The notes under the pieces: model-generated
What the model was told of the DNA's origin: nothing
The model's database searches: none
The model's input: only the letters and a program-made list of their open reading frames with translations
Part shown: positions 1-64,000 of the stretch, piece by piece
Layout: the number at the start of each line of letters is the position of its first letter
Position numbering within the stretch: the first letter of the stretch is position 1
Program-made: the position numbers and the translations under genes
From: Lama guanicoe
Lineage: Eukaryota
Length of the DNA stretch: 64,000 bases
Direction of reading: 5' to 3'
Assembly: GCA_013239625.1 (NCBI GenBank)
Contig: MU053588.1
Coordinates: 3,748,799 to 3,812,798 of the forward strand

Positions 1-649
1 AGGTATCTCCTTTGTAAAATTTGGAGGGCTAAATAAAAAAAAAGAACATGTTGTTGATTTTGTAGAAAACGGCATTAGTTATTATAATACATGCCTTTGG
101 CTTGGCTTGTGTAGGTGACATCAACACGGACCAGCCCTGCTTGACCCTTTTTCCTTTTCTTTCTTGGCTCTTCCAGCTGCATCTTGTCTCTGGGCAGAAG
201 CCAGACATTGTAAGCCCCAGAGTCTTTAACTCAGTCTTGGCCAGAAGTTATATAACAAAATTTCCAGCAGAAGTTTAATTACAAACTTGAAAAATATGGG
301 ACACTATTGACATAGGGTTCTTTTTAAAAGTTTGGTTTTTTTGAGGTGTAGTTGATTTATAATATTAGTTTCAGGTGACAGGGGTTTTCAGACTCTGAAA
401 AGATGAAGCTAGCCATTCCACCTTTCCAGGTAGAGAAGAGGGTGAATAATAAAGATTCATACGCCAGATTAGATAAAGTTTTAGCTAACAAAGAACTTTC
501 TCTGTTTCCATAATTACAAAGTAGAATTTTGATCTAAATCTATTTGCCAAGAAGAGAGAACTTTTTTTTTTTAAACAGTCCCAAAGACTGCTGGTTTTGT
601 TTAAAATTTTAAACAAGGAGGCCATCAAACTAGGTGACTCTGGTGCCTT

Positions 650-1108
650 AAGAAGCCTAAGTAAACCAACCAAAATTTAAGCCAGAGTTGATGAACTCGA
701 AATCTAAGAAAACGAAATGCAGGAACAACTAATTACAGTCAAGTAACCACAGGGAACTATACTGTAATAACCTTTAATGAAAAAGAATATGAAAATGAAT
801 ATATGTATATATATATTCATGACTGGGACATTACGCTGTACACCAGAAATTTACACATTGTAACTGACTATACTTCAATTAAAAAAAAAAAGTCATGTAA
901 CGAGATTTTCCCAAGTAACGCAATTGTTTAAGCTGTAGCCAATTAAATCATTGCTTTGCTTTGCTTCCATGTCTTCTCTCTAAAAACCTCTGTCCCAGCC
1001 CGCCCACAGAACATCCCTAATCATGTTGTAGTTTGGGCTGCCCCATTCACATTATTTGCTCAAATAAACTCTTCAAAATATAATGTGTCTCAGTTTGCCT
1101 TTTTACAA
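650..1108 (+). mobile_element. ERV LTR-like element (interrupted by the L1 fragment); left boundary approximate
   Basis: CCAAT box, aataaa followed by ctcttc, and a ...tttttaca terminus typical of ERV1 LTRs. Confidence 0.5.
748..890 (+). mobile_element. 5'-truncated LINE-1 3' end with poly(A), inserted into an LTR-like element
   Basis: L1 3'UTR-like sequence ending cttcaatt(a)n. Flanked by agtcaagtaac (737-747) and agtcatgtaac (891-901), an 11-bp TSD with one mismatch. Confidence 0.75.
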
Positions 1109-2437
1109 CTTATAGAACCTTCAGAATAAGAATGTGTGTTCAAGGGAAACCTCATTTGTTAAAATGTACCTTGTATGGCAGAAAAAGCACTTGATGAAAT
1201 TCAACACACATTCATTTAAAAAACTGGCAATATCAAGTATGAGCAAGGATGAGAAGCAAAGAGAACTCACATAGTGCTGAAGGGAACATAACACAGTACA
1301 AGCACTTTGGAAGAGTGTCGATTTCTATTACAGTTAAAACATATACCTACCCTAAGACCCTGCAATTCAACTCTTAGGTATTCACCCCAAAGAGATCTTA
1401 TACAGAGGCTTGTACAAGAATGCTCACGGCAGTCTTTTTCATAAGAGTCAAAAACTGGCAACAGCCCAGATGCCTGCCAACAAGGGAATGGATGAACAAA
1501 TTATGATCTACGCTTCTGGTAATACTGCTCAGCAATAAGGGGGAACAGACCGCTGACATATACACATATGGAAGAACCTCAAAAAAACAGTTCATTGAGT
1601 AAAAGAAGCCAGCCACAAAAAAAAAAAAAACACATGTTGTAAAATTCCATTTATACAAAATTCTAGGACAGGCAAAACTAGTCTGTAGTGACAGAAGAGA
1701 GATCAGTGGTGGCCTGAGCTGAGGGTGGGAGGGCTGACAGCAATGGGACATGAGGGAGTTTTCAGGGACGCTGGCAATTCTCTACGTCCTGATCTGGGGG
1801 ATGGTTGCGCAGGTGTATACATCTTGCAAAACTCTGACCTGTACATTTTCTTGTGTGTAAAATATACCTCAGTTCGAAACAATTTCTCACTGCAAGGAAA
1901 AAAATCTTGTAGGAACATGATTTATTCACTTAAAATTGTAAAATCTCTTTTTCACAGTCTGCTTCCTTTTATCCAAAAACATTCTGTTGATTAACCAGTT
2001 GACTAATGATCTCATCAATCCAGCTGGAATTAATGCAACCAGTTAAAAAAAAAAGACTGGGCCAGCTTTCAAATATTCCTTGTAGAGCAAAAGGCATCCC
2101 TGCCTGTAAATGTTTGTCACAAATGAAGCACCTGACAGAGGCTTCCCAAGCAATTCAGGATCTCAGTTTGCCGGCACATCTCTGAGAAGCTCTGGGACCC
2201 GAGGAAAGCAGTTTTGCTCATCACAAAACAAACGGGTGCCTCTGGTTCTTTACGCAACTGCGATGCAGTCTTGGCCTTGGCCCTGCTGTGTATGGCTTAC
2301 TGCCTGGGTCTGCTCTTTGTCTCTTTGTACGCTGGGCTCTTCCGGAGGGCTGAGGTCAGTGCAACTTGTCTCCACCCCAGCCTGGGGCCCAGGAGAGCCT
2401 GGGGCGGCGAGGGGGCCCCACTCAAGCCCCTGCTTAC

Positions 2438-5086
2438 CTCATAGTCTTGCTCCGCGGCCCCTCCGGCCGAGCTGCCCACCAGCACCTCCACGAAGGCCGA
2501 GCCATCGTTTCCGATGTCCACGCTGTGTATCTGCTCCTCCTTCTCCAGCTGCAGGGGAGGGAACGCGTGCCGTCAGTGCTGCTCTGCACACCCCCTGGGC
2601 TTGCTGTGGGACCTTGAAGACAGATGGCCCCCATCTGGGCAGCCACGTCTCCTTGTGATGCCAACTCAGTGACAGTGGGGGTCGAGGCTGGGTGTTCCCC
2701 TGTGTTCCCTGCATGCAGTACAAGGTGTGGCCTGGAGTCAGAGCTCGAAAATATTCACTGACTGAATGAACCCCCTTCCCTGACTCCTCCAGACTTGGCT
2801 GGACCGGCTTATAACCTGCTACCACAGAGCATTCCTTGCAGACAAAGGCACAGGTGTCACCTCCACCCCCAACCACACAGGACCCTGTGGAAGCTCCCTG
2901 AGGGCAGGGGCCTGGTTTTGCTCACCACTGATGCCTGGATTGGAATCCCAGCTCCACCACACCCTAGCTGTATGGCCTTGTCAGCTAACTTCTTGGAGCC
3001 TCAGTTTCCTCATCTGTAACATGGGGGTGATCACCATAGCGAGGATTATGCACATAAACACTGTGGCCACAGGGTGAGGCATGGAGCAGGCACTCTGCCG
3101 CTGTCAGTCAGGAGGCATTATTAGTTGATGCTTGATAATTATTTGTCAAGAGAAGAAAAGAGTGAACTGTAGGAAGTCTTCCCTCAAAGTTTCTGCCACT
3201 CCCGCATGACAGTCAAAGGCACAGAAAGCTACGTGGGGGTGGAAGGCAGTTAGGAACAGCTGAAGCAAGTCTCCTGCTTTCCAGTCTGGGGCTTTTTTAT
3301 TTGGCTCCTAGGATGACAAGTTATTTTGACCCTCAAAGGCATCTTGCCCACCACCCTACACGGTCCCCTCTGCCCTGTCACCTCCTAGTCAGGAAGTCGC
3401 CCAGACACTGCCCGCACACTGCTACGAGCAGGGACATCCCTGTAAGGGAGGAAGGAGCCTGGACCTGGGGGCAGGCAAGCCTAGGTTCAAATCCAGCCCT
3501 GCCATTTCCAAGCTGTCCAGCCCTGGGTGATGGACAACCTCTCTGAGCGACAGTTTCCTCACATGTGAAAGGGGAGGGGCATCGTAATAACCCTCCTTCT
3601 GAAGGGAGTCGAGATGACACAGAATAATAATCCCATGATCACCAGCAATTGCAGCGGACACCTAAGTGCTCATGATGTGGCAGACACATAACACCTGTGT
3701 CTTCGCTCTGTGAGACAGGAGAGAGAAAATTTTCTCTATTTTACACAGGAGCAAGTGGAGGCACGAAGCAGTTACGTAACTTCCCCAAGGGTACGCAGCT
3801 CGAGCCCAGGCAGGCTGGCTGGAGTCCCGCATGCTCCTCCACCCATCACGGGTCCTTTGGAAAGCGCCTCTTGGGGACGCCTGCTGCCCCCACCCCCGGC
3901 CGCTTCCCGCTCTGAACCCTGGGATGGCACGCGCAGTACCGCCCAGGTTCACGAGAAGTCCCAGGCTGACTACTCAGCTTCTGGCCACACTCCTCCAGCC
4001 ACACGGGCTTCCCTCTGTCCTGGCTGGCTCCTTCCCACCACAGGGCCTTTGCACCTGCTGTTCCCCTTGCCTGGCCCACTCGTCCCCCAGACCTTCCCAC
4101 AGCTGGCTCCTTCCACCATTCTGGTGTCTGCTCAGATATCACTTCTTCAGACAAACCAAAGTAGCCTCCCTCACCTCCTATCAGGTGCTCTTCTCTATCC
4201 CCTCACCCTACTTTTTCTTCATTATCACCACTTGATACTATATAGGTACACTTTTTATTTGTATTTGTCTAGCAGCTATCTCCCTCACCAGACTTTTAGC
4301 TCCATGAGGGCAGGGACCATATCTAAGTCACTCCCTAATGTGTCCCCGGTGCCGGACACCATGTCTGGTCCTTCTCAGCTCTGCTTACTTACTGTTGTTT
4401 GATTCTGGAGCAAATGGTTCCCTGTCACCCCTTGTGCCTGTTTCTTAACCTGTAAAACGGAAACAGAAACTGCTTCTACCTCATAGGTTTGTTGTGAAGA
4501 TTCAAACAAAGAATATATGCAAATCCTCTTAGAATAGTGCCTACCATAGAGCAAACACTCTGTCAATGTCAGCTGATACTACTGTCACAGAAGGCCTTCA
4601 ATACATTCCTGATGGATGGACAGATGGACGGGGAGCCCCAGTAACCATCTGTCGAAGGAACAGTGCCCCTGAGTTGTAACCTTGGCTCTGTCCTCCCTCC
4701 ATCTGTCACAAAGGGACATCACGGCTAACATTTAAAAATTCTTAAAATAATGCCATTTGCAGCAACACCGATGGACCTAGAGATGATCATACTAAGTGAA
4801 GGAAGTCAGACAGAGAAAGACAAATATTCTGTGATATCACTAATAAGTGGAATGTAAAAAAAATAGTACAAATGAACTTATTTACAAAACAGAAACAGAC
4901 TTATAGACATAGAAAACAAACTTACAGTTACTAAAGGGGAAGGGGCAGGGAGGGATAAACTGGGAGTATGAAACTAACAGATGCACACTACCATATATAA
5001 AACAGATAAACAACAAGGACTTACTGTTTACTGTTTACAATATCTTAAAACAACCTATAATGGAAAAGAACCCAAATAAAGACATG

Positions 5087-5126
<40 letters not shown>

Positions 5127-8100
5127 ACCTAATCACTTTGTTGTACACCTGAAACTAACACAATACTTTAAATCAACTATATTTCAATTAAAAAAAAATC
5201 CTCACTGTGTGCCAGGTACTAGGCATATTAGTCTCCAACTGCTGCTTTAACAAATTACCACAAACTTACTGGCTAAAAGCAACATATCTTCCAGATCTGG
5301 AGGTCAGAAGTCTGAAATGTGGCCTCGCTAGGCTGAAGTCAAGATGTCACAGGGCTCCTTCATTCCTTCTAGAGGTTCTGGGGGAGAACCATTTCCTTGT
5401 CTTGTTTCTAACTTCTAGAGGCTGCCTTTGGTTCTCAGCTGTGGCCCCTTCCTCCATCTTCAAAGCCAGCAATGACATCACTCCAACCTCTGCCTCTGTT
5501 ATCACATCTCATCTGACTCTGGTTCTCCTGCCTGCCCTCCTTCCCTCATAAGGACCTTTGTGATGACATTGCCCCCCACCCCCAATCATGTAGGCCAATC
5601 TCACCATCTCAAGATCCTCAGTTCATCACATCTGCAAAGTTCCTTTTGCCATGTAAAGGACATAATCACAGGTTCTGAGGATTAGGATGTAGACATCTTT
5701 TAGGGGGACCATTATCCTGTATACCACACTTGACTAAGCTCTCCCTGGGCCAGGCATCACTGAATCCTCACAACCACATTGGGAGGAAGGCTCTGTAACT
5801 CTCCCAGCTTTACAGATGGGAAACTGAGGCTCAGACAGGTAAATAAATAGCTCATACATCACTCTCAGCTAATGACTGGTAGAGAAATTCAGACCCTAAC
5901 TCCTTTCCAACTCCCCTATTTCAATCCTTGAGGTAAAAACTCAACATCTCTACCTCTCCCACATTATAAACCATGGGACCCTACATCTACTAGGATGTAT
6001 ATATTTGTATTTTAAATGAATAATTCTCTTTTCATATACAACAACTTCTACTTTAAACACACATATACTCTCTTGTCTTTCTTCTTTTTGATAAATAAAA
6101 AATTTCTGATAAAACATGGAAACAACCCAAATGTCCATTAGCTTATCAATGGATACACATTGTTTGGTATTTACCTACAATGGAACAGTACTTAGCTGTG
6201 AAAAGGAATAAGGCACTGATCTAAATTACAACATGGAGGAACCTCAAAAATATGAACCTAAGTGAAAGAATTCAGACACAAAAGGCCATATATCGTATGA
6301 TCTTATTTAAATGAAATGTCCAGGATAGACAAATCCATAGAGACAGAAAGTAGATCAGTAGCTGCCAAGGGCAACCTGGGGAGAGGGGAATAGGGAGGGG
6401 CAGCTTAATGGTTACTGGTTTCTTTTTGGGGTGATGAAAGTGTTCCGGATTAGAATAGTGGTGATGTTCACAGAACACTATCGGTATATTAAAAATCCCC
6501 AAATTGTATACTTTAGAAGGTTAAAATAATAAATTTTATGTAATGTGATTTTTATTTCAAGAAAAAAAGAGGTGAGTGTTCAGCAAGTATCAGCTGTTAG
6601 GAGAAGGGCTTATGCACAAGATGACTCATTTGTGGCCCAGGTTTGTGTGCGCGCCTTTCCCAGGAAGACAAAATGCGTGACTGCAAAACAAACGGAACAT
6701 GGAAGGTTTGCAAAGTCCCTGAGACGTCTTGTTAAAAAAAAAACTGTTCCACATCCATGAAAGGCAACGTTATGCACCATTTAAAAGAATAAGGTAGAAC
6801 TTGGTGCAATGACAATGGATTCCAAGATACAGTGACTTGGAAAAAAAACAAGGGAGGGAACCATGTACATACTATGTACTTTTAAAAAGGGGTGGATATG
6901 TACACTTGCATGTGGAAAGAGTGACCCGGGGGGGGCCACACAAGAAACTGCTCACAGTGGTTACCACAGGAGGGAAGACCTGGGTAGCAGAGGTCCGGAA
7001 AAAGGGCAGGAGGGAATGGAAGCAGGTGGGGAGGGGGCTTTCCTTTTCAGTGTCTACCCTCCCTTTTGTGCCTTCTAGGTTATGCACCACATACATATAA
7101 CACTCATTTGAAAAGTAAGGTTAATAAAACCACAGTGGTTATCTCCAACAATGGAATACTATCCAGAAATGAGAAAGAAACTTCTCTAGCCGCACCCAGG
7201 AAGGAGGATGAAACTAACAAACAATGCTGGGCGGGAGCAGAGCAGCCAGACATAAAAATATTCTATACTGTGTGTTTCTGTTTATGTCCAGTTCAAAACC
7301 AGGCAAAGCTAATCGATGCTGTCAAAAATCAGGGTCATGGTTACCCTCTTCAGGGAGTGGTGACAGGAAGGAGCACAAGGGGATGAGGTGAAGGTGGAGG
7401 GGGCATGTTCGGTTCCTTGATCTGGGCGTGGAGTACATGGGCTGCAGTTTGTGATGATTTGCTGGGCTGTGTGCTTGGCTGCACACAGGCGTCATGTCAG
7501 AAGAAGGTAAAACATTTAAAAACACCACGATGGGTGATGAGAAAACCACTGACAGACACTGAACATTTCTTCTAAAGAATACACCTCCAGCAGGGCACCG
7601 GAGTTACACCTGGGCTGCACCCCAGCCACCCTCTCTGGCCCAGGGGCGGTTAGCAAAGAGGTTGGAACTGCCCTCTCAGGCGCAGGCGATGCGTTGGCGA
7701 GCCTCTTTCAGTCACTGCAAGCAAAAAAAGTGTGTGGCGCTGTCACAAGCAGGGGGCTGAACCCCAGGGGGTAACATACAGATATTGTGAACTATTATTT
7801 GGAGGAAAAAATACAGGATAGGAGGAGAACCCACAGATTAGCCTATGTGTCTTGATGTCCAAAAATTTCTGCTTATCATTTGCTTGAAGAGAACCAAAAT
7901 TAGCATCCGGTGAATTTAGAGTCACCCTACATACTGGCAACTGCCGTCAGATTTTCCAAAGGGTCTCCAACATGAATTAAATTAACAACCACTACAGTGC
8001 TGCCTACACTGCGCTTGTCTCCTGCAGTTTGTTCTCAACCTGGAAACCAGAAGAGTCTGCGAGAACCTAAAGCAGATTCTGTTCCTCCTGTGCTCAGAGG

Positions 8101-11100
8101 CCTTCCATGGTTCCCATCTCGTCCAGAGTAAAAGCTTAAATCCTTACAATGGCTTTCAGGCCTTACGCATGTTGGGGGCCTTCTACCCTCTACCCCATCA
8201 GTTCCTACCTCGCTCCGCCGGCTAACTCTGCTCCACCCACACCACCTTCTTGTTGTCCCTCAAGCCCCTCAGGCACCAGTCTACCAGCCAGACACCAGCC
8301 TGCAAAACATCAGCCTGCCTCGCAGCCTGTGTTTATTCCACAGATATTCACAGAATTCACTGCTCAACGTCAGCTTCTCGGGGAGGCCTTCCCCAAGTCC
8401 CTATTTGGACAAAAACCTCTTGCCACTGCCTCTTCTCCCACTGGAGGCATTCCTCATCCCCTTAAACATGTAATTTCCTCCACAGCACTCATCCTCTGAC
8501 ACACATTTTACTTCCTGATTTGTCAATGTGCCCCTGCTAACATGAAAGCTCCACAGGACATATTTTTGCCTGGTGCTGCCCACTGGACTGTGCCCCAGTG
8601 CTGGGCCTATAGAAGGCGCATTTATAAACAAATAAACCAATGACTCCACCCACTTCTGGGTCTACAGGTCCTGTCCCTGCACTGACAACTCCTACAACTG
8701 TCTCCAGCTCCATGCTCAATTCCCAACTGCCTCCTGTATGTCACCCCTTGGATGTCCCAAAGTCACATCAAACCTGGACGTCCCAACCAACGGGTCACCT
8801 TCTCCAGCTGTCCCTTCCCTAGGTTTCCCATGTTGGTGACAGCTGCAACAGCTCCCTCAGTCCCCCAGGCCAGAGACTCCCGTGCCTGGCCTGGCCCCTC
8901 TGGCTTCCTCACTCCTCATATCCTGTCTCCTCTCTGCTCCCACTGCAACTGGGGTGGAGAACCGAATGTGATTTTCCTGATTATAAGAGAGCCCAGCAGA
9001 ATCATCGCCCAGTAATAAAAACCATGAATCCCTCCCTTTACACAAACACCTGCATGTTGACAGAACACTTTTGCAAACATTATGTCACCTAACCCTGGGC
9101 TTAGGTTGCATTATTCTCAACAGACATATGAGAAAACAGTTTCAGACAAATGAACCCATGTGCCCGAGGTCACAGAGTGAGTAAGAGGGAGAGATGGGAA
9201 CTTGAATCCAGGTCCTAAGACTAAACTGTCAGCAACCTGTTCTTCAGTTTGAAACATTGGCTCCAAGTAAGTTGTATAACCTCTCTGGGCCTAGTTTCCT
9301 CATCATAAAATGGGATAACAATAGACTCTCGGTCACGGGGTTTTTATGTGGATTCAATGAATTAAACCATGTGAACCGCTGAGAATGGTGACTGGTGGTT
9401 ACACTGTCAAATAAATCTTAGCTCTTATTATTATTACTATGTGAGAGACCTGAGAGATATTTAAACTCCTTAAATTATTCAGAAAGTCTTTTATAGGTCT
9501 GTGGATTTTTCATGGGAAGAGAATCCTCAGCTTCTCTCTAATTCTCAAAAGGATCTGTGAACCCAAAGTTTTTCAGAACCATTGGGCGAGAAAGAGACAA
9601 AAATGTTCAACACAATCATGTAAGCCTTGCTCCCAACATTCCTCCTCAAACACCCCTACATTCAGGAGGAAGGAATGTGGCCAAAATCAAGAAAGTCAAC
9701 TCACTGTATGAACACAAGGCAGTATGACAAAGTGGTTAAGAGCACCAACAGTGGGTTCCAGTCTTAGCACCGCCATTTATTAGTGGTGAAAACAGCCCCT
9801 CCTTCCTCCCGCTCCATGAAGAACCATATCACGCAGGTAAAACACCCAGGCCGCACCTGGCAAAGAACAGATACTTAAAACACACTTAGCTCTCTTCTCT
9901 CACCAGTTTCTTATGCCTGACAGGAACAGCCTGTTTGGAATTCTGTAACCATCTCTGGTCAAATAACCCTTCCCATTCTGCCTTCCTCCAACTTCATGGT
10001 CTGTGGTGCGGATTCCATAACAGCATGTACCAAAGCCCTCAGCATCCCAGAAGTGATAGCTTAGACCAGCCACTTCACTTCTCCCCCTCCCTATGCTTCA
10101 GTTTCCCCATCTTTAGAAAGAGCTATTGATCAGCTTAGATGACCTTCTGAGACAACTTCCAGCCCTGAGCCCACTGACTTTAGAAAGCAGGATACATGGC
10201 AATGATTCACTCTGTTTCAGGTGAGGAAGTGGAAGCCCAGAAAGTAGCGGCAGCCCACCCGGGCCACATGCTGACTCCTATAGTCATCCCTGGCCTAGTC
10301 CGTGGATCACCGTTCTCTTCTGCTAAGGGCCACAAGAATCACACTGCTCATTTTCCACATAAGGAAGCTGAGGCCCCAAGGGAAAGTGCCTCAGCCTCAA
10401 TCTACTGCCAGTTAACCCAAGAGCAGAGTCTGGACCCTGGGTCTCCAGACCCCTATTAAGAAGGAGAGAGGGGAAGGGCAGGATCACCTGGAGCACCACA
10501 GAGATGGTCTTCTCACCCGCCTTGGCGGCCCGCCACTTCCGGTAAGTGTCTGCCTTGAGAAGGTTTTCTGCACAGTGGGCCTGGAGAGAAGAGTGGGAAA
10601 GGGAAAGTTAGGTACAGAGATGACAGCTAGGTTCCCAGCTCCCAGATTTCTCCTTTGAGTCCTCTGAGATCCCCGAGATTTAAGTTTCCCTATTAATTCC
10701 CCCGCACTCGGCCTTGAGTCCCCTACAGCATTTTCTCCTGGAAGTTCACCTATGAGCCCTCTAAGGAAGCTCCTCTCTCTCCTATTCTCTCTAGAAGTTC
10801 CTCTATTCCACATCTCTCCCAGAATTCCCTTATGGTCTCCGAGAAATTCCCCCATGATCCTCCTCAGAATTTCACGAAGTCCCATTTGTAAAAGGAAAAT
10901 CAAAATGAAGTCGGTATGGCTAAGAGCCCTCTAAAATGGAGCCTCTGAGTAACTGTGACTCTGCAGGTCTCAGCCTGGATGGAATGTGACCTTTTGACCA
11001 CTTACTGCATTAACACAGGCATCTAGAACACCTGCTAGAAACTCAAGATACTTATCAAATACTTACCATAAGGTAACTCCTGACAGCCTATCTATTTATG

Positions 11101-11482
11101 GGACCCTTTACCCTAAAGTAACTCATGACAGCCTATTTAAAGCCAAATATTTCTTTACATGTATGAGTCAATCACAATTCTCTCCAGAAACTTTAACAAC
11201 GCTGTGGCCTTTGTCCTCAGAAGCCCGACTCTTTCTCGTTCCCAATACTCTCCGTTTTCCAGGAATCTGTGTCTCCCGAATTGCAATTCCTAAGCCCCCC
11301 AAATAAAGTTCTTTGTTCTTTGCAGCCCCACGCCGATTATTGTTCAGCACCTTTTAGACTCCCAAAGTTCTCACAGAGCCCCCTCGTGAATTCCCTTACT
11401 TCTTCCAACCTCCCCCACGCCGGTCCCTCACCGAGTCCTGGCTACTGCAGGACACTACATGGCGGAGGCGGATCTCCGGCAT
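2438..11482 (-). CDS. XRCC1: X-ray repair cross-complementing 1, coding exons 1-3 (partial; gene continues off the left edge)
   Basis: Exons 11432-11482 (MPEIRLRHVVSCSSQDS), 10488-10580 (AHCAENLLKADTYRKWRAAKAGEKTISVVLQ) and 2438-2548 (LEKEEQIHSVDIGNDGSAFVEVLVGSSAGGAAEQDYE). All introns are GT-AG and phase 0. Matches the XRCC1 N-terminal domain. Confidence 0.97.
4745..5198 (+). mobile_element. LINE-1 3' fragment containing a (CA)n microsatellite (5090-5118)
   Basis: aatgccatttgcagcaac...ggacctagag...ctaagtgaa...agtcagacagagaaagacaaata is the L1 ORF2 end/3'UTR signature; ends in an A-tail. Confidence 0.85.
5225..5728. mobile_element. MaLR LTR (MLT1-like)
   Basis: tattagt...taacaaattaccacaaactt...ggaggtcagaagtctgaaat...taccaca, the typical MLT1 pattern. 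Confidence 0.65.
6090..6570 (+). mobile_element. Old L1 (L1MB/ME-like) 3' fragment
   Basis: aaacaacccaaatgtccat...ctaagtgaaagaa...cagacacaaaaggcca motifs. A similar fragment lies at ~1220-1880. Confidence 0.65.
10940..11335 (+). mobile_element. LTR-like element in XRCC1 intron 1
   Basis: Internal short direct repeat (taactc.tgacagcctat twice) and an aataaa near the 3' end. Family not identified. Confidence 0.4.
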
Positions 11483-11800
11483 GTCAACGTCGCGGGCTTC
11501 GCCTGGCCAGAAAGATGCAGCAGAGTCTGAGTTTAGGGGGCGGGCATGGAGTGGTCCCTGCGCGGGCTTAACTGCGCAAGCGCGCGAGGCTCGGGCCTTT
11601 CAAACAGCGGCGCGCCGGAGGTCGCGTCAACACTGCGCAAGCCCAGTGCGGCTCTCCGGAGGAGGGGGAGAGGCGCCGAGTTCCCTAGCAACGAGCTCTT
11701 CCCGCCTCCCTCCGGCCAAACCTCTCTCTAGCCCCTCCTCCCGGTGACAGTCACACCATGCCTTCAGCGCGCCTAGCAACCGGAGCGGCCTCCGGGATTG
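11410..11800. promoter_or_regulatory. CpG-island promoter of XRCC1, head-to-head with PINLYP
   Basis: CpG-dense region around the XRCC1 ATG (11482). Contains a GC box (gggggcggg, ~11536), GCGC/NRF1-like repeats and an RFX X-box-like GTTCCCTAGCAAC at 11680-11692. Confidence 0.75.
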
Positions 11801-12773
11801 GTCCCCAGGAGAAATTAGCCATTCTCACCATTCTCACCACCTAAACCGAAGACCAGAAAGCAAGAGGACTGCAAACCTGAGTGAATTTTTGCAGGGAGCC
11901 TGGAGCCTACTACCACAGGATCCCCTCCACTGGTTGCTGGCTAATCCCCCACCGCCCACCACCACACACAGAAAAAAACCTCTCAAGATTACCGCCTGAG
12001 GCCAAAGGAGAGTGGGTAAAGGAGCTAAATAAAACACAAAGCATGTGCCCAAACCAGACACACACACCCAGCCTTGAGTGTTTCCAACTATGCCTCAGTT
12101 TTCCAATGTGACCTGTGGGCATCTGTCTTCTACCACGCCTGCCCCTGCCAGTTGACAGGCACCTCTCTGTTCAGTACCCGAGAGACCCAGAAGTGCATCT
12201 CAGGGTGAGGTCGGAGCCGAAGACAGCCCAAACACAGAAAAGGGAGTATGAGCCAACTGTGTGAGAAAGGGAAGGGAGACAGGTGTCCGTGCCCCCGCAG
12301 AACGAGCCTGGACATGCTGGGTGCTCCCAGGTAGGGCCCCACCCACGCTGGGCACCTCTTTGGGAAGAGAGAAGGAAAAAGGGATCTCAGTCTTTGCAAA
12401 GACTCTACCTTACAGGGAATCAAATGATTCAATTCTGAACTTGGTCTTCAGGCCAGAAAAAAAAAAAAAAAGAGGGGTAGGTGGGAAGGGGGATGGGAAT
12501 GTGAGAAAATAGGGAAATGACCTTCTGGGTCCCAATGGAAGAGCAGGCTGGAAGCCCAGACTGGGTCCCCGTGGAGGAGGGGCCTGGGCACAAGATGCCC
12601 ACGTCCCTTTTGGATTCTGGTTCCACCTCCCCAACCCAGAGCTGCCTGCTCCCAGATCTTACGTCAGCTCTTTCTCACCCTAGGGGTAAGGTGGGTCCAG
12701 ACCCACCCCCTCCTCAGCTTCCTATAAGAGTATGGGATCTGGGGATCTGGGATTGCAGGTTCGCTAGTCTATC

Positions 12774-15700
12774 ATGAGGCTCTTCATGAAACCCGAGACC
12801 TTCCTGATGGCCTCTGCACTGCTCTGTGCTCTCCTAGGTCTGGGTAAGTGACCAGCGGTCTGGACTCCTTGGACCCTAGGAAAGAAAACTATGAGACAGC
12901 ATTCAGCAAGGTCCCCTGGGGGGAAGAGGAGCTGTCCTGGAATTTCAGATTCAAGGCAAAGGTAGAGACTAAGAGAAAACCTGGGGCCAGAAGTGGGAAT
13001 AGCTTAAAAACTCCTGTGATTGAATCCCTGAGAAAGGAGGGGGCTTGATGGGCTCTGAATTCTCTGTCCACCAGCAAGATCTCAAAATAAGGCGTCTGAA
13101 TTCTAGAAAATCAGAGGATAGCATGATTAGAAAGGGAAACCTTTAAAAAAAATTGGGAGAGGGGAGATTTCCTTTCTCCCAGGGCTTTAGGGAGTTCAGG
13201 TCTCTGGCCCTCTCCTCCCTTAGATGCAGGAGTTCAGGCAAGCCCCACTTTCCCCAGGACCCACATGTCAGGATCCCCAGTTGCCTCCTCTGTCAGGACC
13301 AAGGAGTCCATGCACGCCCCTGCCCTCTTGGCCCTCACTCTCCCTTCTTGACTTGGAGTGCAGATCCCAGCCTCAGGCACCCCTGCCTGAGCTCCTACTG
13401 TCCACAAGACCTACTCAGGGTACCTGCGAAGAAGAGGGCCCCATGTTCAGTTGGACCTGAAGCTGTCTGAAAGTCCACGGAAAGCTTCACCAGGACCCCT
13501 CCCTGTCCCCAAGCTTTCTCAGAGGTCCCTCATATCCAAAGTCCCTAGCCTTGTAATTAGGTAAATAGGTTCCATGGTGGAGTCGCTTCCTGCCCCTGAA
13601 AGCAGCTTTGCTGGCAGCGCCACTGCCTTCCTGCCAGAGCTTCAGACATTTCCCTGGACTGCAGACAATGACCTGCCCATGAACCATCAGGGAGGCACCT
13701 GACCTTCCTCCCTCAGACCCCTTGCTCTCATCTCCCTCTGGACTCCGAAGTGGAAATCTTGGCCCACAGACCATACCACCCTTGACTAGAGCCCCTCTCT
13801 CTACCCCGCAGGGTACCCACTAAGCTGTGAGGTGTGTACGGGCTCCGGACCCACCTGCAGTGGAAGTGTGAAGACTTGCGACGCCGATCAGGACTCCTGC
13901 GTGGTCATCGTGGCTGAGACAAGCAAAAGTAAGAAAGAGGGCAGGGCGTGGCTTCAGATCCTGGGGAGCGGGGCATGCCTTCAGGGTCGCAGTTACCACC
14001 ACGCGCACTGGGAGGAGCCCTCGCGAGGGGAGCGGGCAGGAAAGAGGGAAAGACAATCTCGAAGTGGATGAAGAGAATTTGGATGACAGAAATCACTGTT
14101 GTCAGGGATTTTGGAAAATAAGACTCCAAAAGAAAAGTGGGGGGGGCAGATATGGAGACTTTCTTAGGCAGGAGGGGATTAGGAAAGGAAAGGATATGGG
14201 GAATAGAGAAGTGGAGAGAGGGGAAAAGTCTGAAATGCAAGAGGTGGAGGGGGTTATAGAGGAGAAGAAAGAGACTGGAGTGGGTTGGAAGGAATTGTGA
14301 TCACGTTGAACATTTGGGGCAGTGGGTAGGAATCGATCAAACGATGGTGGAGGAGACTACCCCAGGGATGGAGGGTAGTGCGAGTTGGAAGCGACTATTC
14401 CTGACAGGAGGAGGAGAGATGATATTGGGGTAGAGGGAGAGGTATAAAAGGGAAGATAATCCTGAAGTATGGCGCAAATCATCGCAGAGAACTGGAGATG
14501 GGGCAGTGGGGAGGCGCATGGGTAAAATGGGAGCGAAGCGGCAAGACTTAATGGAAGGGCCTATCCCTGACTTGAGAATGGACAGGCGAGAAGGAAGCAA
14601 AGGAAGAAATCACTGGCGGGGCCGGGGGAGGGTTTATTCAAAGCTGAAAGACATCCAGAGACCCTTAGTCGAAGGAAGAGAGATGGTGGGGCAGGCACAG
14701 GGTGGGATGGGAGAATGGAGGCTGTGACCTGAGGTTAAGGGCAAAGTAGAGTGTAGGAAGGAACCATCCCGACCGGAGAGGGTGTGTAAAGAAGAAGAGA
14801 TGGAAGACTGGGGAGAGCGAAGGTTTTGAAGGCTGGAAGAGACCATTTCACACAGTCATGGGGGTAGCCATAGGCTCCTGGAAAAAGACCACTACAGGCA
14901 GGACTCTTAGAGGATGGCAGTGGGGTGGGTGCAGGGGAAGAGACCCTGTCAGGCCAGTACCAGGGCTTGCCAGTGGTAATTGCAAGGGACCACTGAAGTC
15001 TGAAAGGGGTGGGGTAGGTTGGAGGCAGATAAGGGGGTATGACTTTGGGGGGCTGGAGAAGACCACCCTAGACAGCCGCAGGCTGGGGCAGGTGTGATGC
15101 TGGGAGACACCTGGAGGCCTGGGGTCGAGGCCAGGGTCCCCGAACCCTCCCTCCTCCCCACCCTGCAGAGAGCTACCGGTCAGTGAACACCCACAAGGGA
15201 TGCATCAAGTCCAGCGCCTGCAGCACTGGTATCCTCTCCATCACTGTGGGCCCTGAGAACTACATGGTGTCCAACACACACTGCTGCCAGAGCGATGGCT
15301 GCAACCATGATGCGGTGCCTGGTAAGTGCCAGCTCGGCGTCCCTGCCTGCCCGCCCAGTGTGCTGGCCCACCACTGGCCCATGCTAGAACACTGGGCAAG
15401 CATCTTCCTTGCTCTCAGCCTCTGTTTTCTCACCTGTAAATTGCAGTGTCCACTAGCAACCTGTGTCCCCTGGGGTTGTTATGAATTTGGGAAAGGGTTT
15501 AATGTCACTGTGCACCCTCCTCTCCAGCTCCCCAGAACAATCGTACTGAGAACGGCCTCCAGTGCCCTACCTGCATCGCACCCTTCAAGGAAACATGCTC
15601 CTCGACTAAGGAAGTCCTCTGTGTTGGCCAGGAAACCCACTGCGTCGCCTTTGTTGGCAAAGTGCAGGCTGGTGAGGGACACCTGGCTTTCTGGAGGAGG

Positions 15701-16006
15701 GGATGGGGGCCCCAGAACTGAAGGTCCATACTTCCAGATTCAAGGGGAGTTAGTGGCTCCAGAGAACTGGGTGAGGAGGTGGTAGGGGCATGCCCCCCGG
15801 GTCATGAGGATGGAGGGATTGGATGAAGACCCTGACTCCAGTCCGAAATCCCCCTCCCAGGTATCAAGTTTGCTACTCAGGGCTGTGCTACAAAGAATAC
15901 CTGCCACACCAAGCCTGGGACCCTGGTGCCCTCAGCTTCCCACACCTATGTCATCAGCCAAGTCAACTGCCTCCCAGGCCCCCAGCCTTCTGACAAGGCT
16001 AAGTGA
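12774..16006 (+). CDS. PINLYP: Phospholipase A2 inhibitor and LY6/PLAUR domain-containing protein (209 aa, signal peptide plus two LU domains)
   Basis: Exons 12774-12843, 13812-13928, 15169-15321, 15528-15671 and 15861-16006 total 630 nt, with GT-AG phase-1 introns. Protein reads [32 protein letters not shown]...CCQSDGCN...NGLQCPTC...GCAT..., the Ly6/uPAR cysteine pattern. ATTAAA at 16074-16079. Confidence 0.93.
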
Positions 16007-19000
16007 AGAACTGGGGCATCTGTGGCATTTGATCTCCATTTGTCCTCATCTACAGCTTCCCATGTGCCTATAAATTAAACAGTTTAACCAAGCACGTCTG
16101 AGTCCTTGTGATGTGATGCATCTCAGGGAGGTGAGATGCCAAAGCAGGGGTCTCAACCCTTGGGAACCCTCTTTCTGGAAGGAAGATCCTACCTTTTATT
16201 AAGGGATTACTCCCTGCCAGTCCCCTGTGCTAAGTGTTTTTCATGCTGTACTTCATTTCATAATCCCAACAAACTCTGTAGTTGAAAATATTATTCCCAT
16301 TTTACAGATGAACAAACTGAGATGCAGATTGCAGTGTCACTTGCCTTGTGTCAAACAGCTAGGGATGGTCAGACTCCAGAGTCCATGATCACCTCTCTTG
16401 ATTAACCTCTCCCTCTTTTTGCCTCAGTTTTCATGTCTGCAAAATGTGGATATTAATAGTTATAATCTCATAGTGGCTGTCTTGAGTCAAATGAAAGAAA
16501 ACTACAAAGCACTCAGTGCAGTGCCTAGCACCTTTAAGACAATGTTGGTTCTAGAGACAACGTGTCTGAGCAAATAGTAATCATCGTAATAGCTGCCACT
16601 TAGTGCGTGGCCATTCATTGGCAGGTGCTCCACCTTGGCATCAATCAGGACAGACTGGATTATGCTACAGTAACAAACAAGTCCCTAATCTCAGTGCTTT
16701 AAAACCACAAAGTTGTATTAGTCAATTTGTGCTGCAATAATGCTGTGTAACAAACTGTCCCTAAACTGAGACTTGTAACAACAAGCATCCTTTTTTCTAA
16801 TAGTTTGTAGGGGCTCTGCTTCTGACTGTACATTGGTGGCAGTCTGGGAGGGGGATTCAAGTCCTTCTCCATGGGATTCCACGGTCTTCTGGGATCAGTG
16901 GCTCCCTGGCTAATGTTCTTCTCATGCTCAATCACAGGGGAACAAAAACCAAGTGCACCAAAGGCCCCCACCAAGGTTGAGCATATGGTCAAAGCCAACA
17001 TCAGTGGAGCAGGGAAGTGTACTCATCCTCCAGTGGGAGGGAGAAGAGTGGTATTTGCTGAAGAAGCACCCATTCCCAAAAAGTTGATTCACCCTTCACC
17101 ATCCACATCTAGCACCATCCACAGGGCATTCTGCTCATCATAATCATAGAACAGCCACCAGCTTGAACAATGCCCGATTTCTGTGCACAGGAGAGAGCCC
17201 AGGAAAGTTTCACATCAGTGATTAGATGCTGTGACTTGGAAGTGACTTGACACAACTCACTGGATGGAACTAGTCACAGGACCCTGCCAAACCCCACGGG
17301 GAAGGGGGAAGGAAGTGCAGTGTGGCTCCTAATCACCACCCCCACCGCCGGACATGTTTCACAAATGAATGGCAACCATGACCTCTTAGAGGCCGTTTCT
17401 CATTTTATCTTCACAACTGCTCCATATGATAGGTGCTATTACTCTCCTTGTTTTCAGGAGAGGAATCTAAAGCTCAGCGAAGGAGCATCACATTGGAGGT
17501 CACACAGCTAAAAAGCGGCAGATTTTAAGATGTTAATCACTGGGTCACGTCGAGGGAGAGACCACATCAGTGAGAGAGGGAACAAGCCTGTATCAGTTAT
17601 CTCTTGCTACATAACAAACCACTCCAAATTTCAGTTGCTTAGAGTAATTGCCTTTTATTTAGCTCATTTGGTGGGTTGGCAATTTGGTCTGGATCAGCTG
17701 GGTGGTTCTTCTACTGATCTCTGCTGGGCTCAGCTGCCAGTCAGCTGGGCAGCTCTGTTTCACACGGTTGACACTGGCTGGAGTGTCAAGGCTGACTGAG
17801 CCACATGTCTCTTATCACCCAGCAGGTTAGCCTGGACTTCTTGATGTGGTAGTAGTGGTGGCAAGGGTCCCCAGGACAGCAAGAGAGGAAGGAACTTTTC
17901 AAGCCTCTGCTTGTATCATGTTTGCTATTGTTTCAGGGGCCATGCATATTACGTGGCCAGGTCTAGAGTCAAGATGAGAAGGGACTATCCAAGGGTGTGG
18001 CTACAGAGAAGCTGAACACATTGGGGGTATGAATGGGCCACACTGGTTCCTGGCAAAGATGCTTTACCACCACAGCCCCCAAGGTCTAAATAATTACTAG
18101 TCCACCCCACCTCCTTCAGGATGGCAAAACTCAGATAAAGTCTCTTGATTCTGGCCCAAGGGATTCTATCCTGCACAGACCACCCCACTTTTGTATCTCC
18201 TCTCCAGGGACCCAACCTTGGACCCCTCCTTCCTCAGACCCAGGAGTCTAGGCTCCTAGCTCATCAAAATCCCAAGCATCTTTTCCCCCCTTTCAATTCC
18301 CAAAGAACAGACACACAATGGGGTTTCTACTTATTTTTATTCACTCCTTCAAAAAGCACCACAGGCCAACCCACCCTTGATTCGCCCACCCTTCAAGGCT
18401 CCCCATCCCCATGGACACTGGACACAAGCCTCTCCATCATCATCCAGACAAGTATGAACCACAGCTCAAATGATGAGTCTTTTGTTCCTATCCTGCTTCT
18501 GGCGATGGCAACACCAAGATTCATTGTACCTTACCTTGAATTTCTGCATTCAAGGGTCTTCCAGCCTGGAAGTGCCACGTAGACACCCCCAGATGGCAGC
18601 CAGTGATCCACCCACAAGGAAGTCTCAGTCTTTTTTCCTTGGATGCTCCTAAAGACAGATGCCTCACTAGCAACTTGCTGCCTTTGCAGAGCCTAAAATT
18701 CAATCCCTTCAAAAGTATAATTGAAAAGGCAATCACTCCAAGAGATAGCCATGACACCCAGGAGTGCCTAAATACAACTACCTAAACACAATCAGCACAC
18801 TCCACCACGGACAGCGACACAACAACAAACCTGGGTCTTGATCTCAGGCATGATTCACATTGGCCAGGGGGCAAAGGGAATTTGTAAAAGGGGAGCGCAG
18901 GGCAGAGATGTCAGACAGGACCAAGTCAGAGATGGTGCCAAAGTGGCAGAAGAAGAGGAGGGCACTCTGAGCAAAGGCATGAAAGTGAGACAGACACTCA

Positions 19001-19289
19001 GACTAGGGTCGTCTTCATGCTGCCTGGGCTGAGGGTGTGTGTGCAAGGACAGCAAGACTAACGTTTGAGCTCCCAGTGTGCCAGGCTTCTCAGCAGCGGC
19101 TTCAAGTACATTGATATGCATGAGAGAGAAGGTATGTATGTACGTACATACACTGAATTCTCACAATAGCCCTGTGAGGTAGATGCCATGTGCCGAGTGA
19201 CTTGCCCAAGGTCACCCCCAGAGTCAGTAGAAGGGCTGTCTGACCCTAGATCAATCCGAATAGAATTTCCTGTAATAATGGAAGTGCTG

Positions 19290-19740
19290 TAGGGCTGTGC
19301 TGTCCAATACTGGAGCCACTCACCACGTATGGCTGGTGCAACTGGGAAACCGAAGTTTACATTTTACTTACTTCTAATTAATGTAAAAATGGCTACTCAG
19401 CTCAGTTATTGGAAAACCATTCAAAATGATTGTGATGACTTGGGTATACAAATCAACTTCTTCACATAGGAGTTTTATGAAATCTAAATACGGGTCAAGA
19501 ATTTCTGATGAGAATTCATTGTCTGAATTGAGATGTGCTGCGAGAAATACACACCAGATTTCAGAGACTTGGCATGAGAAGAATGTAAAATATCTCATCA
19601 GTACTTTTCTATACAGATTCCATGTTGAAATGGTAATATTTTGGATATCCTGGGTGAAGGGAAACATATTAGAATTAGTTTCATCTGTTTCCTTTTCCCT
19701 TTTTAACGTGGCTCACGTTTTATTTCTACTAGACAGCACT
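19290..19740. mobile_element. hAT-Charlie DNA transposon relic (MER33/MER3-like)
   Basis: Starts gtgctgtccaata and ends ctagacagcact, which are inverted termini. Confidence 0.55.
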
Positions 19741-22700
19741 GCTCCACACCTCTCTGCTCCTGCACGTGGCAGGTGGGCTTGATGGAGAGGCTTGAATGTG
19801 GACCGAGGAGAGGCGTAGACAGCGTTGTACTGGGTATTACAGATACAGATGAGTAACGTTCTCCTAAGGCTGAAAAGAGCTTTGAGGACAATGCCTGGAG
19901 CCCTTCAGTATTGAGCTAAATGCCTTTTCCCATCTTGGCTGTCTCAACTCTGATGGGACAGATTGTGCCCGTGGTGGGAGTTCAAGGTGGAATGGGGGGA
20001 ATCATCCCTCAAGCACCCGTCCCTCAGGTTGGCTACCCTTGTCTTCAGCTGTCAAAGGAAATAGGATCCCAGGAGTATTTCTGGTCCTCGTCCAGCCCTT
20101 TCATGTCACAGATGGAAGATAAGGCACTGGCCCAGGTCACCCACAGAGACAGTGGCAAAGCTGTGCTTGCTTCCCAGGCCCCTTCACCTGACAGGGGCTT
20201 TCTCTCCCATGATACGCCTTTTCTCCCCTATCTCACTCCTTTCCTGTATTGTGACCAGAGGCCCAACAACCTAAATTCCAGCCCTAGTTCTGCCACTGAT
20301 TAATGAATTAAAATAAATATTTACTAAGCACCGTCTGTATGTCAAAGCGCTATCCTAGGTACTGGGGATACAGCACAGAACAAGACAGGCACGGGGATAA
20401 TAGCCAATAAACAGGTAAATAAATAAGGAATTTTTCTATGGGAATAATTGCTACAAGGAAAATTAACCGGCTGAGATGAATAACTGAATACTGGGGGTGG
20501 GGGTGTGAGCTACTTTAGTTAACAGTGGTCAGGGAAGGCCTCTCTGAGGGGACATCTGAGCTGAGACCCGATTGACAAGAAGGAGCCAGTCATGGGAAGA
20601 TCTGGGGGCAGAGCATTCTGGGCAGAAGTAACAGAAAGTGCAGAGGTCCTAAGGCAGGACCCCGGTGGCCCACTCAAGTATCAGACAGAAGATCTATCAG
20701 GTTGGTTGGGGATGGGATGGGGCAGGGAATGAGAACAGGCAGGGGCCTTGTTGTGGGCTGTTGAGCCTCAAGCCTGCCCTCTCTGGGCTTTGCCCTCCCC
20801 ATCTAATATAACAGATTCTACCGGATGGCCTGTCAGGTCCCCCTTTTCTATTTTTGACATTGAAGAATTCTGTGGCTTCTTCTCTACATGTAGCTGGCAG
20901 CCTAGAACATTCCAGGCACCGTGCTTTTTGCCTTTGCCTCACTATAGCACTTTCCCATGGTCTGGAACACCTGCCCAGTGGTTCTGTGGGTCCCCTGCTC
21001 CCTGCAGTGTTCTCTGTGTACACCAGAAGGCAGCGTTCTCTGTGTCCCTCTCGGGGATCTCTGAGGTAGCCAACACAGAAACGTTTGGACTAGTGCAGCA
21101 GTACAGCTGCTTCTCCAAAAAGGCAGGTGTACAAAATACCAAGGCCAGAAAGGGTTAATGTTTAATGACAGAAGAAACCAAGACCCCTAAAGAAGAGAGG
21201 GATAGGGGAACAGACTCCCCAGAAAGCTCCATAATCGCTCAGCACCTGTAAAATAGGGGCAGTCATATCCCTTCCCAGGCAAACAGAGAAAGGCAGTTGC
21301 CAGAACCCAGATCCATTAGGGATTTGGGGACAACATCTCTGAGGCACGAGTTTCTGCCTTTCCACACCCAGAAGGCCTCATTCCTAATCTCTGCTACCCT
21401 CAGAGTCCACCATGTCCGGACCTCTTGCTTCCTCCTCTTATTTTTGTGGTACCATCCTCCCCAGAGGATGGGAAAGAAATTTGAGTCCCCAGGTCCCCAG
21501 AGGAACAAATAGTAGACACCCCTCTATTCTCCAAGAGGGACCAAAGGGTCCCCAGCTCTCTCACACAGCCCACCTGTTCCCTTCTCCCACCACCCAGGAA
21601 TTAGGAACCAAGGTCCCAGCCTTCTTGGGAGCCATAAGTCTGAGACCCCAGTAAAGTTTCAAAGCTCACTGCCTCTTGAGGAACTGGGAGGCTGCATGCA
21701 GGCCTAGCCCCACCCAGGAAACCTAGACCTTATATCCCTTTGTGGCTCAGAAGTCCAAGATTCCAGCTCCCCAGGGAACCCAGACACCCCACCCCCCATG
21801 CTGCAATCACCCTTCATCAAGAATCAGGGCTTCTACCCCCTCTCCCCCTGGAGGACTAGACATCTAATAGATCCAGTGTCCACTCCCTCGGAGACCAAGA
21901 TATGTCCCCTTCTAGGAGTCCACATCCTGTGGCTCCCAGAGAAACCAGGAGTCCTGTCCCCCAAACTCTATTCCCCTTCAGGACCTAGGAATCCTGGTGA
22001 CTAGATGTCACACATCTCTACCGGTAGTCAGAGCCCTCATCCCCTTCAAGCACCCAGGATTCCGAGAGGCGGCCCCCTGCTCTGTTATCTCACAGGCCCA
22101 GACATCCCATGCTAGAGTCTGGACCACCCCCATGCCCTCTCCCTCCAACCGGGACTTGGAGTCCGCAGCCGCTGACAGAGTCGGGCAGCCGGGACCCAGG
22201 GCACCCCGGTCCTCAACCCACCTCTCACTGCGCGGGCACCTGTGGTGCCAGCACTGCCTCGGCGTCGGCCCGCATCTCGTCGAGCGCCTGCAGCAGGACG
22301 CCGTGCGCCGCGCGGTAGCCCAGGCCGCCGGTGGCCGCCGCGCCGCCCGCGGGCCACAGGAAGGAGAGCGCGCCCAGCGCCGCGCCCCCGGCGGTGCCCT
22401 CGCCCGCCCACGAGCCCAACCTCGCCTCGACTTCAGCGCGCGTCACCGGACCCGGGAAGCGCGTCCGCTCGGCCAGCACCCCTGGCGCCAGACCCAGCGC
22501 GCGCTCGCGTCGTGCCAGCGCCGCGGGTTCGAGCCCCAGCGCCCGCCGCCACTCCGCCAGCTGACCGCGCAGGAGCGCCACGTCGCACGCCCAGCCCAGC
22601 CCTGGTACTGGAGCTGCCGCCGCCGCCAGGCTCGCTAGCAGGGCCGGCCGCCACGCCCCGGCCCGCAGCGCCGCAGCCTTGGTTCGGGCTGCGCGGGGAG

Positions 22701-23205
22701 ACACGGGTGGCAGCGCCAGCAGCAGCGCTCCTGCCTGGGCCGGGGGCAGCGCGCGCCGCAGCCACTCGCACAGCCCCGGGAGTCCGCCCGGCCGCAGCGG
22801 GAACACCGGCGGCGGCGCCTCCTCCAGCACCTCCCACGTCTCGTCCTCTGGGCCCAAGGCGGCCGCGCGCTCTGAGTCCCCGCTGCCTGATATCTTCACG
22901 CCCACGCCAACCGGCTGCAAACTCTCGCTGCCTGCTTCCTCTGAACCTTCCCCGCCACCTGCTTTCTGCGATCCGGGGCCACGTTTCTCCCTTTCCTCAC
23001 TGCGTGCGTTCTCCACATCCCTTCCGCCGGCGTTTTCTAAGCTCTCGCCGCTGGGCTGCTCCGCTGTTTCTTCTTCTTCCAGAGCCTCCGGATCCTCGCC
23101 CTCGCCGTCTGTTCGCACGCAGACCAGCGGCGCATCTGGTAGCACCAAGGGCCGGACCCGGGCCCAGTCCTTCTCAGTGGGGGCCCCAGGGGTGACAAGG
23201 ATGAG

Positions 23206-23482
23206 ACCGTCATAGTGGGTTGGGCGGGGGGTGGCATCAGTGCCCTCGGAGCCCAGAGGCGTGGGCCCCTTGGGCGCCGACGCAGGCACCGCACTTGGGT
23301 CTTCAGGATCTAACCCGAGTAAGCGTCATAGTGGGTTGGGTGGGGGGTGGCAGCAGTGCCCTCGGAGCCCAGAGGCACCGTCCAGAGCACCACGTTGGGG
23401 CGCTCTGGGGCCGGGTAGGGCGTGGGCCCCTCGGGCGCCGACGCAGGCACCGCACTTGGGTCTTCAGGATCTAACCCGAGTA
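23206..23482 (-). repeat. Tandem duplication inside the last IRGQ exon (116-bp copy 23206-23321, 161-bp copy 23322-23482)
   Basis: The copies differ by a 45-bp deletion and 4 substitutions. Confidence 0.93.
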
Positions 23483-24551
23483 GCAAGTCCAGCACAAGGC
23501 CCATGTCAGCCCTACCCGCCACGGCCAGGTCCAGACGCGCGCTGCCCAGTCGCTCCAGGCCGGCGCGAACCCACGACAGCGCCGCCTCCAGGCCACCGGT
23601 CTCGAAGGCCTCGCGCACAGCCTCCAACTCTGCAGCGCCCAGGACCTCAAAGCCATCCTGAGCGGGTGGCAGGAGCCTGCGGGGACAGGGAGGGATGGGA
23701 TCAAGAGCAGAAGAGGGACTAAGTGGTGGGAAGCTGGGCTAGGGGGACAGGATTGGGTTATGAAAAGGGCGAATCTTTCCGAATAAGCAGGAAAGGGAGG
23801 GGCCAGACTAATGCCACAGAAAATAGAAACCAGGGACATGAAGAAAAGGGCTTTAAAGCAGGGACAGGATGGCTAGATTGAAATCAGGTTTCCAACAGAA
23901 CCTAAAATGGAGACCTGACAAAGTCTTTCCCGGGCTCACACTCTTTGGGAGCTGGGCTTTCCGAGGGACCTGCTGGATTAAGAAAAGGCTGTACTGGGCG
24001 GGGCAAAACTCAGAGAGAGAGGGGCTTGGAGCAAAGGCAGAATTGCGACTGTATTGTGGACTAAACGAAAACTGGGCCCTATTCAACAAGGTCAAGGTCA
24101 CCAAGGGCACTCTTTTCTGAATAAGGAGTTGGGTAAAGACCAGTGAAGGGAAAAGCCTCATCTACTAGTTCTCACCAAGAGGGAGGAGAGGCTGCCCTTC
24201 CCTGAGCTTCGTTTTGATGTCTATAAAACGAGGCCGCTCGGCGTTGGGGGAGAAAATTCAGCAAGTGGGCACAGAAACGAGAGGGGATTAGAGAAAGGAA
24301 GTGGGGGAGGGCACCCAGAAACAACAAAGCTCGCTGAGGATGTGGCTTTCTGGAGACTGGGGTCGCTTGAGAGCCAAGCTGATGGCGGGGAGGAGGGTGA
24401 AGACGGGACAGAGTGAGAGCTCCTTCACAGTTTTGCCTGGGGGAAGTATTTGGGCGCGAGGTCCCGGCCTCTCTCAGAATTCTCGCGAGGAAGCGCGCCT
24501 TGCGACCTCAGAGCACTCGCAGGAGGCAGAACCTGGATGACAGGTCGGGAC

Positions 24552-24650
24552 TTCTAGCTGATCCTTGGCTGGGGCCTCTGCAGCGCCTCCGCCTGGCTCC
24601 GCAGCGCCGTCCGCAGGCGCTCCAATTTCTAGCTGATCCTTGGCTGGGGC
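24552..24650 (-). repeat. 49-bp copy of the IRGQ coding-exon 3' end (24576-24624 = 24897-24945) between 24-bp direct repeats (24552-24575, 24627-24650)
   Basis: Direct sequence comparison; 2 extra nt (AT, 24625-24626) at the right junction. Confidence 0.95.
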
Positions 24651-25429
24651 CTAGATGACAAAAAAGAGTCAAGCACCGAGCACTAGCTTGGGGTGGAGCC
24701 TCGCGGACCTCAAAACCTGAGCTGAGGGGTGGGGCCTGGATGAGGGAGCAGGGCTTCTAGCAGATACCCCGTTAGCAGGCCCCAAACTCGCTGGGGGCGG
24801 GGTCTCACGGACCTCAAAGAACACCCTCAGGGATGGGAGGTATAGACTAAATAAAGCTCCAGGCCTCTTCAGACCACCCTGAAACGCCGCGCTCACCTCT
24901 GCAGCGCCTCCGCCTGGCTCCGCAGCGCCGTCCGCAGGCGCTCCAGCTCCTCGCAGCCGTCGCTGCTGCGGCAGTCTGTCGGTACCACGAAGAGAGCCGC
25001 GGCTCCCAGCCCAGCGCTGTCCAGCAGGGCCGCTGTCTGATTCCGGGCCTGAGCTTCATTCTGTGAGTCCACAGGACGGAGGTTCCGCACAGCCAGCAGC
25101 GGGGTTCCTCGGGCTAGGGCGGCCCGTGCTGCCTCCCCCAGCTCTGGAGCCAAGGGCTCCCCATTCCCCTCCGGTCCGGGCAGCACCAGTACCAGCACGT
25201 TGGCCTCCGCTTTCCCAGGGCCCCGGCGCTGCGGGTGGACAGCTCAGCTCGCCCAGGAAGAGGCCAGGACCCGCAGCTCTCAAGCTGGGGAGCCCGGAAT
25301 CCGGCCGTCCGTCGGGGATCTCTACCGTCTCCACATCCTTGTCGCACAGCGCTGCGATCAGCGCAGACTTTCCTGAGCCCGGAGGCCCGAGGAACAAGAC
25401 CGTCACGTCACCCCGCGGCGTAGGCATAG

Positions 25430-25576
25430 CGAGCAGACAGCCGGCACACGGGAGAGCGCAGTCAGCAGCCGATCAGCCGATGAGAAGCCCCGCCCCTGGG
25501 GTCTGAGAACGGAGGCCGAAGAGGCTAGAAAGCCGTGATTTGGGGACGCCCAGACGCTTTCCGGGGGCTCTAATCT
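25430..25576 (-). repeat. 147-bp exact duplicate of IRGQ exon 1 fused to the first coding exon
   Basis: Identical to 25885-26031 by direct comparison. Confidence 0.95.
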
Positions 25577-25884
25577 CATGTAAAGCAAGGAGAGAGAAGA
25601 TCCCAGTCAGGGAACACCCAGCCTTTTTCTTTTCTAGCAGCCCGACTCTGGTCTCAGACTTCAGCCTTTCACTTTGTCCCCTCTTGCGTTCTCGGGTATC
25701 ACTCCCAAGCACCTAGAAATCTGCCGCCCATGCCCTATTCCCCAGGGACCCTGGAATCGTGTTTGCTCTCTTTCAGGGCATTTCCCTTTCCGCTTCAAAA
25801 ACTGAGAATTCGGCCTCCAGCCCCTTCCTCCCTCAGGGACACAGATTTTTTTAATCCTTCACTCCTTCCTTCCAAATCACCAAC

Positions 25885-26031
25885 CGAGCAGACAGCCGGC
25901 ACACGGGAGAGCGCAGTCAGCAGCCGATCAGCCGATGAGAAGCCCCGCCCCTGGGGTCTGAGAACGGAGGCCGAAGAGGCTAGAAAGCCGTGATTTGGGG
26001 ACGCCCAGACGCTTTCCGGGGGCTCTAATCT
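25885..26031 (-). other. IRGQ: Putative non-coding exon 1 (5' UTR) of IRGQ
   Basis: On the minus strand it begins at an Inr-like TCAGATT and ends at a donor TCG|GTTGGT. An identical copy is fused to CT-ATG at 25430-25576. Confidence 0.7.
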
Positions 26032-26650
26032 GACGTCATTCTTTTTAGGAGGGGGTGTGACTTGGAAGCGTGACCTCGGGGACATGGCCCTTTACAGCGC
26101 CTGCGCAGAACGGCCGAAGGGCGCTCTCTGTACGGGGCCTTAAACAATGAAGGAGCCACAGCGCGTGCGCGCCAGGAGCACCTACCACACTTGCGCAAAA
26201 CGCTTAGGACTGTACGGCACGGGTGGCTTGCAACGTCATCATTACGCACCCCAGTGCAGAGAAGGACCCCTCCCGTTATTTTTGAGGGCCGGGCTGGCGC
26301 TACTTCATCACCGCCGGATGGCAATCCGGGATCTCCGCTTCAAAAGTCTCATCAGGCGGAAGGCCTTGGAAACCACCTGAGACTCGGTGGGCCCCACCTC
26401 GCTTCCCTTCGGGTGACGGCGCTGAGACGAGCGACTGACAGGCGCAACGAAAGGCAGTCCCCTGCTGTCCGGAGAAAAGCGGAGGCCTGAGCCACCCGCC
26501 TTGGCAGGGAGCAGAGGGCAATGCCTGGGGCAGCGGGATACACCGGCTGAAACCGCGCTTGGGAAGCGGGAGCTTTGGGTGGTACAAGAGTTTCGGGATG
26601 TCAAAGGAAGATGTCTCCTGGGAAGAGGCAGGCTAAAGCGTGGGTACCAC
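26031..26650. promoter_or_regulatory. Bidirectional CpG-island promoter of IRGQ and ZNF576
   Basis: CpG-rich region between divergent genes. Full CRE palindrome TGACGTCA at 26031-26038. Confidence 0.75.
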
Positions 26651-27048
26651 TACCTGCCTCAAGACACGTGGGAGAAAAGGGGATGAGGCTGTGTCAAAGA
26701 TGAAGAGTCCCGCGCTCGGAGTTCAGGGAGTTTAATGAAGAAAGCATAGGTCAGAGGTCTCACGCAAGTAAGAAGACTCTAAGGGGAGCCACAAACCCGG
26801 GGAGTCTTAATCTTTTGGGAGGATTGAATCTCCTCTAGTGAGTACTCTATCAGGTTAAAATCCAAGGAGATGGTATCATGGGGGTCAAAGGCTGGAAAGG
26901 AGAGCCAGTCAAAGGTCATAAGATTAGTGGGCCCTCTAAAGCCGGCTGCGACGAGCAACTTCACTTGATTTACTATTATGTCCTGCGTGCTCTTCTCTTG
27001 ACCAGAGGTGTCCCAGTCACCACGGAGGACCCGCACCCCAAAGAGACC

Positions 27049-29172
27049 ATGGAGCAGCAGGATTCGTCCAAGGAAAGAAGTCTCCAAAGTCCAGGAGGCG
27101 GCATCTGTGAGTACTGCCGACCAGAGGAGGGTGGGGTGCAGGAGCTGAAGCTAAAAGGATTACTAGAGCATTTCAGTGTCCAAGGCGTTGACAGGACTTG
27201 CCTGTTGGGAAGGAGCTGTAATGGCCCCCGAGCTGCCCTCCCAGAAGCTGTTCCTCCCCCACTTTTACCCTTAACTACTCTCAGACATACTCCCTCTGCA
27301 CTGTCCACATAAGCATGAAGGGGATGCAATTCAGAGGCACTGAGCAGCATCCAGAGAGACTTAGGGTGGGAGAGGTGGCTGGGAAAGGGCAGAGAGCCCC
27401 AATCCCAACTCTGCCCCAGACTTTCAGTGTGACTTGGGCCTCTGTTTCTCTATCTGTTAAAAGGGGTTGGCACTATTCCCCTCACAGGGCTGGTGTGAGG
27501 ACTAACGGCAGAAAAATGGAAAGCTTGATGTTTATGAAAGTAGCCAGTTAGACACAGGAAAAATGCAACAGCTTTTACTGAATGCTTATTATGTGCTAGG
27601 CACATTCTAAGAGTTTAACATTTGTTATCCAGTCCTTGCAGACCCTCTGTAATTGATAATTAGCACTTTCAGATGATGGGACTGAGGCAAAGAGAGGTTA
27701 AATATTTGTAACAATGAGAACCACAGTGTCAATGCTCTCCAGCCAAAGATCACCAGGGACATACCTGGAGTTGGAACAAGCTGGGTTTACTGCTCACTGC
27801 GTTGAGGAAGCACACACACCATGGGGCATCTCAGTAATAAGGATTTATTACAGGATTTGGGTTTGTGGTAGGCGATTTGGGGAAAGGTTCAAGAAAGGGG
27901 TTTTACTCTGGATGGATGCTGCCAGGAAGTGGGGGCAATTATGTGGCTGGCTGTCTCAATAAATCTTACCTAGAAGGAGGGAGGAACAAAGCACAGCCCA
28001 AGCTGCTTAGTAAAGCAGCAACCGGCACGGCACGCATATTAGCCAGGACAGGTGGGTGTTTGGCCATTTTTGTGGTTTGGACAGTGTTCACGTTTGTCTG
28101 TGTACAGATGGCATTATGGTGTGGTCTTGTCTTGACTCACCTCAGTCACAGTACGGCCTTGTCTGATGATGTTCTGTGAAACTGTTTATGTTCAGCAGGA
28201 GAACGCCAAGGCCCAGATCTGAGTGCCAGGCCAGCTCTGGCTGTGGGGCTGCTTTTCTCTCTCTCAGCAATAATTATTGCAAACCACTGTGTAGCACTGT
28301 TCTAAGCACTTTGTATAAGTTAATTCATTTGTTCCTTCCAACAGCCCTATGAAGTAGATAAAACAGTGTTTTCCAGGTGAAAACACTGTTTTTACTTGCC
28401 CAGGAAGCCACAGAACTGGCATTCAGTTCCAGGCAGTCTGGCTCCAGAGGCTGTGCCCTAATCACATGGCCCTGTGGGAAGGGCAGACTCCTGGGTTCCA
28501 GACCTGACTCCACTATTTCATTTCCTAGCTTTGTGACTGTCCACCAGGGCCTAACCTTTTTGAGCCTCAGTCTGCTCATCTGTAAAACAGGTCCAATAAT
28601 AGTTTGCCTGTACTGCTGTCCAGCGCTGACATAGCGTCTGGCACATAGTAAGCACCGCATGTTCATTGCTGGCATGATTCTGGGGCTGGCAGAGGTCCTG
28701 GAGACTCCTGCTGGCCTCCTTCAACCTCTTCCCACGTCCTTTAGGCCACCTGGGGGCCCTGCAGTGCACCCGCTGCCTCATCACCTTCGCCGATTCCAAG
28801 TTCCAGGAGCGTCACATGAAGCGGGAGCACCCAGCGGACTTCGTGGCCCAGAAGCTGCAGGGGGTCCTCTTCATCTGCTTCACCTGCGCCCGCTCTTTCC
28901 CCTCCTCCAAGGCCCTGATCGCCCACCAGCGCAGCCACGGTCCAGCCGCCAGACCCTCCCAGTCAGCTGCACCCACCACCACCCAGCCCACCTTCCCCTG
29001 TCCTGACTGTGGCAAGACCTTTGGGCAGGCTGCTTCTCTGAGGCGGCACCGCCAGGTGCACGAGGCCCGTGCCTCCCCTGGCCCCTTCGCCTGCACTGAG
29101 TGTGGTCAGGACTTTACCCAGGAAGCAGGGCTGCATCAACACTACATCCGGCATGCCCGGGGGGAGCTCTGA
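27049..29172 (+). CDS. ZNF576: Zinc finger protein 576 (C2H2); 161 aa from ATG 27049, or 170 aa if initiated at ACG 27022
   Basis: Exons 27022/27049-27106 and 28745-29172, GT-AG phase 1. Reads ...CTRCLITFADSKFQERHMKREH...CFTC...CPDC...CTEC...HYIRHARGEL*. AATAAA at 29832-29837. Confidence 0.95.
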
Positions 29173-32100
29173 GTGTGGCTGAAGCCCTACTCAGGGCCGT
29201 AGGGACTGTGGCTGGTGGGACCCACCTCTGATACGGGATAGGAGCCTCAGGGATTTGCTTCCCCCCCTGGAAAGGCAAAGGGCTCCTGATAAATAGGACT
29301 CAGAAGATGCTCATTTAGAGCTTTAGTCTTTGGAGGACAAAAAGCCTTCAGGGAAACAGTAAAATCAAACAATAGTAAGACCTTTTGTTTAAAACAAAAT
29401 TAACAAGAAAGGGAAAACTGTTATTCGTATCTCCCTCATTCCCAGTTAAATAGTTTGAAATTGCGACTAGCTGCAGATTGTGTAATCACCATTAATTTTT
29501 CCCAGATGGATGCAACGGGGCTTTAAGAGCAAACTGCCCTGGATTTGTGCCTGAAAGGGGGCAGGGAGAGTGAGGTATTGCTGGCCTGTAATGCCATGAC
29601 TGGGTCCCAGACGCGGAGCAGCCTGGGCCTTTGGAGATGGGGCAGCAAAATCGGAAGCTGTACTCTGAATTTGCGGGGGTTGCAATTCGATGGTCTCTTC
29701 CTGCTTCCTGCCAGGCTTTCCCACACAAGGAGGGGCCATGGCATTGGATGGCTTTGCCTTCTTCATTTAAATAATTTTATGTACCATTCTGGTCATGGAA
29801 TATTTTTTATATGTGTAGGTGAGATGGCATGAATAAACAGAAATAGTATCTAAAAACATAAAAGGTCCATATTAAAATGTCTAAACAAGGAACTCTGGCT
29901 TTTGAGCAGGAATTTCCAGAGAACATAAGGGCGCAGGGAGTGGGGAGTTTAGGGCAGAGCTGGCCTGGCTCTGTGGGGAAACTGGTTTGGAGTCAAACAG
30001 AGACACCTTCTGCTTCCTGTTGTATTTGGCCAACACTGGGAGGTATCCCATTAAGATCCTATTTTCAGCTCTTGAAAGGCCCAACCCTGGGCTGGGTTCC
30101 ACTGGGCCAGTTTTACTCCCTCACATTACCTGCCCGGCCCCTAGAGACAGCAGCCGATGCCTTGCATACAGCAATCATAGGCTCTGTTTGAACGGAGTAT
30201 TTTGAAAGGCCACAGGTGAGATGGATGTGGCAGAGACTGAGCTATCTCCCAATGTTTAGCCAGGCACATGGTGGCTACAAAGACTACATTTCCCAGATTC
30301 CCTTGCAGCTACATGTGGCCATGTGACTGAGTTCTGACTAAATTCCTAGGTAGAGTCTTCAAGCTTCAGAAAGGAACTTGCCTTCCCTTCACCTTCCTGC
30401 CTGGAAAGTGAACATGGTATCCAGCCATCGTGAACTATGAGAGCAACCACAGGATGGCAGAGCAACAAGACAGCAGGAGGCTGGGTCAGCTATCACTGCT
30501 GCCCCCTCACCAGTCTCTCTACAACGGACAACTCCCTGTGTGTATGTAAATCAGCTTACATCAATCATTTAAAACCCTCCAATGGCATCCCATAAATAAC
30601 ATCCAAAGAACTTACCTGGGCCCACAAAACCCAATAGTGACTGGGTCCCAGCTCACTATGAAATCTCAGCTCCCTTTCTGTCATCTTCACTACACTCCAG
30701 CCGCACGTGCCAGGCGGGCTTTTGCCTTTCCTGCTTACACAGAACTTTGCAAGGCTACCTCCTCGTTATTCAGGTCTCAACACCTGCTACCTCAAGGAGG
30801 TCTTCCTTGGCTAAAACAGCACTACCAACCCTCACTCTGATGTACTTTCTTCCTAGAATTCTCCAACACCTGGAATTACCACTCTTGTTTATGTCATCAT
30901 CTGTGTCCTTCCTTTGAAATCCAAGCCCCTGAGAGCAAGTGTGGTGTCTTCCTCACTGCTTCCTCCCCAGAACCTGGGACAGCGCTTACTGTGGCGGCTC
31001 AAAAAATAACTCCTTGACTGTGCCCAGCTGTTTACCTAGCTCAGCCTCAGCCCACCATTCCACACTGCTCTGGGATGCTGGGCCTGCTACAACTATGCTT
31101 CCCAGACTCCCCGGACAGCTGGTTTCCTTAAGTTCTTCCCACAAAAGGTATGGGCAGAAGGAAGGTTGGAAGAGGGGGGAAGGGCCTCACCTTGCCTTGG
31201 GCTGTTGCTGGAACCCCTCCAGCAGCAGTTCAGGCTCCTTTCTATACTCGGCACAAGGTTCTTGCAGCAGCTTTGTGGCACCTTGTCCCTGGTCCCTGCA
31301 CCAGCCGCACGTGGCCCATCCTCCAAGCTCCCACTGGGTTCTGGTCGTTGCATTCTTTTTCTGTACCCCAGTCCTACAGGTGGGAGCTTCTTGCAGACAC
31401 TAATTTCTCGGTTACCTGACTTTTCCACATTTGTGCTTTTAGCCTTCTAATACCTCTGTAACCAATTTCCGGTACTGAATCCTCTTTGGAATTCCTAGTG
31501 TGGTTTCCATATACTGACTGGGCCCTGAAGAACTGAACGACCCCACTGGCAGCAGACCAGGTGTCTTGATCCCTAGTCTCTCGTGATCCTTACGAACTTT
31601 TATGATGAATGGGTAATTCCCTACATCTGTGCTTAGAAAACCCTAAGGCAGAAGAGGGTTTAGGCATGCTGCCCCAGGAAATAAAATCCATCAGTGTGGT
31701 TTTAACGAGCTGTGAATTTCTGCTTTGACAATTCTGAGATTCAGCGATGCTCAGCTATAGCACTTAGGAAAGTCTCAAAGAGTGGATTAATGTCACATTC
31801 TGAGATTCTGAGCTTCTAGGATGAAAAGCATGGGTTGTAAAAGATGCTGTGGTCTAAGGTCCTGTAACAGGTGTCAAAATGCAAATGCTCTTTGGGGCAA
31901 ACAGGGTGTGAGGGGTCCAGATGCCAGACAGTGGGGACTGGGCATGTGGGACAGAATGGCCCATTAATAGTTCATGACCCCCGACTCAGCTCCTGCAAAC
32001 CACTGCCCCGTGGGATTGAGGGTTCAGCAACTGATTGCACAGAGAACCCAGAAACTGCCATTTTTATGTCAAATCTGCCCATTTTTTGTTGGTAACTAAT

Positions 32101-32646
32101 GTGATTTTAAAAACCTCAGTAATTCTTGTGACCACATATACTCCTGCGCATCAGATGGTGGCTGTGGACAGCCACTTATGGTGTGTGGCTTAGTGGCTAA
32201 GATTGTGTGCCCTGTATCCAGCTGTCTGGGTTCAAACCTGTGCTCTGCTGCTTCCTAGCTGTGTGACCTCTAGCAGATTATTCAAGCTCTCTGTGCCCTG
32301 GTTACAGCAGGTGTAAAATGGTCATGATAATAGCCCCTACGCCTCTAAGGATTATGCCAATGACTCAGACTCAGAGAGAAAGCCGAAGTGGGAATAATAG
32401 CCTATACAACTTGGCCCTCTTCCCCTCTGTCCTTCCCCTCCCACCAGTCTTCCCCCTGCCTTCCTCAGCAACAGCCTCGTGGCCCTGAGTACGCTCCCAC
32501 AAACATTCTAAGCAGCCTCCCACCTCAGGGCCTTTGCACTCGCTGTGCCCACAGACAGCCACGTGGCCTACTCCCCTTCCTTTAGGTCTCTGCTCTGATG
32601 TCACCTTCTTAGTGAAGTCTTCCCTGACTACACCACTTGAAACTGC

Positions 32647-32648
<2 letters not shown>

Positions 32649-32677
<29 letters not shown>
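32649..32677. repeat. (CA)n microsatellite
   Basis: About 14 CA units. Confidence 0.95.
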
Positions 32678-32680
<3 letters not shown>

Positions 32681-34637
32681 CCTCCCCACCCCCTCCCCTT
32701 TGCCTCCACAGTACTTACAACCTTCTAACATTCCATTCATTATATATATTTTACTTAAATGTTTAACTACCTGTTTTCCTCTTTATAATACAACCTCCAC
32801 AAAGGCAGGGATTATTGTTCACTGTTTTCACCACTCTATCCCCAGCTCCCCAAATAGTGCCTGCATCTCCCAGGTGCTCAATAGACCACCGTTGAATGAA
32901 TGAGTAAGTAACAGTCCCTACCTCACAAGGATCCGACGTGATTGTCCATATACAGTTCTTAGCCCAGGGCCTGGTCCGCTGTGAGCGCTGACTTAATGAT
33001 GGCCATTACGGTAATTCAGGTTCTATTCTTGAAGGTTCTTAGTTGCCAAGCTTCTATGAGTTAACACACGTAAAGCGCCTTAGAGCCTGGCACACAGTAA
33101 ATGCTCAGTAAATGGTAGCTATTATAATAATTAGGCTTCTATTTTCAAAGAAGCTTTGGTGCCAAGCTTCTGCGGAGTAGTACCTCCCATCTCAGAGTGG
33201 GAGCCAATGTTTCAAGAAGGCTGTAATGAGCTGGCTCTCTGCTCCCCTCTGGCCTCACTGCTCTAGCTCTGCCACCTTTGCCTCTCCGGCCCCTCTGGCC
33301 TTGACCGGGGGAGCAGGCTCCTGCCTCCCCCCACCTGCTGTGCATGGCTGGCTCCCTCCCTCCCCCTTTCAGGTCTCTGCTTAGGTCTCTGTCACCTCCT
33401 TAGGGAGGACAACACTATTTAAAATTGTACCCTCTTCCAGGACTGTTCCCCTTTCTCTGCTTTATTTATCTCCACAGTATTTACCACCATCCAGCATAGG
33501 CAACGTCTTACTTATTTACCATCTGTCCCCACCAGTGGCCCCTTCCTCCATGGAAGCTTCATGAAGACAAGGAATTTTTTCCTTCACTGGTGTATTCCCA
33601 GTGCTTAGCACACAGCAAGGACTCAAAAAATACTTGTTAAATGAACTAACGGATCACAGTCCCTATCTTGCAGAGTTATTCTAAGGACCTGATGATCTCA
33701 TGCAAATCAAATGCAGCACTCTGGAAGTGCTGGGAAATGGCAACTGCAATTATAATTAAGGTTCTATTTTTGTAAGTTCCTAGATGCACAACTTCTATGA
33801 GTCAATATATATAAAGCTCTTGGACTGGCACTTGGCACCCAGGAAGCGCTCAGAAAGCACAGCTATGATTATAATTAAAGTCCTCTTTGTGATGGTTCTT
33901 AGACGAAGTGGCAGAGAGCACTAGCTGTCTTCCACAAATTCTTTTCTGCTTTCTGGGCACTTGGCTAGGCTGCCTTTCCCAGGCTCCCTTGCAGGGAGCT
34001 GTGGCCATGTGACTAGTCTCTCAGCAAAAGAAGGGAAATGGAAGCAGTGTGCGCCACGTCCGGGCTGGGCTTCTAGAGAATGTGCGTACCTCTCTGGGCT
34101 CTCTTTTCCTCTTCTACAGGCAGAACCCAGCCATAACCATGTGAATGACAAAAGGCTCACAGGATGGCCTGGGTCCTCAAATCACCGTATGGAACCTGTC
34201 CACCTGGAACACCCACCCTGAACTATTGTGTGAACGAGAAACAAAATTCTGTTGTGTCTGACCCAGTACATCATGGGGTCTGTGATTAAATACAAGGAAA
34301 CCGCGTTGAACACATGCACTTAGGTAATGTTAATTACCTTGGCAACAATGATCCTAAGGTTTCCCAAGAAGGGGCCTGGGGAGGGTGAGATAAATGCCCA
34401 GGCACATGCCTCACATGTACATACACACACATATATGCACACACACCAAACACACCCTGGACTGACACACACAGAGTTTGGCTTTTATTCTGTCCTTCAC
34501 ACATCTACTGCTAAGACGACACAGATTGGCAGGACCCCATCCCTATGACCACTGCGACCACCCCAATGTCCTCAGCCCCCTTCTCCCGCCCCACCCACCC
34601 CAACCCTTCTGCCAAGCTTCCTGGGTAGAGGCCCTGC

Positions 34638-37600
34638 CTACACCTCACCCCGGGCATGCAGCATGAAGTGCCCATGCAGCTCCCCGAGGTTGTCGAAGGA
34701 ATCCTCACACTCCGTACAGTGGTAAGTGCCCTCCTCCTCCTCTTCCTCCTCCTCCTCCTCCCTCCCGGCTGGTTGGCCCTCCCCAGCCCGAGGTGGCTCC
34801 TCCTCTTCCTCCCCAAGGGCCCTGCTTTCAGGGGCTGGCGCATCCTGGGGGGCTGTAGCAGGGCAGCAGAGCCGGCAAGGTGGGGTGCCTGGGGGGGCTT
34901 CCCCAAGGGGTGAGCGGCCACAGAGCTGGCAGGGCTGGGCTGGGGGGCCCGGGAGCTGGGCGGCACGGGGGGCCCGGCGGGATGGGCCCCCCCGGCCCCC
35001 CCCCAGGCGCTGCTTCACCTTGTAGCCAGGGTCATATTCAGGATCGTCAGTGGTCTCCTCCTCCTCCTCCTCCTCATCTTCTTCCTCTTCGGAGTCCGGC
35101 TCTGAGAGAGTGTATTCGGAGTCAGAGGAATGCTCTGGGCCTATAGGGGATGGATGAGGAAAGATGGTGGCCTCAGAGGACACAGGGCTGTGCCTGGCTG
35201 TCGCCTCCCGGAGTCCGGTTCAGACTCGCCACGGTATGGAGAGGGTAGCCCGGCCACAACCCTCTTCTTCCCACAGATGACTCCCCATCTCACAAAACAG
35301 AGCCCGGCACACAGCACAGGCTCAGTATCGAGGTGTCAAGCAACTGAACATCTTCAAGAACTGCATCCTGGGGGTTTAAAAAGAACAAAGTAGGAGAAGT
35401 AGGAACAATAAAAATGACAACAGTGTCCACTGCTATTTCAAGAACCCTATTTTTTATATATTAACTCAACTAATCCTCACAACAACCCTGAAGGAGGTAT
35501 TATTATTATCCCTAAGTGACAAATGGGGAAACCGAGACACAGAGAGGTTAGGTGACTCACTCACCTCCAGTCACACAACTCTAATAGGGAAAGCTAAATA
35601 CGGTGATGGCCTACACGGGATCTTATTTTTTAAACTAAAGGTGTACAACTAAGCGATTCACTTACACATACATAAGTATAAAAATATGTATTCTTTTTCA
35701 GATTCTTTTCCATTATAGTTTATTATAAGATGTTGAATATAGTTCCCTGTGCTATACAGTAGGGCCTTGTTGTTTATATATTTTATATACAGTAGTGTTA
35801 TACATAGTAGTTATACTATTTTATACCTATATTAGCAGATATATAGTATATCTGCTAGTCCCAAACTCCTAATTTATCCCTTCCCACCTTTCCCTTTTGG
35901 TAACCTTAAGTTTGTTTTCTATCTTAAAGTGGATCAATTTAGACAAACATTGGAACAGATATTTAAGCAAATTAAAACACATACATATATATACACATTT
36001 TGATAAATGTGGCTTTATAAATATAAATGTATAATTAAGTGAGTTAAAATATTTACTTGTAAGTATAGATATATTACTGTGATTTCATGGGTATGAAGAA
36101 CATGCCTCATACAAGTTTAGGTTAAAAAAAGGAAAAAAATATACAGTCAATGTACAGGAAAGGGTGACACGAGCAGCTGTTAAAGGGGGTGCGGACATGA
36201 GCAGCAGGGTGGGAAGATACCACTTCTTCAAGCTTGGAGGCAGGAGCCTGCCAAAAGCATGTCCTAGGACTGCAACAGCCTCGCCCTCCATCTATCTGGC
36301 CCCGCTCCCTCAGTTTCCGTGGGCAACCCACAGGGACCCTGTTACAACTGAGCCAGCCACACAGGCTCTGCGTGTCCCTTGACACCCCAGGAAGGCACCC
36401 GCCTCAGGGCCTTGGCCATCCTGTCTGCAGAGGGACTAAGGCTTGATCCCTCCTCTCTGCTGTGTCTTTGCTCATGTGTCACCTCAGTGAAACCCTGGCC
36501 ATCTGTCTAACCAGCAAACTCTATGCCCCTAAATCTGCTTTATTGTTCTCCTCGGTTTATTGTATACAACACCTGCTTGTGTGTTTATTGCCTGTCCCCA
36601 AAAGCAGGGACTTCATCTTGTTCATTACTGTGCCCCTAGCATCTAGAACACTTTGCACCTGGCATTCAATTTGAGAAATCTTTTCTGAGGTTTTCACACA
36701 TGCCATCCCCTCTGCTAGGAACATCTCCTGTTATCCTTTAGGACCCAATAGGAGGCCTTCCTCCCTGGTGAGGGCATCCCAGATCTCCTAATCCCAAGTC
36801 ACTTTCTTTTGCCCGTCAGCTATCCTAGCCCCAAGTCCTCAGGGCTGTGCCCTTCCAAAGTCCTTTCCTCACTAGACCAGCAGGCTGGCCTGCTCTGACT
36901 CATTGTTGGGTCCCCAGCATCACCCAGCTCAGAAGAATAGGTTATGGTTGCTGAATGTCCTTCCCTGCAGCTTCCTCTGTCTCTTACTTGTTCCTGTCCT
37001 GCTGTCTCTGCCATTGAACAAATATTTCCTAAGGCCTTAGCATGGGCTAGTCCCTCTGACTGGAATGCTGTTCCCTACTCTGCCTGGTAACCTCCTACTC
37101 ATCATTCAGGATCCAGCACAGGGCCTGTCCTCTATGAAATTACCCCTGATGTCCCTAGAGGTCTCTCCCCTGTTCCCTTTACTCTGGATCCATTTCCTTG
37201 TCACTGTCCTAATGGCTGTAGCCATCTGGGCCCCAGAATGTCTCCCCCATCAGGCTGGGAACCCCTCAAGAGCAGGTCTGACTCGTCTCACTGTTGAGTT
37301 GAATGAACACCGGTGGCCCCAAGGCCTTGCTTTCCCTCCTCCAGGTCTTTGCCCCTGTACTTCTCCCACCTGGGGCGACCTCTTCCTTCTCCACTAGCAA
37401 ACTCCTGCTCCTCTTTAAGGGCCTAGCTCCATGTCACCTTCTCTGTGAGGTCCTCCCTGACTGCCCAGGTGGTCAGTGTTTCTCTCGTCTAGGCTTTCCC
37501 TGCCCCCTAATATGTTCTGACTGCCTGGGCAGTGATGGTCTGGGTCTAGACTGGAGACTCCTGGCAGGCAGGACCTGGGTCTGACCCATCTCTGTGTCTC

Positions 37601-40241
37601 CAGCAATGCTGAGCCGTAAGGCAGCCTCAGGAGGCATTTACTGAATGGCTGCAAAATAGGAAATACTTCCAGCTCTGAGCTGGGGGCTGGGGGCTGGGGG
37701 CTGGGGCCCCACCCCTCTTTCTCCTCCCACCTCTGACTTCACACCACATCCCCTCCAGGGTCTTCACTGCTTACTGTGACTTCATGAAGTTGGCCTGGGA
37801 AAGACAATCAAGTCGTCACCCATGGCTACCAGGCCTTTCATGTCCACTGTGACTTCCAGAACCACAAGCCCTTTTGTGGCCACCATGCCTTCTCCACCTA
37901 CAAGAACCACGAAGCCTGGCATGTCTCAGGCATCCACTGGACCCTCAATGCCCACAGCGTCTCCCAAGCCTCCTGGGTCCTTGAAGACCACCAGATCAGC
38001 AATGCCCAGCAGCTCCTCAGTGTCCACCAAGCCATCGACAGCCCCCAACTCAGTCACGAGCCCAAGTAGTTCCAAATCTACCAAATGGGCAAATACAAAG
38101 GCAGCCCCTTCTAACCAGCCTAGCAGCAAGTCCCAAGTTCACAGCAGGGCACAAACACCTAGCAAAGCCAGCACCGACACCAGGGCCAGCACTGACACCA
38201 GGAGTAGCAAAGCCAGCAAGGCCAGTGGGGTAAGGGGGCCCCGGCACAGAGGCACGCGCAGCCGGGGCAGAACTCCAGGCCGGAGGGGAAGCCGCAGCTC
38301 CAAGAGGTCAGCCAACAGGACCAGCACTCCCAGCAGGATAAGAACTCATGGTGCCAGATCAGGTATGCCCAGCAGGGTGAGAACTCCTACTTCCCAGCAA
38401 AACCAGAGGGCAGGGAAGAGTTATAGCAGACCAAGAAGCAACAACCGGGAAAGGAGTGAGAGCCAGCCTAGAAATACGAGCAGAAAGAAGAGCAAAAGCC
38501 CACCAGGAGCCTCGGGTATGGGGAAGAGTTCCAGCCTGTCTGTAACCCCTAGCAGGGCAAAGAGTTATAGCCCCACTAGAACTCCCTTCAGGGAGGAAGG
38601 TTACAGCCAATCTCCATCATCATCGAGGAGGGTGAAGAGCCACGGTCAGATGATCACCCCCAGCAGGAAGTGGAGTTACAGTCCAACTGAAGTGTCCAGC
38701 AGGGTTGAGAGTTACAACCAGGATACTGCACCCAGCAGGCCCCAGAGTCACAGCCAGTCTAGCACCCCTAGCAGGCACCGAAGTCGCAGTCGGAAGAGCA
38801 CCCACAGCAGGGTGAGAAGCCACAGTTGTAAGAGGAATCATAGTAGGGCAAGAAGTCGTACCCGAAGGGGAACTCCCAGTCAGATGGGAAAACACAGCCA
38901 GTCCAGGATCTGCAGCAAAGGGAAAAGTTATAACCAATCTAGAACCCCTAGCAAGGAGAGAGGTCACAGACGGTCTAGAACTCCTAGCAAGGAGAGAAAC
39001 CACAGCCGATCTAGAACATCCAGCAAAGAGAGAAGTCACAGATGGTCTAGAACTCCCAGTAAGGAGAGAGATCACAGCCGATCTAGAACCTCCAGGAGAG
39101 ACCAGAGCCGATCTAGAACTCACAGCAAGGAGAGAAGTCACAGGTGGTCTAGAACTCCCAGCAAGGAGAGAGAACACAGCCGATTTAGAACCTCCAGCAA
39201 GAAGAGAGACCAGAGCCGATCTAGAACCCCCAGCAAGGAGAGAGATCACAGCCGATCTAGAACCTCCAGCAAGGAGAGAGATCACAGCCGATCTAGAACC
39301 CCCAGCAAGGAGAGAGATCACAGCCGATCCAGAACCTCCAGGAGAGACCAGAGCCGATCTAGAACTCACAGCAAGCAGAGAAGTCACAGATGGTCTAGAA
39401 CTCCTAGCAAGGAGAGAGACCAGAGCCGATCTAGAACTCACAGCAAGGAGAGAAGTCACAGGTGGTCTAGAACTCCCAGCAAGGAGAGAGAACACAGCCG
39501 ATTTAGAACCCCCAGCAAGGAGAGAGATCACAGCCGATCTAGAACCCCCAGCAAGGAGAGAGATCACAGCCGATCCAGAACCTCCAGCAAGGAAAGCTAT
39601 TACACCCAATCGAGAACCCCCAGAAAAGAGAGCGGTTATAGACGACCTCGAACCTCCAGCAAAGAAAGAGATCATAGCCAAACTAGAACCTCCAGCAAGG
39701 AAAGCTATTACAGCCGCTCTAGAACCCCCAGAAAAGAAAGACACCACAGCCAACCTAGAACCCCCAGCGAGGAAAGATATTACAGCCGATCTAGAACCCC
39801 CCGAAAACAGAGAGATCACAGACGAACTTGGACCCCCAGCAAAGAAAGGGATCACAGCCAAACTAGAACTTCCAGCAACGAGAGAGATTACAGCCAATCT
39901 AGAACTCCCAGAAAGAAGAAAGACCACAGCCAATCTAGAACTTCCAGCAAAGAAAGAGATCACAGCAAGGAGAGAAATCCCAGCCAATCTACAACCCCCA
40001 GAAGTCTCAGCAAGAAAGGATCTCATAGCAGGTCACTAAGTCCCAATCACAATAGAACACCTAGTGAGAAAAGGAGCCACTCCTCCTCAAGATTTCTCAG
40101 CGGAGCTCCAATCCCAAACCAGGATGATATTCAAGCCAACACCACCACCTCTAAGGCCATCTCACCTGGAGAGAGGTCCTCATCATCTTCTTCCAAGCTG
40201 GCATAGCCTCCAGTCTCAGCTGGCTCACGGGTCTCTGTCAT
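34638..40241 (-). CDS. ZNF428: Zinc finger protein 428 (192 aa; acidic stretches plus one C-terminal C2H2 finger)
   Basis: Exons 40166-40241 (MTETREPAETGGYASLEEDDEDLSP) and 34638-35140 (GPEHSSDSEY...YHCTECEDSFDNLGELHGHFMLHARGEV*), phase-1 GT-AG intron. AATAAA on the minus strand at 34484-34489 followed by a GT-rich element. Probable non-coding exon 1 donor at 42816/42817. Confidence 0.96.
35620..35922 (-). mobile_element. LINE-1 3' end, antisense
   Basis: ttcagattcttttccattatag...gaatatagttccctgtgctatacagtagg...tttggtaacc, an artiodactyl L1 3'UTR pattern. Confidence 0.8.
37822..40206 (+). CDS. SRRM5: Serine/arginine repetitive matrix protein 5 (single coding exon; 794 aa, or 773 aa from the Kozak ATG at 37885)
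   Basis: 2.4-kb Ser/Arg/Thr-rich ORF ending PGERSSSSSSKLA*, nested antisense in a ZNF428 intron as expected from synteny. gccaccATG at 37885. AATAAA at 40404-40409. Confidence 0.93.
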   Translation: MATRPFMSTVTSRTTSPFVATMPSPPTRTTKPGMSQASTGPSMPTASPKPPGSLKTTRSAMPSSSSVSTKPSTAPNSVTSPSSSKSTKWANTKAAPSNQPSSKSQVHSRAQTPSKASTDTRASTDTRSSKASKASGVRGPRHRGTRSRGRTPGRRGSRSSKRSANRTSTPSRIRTHGARSGMPSRVRTPTSQQNQRAGKSYSRPRSNNRERSESQPRNTSRKKSKSPPGASGMGKSSSLSVTPSRAKSYSPTRTPFREEGYSQSPSSSRRVKSHGQMITPSRKWSYSPTEVSSRVESYNQDTAPSRPQSHSQSSTPSRHRSRSRKSTHSRVRSHSCKRNHSRARSRTRRGTPSQMGKHSQSRICSKGKSYNQSRTPSKERGHRRSRTPSKERNHSRSRTSSKERSHRWSRTPSKERDHSRSRTSRRDQSRSRTHSKERSHRWSRTPSKEREHSRFRTSSKKRDQSRSRTPSKERDHSRSRTSSKERDHSRSRTPSKERDHSRSRTSRRDQSRSRTHSKQRSHRWSRTPSKERDQSRSRTHSKERSHRWSRTPSKEREHSRFRTPSKERDHSRSRTPSKERDHSRSRTSSKESYYTQSRTPRKESGYRRPRTSSKERDHSQTRTSSKESYYSRSRTPRKERHHSQPRTPSEERYYSRSRTPRKQRDHRRTWTPSKERDHSQTRTSSNERDYSQSRTPRKKKDHSQSRTSSKERDHSKERNPSQSTTPRSLSKKGSHSRSLSPNHNRTPSEKRSHSSSRFLSGAPIPNQDDIQANTTTSKAISPGERSSSSSSKLA
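38935..39966 (+). repeat. Coding minisatellite, ~29 units of 36 bp (RSRTPSKERDHS), two of them 30-bp variants
   Basis: Unit cgatctagaacccccagcaaggagagagatcacagc repeated. 27x36 + 2x30 = 1032 nt matches the span. Confidence 0.95.
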
Positions 40242-41839
40242 GGCCAGGGGAGGGGACAGGAGACAGAAGCAGAGCAGCAGCTGGGCAGTGTCCCTCCCTG
40301 GCCAGCTTTCCACAGCCACACCTTGGCCACAAGTCCTCTGATGCAGGATGTCGACAGGTAGAGAGGAATGCTGGACAGGGGAAGGAAAGGCCTGTGGTGA
40401 CACAATAAATTTTTACATAGCATCTGCCTCCCCAGGACTCAGGGTGCTCAGTGCTGTGAGCAAGGCAAAGATGACCCCAGCTCCACCCCTCACTGCCTAC
40501 AGGGTCTTGACTGTAGGCTCTGCCCCTCTGGGCAACAAAGCTGTCTGAGGTTTTCATTCAGTGGGGTGGGGAAAGGTAATATTCCAAATATTTAACAGTG
40601 GGTACTAACATGGGCACCAATCAGAACTGAGAGTGGAACATGTTCCTAGGCCAGGCATTAACCCTTTACTTGCTGGATTGTGGGAAAGTCTGGGGCTGGA
40701 GGAAGAGTCCAAAGTGGCATTTGGGGGTAGGATTACTTGGTGTAGCAGTGATATACCAACCAGCCTAGAAGTAGTTCAGCATTTAGTTCAACAACTAGTA
40801 TGGTTGAACTCATTTGTAAATGTTAGCCCTAATTCTGTATCAAGATGGTGTCTAGGTCTGAATCCTAAATCTGCCACATTCTACCTGTGTAGCTTCAGGC
40901 AAAATAACCTACCTTCTCTAGCCTGTTTCCTTCTTGGTACAAAAATGGCTTCCAGAGCTTAATTTATGTACTTGTAACCATGTTGAGACAGATTATTATA
41001 TCCTTTGTACAGATGAGGAAACTGAGGCACAAATAGGCTTTACAGATAGCCCAAGGTCATAACAACTGGTAGATGGGTGAACTAGGATTTGAAGCCTTGT
41101 CATCCTACCTCTCTTAAAATGAGCCATCAGCTGAAAAGATTTTTTTGAAGATTCAGTAGGCTCATTCATACAGATTTCTGGTATGTGGCAGGTCCTCCAT
41201 TAACAGTGGCTATTACTACTCCCACTCCCAACCCTTTATAAACTCTAGCTATTCCAGACTTTTCTCCTCTCTCTGTGCACACCAGGACTTTTCACATCTG
41301 TGGGTCTTTGCAAATCCTGCTACTGCTGTCAAGAATGTGCTTCTCCCCTCTTGTCTAACTGAAGAACTCTTACCTTCCAAAGCTGGCCTCAAACAGAAGA
41401 ACCTCTGTACGTCTCCCCTCCCAAACACCATCTCTGCCTCTTCCAAGAAGCCTTCTCTGACTCCTCTCCTTTCTCTCCCTCTTCATTAGTACCTCCCTAC
41501 ACACACACACATACACACACTGCACATACAGCTGCACCGCTTATATGCAAGGCCTGTGCTGGGCAGTGGATAATATGGTGGAAAACACATGATCCCTTCA
41601 AAGCATAGATAGAGGTCAAGTTTAATACTGTGGACTAAAAAGAAAAAGATTAGGATTCAAGCCGGAGGAGGCTTGGGCCTGAGAAAGCTGGCATCATGCT
41701 GGCAGGTGAGCTTTCTAAAGACCCCTGGATTGAGCTTTAAGGGCAGAGAGGATTCATACCTTGCAGAAGAAGAGTTCTCGTAATACCTTATTGCCTAGGG
41801 GACCTCATTTAATTTGGGAATTCTATTTTATGCCAAGAT

Positions 41840-42025
41840 AAGTTTGCCAGATTTAGTAAATAAAAATATACAATGCCCAGTTAAATTAGAATTTCAGATA
41901 AACAAATAGTTTATTAGAAATGTACATTCCTAATATCGTATGGAACATAGGTATATTAAAAATTATTTGTTGTTTATTTGAAATTCAAATTTAACTGGGT
42001 GTTCTTTGTTTTAACTGGCAATCAT
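41840..42025. mobile_element. MER53-like palindromic MITE (hAT)
   Basis: ttgccagatttag...cccagttaaatt.gaatttcagataaac and gtttatttgaaattcaaatttaactggg...ctggcaa form a long inverted repeat. Confidence 0.8.
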
Positions 42026-42599
42026 ATACCAGGGACAATCAGAACTTCCAATGAGATTACCAGGAGACATTGCTCACCAGTCCAGCCTACACCTCCCCAA
42101 GCCCGCATCACACAAAGCTCCTTCTAGAGCATTCCAGATGTCGGCTGGAGGCATTCCTTGGTGCCTAAGCCCCATTCACACAATGAGCATGGCGGCCTGA
42201 CTGGCTCCCACGATCTTAGAGGGGCATAAATGAGGGTCCCTCACTACCATAAAGTATACACAGTGCCCGAGACCCCACAATGTCCTAAGCCTATAGCAAC
42301 CAACTCACAAGATGCCATATGCGAACGTAACAGGCACTCGTTCCCACAATGCTAGGGCAAGGAGGCAAGAGCAAAACCTTATACAGGACTATAAGGACCA
42401 GTCTCCACAACGCCCTGCTGCAATTTCCCCCAGGATGCCTCGGGCCTGTAATGACCACCTTCCAAGGCGCTCTTCGTCGAAGCACTCCAGGCTTCCAGGA
42501 TGCTCAGCGGAAATTGTGTGACAAAAGGGACAGTTCCCCACAAGAAGCCGGGATAATCCCAGAATGCACCAGGCCCATAACGACTAGCAGACTCCCACA

Positions 42600-43380
42600 A
42601 CGCTTTAGGGTAGGGCATCCCGTTTTCCCAGGATGCCCCAGGGCGGCACGGAGCTGCGTGCGGGTAGAAAGGGGAGCCTAGGTTTCACCCTCCGGCCATC
42701 ACGGCCGAAGACCGCTGCCGGTTCCTCGGTGACCGGAGCCGTCACTCCCATCATGCAGCGGTGCCTTGGAGCCCGCGTCCCAGCATGCCCCGCGCATCTC
42801 CATCCCGGACACTCACCGGCGCTGGTGGCCCCCGCTCCGGCTCGGCAGCAGCGGCTGCACGCCCGGACTCTGCGCCTGCGCTGCAAGTGGGCTAGGAGGG
42901 AGTGCAAGGGGCGTGAAGAGCCTAGGGCGCTTGCGCGGCGAGATAGACCATTCCTCTAGCACAGTGGGAAGAGGGGCTCTCCAAGTCGGGCCATGGACGA
43001 GGCCCGCACAGGGGGTTCCTGGCTTTGCCCCTCGCTGTCCGGGTTTACTTGGTACAGTCCGCAGCTCGACGGAACTAGAAACTGCAAGGCTCGTGCGTGC
43101 GTGAGCGAGCTTGAACGCGCCTTACTGCAAACGGGATGCGCTGGGGGTGGGGGTGCCAGCTCGGTCTGGATTCTGGATTTGAAGTCTGCTCATTTGCATA
43201 ATCTTAGCGCGGGACAATGGGAGGCCTCCGGCGCTGGAAGGGCTGATTTGCATATTCCCCGGAGGGGCCATACTCCTGAGCGCAGTGATTAGCATATGAG
43301 GGGCGTGGGCCCCCCCCCAGCCAAAGCCTGACCTTGGCGCATGCGCACAGGGACTGCGGACTAGCGCGAATCGAGTATTC
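42600..43380. promoter_or_regulatory. CpG-island promoter of ZNF428 with NRF1 and octamer sites
   Basis: CpG-rich. GCGCATGCGC at 43337-43346, ATTTGCAT at 43192-43199 and 43246-43253, ATTAGCAT at 43288-43295. Confidence 0.75.
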
Positions 43381-46148
43381 TCAGTTTGGTTGGGATCAGC
43401 TTACATCTGGAGAAGGGGTACAAGGGGCAACACTCGTACCAGTCCTCACAACCTTCCCCCAACAACCAGGATAAACATTTATTGTTCTCTTGTGTGTCAG
43501 GCCCAGTGCTAGAGGGCGTTGTGTTTTCCGCAGTTAACATACCCGACCTCTATTCTCCTGCTCCCCCCTCTCCCAATCAAAGGAAGGAGATGCACACACA
43601 ATCAGAACCACAATTCAGAGTGGTCAGAGCTTGGGATGAGTAGTGCAGAGGAAGCTTTGGGAACCTGAGGAGGCACCTGCCCCAGCCTGGAAAGTCTTCC
43701 AGGAGGTGATGATTGTCTTTAAGCTAAGGATGAATAGAAGCCAACTGGAATGGGAGTTTTTCTGGCAGAGGGAACAGCAAGGGCAAAGGCCTAGAGGCAG
43801 AAAAAATATTGCCTGGTTTGAGGAAGTGAAAGCAGTTTAGTTCGTCTAGACTACAAAGAGAGGAGAAAGTCTCCTATCCGAAACGTTAAGAGCACAGACT
43901 TTATGCTGAAAGTATAGGAAAGCTATTACAGCATTCCAGGCTTCCTGGAAGCGATTCATTCCAGTTTAAAACTCTCCAGTGAGATCCCATTACACTTAGA
44001 AAAAAAATCCAAACCTTTTGTCATGGCCCAGGGGCTACACACACATGGTCTAACCCTGCTCATCTCTGACGTCACTCCCCCTCACCCCCTCCACACACTC
44101 CTCTTTATCCACTTCTGTCTAGCTCCACTTACCCTCAAACACCCCAATCTCTTTACCATCTCAGGCTTTTGCCCTTGCTGTCCTTTTGCCTGAACATGCT
44201 TTTCCCTCTGATCTTCGAATAGATGTTATGCTCATCATTCAAACCTTGGCACAGATACCAGTCTGACAGGCTTTCCCCAATCTTTCTAAGATAGCTCCTC
44301 CAGATTGGCTTTACAGAAGTGAATGGGTAGTGGATAAAACGGGACTGGCCATGAGCTGATGGTTGTTGAAGCTGGGGTGACAAGTGCATGGGACTTCATT
44401 GTCCTGTCTACTTCTGTACATTTGAAATTTTCCATAATAACAAGTTAAAAGAAAATAGCCCCCCACACCCCATTACTCTGTATTTTCTTAATAGTATTTA
44501 TGGCAATCTGAAATTAAGGTTTGTTTGTTTGTTTGTTGCTTCCTTGCTGTAATCTGCTTTCCTCATGAAAGCTTTGTGGAGGTAAGAATGGAGTCACCCT
44601 TTCTTTTTCACTTTGGGTCCTCAGTGCCTATAACAGGATCAAGTCTGAGGTTAATGCTAAACTGTCTGGAACACCTAACTTTGGCCTCCTTTATTCATCG
44701 TGGCATCTCCTGTCCTTTGAACAGCACCTGCTACAAAGTAAGATCAATATATTTTTGACTCTAAAATTACAATCATTCATCTAAAATTTAGATAAATGTT
44801 TGACGGGCCTGGAATGCCAGGCTAAAGTGCTTTGACTTGAACTAGAGGTGATGAGGAGCTAAGGAATAATTTTTGAGCAGGGCAGGGACAGGTTTTTAGT
44901 GGGTGAGATGTGAGTAATTGAAAGCTCCTCCGGAGACTGAGTCAGGGGTCGAGTAGGCCAGGGGAAGGGTCCAAGCCATTGTGTGGGGGTGGAGTACCTC
45001 AGTAGCTACTTAAGAGGAGACTTGGTGACTTCTGGCTAAAAAAGTGACCAGAAAAAAGCCCAGGTTTCTTGGAAGGACAGAGGTGCCCTTGGAGAAGTGA
45101 GGACCCTTTACTGGTCTATACTGCCCATCAGCAGTCATCACACTCCCCTCAGCCCTTAGTTTAGTACCCCTCCCTCTTGACATGGTGCAGCTCTGGGCAG
45201 AGGGACAGACACAAAGCCACCCCAAACACTTGTTCTCTCCTCAGTTTAATGGTGGTTAGTGGGATTGCCAAACCCCCTCCCCATCCCCCTCCCCTCCCCT
45301 TACAAAATGTGTTTTTTTTTTTTTAACAAGAAAAAGGGGGCAAAAGCCAGGATTGGGGGCAGGGGTCGCAATCTGATATTTTCATACAGATTTTTGATTT
45401 TTTTTAATATATTATATATAAAACCATAGAGACCAACACACCCTCCCCCCAAACTTCTTTCCCCCTCCCCGGGGGGCCTGGAGGAGAGATGGGGAAGGCC
45501 CCCCCAGGAGTGGGTGGACAGAGACAAATGGGTGGGACAGATTGGGGGGAGGAGGAAAGGGAGCCGAGGAACCTGGGGAAGGGAATTGGAGAAAAGAGTT
45601 GGGGCTGTCTCCCTCACCGCCCCCATCAAAGTTATGACACAAAGACACAGAATCCCTGTTTCCACGCCCTCCCCCCACCCTTAACCCCACCGTGCAAACA
45701 TGGCTTTGCAAAGAGGTGCCCAGAGCTCTGTGGAACTCCTACAATGGCTGGCATGGGGTCTGGGACCCCCAAAGAAATCTGTGTTCCCCTTCCCTGCCCA
45801 CCCCACCCTTCCCAGAATCTGATCCCTCCCCACGAGACCTGGTTCTGCAGCCTAGGGGCCTTAGCCTTCCCCCAGTTATCTTCCCCCAACCCAATCCCTA
45901 CCGCCCTGCCCTCCCTGGACTTGGGGGGTCTGGACCTTTGGCCCTTGCCCCCTGGGGGACCCAGACCTCTGGGCCCTTGCTTCTGGCCCTTGCTGAGACC
46001 CAGGCATCTGACACCCCCATCCCTGCCCAAACGTCTGAGGTGTTAGTGGTGGGGGGAGAAGCCCACCATCCCAGACTCTGGTAAATGTCTTTGCAGCTGG
46101 CAGTGGGGTGGACCCCAGCCCAGGCACAGGCCTGGGGTGGAGGTGGGG

Positions 46149-49100
46149 TCAGATGAAGAATTCTTCTTTCCTCTTGTGTCCATCGCTGCCATTGAGAAAG
46201 GCTTCTCTTGCTTCTCCCTGCTCATCCAGGCCACTGGCCTCATGGGTCAGATAGGAGCCTGAGGGATGAGAGGCCCCCAGGGCAAAGGCGACATATATGT
46301 GTGGATCCAGGAGTTGGACAAGGGAGACAGACAAGACATATCAGACAAAGGAAGAGAGAGAGATGGAACATACAAGGAGAGGGAATCAAGTCCGGGGAAT
46401 AGCAAAACAGGGACAGAGAGAGGTATAAGCAGAATTAGGAAGACTCCAAAAGTTCACGGAAAGCTCAACGCTTATCCGTTCTCCTGGTAGAATTCTCCTG
46501 CTCTGCTCCCTACTCATTCAGCAATTAGGAATTCAAACGCGTGGACTTAATTCAGCTTCAACCCTTCACCCCTTCTAGGGTCTTGGACCGAAAGACCCGC
46601 CCCTTTTGGAATTTGGGCCTCAAGTTCCGCTGGGTTTCAAATCCTGGTTCTAGGCTCCGCCCCCTCATCCCAGCTCTACGCCCGCCCTCTTTAGACTCGG
46701 GTACTAGGCCCTACCCCTTTCCGAATCCCACAACCAACCACACTCTTCGCTGAATTCGAGACCCCGCCCCTACTTACCCTTCTGCCGTACTGAGCACCAG
46801 ACCATGCCCACCAGCACACATATGATCAGAAACACCAGCAGCGCCAGGATGCCTCCTACAATGGCGTAGGGCACCGACGTCTGAGCCTCTACCACAGCAC
46901 CGGGGTCTGCCAGAAGGACAGGGCGCAGGACGAGATCATCAGAGGACGGTCTCAGCCCGGCCCCATTGCAGCCAATCTCGTACACCGTTCAGCACATCAC
47001 ATCCAACTGCGCCCCATTACGTGCCACGTCCCACAAATTACTGCCACCTGGTGGCTCCTTCTCATGGCTTCACTCCTTCTTATGCTCCACTTCCTCAAGG
47101 AATGCGTGTAGGTTTGTACACAGCCCGACCCGGCCCCCGAGTTATTTTAATATCTACCTGCCTCCTCCCCTCGCCACACCCCGCAGAGAACAGAAACAGG
47201 ACATCCCCTTTCTTTTGACCTCAGGTCCAAGCCCCTTCCCATCTTGTCTAAAACGCTCCAGGTATTTAAAATGCTGAGCTAGGGCCCAGCCATTCCAAAA
47301 TTCCTGCCCCACTGTCAAAAGAGCTAAACACTTAACACTTATTTTGTGCTAGTCGCCTCCAACCGCTTTATATATTTAGCTCATATCTTCACAAGAACCC
47401 TATGAGGTAAGTGCTGTTGTTTATTTCCACTTTACCGATGAGGAAACTAAAGCGCAAAGATACCCGCAATAGGATGCTGCAAAACTGAATCTGAACCCAG
47501 ACCGTCAGTCTGGCCCCAGAACTCTAAGAACTCTGTCGGCTGTTGCTTCTGCTCGTCGCCGGTTTGCAAAGCCTGGGTCTCAAACACTATCCAATCCATC
47601 CTGTCATTCCCAAGGCCCCGTCCCACCCAGGATAACTCGGGGACCACGGGAAGCCCCGCCCCTGCCCTGAGCCCTTCCCCCAGGCCGACAGCAGCCTGTG
47701 CTCACCGTAGACCACGAGCACATAGAGCGCCCTCGCGTGGCCGTGCTTGTTTGACGCCTCGCATGTATAGGTGCCATTATCTGCGGATACCAGGCCGGGC
47801 AGCGTAAGCGTCTCCCCGACTGCCTCGGCCCGCTCCGGCAAAGACTCATTACCGCGGTTCCAACGGATCTGGTTTGGCCTGGGTAGGGGTATAGTGAGAG
47901 TCAGAGGCGCAGGTGCCAGCACCCAACTCTGAAGTCTCAGGGATCTAGATATGCAGTATTTCCAAATAAGGTCCCTACTAGCCCTTTCCTTCCTAGAAAA
48001 TCAACAGTCCGGGCCCAGCTTCCACCCATTACCAGGGTCTCAGGAATCCTGGCCTCTCCCCAGCCCCTTCTACCCTCAGAATCCAGGAGTCTGGGCGCCC
48101 CGATCCCTCCTCTCTCAGGACTCAGAAGTGCGGGCCCCAGCCCCCTCTGTTCATCCAGTCCTCTCTTTCCCGAGACACAGGTGTCCAGGTCCCCAGTCCT
48201 ATTCTCCTCAAGACCCAGTAGTCTCTGGTCCCAGATCTCACCTGGGGTTCCCCGTAACAGCGCACGTCAGCACTAGCGTGTCTCCCTCTCTCACCACAGC
48301 TTGGGAGGCATGAATCCGGGCGGTGGGGGAGTCTGTGGGCAGAAGTGAGATGGGGGAGTGGTTGTCCGGGTCATCATGCGGGACTCGGAAGTTTCCCGAG
48401 GGCGGACAGCTGGTGTTGGGACCCTCGCTCTCCCAGGTCCCAGCTCGCCGGGCACTTACACTGCACGTCCAGCACATACTGCGTCTGCTTGCTGTGTCCC
48501 GCAGGCAGCGCCTGGTTCTGCGCCTCGCAGATAACGATACCGCCGTCGTCCTTGCGGTCCACACGAAACCGCACTGTGCTCGCCACGCTCCAGACCTTGC
48601 CACTTTCCTGGCCGCTAGTCACCCCTGCCAAGCCCCGCCCAGACACTGTCAGGCCAGGATTCTGCCTCCACGGGGAAGGAGCAAAGTGCCCCCCAGCCAA
48701 TCCCAAAGCAGGCTATTTCCCAGGCTTCGCCCCTTATCCACAACCTTAGACTCTAGTCCTCCAAACCACGTCCCTCCCCGAATGAAGCCCACAACCCCCA
48801 CGTGCCCCTTCCCAAAGCTCCTCTCTTTCACTCCACGCCCTCTCATCAATTTATTCAATAGCTATATATTGAGGGGCTAGTGTCTGCCAAACCTATGCAC
48901 TCGCCTCCAAGCCCCGCCCACAAATAAACGAGCCTTCCCTCCAGCCACACCTCCTTGAACCCCGCCTCCTCTCAAGTCCCGCCCTTCGCTGGCACCTCCC
49001 CACTCCGCCCCACACCTGGTAGTACCTTTCAGTTCCTTGCGGTCCCGGTACCAGCGCAGGACCGCAGCCGGGCGGGACCGTGGAACGAGGCAGCTGAGCT

Positions 49101-52100
49101 CCACCTCGCCGCCCTCCACCGCCTGTTCCCGGACCTCCACTACCGGATTCTCGGGGGCCACTGGCGCAGGGGGAAGAGGGCAAAGGCGGGGGGGGGCGGG
49201 GGTCAGAGGAAGCACTGAGATGCGCTCAAAGTAACCAGGCTGCGGGATCCCAGGCACCAAAGGGAACAAGGGTCCCAGGTGGCAGGGGTCAAACACAGAG
49301 GCCAGAGGTCAGGAAGGCCGGCCATATTCACAGGGACTAGATGTCCAGGAGGTTAAAAACAGGGTCAGGTCTCAAGATAAGGGATAAGCAGAGGAGAAAG
49401 GAAGAAGGGAATGAGTCTGAGGAGGGGGAGGCCATTACCCAGTACAGTGAGCGTGGCAATCTGGTGGTGGGTATCCTCCGTGTAGAGCTGGCAGAAGTAG
49501 CCCCCTTCATCCTCCAGGCGCGCATCTGAGAGCCGGATCCGTACCCGGCGCGGGGAGAACTCCTCAAGCTGGAAACGCTCATCCTTCAGGGCTAGAGAGT
49601 GAACAAGCAAGAGTGAACTCGGGGAATTCTGACCTCAGAAGTCCCACCCTCCCTCCAGGAGCTTAGAGTTCAGCCCTCTGCCTCTTTTCTCCAACCATAC
49701 CTATGCATCTAAAGTTACTCCCTTTGAGTAGCCTAGTTACTCCCTTGGAGACCCAGAAGGTTTCAAGCCCTCCCATCCACAGGACGAAGAGTCCAGGTCC
49801 CCAGCCCGCTCCTCCCTCAGGCCCAGGAGCCCAGAGTCTCAGCTCTGTCCTCTGTCAGGCCCCAGCCCTCTCCTTCAAGACTCAGGATTCCAGACTCCAG
49901 CACTCACCACGGGTACCATTGAAGAAGAGGGTCTGTCGGGCTGGGTTCTGAATGACAACTATGGATCCATCATACTGGTGCAGACGGCAGGTTATCTCGG
50001 CCACCCCACCCTCAGCCACTGTCACATTCTCTGTCTGTACTTCCTGTCCTGCCCCTGGACCAGTAGACAGAGAAACAGGAGACTCACTGAGGGCTGCAAT
50101 TCATTCTTCTCTCTCTCCCTTTGGTCCTCTCCCATCCAAACCTCAAATCCCTGTCCTTCCCCTCTCCTTCAGTTCATCACGCCCAACATATCCCACAGGC
50201 TGGAGTCCAGGAGATGGAGAAAACCTGCTCTAGAATGGTATGTGCCCTAATGGGGGCAGCACAGGGCACACTGGGAGCCCAGAGGAAGCAGAGACTAGGG
50301 AGACGGGTGGTCAGAGGAGGTTCTGGAAGAAAACTCCAGTGGAGCCACATTTTAAAGAGTGAGCTGGAGTTCACCAGGTAGGGGAAACAGCTCTGTATGC
50401 ACCACTTCCCATCTTTCACACCTGAGCACATGACGTAGCTTGTCTGCAGAGATGGCCACACTGTTCTCCTGGTCCCTGTACGTGCCCTTTGTAAGTTAAC
50501 TTTGTTGCTCCTCTCATTAAGGAGGCACTCTGACCCTGCAAATCCGGGGAGGCCGTGCAATTTGCTTGGACTGACAGAATTTGCTAGAAGTGACATCATA
50601 TGAGTCCTGGAGCCTAGGTCTCAAGAGACCTTGCAGCTTCCACTCATGCCCTCTTGCTGCCCTGACACTGTCAGGTGAAGATACCCAGACTAAGCATATC
50701 GGAGAGAGATAACCAGGTGAGTGGGGCCATCCTGGACCAACCAGCCCCAGTGGCACCACTAGGTGACTGCAGCCACATGACTGACCCCAGCTGAGACCAA
50801 GAGAAGTACCTGACTGATCCACTCCAAATTGCTGATCTCTAGACTCATGAACAAATAACATTAATTGTTGTTTAAAGCTACTGTGTTTTGGAGGGTCTCT
50901 TAAGATGGCTAAAGTTAACTGGTATAACACACAATTAGGCTATGTTTCCTAGGATCCTTTGTTCTTAGGTGGGGCCACGTGACTGATTTCTGGCCATGGG
51001 AGTAGGCGAAGAGAGAAACACCTCTTCCAGCCTGACTCATCTCACTCACAGTCATTCACGCTGGCTGAATGTAGGGGACTCCAGGGAGCCCAGAGGAGCA
51101 CAGGATCACAAGCTGGAAGGAGCCTGGGGCCCTGACTGCCTGCCCCCCGTGACCAGCCTGCACAGGATTGTAGCATGAGAAATAGACTTTTTCGTTAAGC
51201 CATTGAGATTTCAGGGCTATTGTTATAGCAGTTAACTTACCCTGATTAATCCACCAGAGGAACAAGGTAGGGATTAGTAGGGGTTGTTTCCAGCAGAAGA
51301 AACAGCCTAGAGTAAAGCTCAAAGCTGAGATTAATCATCGTCAACATCACCATCATCACTGTCACTGTCATCTTCCAAACAACAATAACCATAATAGCTA
51401 CTGTGTGTTAGGCATTTCCCGTTCCAGGCTTTGTGCTAAGGGCATTACCTATATAATTTCCATTTAATCATCACTGTACCTAAACAAGGGAGGCACTACG
51501 ATCAATCCCCAGGTTTTTCCCAGTTCCCATTTTATAGATGAGGAAACTGATCCAGAGAGAGAAAATGACTTGGCCAAGGTCACAGCCTGAAAGTGGCAGA
51601 GCCGGGATCTGCATCTACATCTTTCTGATTCCATGTCCTGCATCCATATCCATGCCTGGTTGTCCAGGTGAAAAGTGTCCAGCATTGATGAGAGGTTGTA
51701 GGATGTACTTGGGAAGAGCCTCAAATGCCAAAAGCTAGGAGATTTGCTTTTATCCTGAAGGCCAGTGGTGGAATTAAAGCAAGAAAGAGCCTTGGTCAGA
51801 TCTGGTTACTCCCTTTTAAATGCTGGATAAGTATTGTTCTATGTCTCTCATATTCTGTCTCATTCATTCATTGGAGTATTTCCTGAGCAGTGAGGAGCTT
51901 TTCAGAAGCTGGGTGCCCAAAGATGAGTCAGATGAGGTCCCTGTCCTGGAAGGCCTTCAAGATTTATGGGGAGGGAGACATAAATCACTGTAACAGCCCA
52001 TCAGAAGTGTTATGTTCCCTGTAAGAGGAATAGGTAACCTGATTTGGGGAATGAGGGGCAGAAATGATTAATTCTGGGGGGAGGAGGAGGCAGAGACAGC

Positions 52101-55100
52101 TAGCTTCCTACCCAGGATGCATCCCTCCCTTTCTCTAGTAAGAAAATCCTGGTTGTGTTTTATGGTTGCCTTATATTCAGCAGAAAGCAAAAATTCCCAG
52201 ACTCCCTTGCAGCTAAGTGAGGCCACGTGATAAAGTTTTGTCCAAATGGATATATGGAAAAGTGTCATGTGGTAACCTGGGGAGGACTTCCTAAAGGAAG
52301 GGACAAGTCCTTTTTTCACCAGGTCACCTTGGTGCTGCCTGGAAATAGCATGTGATGGAGTTTCTGGAACCAAGAGCTGAAAGGTACCTGGGTCTCTGGT
52401 GATAATGTGGAGAGACCAGAAAATCCCCGGATGCCTAATTCCAGATTCTTTTATCTTTGAATATAATGTTTTGTGAATTTAAGCCACCATTACAGGTTTA
52501 TCTAGCACTTCCCAGAATATCAAGCTTAACATGTCCAATCCTTGCCCCAGATATTTTCCTCCCCATGTTTTCTCCATCTCAGCAAATGTCACAACCATCT
52601 ACCTGGTTGCTCGGGCCAAAAACCCTAGAAATCATTCAAGTTCTCACCCTTCCCCTCACCTCTAACATCCATTCCGTTAGCAAGATCTATCCATTCTATT
52701 TCCAAAACATATTCCAAACCTATTCACCTTTGTCTACCTCATTTATCATCACCGAGTCCATCGACACCATCTCTTACCTGGAACTTCAAGAGCTACACAT
52801 GAGTCTCCCTGCTTCCATATCTGCCTCTCCCCAGACCATTCTCAACACAGCAGCTGGATGGGTTTTTCAAGAAGGTAAATCAGATCAAGTCACCTCTCTG
52901 CTTACAACACCATGAGGGCTACTGGTTACACTTAGAATAAAATCGAGATTCCTTCCTTGGGCCTTCAAGGTGTTTTGTGGCCTGGCCCCTCTCCCACCAC
53001 AGTCCCGACCACCTTCTCAATATTTGCTTCACTACAGGGTCACTGGCCTTAATGTTCTTCAAACATGCTGAGCATGTTTCGACCTCAAGGCATTTGCACT
53101 TGCTCTTCCCTCTGCCTAGAATGTTCTCCCCCCTTGATTGCCCCAGGACTGCCTCCTGTTCTCATTAGGAGATAGGCCTTCTCTCACTCCCCGCAACTCT
53201 ACCTCCAGAATACTTTCTATTTCATCACCACTGTTTTATCTCCTCTTTGGAAATTTCATTGAAATTATTTTATTAATTTGCGTATGTGTTTATTGTCTGT
53301 TTGTTCCCCATAACTCGAATATACACCCCATGAAGGCAGGGATGTAATCCATGGAGTTTACTGTGGCACCCTGGTGACTAGCAGTATGCCTGGCAGTTGA
53401 TAAAAGTCTGGAGAGGTTGACACATGAATCGCCCGTGTCAGGCAGGATCTTATTTCAGCCTCACGATGGCTTTGTGACATCATCTTAAACACCTGGGTTG
53501 ATCCCAGCAGGACCACTTGCCATCTGTGTGACCTGGGGCAAGTGGCCTAAACTTCCTGAGCCTCTGATGCCCTGTTTGTAAACTGGGGATGATGCCAGTG
53601 CCCGACTCACAAGGATGAGCCCAGGACCTGAAGTTCGGGGAGCCCTCTGTGCAAAGCTGCTGTTATTACAACCCTCAGAAATGTGCCCATCCACATGCAA
53701 ACTGGCCTGCCTGCACATTCTGGTGCCTTTAAAAAACATTTTGAAGCCTATCCATGGACACTGGACCCCAGGGCTAACCCAATGCTAGCCCCTCCATTTT
53801 ACAGATGTGGAGAATGAGGCTCAAGGGTCCCAGGCAAGTCAGGAGCAGAAACTCAACATATCTTGGGAGTCGTCAGGACCTCTGAATCGCCCCCCTCCCC
53901 AATGAATCCCCTGCTCTCTACTTGAGGGTACACATGGGGTGAGGGTGGGGGGCTTTTGTCTTATTCCCTCCCCCTCCTGAGGAGTCAGTAACCAACAGTG
54001 CCTGTGCCTGGAATATTAATGTCCCATGAGCTTTTGTTTCAGGGTTGGGGGGTGGTGAGGCAGGACTTTCTGGTCAGAGAGGGGCTGAGATTTTGGGGCT
54101 GGGGCACTGGCCCTTTAAACTGTGAAGACAGCCTGGAGTCGTCATGGGGATGGTGCCTGGAAAAAGGGACTGGGGAGGGTTTGGGAAAGAGTGGCTGAGC
54201 AGGTGAAATGTAGAGACCCAGAATCCAGCATTCTTCTCCCTTAGACCCGGGAGTCTGGCCCCCAACTGCCTCCTCTCCCAGGATCTAGGAGTCCAGGCTC
54301 CTTGCACCCTCCTCCATCAGGACCAGGAGTCAGAGTTCTCAGCATCTTCCTGCCTCAAATCCAGACGTCCCAAGCGAGCACCCCCCCTCAAATCCACGAT
54401 TCTGGGCCTCCAACCCCCTCCTCCTTCAGGACCCAGGAGCCAGGGGTCCAGAGTACACAGCTGGTGGATGTTTCCACGGAGACCAAGTGGAGTGGGGGGA
54501 GCACTTCCTGGGTCCTGAGTCAGCGAATACCCAAGGGAGTCTCAAGGTCACAGTTCCGGGAAGGTCACAGCCACCCCCTCCATATCCTCTCCCTAGGGGG
54601 CTCTTGGTATCATGCCTCCTTCCCCCACTTCCTCCCCTAGGGAGGTGGTACATCCCTGCGTCCTGACGGAACCCCCCCTCAGCCCCCCATCAATGGCGGA
54701 GTCCGAACATCCTCGCACAAAGCATCAATTCTTCCCCAGCTCAGCCTTGTGAAGGCGCCTGTATTTGCAGGACCTAGGCATCAGGGTCCCAGCCCCTCCT
54801 CCCTCAGAAACCTGGAGTGAGACCCCCAGCCCCTTCCTCTCTCAGGACTCAGGAGTTTGTACCCCCCACTCCACCCTCCATCAAGTCCTGGGAGTCTGGG
54901 GCCCCAGCCCCCTTCTCCCTCTGGACCTAGGAGTTCAAGCCCCTGGCTCCCTCCTCCCTCAGACCCAGAGTCCAAGGCTCAGCTACCTCCTCCCTCAGAC
55001 CTAGGAGTCTGGGACCCCGGCCCCCTCCTCCCTCTGACACACATGTCCAGGACCCCTAGCCGTCTCCTACTTCAGAACCAGAAGTCTAAAACCCCAGCCC

Positions 55101-58100
55101 CTTCTGCCCTCAGAATCCAGGAGTCCAGGCCCCCTTTCCACTCCTCTCCTGGGAACTTTTGACTCCGGATCCACAGTCCTCAACCTCCAGAACCACAGTC
55201 CTATCTCCCCAGCCCTCTCATCCCCCTCTTATCTGTGAAGCAAGCATCAGGTGGAGGCGTAGGGGTGAGTCAGCAGCCTCACACACAGACATCCCCTGTG
55301 GCCCCCACGTTCCTGGGATATTCAAAACTCCCTGGATTCCGGGCCTCAAGCCCAGCCAGGGGGTGGGGGAGTCCTCTGGAGGTTCCCCCTGGGCGTGGGG
55401 TCAGGGGAACAATTCCTGCTCCGGGAAGTCTGCACTGAGCGCTCACTGTCCTAGCCTCCACCCCCTGTGCCCTCTATTCACCCCCCTCCAGAAGAGCCCG
55501 GGCTCTGCTGCCGCCCCCCTGCCCCACTGGGGACCAGCTGAGGAGCCATGGGGCCTGGTTCCCAGAGGACCTTTGGGCTTGGGGTCTGCACAGGCGGGAA
55601 CTAGTGGGTGCTTGGGTCCTGGTGCCACAGGCCATTGGGTGCTGGCAAGTCTGACTGTCTCCCAGCACCCACCGCCCCCAGAGAGAAAGCTGCCTTTGTG
55701 TTCCCCAAGATGGGGACAGGCCAGGCTCACACGACATTAACCCACCCCAGGCCCCAGCCCTGCTGTGTCTAAGGTCTTGGAATCCACTGCGGAACCTGAC
55801 CTCCGCTCTGGGGACTCAGGCATCCGGCTCATGGGTGGGTGGGGATCAGTGACAGAACCCTCTTCTTAGAGTGGCCAGTCAGAACTTTAGGAGGGAGGGG
55901 AAAATGAGTCACTTGGGAGGAAAACATTATTCGGGATCAACAAACTGTCCCTCCACGAAGCCCCCCAACTCTTAATAGCCTCTTTATCTTTGGATCTGGG
56001 TATCTGTTTCCTCTGTTCCTTTCTGATCTATCCAGTTCCTGGCCTGAAGGGTCTCTATTTCTGCCTGTGCGTCTCTGGGCAGGCAACCCATCTCTCTCCC
56101 ACTTCCTCTCGCCCACCCACCCTGGACCCTTCTTTCTTTTGGCATAAGTCTCATCACCCTCTTCTGCTATTCCTGGCAGAAGACTGAGCCAGGAAAGAGA
56201 GACTACATTTTTGAAAGGGCATAAAGGAAGCCCATCTCCCATCCCCACCCCAGCCAGCTGGGCAAGGTGAGAGAGGAAGGCGAGTGACTAAAAGGGAAAT
56301 GTGAGTACCATGGACACCTCCTAAAATCTGATGGCCAAGGCCATTCAGAAATATCCGATGACAATAAAAGCAGACAGGGTCCTCTGAGATCAGGTACTCC
56401 AGCTGCCTACTCCATGCTTAACACAAGGGGAAGCGAGGCTCAGAGAGGGACAGGGCAGGGGCTGGCCCTGAAGTACACCAGAGGGGCCTGGTTTCAGAAT
56501 GCTTCCCGTGATACCCAGCTCTCTCCCAACTTGTAAAGCCCATGCCATCTAATTTAAAGAAAGTTTACAGAAGGGTTTAGGGTACCAGGAAGCAGTGACT
56601 TTAAAACTAAGCAAAGGACTACCTCCTTCCATAAGTGCTAGAAAAAGATTCTTAAACTGGGTAGGTGGTTATCTTAGGCTATATTCTGATTCTGTGAATC
56701 CAAAGCGCCATGATTCTAAACTGTCAAGATTCTAGATGTTAGACATGTCAAGATTCAGGATCTTCAAGACATCAAGGCTTCAGAGTTCTAAAGATGCCAG
56801 GAGGCTAGAATCTAATGCCAGCAATGTTCTAGAATTTTAAAGGTGCCAAGATTCTAAAGACTTTAGGATTCTGGAATCCTAAAGATGTCGACATCTAAAA
56901 TACCCTCAGGTTCTTTGTTTACTGGATTCATTGGTCCTAGGAGTCTATGAGCCTGGTTTTAAGGGCCTAACAAAGAAAGAAAAACAGAACTGTATGGAGA
57001 TACAGCTGAAGTATCAAAGAGCTCATCTGGTAAATCATGGTGTGTATGCACAAAGAAAGGGGGTAATGGTGAAAGTTCTGAAGTGATGGCAGAAGACTAT
57101 AGAATGAAGCAAGGCAGAGGGTGAGAGGTCAGCTCTGCCCCTCTCCTTGTACCCGAGAGAGAAGCGGGAGGCTCTGCCTCACACTCTCGAGTGGCAAAGG
57201 TGTGCCTGCACCCAACTTGCCAGAAACCCCTTCGGGGGTCCAAACTGGAGTACCTTTCTTTTCAGGTCACCAAGTGCAACGTCCTCATTTTACAGAAAGG
57301 GAAACTGAGGCCCAGAAAGAGGAGGACGCTTGCCATTGGCTGCTCCGGCAAATGGCAGGAGCCAGGATTTACACCCAGGGAGGCCCCCAGCCCTGTGCCA
57401 TCTGGTTACATTCCTTTCTCAAATCTCTACAAGACATCTAGCCCTCCCACATCTGCCCATCCACCTCCCAAGCATCCATTCCCCCCAGAGTGGCTCTCCC
57501 CACCGGGAGGGGGTGATCCGTGGCAGGTATGAGGCACACACAGCGTGAGAGTGTGAGTATGGGGGTGACATTTCCTGACCTTGTCCCTGGTCTCAGGGTC
57601 ACCCTATCTGGGAGGTCTCCAGCTTTCTCCAGTGTGTGATAAGGGTATGTGGAGAGCTTTCTGGATGTCCTGGAGGGGGCTTCTCTGTAGGTCATGGCCT
57701 GGGTGTGTGAATGGGTGGGGAGGGGCAGGGTTTGGGAGGCATTTGCTGACTCCACGTGTGTGCCCACATGTCAAGGGTCCCCGTGCACTCCCCCCCCCAC
57801 ATTTCCCACCAGCGCCCTTCTGACTCAATTCCTCTCCAGGGGCAGAGAGGGACAGAGACACGGAGAAATGAAGGATGGCAATGGGGATCTCAGGATGGAA
57901 GATGTAAGGGGAGAGAGGGGAGGTGGAGAGCCAGGGGACAGGGAGGCAGTGGGACAGAGAGAGGGCATTAGGGAGAGTGGGGAGTGCGGGGGACAGGTGA
58001 CAGAAGGGGCTAGCAAAACAGGAATGGCAGGAAGAGAGGGACAGAGAGACAAGGGAATGGGACAGATGGGGGACAGAGAAACAGAGGTGACAGCGAGACA

Positions 58101-58773
58101 GGGACAGAGAGGGAGAATGGGGACAGAGAGGGAGGGCAGAAATACAGGGGGACAGAGAAGGGAATAGAGAGGATGATGAGGGGCGGGCAGAGTGACCCTG
58201 TAAAAAGGGACAGAAACCAAGGGACAGAAGTGGGGGACAAAGACAGGGTAGAGAGGTGGGGGACAGAGAGGCAAGGAGAAAGGGAGACAGAGAGAGGGAC
58301 AGACTTCGAGACTGAGGGACGAGGACAAGGGTAGGGGGACAAGAAGAGAGACTGAGGGACTCAGAGACGGGCGGACAGAGGGACACAGACCGAACAGAAG
58401 GACAGCGGGGCCAGCCTCGAGAAGGCTGGCTTGGGGTTGGAGGGGGGGGTCTCGGGGCCTTTGTCCCCGCCTGGATCGGGGCCTGCGCGGGGTTGGGGGG
58501 TGCTGCGGCAAGGCGGCCGGGGCCCGCGCCCCCTCCCCCGCTCGCGGCTCCCGGCTCCCGGCCCGCGCTGCGCTTTGTCCCGGGGAGGGGGCCGGCCCGG
58601 CCCCGCGCGCATTGTTCGGCCTCTGCGGCCCCACGGCCGCCCGCTTGTCACCGCGGCGCGCCCCCCGCCCCGGCTCGGCAGGCCGGCCGGCCCCGGCCCG
58701 CGACCCTACCTGGCCCCGCCGCGGCCGCCCACAGCAGCAGCAGCGGCCACTGGAAGCGCCGGGCCCGGCCCAT
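46149..58773 (-). CDS. CADM4: Cell adhesion molecule 4 (388 aa; three Ig domains, transmembrane helix, C-terminal PDZ-binding EFFI)
   Basis: Nine exons: 58710-58773, 49908-50054, 49439-49591, 49026-49160, 48460-48624, 48242-48332, 47706-47878, 46778-46906 and 46149-46258. Total 1167 nt, all GT-AG and in frame (MGRARRFQWPLLLLWAAAAGP...KRKEEFFI*). ATTAAA on the minus strand at 45245-45250. Confidence 0.98.
54230..55140. repeat. MSR1-like ~37-bp minisatellite cluster (ccccagcccctcctccctcagacccaggagtccagg) in CADM4 intron 1
   Basis: Degenerate tandem copies at 54230-54450 and 54770-55140. Related copies at ~48050-48230, ~49780-49900 and ~21450-22100. Confidence 0.75.
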
Positions 58774-58776
58774 GGT

Positions 58777-58809
58777 GCCGCCGCCGCCGCCGCCGCCGCC
58801 ACCGCCGCC
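58777..58809. repeat. (GCC)n trinucleotide repeat in the CADM4 5' UTR, running into an assembly gap
   Basis: gccgccgcc... with one ACC interruption, directly upstream of the ATG. Confidence 0.9.
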
Positions 58810-59034
58810 NNNNNNNNNNNNNNNNNNNNNNNNNNNNNNNNNNNNNNNNNNNNNNNNNNNNNNNNNNNNNNNNNNNNNNNNNNNNNNNNNNNNNNNNNNN
58901 NNNNNNNNNNNNNNNNNNNNNNNNNNNNNNNNNNNNNNNNNNNNNNNNNNNNNNNNNNNNNNNNNNNNNNNNNNNNNNNNNNNNNNNNNNNNNNNNNNNN
59001 NNNNNNNNNNNNNNNNNNNNNNNNNNNNNNNNNN
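58810..59034. other. Assembly gap (225 N) over the CADM4 promoter/5' UTR
   Basis: Run of N. Confidence 0.99.
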
Positions 59035-61158
59035 GTGTACGAGCGTGACCCGCGGCGGGAGAGTGCGGGTGCTGGGTGAGGGCAGAGGTGGTGGGTGACG
59101 GGTGAAGAGGGGAGCGTATGCAGGTGATGTGTGAGGGGCAGTGTGTCGTGGGAAAGGTGAGGGTGCCGTTGGAAGGGTACGTGAGGGTGCGGGTGTGTGT
59201 GGAGGGGAGAGTGTTAAACGATTATGTGCGTGAGTCTGTGAGAGTCGAGGGTGGGGGAGTTTGAGGGGAAAGGTGAGTGTGAGCAGTGTTTGGCGGACAG
59301 GTGGGTGGAGGTGAAGGTGGGGGGTGCACATGTTCCAGAGTGTGAGCCTGGAGGGGACAGGAGTGGGCGACGGGAAAGGTAAGTGTGAGAGGTATTCTGT
59401 GGACAGGTGAGTACTAGGGTCAGTGTCATGTGACAAGCTGTGTGCTGAGCCACCTTGAGAAGGAAGGCCCCAGCCTGGTGTCTGGGCAGGGCTAGGCTGG
59501 GCTGGGGTCAAGTTTCACCCTCCCTCCTGTCCTCACCCAGAAACTCCGTGTTTCTGCATCATTCAGTGGAGGGAGAGGCTCCGTGTTTCCGCATCATTCA
59601 GCAGGAAGGAGAGGCTCTGGTGGACACCTCCCAGGTCCCAGCGTCTAGCTTCCCCACCCTGCTTCCCTGCTCTGTGTCCCTGTCTCTCTATGTGCGCTTC
59701 CCATTTCTCTTCCATCGTTGGTGCTGACTCACTTCTCCAGACTTGGGTCCCTTCTTCCTGGGAGGTGAGTCTCCCTTAGCCCACTTCTGTTGGGACCTTG
59801 TAGGCCTAGTGCAGGATTGTCACTCTAAGAACCCAGGAAGAGTGAGAAACCATGGAAGGAAGGAGACCTCAACCTCTCCCACCATCATTTGACAATCAGG
59901 GAAACTGGTATATGCCAACTATGAAAATCATTGCTCTTTATTTCCATCATTCCATCACCAAAAAATGCTACATCCAGATCCACCAATGGACTTTAGCTCC
60001 CAGCACTGGGTCCTCAGTACCCAGTTCCCAGCATCCTGTCTGTCCTCAGGACCCAAGCTCCATCAACCTTTGTATCCCCAGGATCATGGCTCCCAGCATC
60101 CTCTCTGTCCTTGGGACCCAATCTTCCATCAAACTCTATGTCCCCAGGACTACAGCTCCAAGTGATTCCTTTCCCTTTCAATTCTGTTTACCTTTCTCTA
60201 AACTGGGGAAAGAGGCGTTCAGGCTGGATAATCTTGTATCCTCCCAGGGCTCACATTCTGTGTATTAGGATAGGTGAGAGAGAAATGTCCAACTTGGATT
60301 TGGGATAATGGATTAAAGGGTAGCTAAGAATTGTCTTTCCTCCCAAGAACCTATAGGTCTCATAGTCAATGCTCTAACAGATTGGTATCTCCTGCTCCAG
60401 CTTCAGGGTACCCTGGGGGATGTTGGTTTGGCTCTCATCGATCTTCTTGGGGTCCCACCTTTTCTTCCACCTGAGGACATTATGAGAGTGGTGGTCCTGT
60501 CCCTATGCTTCTCCAGGGTACTTTATCCATTAGGGTTTCCATACAGGTCACAGAAAATCCAACCCAACGGGCTTAAGAAAAATGATTGTTTCACATATAA
60601 AAGTCTTGGATATGGCTGACTTCAGCATGGTCTGTTCTAAGGATAAATGGTCCTCTCATGTTGCAAGATGGCTGCCTCTGGGGGTCACACTTTTCCTTCA
60701 CATTTGGAGAGGAGTAGAGAGGGGGAAAAAGACAGAAAGACAGACTGAGAGAGCCAGATCGTGGGAGACTGAGCAGAAGAAAGAGAAAGGGAAAGAAGAA
60801 AGAGACTTGAAGAAGCCTCCTCAACAAAGTGGGGAAGTATTTTTCCTTAGAAGCCCCCCCCAAAACCTTTCATTGTGTCTCATTGGTCCAGACAATGCCA
60901 CCTGCCTATCGCTGAACTAATATCAATGGCCAGGGGATGAGATTGTGTTTATTAAATTAGACATGAGCCACAGGCTCCCCCTATCCCCAGGTCAGAGGTG
61001 AAATTAGCTTTCTCAAACAGAAGCGTGTATTGGGGAGATAACTCCTGTGCCTGCTATTTTGGGGGCTGGGATGGGCTACACACTGTGAGCAGACCATTCT
61101 TGAGTTTCTGAAGTCTTGGGGTGGTTCAGAGTTTGTCAGTTGTTTTCTCAGTATCATT

Positions 61159-62046
61159 TGTGAGATAACAGAAATATATGTTGGTCTCTGCCCCCTGGTT
61201 CCTGATGCAGAGTGCTTGAAACCCTTGTTAATTTCCTATATGATAAGAGCATCAGGAGCATCTTTTGTTCTAACATTTGGTCTCTGACCACAGTTCCTGA
61301 CACAGGACTCCTGAAACCTGTGTAATTTCCTGGGTGATAAGAGTGTCTTTTGTCCGAATAGGTGACTCTTGGTGGGTCCTGATGAGGGCTGCTCAATGGA
61401 AAGACCAAACCTGATGACAAGCTTGAAATTTTCAGCCCTACTTCCCATTCTCTAGAAAACAGAGAAGGGCTAAAAATGGGCTTAATGATCCATCATGCTT
61501 AGAGAAATCCCAGTGGTGTGGGGTTTAGGTTCTGGGTTGGTGAACATATGCAGGTGCTGGGAGAGTGACTTGCCCAGAGAGGGCATGGAAGCTTGGTGCC
61601 CCTTCCCACACATTTTGCTCTATGCATCTCTTCCATCTGGATGCTGATATAGATCCTTTATAATAAACCAGTACACATAAGTAATCATTTTCCTGAGTTC
61701 CATGAGATGTTCCAGCAGATTAATCAAACCTGAAGGGGAGGTCTGATTTATAGCCAGTCAGAAGCACAGGTAACAATCTGGACTTTCGATTGTCATCTGA
61801 AGTGGGGAGTGTGGGACTGAGCCTTTAACCTGTGGGATCAGATGCTGTTTCCAAGTAGATCGTGTTAGAATTAAGCTAAGCTGTAGAACACCCAGCCAGT
61901 GTCACCAAGAATTGCTGGGTGAGGGGAAAAAACCCCACACATTTGGTGACCAGGGTGTTGTGAGTTTAGCAGTGGTGTGAGAGCAAAGGAGACACACAGG
62001 AGAAAGACACAGCAGGGAAGAACTGGGTTTTTCCCCACCGTATACA
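61159..62046 (+). mobile_element. Solo LTR, MER21-like
   Basis: tgtgagata...ggtctctgccccctggttcctg...taataaaccagta...ttcctgagttc...cacacatttggtgacc...ca; TG...CA ends. Confidence 0.7.
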
Positions 62047-63006
62047 GGAAGAAGACTCATTTTCCCCCCTAATACATATTCCTTGCCCCTTTGTTCCTTC
62101 CTTAGAGAATCCTGATTTTGTTTAGGCATAAACCTTTCTTTAGTAGCCAGATGATGTGGGGAAGCCCCAGGAGTGAGGTCAGAACATACTTTGCCAAATA
62201 TTGTGGTTCCATGCCCCCTTCCAGTGAATACTCTAGGCATGAGGGTATGAAACAAGTCAGGCAAATAAAACGTGAGGGGGGCAAGTCAGCCTGGAAGTTT
62301 GGGGATAAGCTTTCTTTGTTTCAAAAAGAGACCCAAGAAGAGATGGCCCTTTGTTATTGCCTCTGACTGTGGGTGTGATGCCTGGAACTGCAGCAGCCAT
62401 CTTGAGGCCATGAGTTGGATACGCTTGAATGGATCCTTTGGGATATAATGGAAACACTGAATTAGTCAACACAGGAACTGTCCTAACCTATGATCTCCTG
62501 TTCTGCAAGATAATCAATTTCCTCTCTGTTTCAACCATTTTGAGTTGGGTCTCCTCTTAAATACAGCCCTGGCCACCATATTGCCTGTAATTCATGCAGA
62601 ATATGTGGAAGCAGCCCTGCCTGCAGATTAAAACATTCTAAGTGGTAGTCTTCTTTTTCACTTGCTCCCCCATCTTTGTGGTAGGATCTCTCTCACAGAG
62701 GTTGTTTCCCCAGCTCTGGCCGAGTGGGCTGTGTACCATGAGAACTGCAGGAGCAGTGGATGCCTGTTTACAACCTGAAAAACTGTATTTGATGGCTTTG
62801 ATGTAAACTTCCCCAGCCGTAGCAAAGCGGGTTGTAGGCAGAGCCCTGACCCAAACTGCGCCACATCAGAGGAGAGTCTGTCTTTTAAAATTTTAGAACC
62901 AGACACAAGTAGTTCTTAATACTTGACATTTCAAGGTCATATTTGGCTACTATGTTTGACACAGACGAAGGTAGTCTGTGAAGAGATAGAAAAATGAAGT
63001 GAAGGC

Positions 63007-63157
63007 GGGGAGGGTATAGCTCAGTGATAGAATGCGTGCTTAGCATCATGAGGTCCTGGATCCAATCTCCAGTACCAACTTTAAAAATAAATATAAACCT
63101 AATTACCTAACCCACCTCAAAAAAGAAAAAATCACTATAAAAAAAAAGAAAAAGAAA
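63007..63157 (+). mobile_element. tRNA-derived SINE (camelid vic-1-like)
   Basis: ggggagggtatagctcagtgatagaatgcgtgcttagc...gaggtcctggatccaatctccagtacc gives A/B boxes, followed by an A-rich tail. Confidence 0.8.
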
Positions 63158-63454
63158 ATGAAAGCCCAGCCACAAGGGAAACCACACATTCAGAGGAGAG
63201 GAAGAGTGACAAAGAGAGACAGAGACAGATTTTGCAAAACGGAGACAACATTGATTTCACACAGCTTTTCAATTCTGTTTCTTGTCCCTGGTGCAGCCCA
63301 GAGACCGAGCTCTTGCTTGGATTCTAAACTTCCAATAACGTGGTCTTTTTCGCTTGAGTCAGCTTAAACCGGTTTTATTTCTTACAACCGAGATCCCTGA
63401 ACAAAAACTTGGGAGCCATTAACGATGATGTCCTGATCACTAGCTCTGGTGTAG

Positions 63455-63690
63455 GACATTATGAGAAATGTATCTCTAGCCTCAGTCTCTGCATCATGGA
63501 ACATGTATTTCTATCCTTTGATCCCCACTGTAGGGCATCATGGGAGATACAGTCCTAGCCTCCAGTCTCTGCCATAGGGTCTCATGGGAGATGCAGTCCT
63601 GGCCTCAGTTTCTGCTGTAAGGCATCATGGGAAATGTATTTCTAGCCTCCAGTCTCTGCTGTGGGGTATCAACTGGAGCTAGGCTCCAGA
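63455..63690. repeat. ~44-bp degenerate tandem repeat (5-6 copies; catcatgggaratryagtcctagcctccagtctctgc)
   Basis: Visible periodic units at ~63457, 63492, 63536, 63580 and 63623. Confidence 0.8.
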
Positions 63691-64000
63691 TGTCACCCAG
63701 GAGAGCAACCCAAGGGCCCCTGAACTGTTTCTATAAAACAAGTAAACCTGTCTTAGGCAAGGAGGCAAGGAAGTGTCCCCCACACCCGCCCCGCGATAAT
63801 AAAAATCTCTTCTAATAAAAATCTCCCTCTGGGCAAACTTGCAGAACACCAAAACTGATTCTGTCTTCTAGCTGTGTTTACAGGACAAGAACAAGAGGGC
63901 CTAACCACAAGCAACTGGTATAAGCTGTGAACTTCCAAACTGGGACAAAGCTCACTCTACAGCTCATTACCATCTCATTGTAATAGTAAGCTCTCCACCC

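Follow-up and report, generated by a model that had tools for sequence, protein, structure and literature searches.

A splice-junction insertion in the IRGQ gene of Lama guanicoe is probably two alternative assembly paths written in series

False (heterotype) duplications arise in haploid assemblies when a heterozygous or divergent stretch is kept in both of its versions, according to the account of Ko et al. (2022, PMC9516828). RNA-templated repair of double-strand breaks leaves a whole-intron-deletion scar in the descriptions given by Jalan et al. (2025, PMC12065846) and Jeon et al. (2024, PMC11390984), and the cases presented there concern somatic cells (tumours and reporter cells) and not the germline. 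Class 2 templated sequence insertion polymorphisms, as treated in a review (PMC5110952) that cites Onozawa et al. (2014/2015), are short reverse-transcribed RNA patches with filler, without poly(A) and without an L1 target site; in that treatment they come from distant loci and have no target-site duplications. Finally, processed pseudogenes, which are L1-mediated retrocopies, are a genomic DNA source of exon-exon junctions and carry pseudogene-type mutations. Here we analysed a 64,000-nt stretch (the window) of the Lama guanicoe assembly GCA_013239625.1, in which the IRGQ gene holds a 75-nt block that resembles an insertion of spliced sequence.

IRGQ is encoded on the minus strand of the window. 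Its first coding exon (24897-25429, minus strand), located by tblastn with the Vicugna pacos protein P0002, has its ATG at 25427-25425 and extends to a donor after 24897 (CAGAG/gtgagc; slashes mark borders). This exon corresponds to residues 1-177 of V. pacos IRGQ, except for a frame change after W71. The last exon starts at about 23683 on the minus strand according to tblastn and reading of the sequence. Outside its lesions, the gene shows 99-100% protein identity to P0002 (621 aa) by tblastn. It is broken by the frame change and by a 116-nt duplication in exon 3. The frame change (25207-25216, minus strand) is a 2-to-3-base replacement and no simple homopolymer slip, the gene strand reading tgg gAAA gcg where orthologues have W-A-A-E. 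Undamaged 621-aa IRGQ proteins were found in V. pacos (P0002) and Camelus ferus (P0004). Two of the three V. pacos models are labelled "LOW QUALITY PROTEIN", and the models of C. bactrianus and C. dromedarius are truncated or garbled. IRGQ also lies in the highest-GC 3-kb bin among the 104 bins of 314 kb of scaffold.

The block is made of two exact repeats. On the plus strand, 24575-24624 is identical to 24896-24945 (50/50; 49 exon bases plus one base common to the intron and the alternative exon), and 24552-24577 is identical to 24627-24652 (26/26). These 50-nt and 26-nt repeats are spaced 321 and 75 nt, respectively, and are far above chance expectation. On the minus strand, the copy of the exon end halts at the donor CAGAG/gtgagc, whose last exon base is 24897, and leads into GCCCCAGCCAAGGATCAGCTAGAA; the neighbouring copy has the same GCCCCAGCCAAGGATCAGCTAGAA after ctcttttttgtcatctag, with the AG of the acceptor (ctag) at 24651-24652. 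Read along the gene strand, the pyrimidine tract ctcttttttgtcatctag thus precedes 24 nt and an AT, after which come the final 49 nt of the exon, a second writing of the 24 nt, and unique sequence. The joint at 24617-24635, which connects the exon-end copy to the second 26-mer, reads GCGCTCCA/AT/TTCTAGCTG. Poly(A) is absent at both ends of the block. In these respects (the halt at the donor, the order of the parts, the insert length of 75 nt and the missing poly(A)), the original prediction was borne out by the sequence. The AT at 24625-24626 stands opposite AC at 24550-24551, so that the flanking repeat is really 28 nt long with one mismatch. The exact border at the junction is ambiguous by 3 nt (AGG in the orientation of the gene).

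The junction has the character of a splice junction. The donor CAGAG/gt is joined exactly to ctag/GCCCC, a strong acceptor. A sister event is found at 25430-25576 (minus strand), where an exact 147-nt copy of the end of the non-coding exon 1 (25885-26031) sits between the acceptor of intron 1 (catgAG) and the 5' end of the ATG exon. Here CTCG/gt is joined exactly to atgag/CTATG, the acceptor of the ATG exon. The 147-nt copy begins within a promoter TGACGTCA (CRE-like) site. As both events join a donor exactly to an acceptor, a spliced template is by far the best source of the junction, as had been proposed, and one of the sequence paths at this locus therefore derives from spliced sequence. 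DNA-only template switching (FoSTeS/MMBIR or polymerase-theta end joining), in which 50 nt were taken from 321 nt away through the AGG microhomology and the match to splice sites is a matter of chance, is highly improbable. Local templated insertions are common repair scars, and the 3-nt microhomology at the junction would suit such a process. However, the copy stops at a donor and re-enters at an AG after a long pyrimidine tract, and the sister event likewise leads from a GT-flanked end to an AG-flanked site. By our own estimate, which counts bare dinucleotides only, the chance for both events is about (1/256)^2, and the AGG ambiguity does not change the improbability of a chance match to splice sites.

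The acceptor at 24650 is a putative alternative acceptor, called from its AG and pyrimidine tract. No isoform using it was found in the protein database among 17 matches, of which 12 were inspected and none was camelid. Eleven of these 12 proteins end at the in-frame TGA of the intron directly after ...QR or ...RR, and one (P0120) continues into the intron. The ORF across the insert had zero matches in the protein database.

Near-exact local repeats were sought over 314 contiguous kb of scaffold, comprising the window, 200 kb upstream of it and 50 kb downstream, and 13 repeat pairs were obtained. Four pairs of a 36-nt tandem array, one of a 63-nt unit in three tandem copies, one SINE piece and one 24-mer were set aside. 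Four non-tandem local duplication events were left, and three of them contain an exact 50-nt run. All three are written in the same order: a stretch X ending in a base x1, a path a, the first 50 nt of a stretch Y, x1 again, a path b, and Y. In each of the three, the base directly after the exact 50-nt run repeats the one with which X ends, and the next base is where path b first differs from path a.

In the 75-nt case, X (24501-24550) is common to both paths before the fork, and its last base, A at 24550, is written again at 24625, a base recognised as the repeated x1 by comparison of the layouts. Path a (24551-24574, minus strand, 24 nt) is the spliced one and comprises a C allele and the first 23-24 nt past the alternative acceptor, leading directly into the exon end. 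The first writing of the first 50 nt of Y (24575-24624, minus strand) consists of 49 nt from the end of the first coding exon and one base in common with the intron. Path b (24626-24895, minus strand, 270 nt) is ordinary genomic sequence. It holds a T allele, the same 26 nt, the acceptor AG (24651-24652), the pyrimidine tract of this acceptor and 246 nt of proximal intron 2, which reach as far as the donor GT (24895-24896).

The second case lies in IRGQ exon 3. Its x1 is A (23206 and 23322), path a covers 65 nt (23207-23271), the start of Y is 23272-23321, path b is 23323-23432 and Y continues from 23433; path a with the first 50 nt of Y thus occupies 23207-23321, and x1, path b and Y occupy 23322-23482, both on the minus strand. 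The two paths are distinguished by four base differences and a 45-nt deletion. The first-written version is without 15 codons (YPAPERPNVVLWTVP) and carries E>K, A>D, H>R and A>G, whereas path b encodes the same protein as the orthologues. The H/R difference also distinguishes the V. pacos models P0002 and P0003. The third case (C1236:3594389-3594577) is AT-rich and was characterised by composition only. Its x1 is A, path a is 32 nt, the start of Y is 3594422-3594471 and path b is 55 nt, and the paths differ by a 23-nt indel and two bases.

Neither the exon-3 nor the AT-rich case involves a splice junction. Since the layout recurs without one, it is not a property of reverse transcription on spliced RNA; the shared layout is a property of how the assembly was written. 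This argument also counts against DNA-only template switching. Within the 64-kb window, all near-exact local repeats other than the 36-nt tandem array are located in IRGQ. General error-richness of the region was considered and rejected, as only one further event of this kind was found outside IRGQ in the 314 kb. A search with the Cullin family gave 53 exon matches on eight contigs and no obvious duplicated exon. A description of the exact 50+1 layout was not found in searches of the literature on cDNA contamination, gap-filling or false-duplication errors.

On this evidence, which is internal to the assembly, we consider it very probable that the 75-nt insertion is an assembly construct in which two alternative paths were written serially. 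The assembler would have met two paths between the common stretches X and Y and, choosing neither, would have written out X and path a, then 50 nt from the start of Y, the final base of X a second time, path b and Y. Path b would be the normal gene (T allele, start of the alternative exon, acceptor, 246 nt of intron, exon). Path a would be 24 nt with the C allele, in which nothing separates the alternative acceptor from the donor of the first coding exon. In the AT, the A would then be the final base of X written again and the T the first base in which the paths differ (T against C at 24551), and the apparent target-site duplication would be the 26 nt that both paths have in common between this base difference and the acceptor fork. 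The 49 nt of exon would be a k-mer flank, coming from the first 50 nt of Y. An earlier candidate, in which the 26-nt repeat was the k-1 overlap of a graph with k=27, was dropped because the 50+1 layout accounts for the 26 nt.

We infer that no molecule in the animal holds both paths in series. Most likely, the DNA of the animal contains path b, with its normal intron, and some reads contain path a. Compared with the false duplications described by Ko et al., the IRGQ case is alike in having two versions on one scaffold, in a locally divergent region, with a false disruption or gain of a gene. In contrast to what is described there, it extends over tens to hundreds of bases, has no gap between the versions, shows a fixed overlap of 50 nt and 1 nt, and has as one version a splice-junction path, which is no ordinary haplotype.

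Leftover contigs of 214 nt gave an independent sign of a k-mer graph with a matching k. Four such contigs were tested. Two (C20610 and C20606) are variant copies with exactly 49 identical bases beyond their outermost differences; of the others, one is an exact duplicate and one comes from a multi-copy region. Flanks of k-1 bases around the outermost variants are typical of alternative branches in k-mer graphs. The 49-nt flanks and the 50-nt runs together point to an assembler using a k-mer graph method with k near 50. C20610 (G000:C20610:1-214) duplicates a stretch of IRGQ exon 3 (22728-22941, minus strand, 214 nt) with five differences, at its bases 50, 88, 122, 141 and 165, leaving 49 identical bases on each side. 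These five differences fall within 116 nt and cause three amino-acid changes relative to the IRGQ of the scaffold. The alleles of C20610 (KRS, SEH and ATPP) are those of V. pacos P0002. Because C20610 differs from the scaffold, the read set held two versions of IRGQ. At one of the differing sites, within VGVK[R/I]SGSG, the scaffold carries an unusual R>I.

The layout, its recurrence and the k-mer flanks are directly visible in the assembly, and with them the target-site-like duplication and the two untemplated nucleotides claimed in the original prediction lose their support, being accounted for by the 50+1 layout and the 49-nt flanks of the leftover contigs. The prediction had also held that the block shares its geometry with the exon-1 event. 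This stands in part: the exact join of donor to acceptor is shared and the restart follows the same rule (C then T against C then G), but the run in exon 1 is 144-147 nt and not 50. The 50-nt layout therefore does not fully explain the 147-nt copy; another fork close to 26031, or some other step of the assembly, would suffice to produce it.

The original prediction had favoured a real germline insertion, in which a 3' end of the antisense (plus) strand within the alternative exon annealed to spliced IRGQ RNA, primed reverse transcription across the junction for 49 nt and was re-joined, leaving a 24-nt duplication and two filler bases. Such an event would belong to aborted RNA-templated break repair resolved by end joining. 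The junction runs exactly from donor to acceptor, the geometry is as expected from nick- or break-primed (strand-displacement) synthesis on spliced RNA, and the inserted material is all exonic in the three IRGQ events. Break repair templated by spliced mRNA is also known from human cells, as the two reports describe (PMC12065846, PMC11390984), and short reverse-transcribed patches at breaks form class 2 in the review of templated sequence insertion polymorphisms (PMC5110952). The proposal resembles that class, as the review presents it, in the short reverse-transcribed RNA patch, the lack of poly(A) and of an L1 target site, and the filler, but the IRGQ patch would be in cis and would have a duplication of 24-26 nt. 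The assembly layout accounts better for these features. Neither the 50-nt run nor the repeated base nor the adjacent difference is unique to this event, since they recur in exon 3 and at C1236:3594389-3594577 where there is no splice junction, and the supposed filler AT is one base off the flanking AC. Moreover, three events and a frame change within 3.6 kb would make IRGQ, otherwise 99-100% conserved, a null allele. Insertion in vivo by plus-strand-primed reverse transcription is thus unsupported, its features being explained by the recurring layout, and we regard it as decidedly unlikely. If it were true, the serial arrangement would be rare natural evidence of germ cells copying spliced RNA into a mammalian gene. 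Canonical L1-mediated target-primed reverse transcription does not fit either: of its marks (poly(A), a TTTT/AA-type target, a target-site duplication), none was established here, the 75-nt block being without poly(A).

Under the preferred reading of two paths written in series, path a must come from reads holding the spliced IRGQ junction. Three sources are candidates, namely cDNA-derived reads, a young retrocopy and an allele with precise intron deletions. The first is possible, though tentative: cDNA- or RNA-derived reads in the read set of the assembly may have added exon-exon paths to the graph, through library cross-contamination, index hopping or the use of transcript data for gap closing. 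Two IRGQ junctions are present in the same assembly, and the path is unspliced for at least 33 nt beyond the possible donor of the short alternative exon, like partly processed RNA. The start pattern of the exon-1 copy has two matches in the assembly, both in the window, and there is no third copy and no retrocopy flank. However, no other gene in the 314 kb has a junction copy despite the gene density of this region, and the canonical junction of exons 2 and 3 is unrepresented. The C in the spliced path against the T in the genomic path would require RNA from another allele or another animal.

A young retrocopy of the IRGQ transcript elsewhere in the genome, collapsed onto its parent in the graph, is a comparably tentative source. 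In the 314 kb the effect is confined to IRGQ, where both short intron intervals show it, and the second source carries changes of the decay type (frame change, 45-nt deletion, E>K, A>D, A>G and R>I). The flaws in the other camelid IRGQ models (two of three in V. pacos, and those of C. bactrianus and C. dromedarius) would also be in line with it. On the other hand, five DNA queries and one exact pattern found no other IRGQ-like place in the assembly except the 214-nt C20610, and no flank contig with the start of the exon-1 copy; a copy that was collapsed or left out of the assembly would escape such queries. The spliced form takes the putative alternative acceptor and not canonical exon 3. The IRGQ case resembles a processed pseudogene in offering a genomic DNA source of exon-exon junctions and pseudogene-type mutations, but differs from it in having no poly(A), no separate locus and no flank in this assembly.

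Alternatively, path a may be a real second allele or nearby copy that has lost intron 1 and the initial 246 nt of intron 2 exactly at splice sites, which is unlikely. Such an allele would mean that RNA-templated repair had left a heritable whole-intron-deletion scar, which the assembler mis-wrote beside the normal allele, a reading to which we likewise give little weight. With the repair described by Jalan et al. and Jeon et al., path a would have in common the gene's own spliced RNA as template and an exact exon-exon junction in DNA and, if it is a real allele, a precise deletion of an intron or intron segment like the scar reported there. The scar, as described, means that the intron is lost, whereas in the window the intron is kept and an exon end is added, which we attribute to the assembler. 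Of the three sources, the intron-deleted allele is the least likely a priori.

Word shares were obtained for the stretch in public runs (20-24). The best DNA runs had a share of 0.91, and RNA runs had 0.41-0.49. In a k-mer model, 6.5% of the words occur in the four IRGQ anomalies only, which sets a ceiling of 0.935 if all of them are absent from the DNA. The observed 0.91 against this ceiling fits an artefact, a real insertion or modest divergence.

Alternative paths written serially in this assembly bear a recognisable signature, the 50-nt run with one repeated base. The signature breaks reading frames, here that of IRGQ, and can be mistaken for a templated insertion, a target-site duplication or a duplicated exon. 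The IRGQ case also indicates that spliced IRGQ sequence was present in the input of the assembler.

The assembly totals 2.05 Gb in 55,231 pieces and consists of scaffolds with gaps, whose N runs fall in GC-rich or low-complexity sequence. An N gap of 225 at 58810-59034 of the window is flanked by (GCC)n, and an N gap of 62 at C1236:3607789 lies beside a G run; these gaps show that the assembly fails at extreme GC. At G000:C1236:3559050-3559238, the 63-nt unit forms a perfect three-copy tandem repeat, which could be an ordinary minisatellite or an effect of assembly. The 36-nt array at 38742-40061 of the window has about 28 copies that are 60-90% alike, with a strong skew of A over T, and is probably a coding repeat of a neighbouring gene.

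What the first reader, a model, noticed from the sequence alone, without database searches (positions are those of the whole stretch)
25430..26031. IRGQ exon 1 appears copied, in spliced form, onto its own exon 2
Seen: 25430-25576 is a perfect 147-bp copy of 25885-26031. On the gene (minus) strand the upstream copy ends CTGCTCG|GTTGGT, a splice donor. The downstream copy ends CTGCTCG|CTATG, fused 2 nt before the IRGQ start codon, which is the junction splicing would make. The copy's 5' end starts at an Inr-like TC|AGATT and is preceded by a G where the source has C. It sits right after the intron's polypyrimidine tract (tcttctctctccttgctttaca), where the acceptor AG should be. Inference: a cDNA of the mRNA 5' end (the G possibly cap-derived) was integrated in cis at the intron 1/exon 2 boundary, an arrested intron-loss or RNA-templated repair event. 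A random DNA duplication would not be expected to stop at both a donor and a likely TSS. Main alternative: an assembly artefact from RNA-seq or retrocopy reads.
Basis: partly seen in the sequence, partly recalled or inferred. Interest (0 to 1): 0.85.

Follow-up and report, generated by a model that had tools for sequence, protein, structure and literature searches.

The report
Spliced exon copy in misassembled IRGQ
A perfect second copy of the first exon of the camelid IRGQ gene sits, in spliced form, in front of its second exon, but the same gene holds three more assembly-like defects, so it is more likely a stitching error than a true RNA-templated insertion.

Summary
Window 25430-25576 is a 147/147 copy of 25885-26031 on the minus-strand gene IRGQ. 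The copy has the boundaries of a spliced, 5'-complete mRNA. It starts at the A of an initiator-like tcAgatt, ends before gttggt, and is fused 2 nt before the ATG, just after a polypyrimidine tract.

A second case supports RNA origin. The last 49 nt of exon 2 end exactly at the donor fixed by protein alignment. They recur in intron 2, joined to sequence that follows a strong acceptor-like site.

The same 3.5 kb also carries a frameshift in exon 2 and a diverged, ORF-breaking tandem duplicate in exon 3. A 214-bp leftover contig holds a second allele. Four annotated camelid IRGQ proteins are intact at 621 aa. In 264 kb, all short-range direct repeats of at least 97% identity lie in this gene.

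No retrocopy exists in the assembly. The best of 14 public DNA runs hold 0.93 of the words, which is the ceiling expected if both junctions and the frameshift are absent.

The read-level test could not be run. I judge mis-assembly about 0.65 and a real in-cis RNA-templated insertion about 0.25.

The parts
25885..26031 (-). Source copy: non-coding exon 1 of IRGQ. It starts at the A of tcAgatt, one base after tgacgtc(a), and is followed by gttggt (putative donor).
   Evidence: The transcribed status is inferred from the RNA word share of 0.43, which matches the model value 0.429.
25579..25884 (-). Intron 1. It begins gttggt and ends with the polypyrimidine tract and ...ctttaca. The expected acceptor AG is not intact.
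   Evidence: sequence read directly.
25577..25578 (-). Two bases (tg) between the intron end and the copy that match neither flank. The g could be cap-derived; both could be an erroneous contig or read tip.
   Evidence: For an untemplated 5' G in retro-copied RNA see passages of PMC9341517.
25430..25576 (-). Second, perfect copy of exon 1, fused to the first two bases of exon 2 (ct) and the ATG. This is the exon 1|exon 2 junction in DNA form.
24897..25429 (-). IRGQ exon 2: ATG at 25427, aa 1-177. It is broken by a frameshift at 25211-25213, where the window reads gggaaagcg and relatives encode W-A-A-E.
24575..24624 (-). Copy of the last 49 nt of exon 2 plus 1 ambiguous g, sitting inside intron 2. 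It ends exactly at the exon 2 donor and is joined to gccccagcc...
   Evidence: D2; aa 160-177 found twice.
24552..24652 (-). 75-nt insertion unit. A 26-nt direct repeat (24627-24652 = 24552-24577) brackets 'at' plus the exon 2 end copy. The first repeat copy follows the acceptor-like ctcttttttgtcatctag.
   Evidence: (D5, spacing 75).
23208..23482 (-). Tandem duplicate inside exon 3. The first copy (23324-23482) matches relatives. The second (23208-23321) has a 45-nt deletion flanked by gcc and 4 amino-acid changes. The junction puts a stop in frame.
22228..23681 (-). IRGQ exon 3 coding part (aa 176-621 of relatives), intact apart from the duplicate above.
22728..22941 (-). Stretch of exon 3 for which the assembly also holds a 214-bp unplaced contig (G000:C20610) with 5 differences. 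Three of them give residues seen in annotated Vicugna pacos proteins.

Best explanation
The tandem arrangement (exon 1, intron 1, exon 1 again, exon 2) is most likely a local mis-assembly and not the true structure of the animal's chromosome.

A second, intron-less (RNA-derived) version of IRGQ sequence was threaded into the genomic path. At three places the assembly runs through the genomic version, steps back, and runs again through a version that lacks a segment:
- intron 1 (308 nt);
- a 243-nt GT..AG piece of intron 2;
- 45 nt of exon 3.

The first step-back gives the 147-nt copy. It begins where the mRNA begins and carries the exon 1|exon 2 junction.

The source of the intron-less sequence is not shown. 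My split is cDNA-type reads used in gap filling or patching (about 0.4), and an unassembled young retrocopy or an intron-less second allele of the same individual (about 0.25).

Shown: the copies, their boundaries, the clustering and the intact relatives. Inferred: that the join between the intron end and the copy does not exist in genomic DNA.
For: (1) Four anomalies lie within 3.5 kb of one gene: the 147-nt copy, the 75-nt insertion with the exon 2 end, the exon 3 duplicate and a frameshift.

(2) Locality. In the 64-kb window, all 4 of 4 short-range direct-repeat rows (at least 30 bp, at least 95%) are in IRGQ. In 264,000 bases (window plus 100 kb each side), all 4 of the 6 rows that reach 97% are in IRGQ; the other two rows are 81% and 90%.

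(3) As assembled, the conserved gene is broken twice. All 4 fetched camelid proteins, out of 83 hits, are intact at 621 aa. They have one copy of the duplicated stretch and no frameshift. Two of them carry NCBI's 'LOW QUALITY PROTEIN' tag, so this gene has troubled other assemblies too.

(4) A 214-bp unplaced contig carries a second allele of exon 3, so two versions of the locus were in the read set.

(5) All three copies are step-backs into a shorter version. Two of the missing segments have GT..AG ends, and one uses the donor fixed by protein alignment.

(6) Of 24 listed public runs, the 14 that hold half or more of the words (13 marked 'DNA?', one of unknown kind; 4 organism labels, 7 studies) hold 0.88-0.93 of the sampled words of 25000-26500. 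A genome without both junctions and without the frameshift would hold 0.935; one with the insertion would hold 0.978.

(7) Earlier unchecked notes on the same genome report a spliced exon copy in a CUL2 intron and a 138-bp perfect repeat at CACNA1S. Recurrence in one assembly fits a technical cause better than rare germline events.
Against: - No read-level evidence was obtained (laid nothing).
- There is no gap (N) near the copies. The only N run in 264 kb is at 58810-59034.
- The junctions carry 2 unmatched bases (tg, at), as real end-joined molecules do. Graph mis-joins usually occur at shared sequence.
- No trace of cDNA input was found. A recalled SMART-type cDNA PCR primer has 0 matches with up to 2 mismatches in the 2.05-Gb assembly.
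- No retrocopy or spare spliced contig exists in the assembly.
- The rest of the 264 kb, a gene-dense region, shows no such event. If cDNA reads were used, they rarely did harm.
- The word-share argument has a sampling error of about 3 words in 152. It cannot exclude an allele private to the sequenced animal.
Confidence: 0.65

Rival explanations
1. This is a real germline insertion made by RNA-templated break repair in cis.

A break at the intron 1/exon 2 border was repaired by annealing the exon 2 end to the spliced IRGQ mRNA. The mRNA was copied back to its capped 5' end (147 nt plus a cap-derived G). The product was then end-joined to the intron side with one extra base.

The exon 2 end copy in intron 2 and perhaps the exon 3 duplicate would be further template switches of the same complex event. 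The result is a broken IRGQ allele carried beside an intact one.
For: - The copy starts at the A of an initiator-like motif and carries the spliced junction.
- The G before it fits an untemplated 5' G linked to cap copying (passages of PMC9341517).
- The second junction uses the true exon 2 donor and a good acceptor-like site. Its geometry (26-nt flank duplicated, 2 filler bases) is what one-ended copying from a spliced RNA followed by end joining would give.
- The 45-nt deletion flanked by gcc in the exon 3 copy looks like a polymerase or RT jump.
- RNA-templated repair with spliced mRNA, and cDNA patches at breaks, are documented (passages of PMC12065846 and PMC5110952).
- A second allele exists in the assembly, so a null allele could be tolerated.
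- No gap flanks the copies.
Against: - It needs three or four independent or coupled rare events in one gene.
- The break had to fall within 1 nt of the acceptor.
- The frameshift 215 nt downstream is not explained.
- The 147-nt and 49-nt copies are perfect while the exon 3 copy differs at 4 of about 116 bases, so one error-prone process does not fit all of them.
- None of the 14 best public runs exceeds the share expected without the junctions.
- A similar case is reported in another gene of the same assembly. As biology, that would imply an unheard-of rate.
Confidence: 0.25
2. This is a plain DNA-level insertional duplication unrelated to RNA. Either the downstream copy is the native 5' UTR and the upstream one is the extra copy, or a replication template switch copied 147 nt, and the match to splice and start signals is coincidence.
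For: - In the assembly the first AG after the polypyrimidine tract is the first two bases of the downstream copy. An exon 2 beginning there is conceivable.
- The putative donor tcg|gttggt is weak by the recalled consensus.
- The word shares cannot tell which copy is extra (0.937 against 0.935).
Against: - The intron end ...ccttgctttaca lacks only the G of a consensus acceptor, whereas gAG is a poor one (recalled consensus).
- The copy start coincides with an initiator-like A beside a CRE-like site.
- The RNA share of 0.43 equals the model with no transcribed sequence upstream of 26031.
- The independent exon 2 end copy ends exactly at a donor fixed by protein alignment. That is hard to get from DNA template switching.
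Confidence: 0.05

Closest known systems
RNA-templated double-strand-break repair and its whole-intron-deletion scar (Jalan et al. 2025, PMC12065846; passages read)
   Same: A spliced exon-exon junction of the gene's own mRNA is written into the gene itself. More than one junction of the same gene is affected, like the 'consecutive' events listed there.
   Different: There the intron is precisely removed. Here intron 1 is kept and exon 1 is doubled, which needs one-ended copying plus end joining. Those scars were confirmed in tumour DNA; this one is seen only in an assembly.
Class 2 templated sequence insertions / TSIPs (Onozawa and Aplan 2016, PMC5110952; passages read)
   Same: A short patch copied from RNA, which can hold spliced exons. 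No poly(A), no L1-type target duplication, and non-templated bases at the junction.
   Different: TSIP donors lie in distant regions and the patch lands seemingly at random. Here the donor is 455 nt upstream in the same gene, and one side is a seamless homologous join.
False duplications in genome assemblies (Ko et al. 2022, PMC9516828; passages read)
   Same: False exon duplications on the same scaffold. They are driven by diverged haplotypes or read errors and break gene models. A second allele is left over as a small contig.
   Different: The listed hallmark of a gap between the copies is absent. Those duplications are not expected to carry splice junctions.
   Same: Same genome and same kind: an extra exon copy that begins with the spliced end of the previous exon, in cis. 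It was also not confirmed in reads.
   Different: It lies in another gene and on another scaffold. I did not see its sequence.

Membership tests
IRGQ (immunity-related GTPase family Q) gene | Full-length protein homology to annotated IRGQ | tested here: met
   83 hits at E <= 1e-30, the top ones named IRGQ (Vicugna pacos 98-99%, Camelus ferus 96%); aa 1-621 of P0002 map to exons 2 and 3 of the window, apart from the stretch I left out of the search.
Whole-intron-deletion scar of RNA-templated repair | Intron precisely absent from genomic DNA | tested here: not met
   the 306-308-nt intron 1 is still present between the two copies.
Whole-intron-deletion scar of RNA-templated repair | Exon-exon junction present in genomic DNA molecules | tested here: inconclusive
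   The junction is in the assembly. The best public DNA runs hold no more words than expected without it.
Class 2 templated sequence insertion | Insert templated from RNA (spliced exons) | tested here: met
   an exon 1|exon 2 junction, and an exon 2 donor|alternative acceptor junction.
Class 2 templated sequence insertion | No poly(A), no L1-type target-site duplication, end-joining marks at the junction | tested here: met
   no A-run, no duplication around the 147-nt copy, 2 unmatched bases. The 26-nt repeat at the second insertion is explained by template overlap.
Class 2 templated sequence insertion | Donor sequence lies in a distant genomic region | tested here: not met
   the donor is 455 nt upstream in the same gene.
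Class 2 templated sequence insertion | Heritable insertion seen in genomic DNA of individuals | not testable with these tools
   laid nothing. Only word shares are at hand.
L1-mediated processed pseudogene (retrocopy) | Intron-less copy with poly(A) tail and target-site duplication at another locus | tested here: not met
   no other copy of the IRGQ exons, introns or proximal 3' UTR in the 2.05-Gb assembly. The only extra hits are a 214-bp allele contig and interspersed-repeat hits.
False duplication of an assembly (Ko et al. 2022) | Half or low read depth and discordant pairs over the copies | not testable with these tools
   laid nothing.
False duplication of an assembly (Ko et al. 2022) | Gap between the duplicated pair | tested here: not met
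   the only N run in 264 kb is at 58810-59034.
False duplication of an assembly (Ko et al. 2022) | Second haplotype present in the data; duplicate absent from independent records of the species | tested here: inconclusive
   A leftover allele contig exists. The coding duplicates are absent from all 4 fetched camelid proteins. The non-coding 147-nt copy cannot be compared.

The most novel reading that the evidence does not exclude
The arrangement is real. One allele of IRGQ in this camelid was rebuilt in the germline by a single complex repair event that switched several times between the chromosome and the gene's own spliced, capped mRNA. That event left a run-off copy of exon 1 with a cap-derived G at the acceptor of exon 2, a second spliced patch in intron 2, and an error-laden re-copy in exon 3. 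It would be a natural 'arrested intron loss', showing RNA-templated repair in a mammalian germline with both template ends visible. If the CUL2 case of the same genome is also real, the process would recur in this lineage.
Probability: 0.2. Interest if true: 0.8.

Novelty: not a real feature. Interest (0 to 1): 0.35.

Why it matters
If real, this would be a rare natural record of a mammalian germline break repaired from the gene's own spliced mRNA. The mRNA 5' end, a possible cap-derived base and the splice junction would all be preserved. That bears directly on how introns are lost and on RNA-templated repair outside cancer cells.

If it is an artefact, as I think more likely, it still matters in practice. 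The IRGQ model of this assembly is unreliable: a false 5' UTR doubling, a false frameshift and a false exon duplicate. The assembly may also hold other RNA-derived patches, such as the CUL2 note, that mimic exotic biology.

Tried and rejected
The decisive test is therefore missing.
- I searched the large protein collection with the small ORF that crosses both junctions of the copy (25406-25606). The hope was to find contigs of other runs with or without the junction. No candidate was found.
- I scanned metagenome contigs for host DNA carrying the intron end: 0 matches. I also scanned for the IRGQ N-terminus. All 21 confirmed loci matched only the short P-loop part of the query (residues 9-33), at 55-83% identity, so I did not take them for IRGQ. 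I did not inspect them further. No outgroup DNA was obtained, so the native acceptor sequence is inferred, not seen.
- Retrocopy source: rejected as far as the assembly goes. An unassembled or collapsed one remains possible.
- cDNA-library trace: a recalled SMART-type PCR primer gave 0 hits. The bases before the two spliced copies (a-tg, a-at) loosely resemble the recalled tail of a template-switch oligo. With only 2-3 bases this is no evidence, and I dropped it.
- De Bruijn bubble model: the duplicated flank lengths (147/0, 49/24, 64/53) do not fit one k. A simple graph artefact is not supported.
- A wider survey of the scaffold for similar repeats could not be done.
- I tried to locate CUL2 through Pfam PF00888. 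This gave 53 matches on 8 scaffolds and no visible duplicated exon. The earlier CUL2 note stays unchecked.

Full report
**Observation**

On the minus strand, 25430-25576 is an exact copy of 25885-26031: 147 of 147 bases, a direct repeat with spacing 455 and self-BLAST E 3e-75.
- The upstream copy reads gacgtc|AGATTA...CTGCTCG|gttggt.
- The downstream copy reads ctttaca-tg|AGATTA...CTGCTCG|ctATGcc.

**The gene**

The ATG at 25427 opens IRGQ. The C-terminal 307 residues (22228-23148) find 83 proteins at E <= 1e-30. The best are named immunity-related GTPase family Q protein: Vicugna pacos 98-99%, Camelus ferus 96%, all 621 aa.

I fetched 4 of the 83. tblastn of P0002 maps as follows:
- aa 1-71 to 25427-25215;
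- aa 73-177 in another frame, down to 24896;
- aa 176-296 to 23681-23319;
- aa 314-621 to 23151-22228.

So exon 2 is 24897-25429. Its donor, cagag|gtgagc, is fixed by the protein alignment. Exon 3 starts at about 23681.

**Is the copy RNA-like?**

I think yes, for these reasons.
- The source copy begins at the A of tcAgatt. This matches the initiator consensus YYANWYY (recalled) and lies one base after tgacgtc(a), a CRE-like palindrome (recalled).
- The source copy is followed by gt.
- The second copy is fused 2 nt before the ATG. It sits right after tcttctctctccttgcttt-aca, which lacks only the G of a consensus acceptor.
- The alternative is that the downstream copy is native and the upstream one extra. 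That would make the acceptor a poor gAG and leave the start-site match to chance. I give it about 0.05.
- The G before the copy fits the untemplated 5' guanine that retro-copied RNAs can carry (passages of PMC9341517). The T is unexplained.
- The 147 nt hold no ATG (read). If the structure were real, the likely effect would be a 5' UTR lengthened by about 145 nt through use of the AG at 25576-25575. This is inference.

**A second spliced junction in the same gene**

Inside intron 2 the sequence runs as follows:
- catctAG;
- the 24 nt gccccagcc...ctagaa;
- 'at';
- the last 49 nt of exon 2, ending cagag;
- the same 24 nt again;
- then the rest of the intron.

The exon piece ends exactly at the donor fixed above. 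It is joined to sequence that natively follows ctcttttttgtcatctag, a good acceptor-like site 245 nt into the intron. The missing piece therefore has GT..AG ends. This is hard to obtain without splicing, and it supports an RNA origin for the 147-nt copy as well.

**More defects in the same 3.5 kb**

- Exon 2 has a frameshift at 25211-25213. The window reads gggaaagcg where relatives encode W-A-A-E.
- Exon 3 has a tandem duplicate. The first copy (23324-23482) equals the relatives. The second (23208-23321) lacks 45 nt flanked by gcc and has four amino-acid changes. The junction creates a stop.
- The assembly also keeps a 214-bp unplaced contig (C20610) that matches 22728-22941 with 5 differences. 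Three of them give residues found in the annotated alpaca proteins. Two alleles of this locus were therefore in the data.
- All 4 fetched relatives are intact. Two of them carry the tag 'LOW QUALITY PROTEIN'.

**Locality**

- In the window, all 4 of 4 short-range direct-repeat rows (at least 30 bp, at least 95%, under 3 kb apart) lie in IRGQ.
- In 264,000 bases (window plus 100 kb each side of scaffold C1236) there are 6 rows of at least 40 bp. The 4 that reach 97% all lie in IRGQ; one repeat is listed twice. The other two rows are 81% and 90%.
- There is one N run in these 264 kb, at 58810-59034.
- A wider survey was not possible.

**Where could intron-less sequence come from?**

- The 2.05-Gb assembly holds no other copy of the IRGQ exons, introns or proximal 3' UTR. 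The only extra hits are the 214-bp contig and interspersed-repeat hits in the UTR.
- A recalled SMART-type cDNA primer has no match with up to 2 mismatches.
- So neither a retrocopy nor cDNA input is shown.

**Public runs**

Of 24 listed runs:
- 14 hold half or more of the sampled 31-mers of 25000-26500, with shares of 0.88-0.93 and none higher. Thirteen are marked 'DNA?' and one is of unknown kind; they span 4 organism labels and 7 studies.
- 5 RNA runs hold 0.43 and one holds 0.22.
- 4 hold next to none.

My count of the words gives these expected shares:
- 0.935 for a genome that lacks both junctions of the copy and the frameshift;
- 0.978 for one that has the insertion but not the frameshift;
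- 0.429 for a spliced mRNA of exon 1 plus exon 2 without the frameshift.

The fit is good. It supports transcription and splicing as proposed, and it argues that the insertion is not common in these animals. The sampling error is about 3 of 152 words, and an allele private to the assembled animal is not excluded. The attempt to lay reads gave nothing, so the junctions were never seen or missed in real molecules.

**Earlier notes of this scan (AI notes, not checked here)**

The same genome is reported to carry:
- a 182-nt exon copy that starts with the spliced end of the previous exon, in a CUL2 intron (e1-7788518);
- a repeated CUL2 donor (e1-7788522);
- a 138-bp perfect repeat around a CACNA1S exon (e1-7788566).

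I could not locate the CUL2 case.

**Weighing**

All three copies are step-backs into a shorter second version of the gene, and two of the missing pieces are introns.

A single cause is needed for a cluster that is unique in 264 kb. Two candidates remain: a second, RNA-derived sequence threaded in by the assembler, or one complex repair event that used the mRNA as a template.

For mis-assembly speak:
- the frameshift and the ORF-breaking duplicate in a gene that is intact in relatives;
- the leftover allele contig;
- the recurrence of the phenomenon in another gene of the same assembly;
- the word-share ceiling.

For a real event speak:
- the unmatched bases at the junctions;
- the absence of gaps;
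- the absence of any trace of cDNA input or a retrocopy;
- the exact start at the likely cap site.

I put mis-assembly at 0.65, a real in-cis RNA-templated insertion at 0.25, a DNA-only duplication at 0.05, and the rest open.

**Comparison with known kinds**

- RNA-templated break repair leaves whole-intron deletions when spliced mRNA guides repair (PMC12065846, passages). Here the junction is present but the intron is kept, so this is not that scar.
- Class 2 templated insertions are cDNA patches at breaks with end-joining marks (PMC5110952, passages). Here the donor is the same gene, 455 nt away, and one side is seamless.
- False exon duplications on one scaffold are common in older assemblies and stem mostly from diverged haplotypes (PMC9516828, passages). 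Splice junctions are not part of that picture.
- The classical cDNA-recombination model of intron loss is recalled, not read.

**Verdict**

Its existence in the chromosome is unproven and, on balance, unlikely.

Noticed in passing
window 24552-24652: A 75-nt insertion in IRGQ intron 2: the last 49 nt of exon 2, ending at the true donor, joined to sequence that follows an acceptor-like site and bracketed by a 26-nt direct repeat. This is a second spliced junction written into the gene.
   Followed up: yes
window 23208-23482: Tandem duplicate in IRGQ exon 3. Its second copy has a 45-nt deletion flanked by gcc and four amino-acid changes, and it breaks the reading frame. It is absent from 4 of 4 fetched camelid IRGQ proteins.
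   Followed up: yes
window 25211-25213: Net 1-nt insertion (gggaaagcg) that shifts the IRGQ frame after residue 71. Relatives read W-A-A-E here.
   Followed up: partly
L004 = G000:C20610:1-214, matching window 22728-22941: Unplaced 214-bp contig with 5 differences from IRGQ exon 3. Three of them give residues seen in annotated alpaca proteins, so it is a left-over second allele.
   Followed up: yes
window 37780-40203 (+), repeat array 38937-39966: An 808-residue open frame holding about 29 copies of a 36-bp unit (77% matches). By recalled synteny with IRGQ this may be the SRRM5-like single-exon gene. Not tested.
   Followed up: no
window 28678-29169 (+): Open frame with a C2H2 zinc-finger-like stretch (…CLITFADSKFQERHMKREH…) on the strand opposite to IRGQ. 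It may be the divergently transcribed zinc-finger neighbour. The name is recalled and not tested.
   Followed up: no
G000:C6476:2279960-2281736: The Pfam Cullin profile (positions 1-584) matches one contiguous 1.8-kb stretch with a single TGA inside. This looks like an intron-less cullin retrocopy.
   Followed up: no
window 58810-59034: The only run of N (225 bases) in the 264 kb examined.
   Followed up: no
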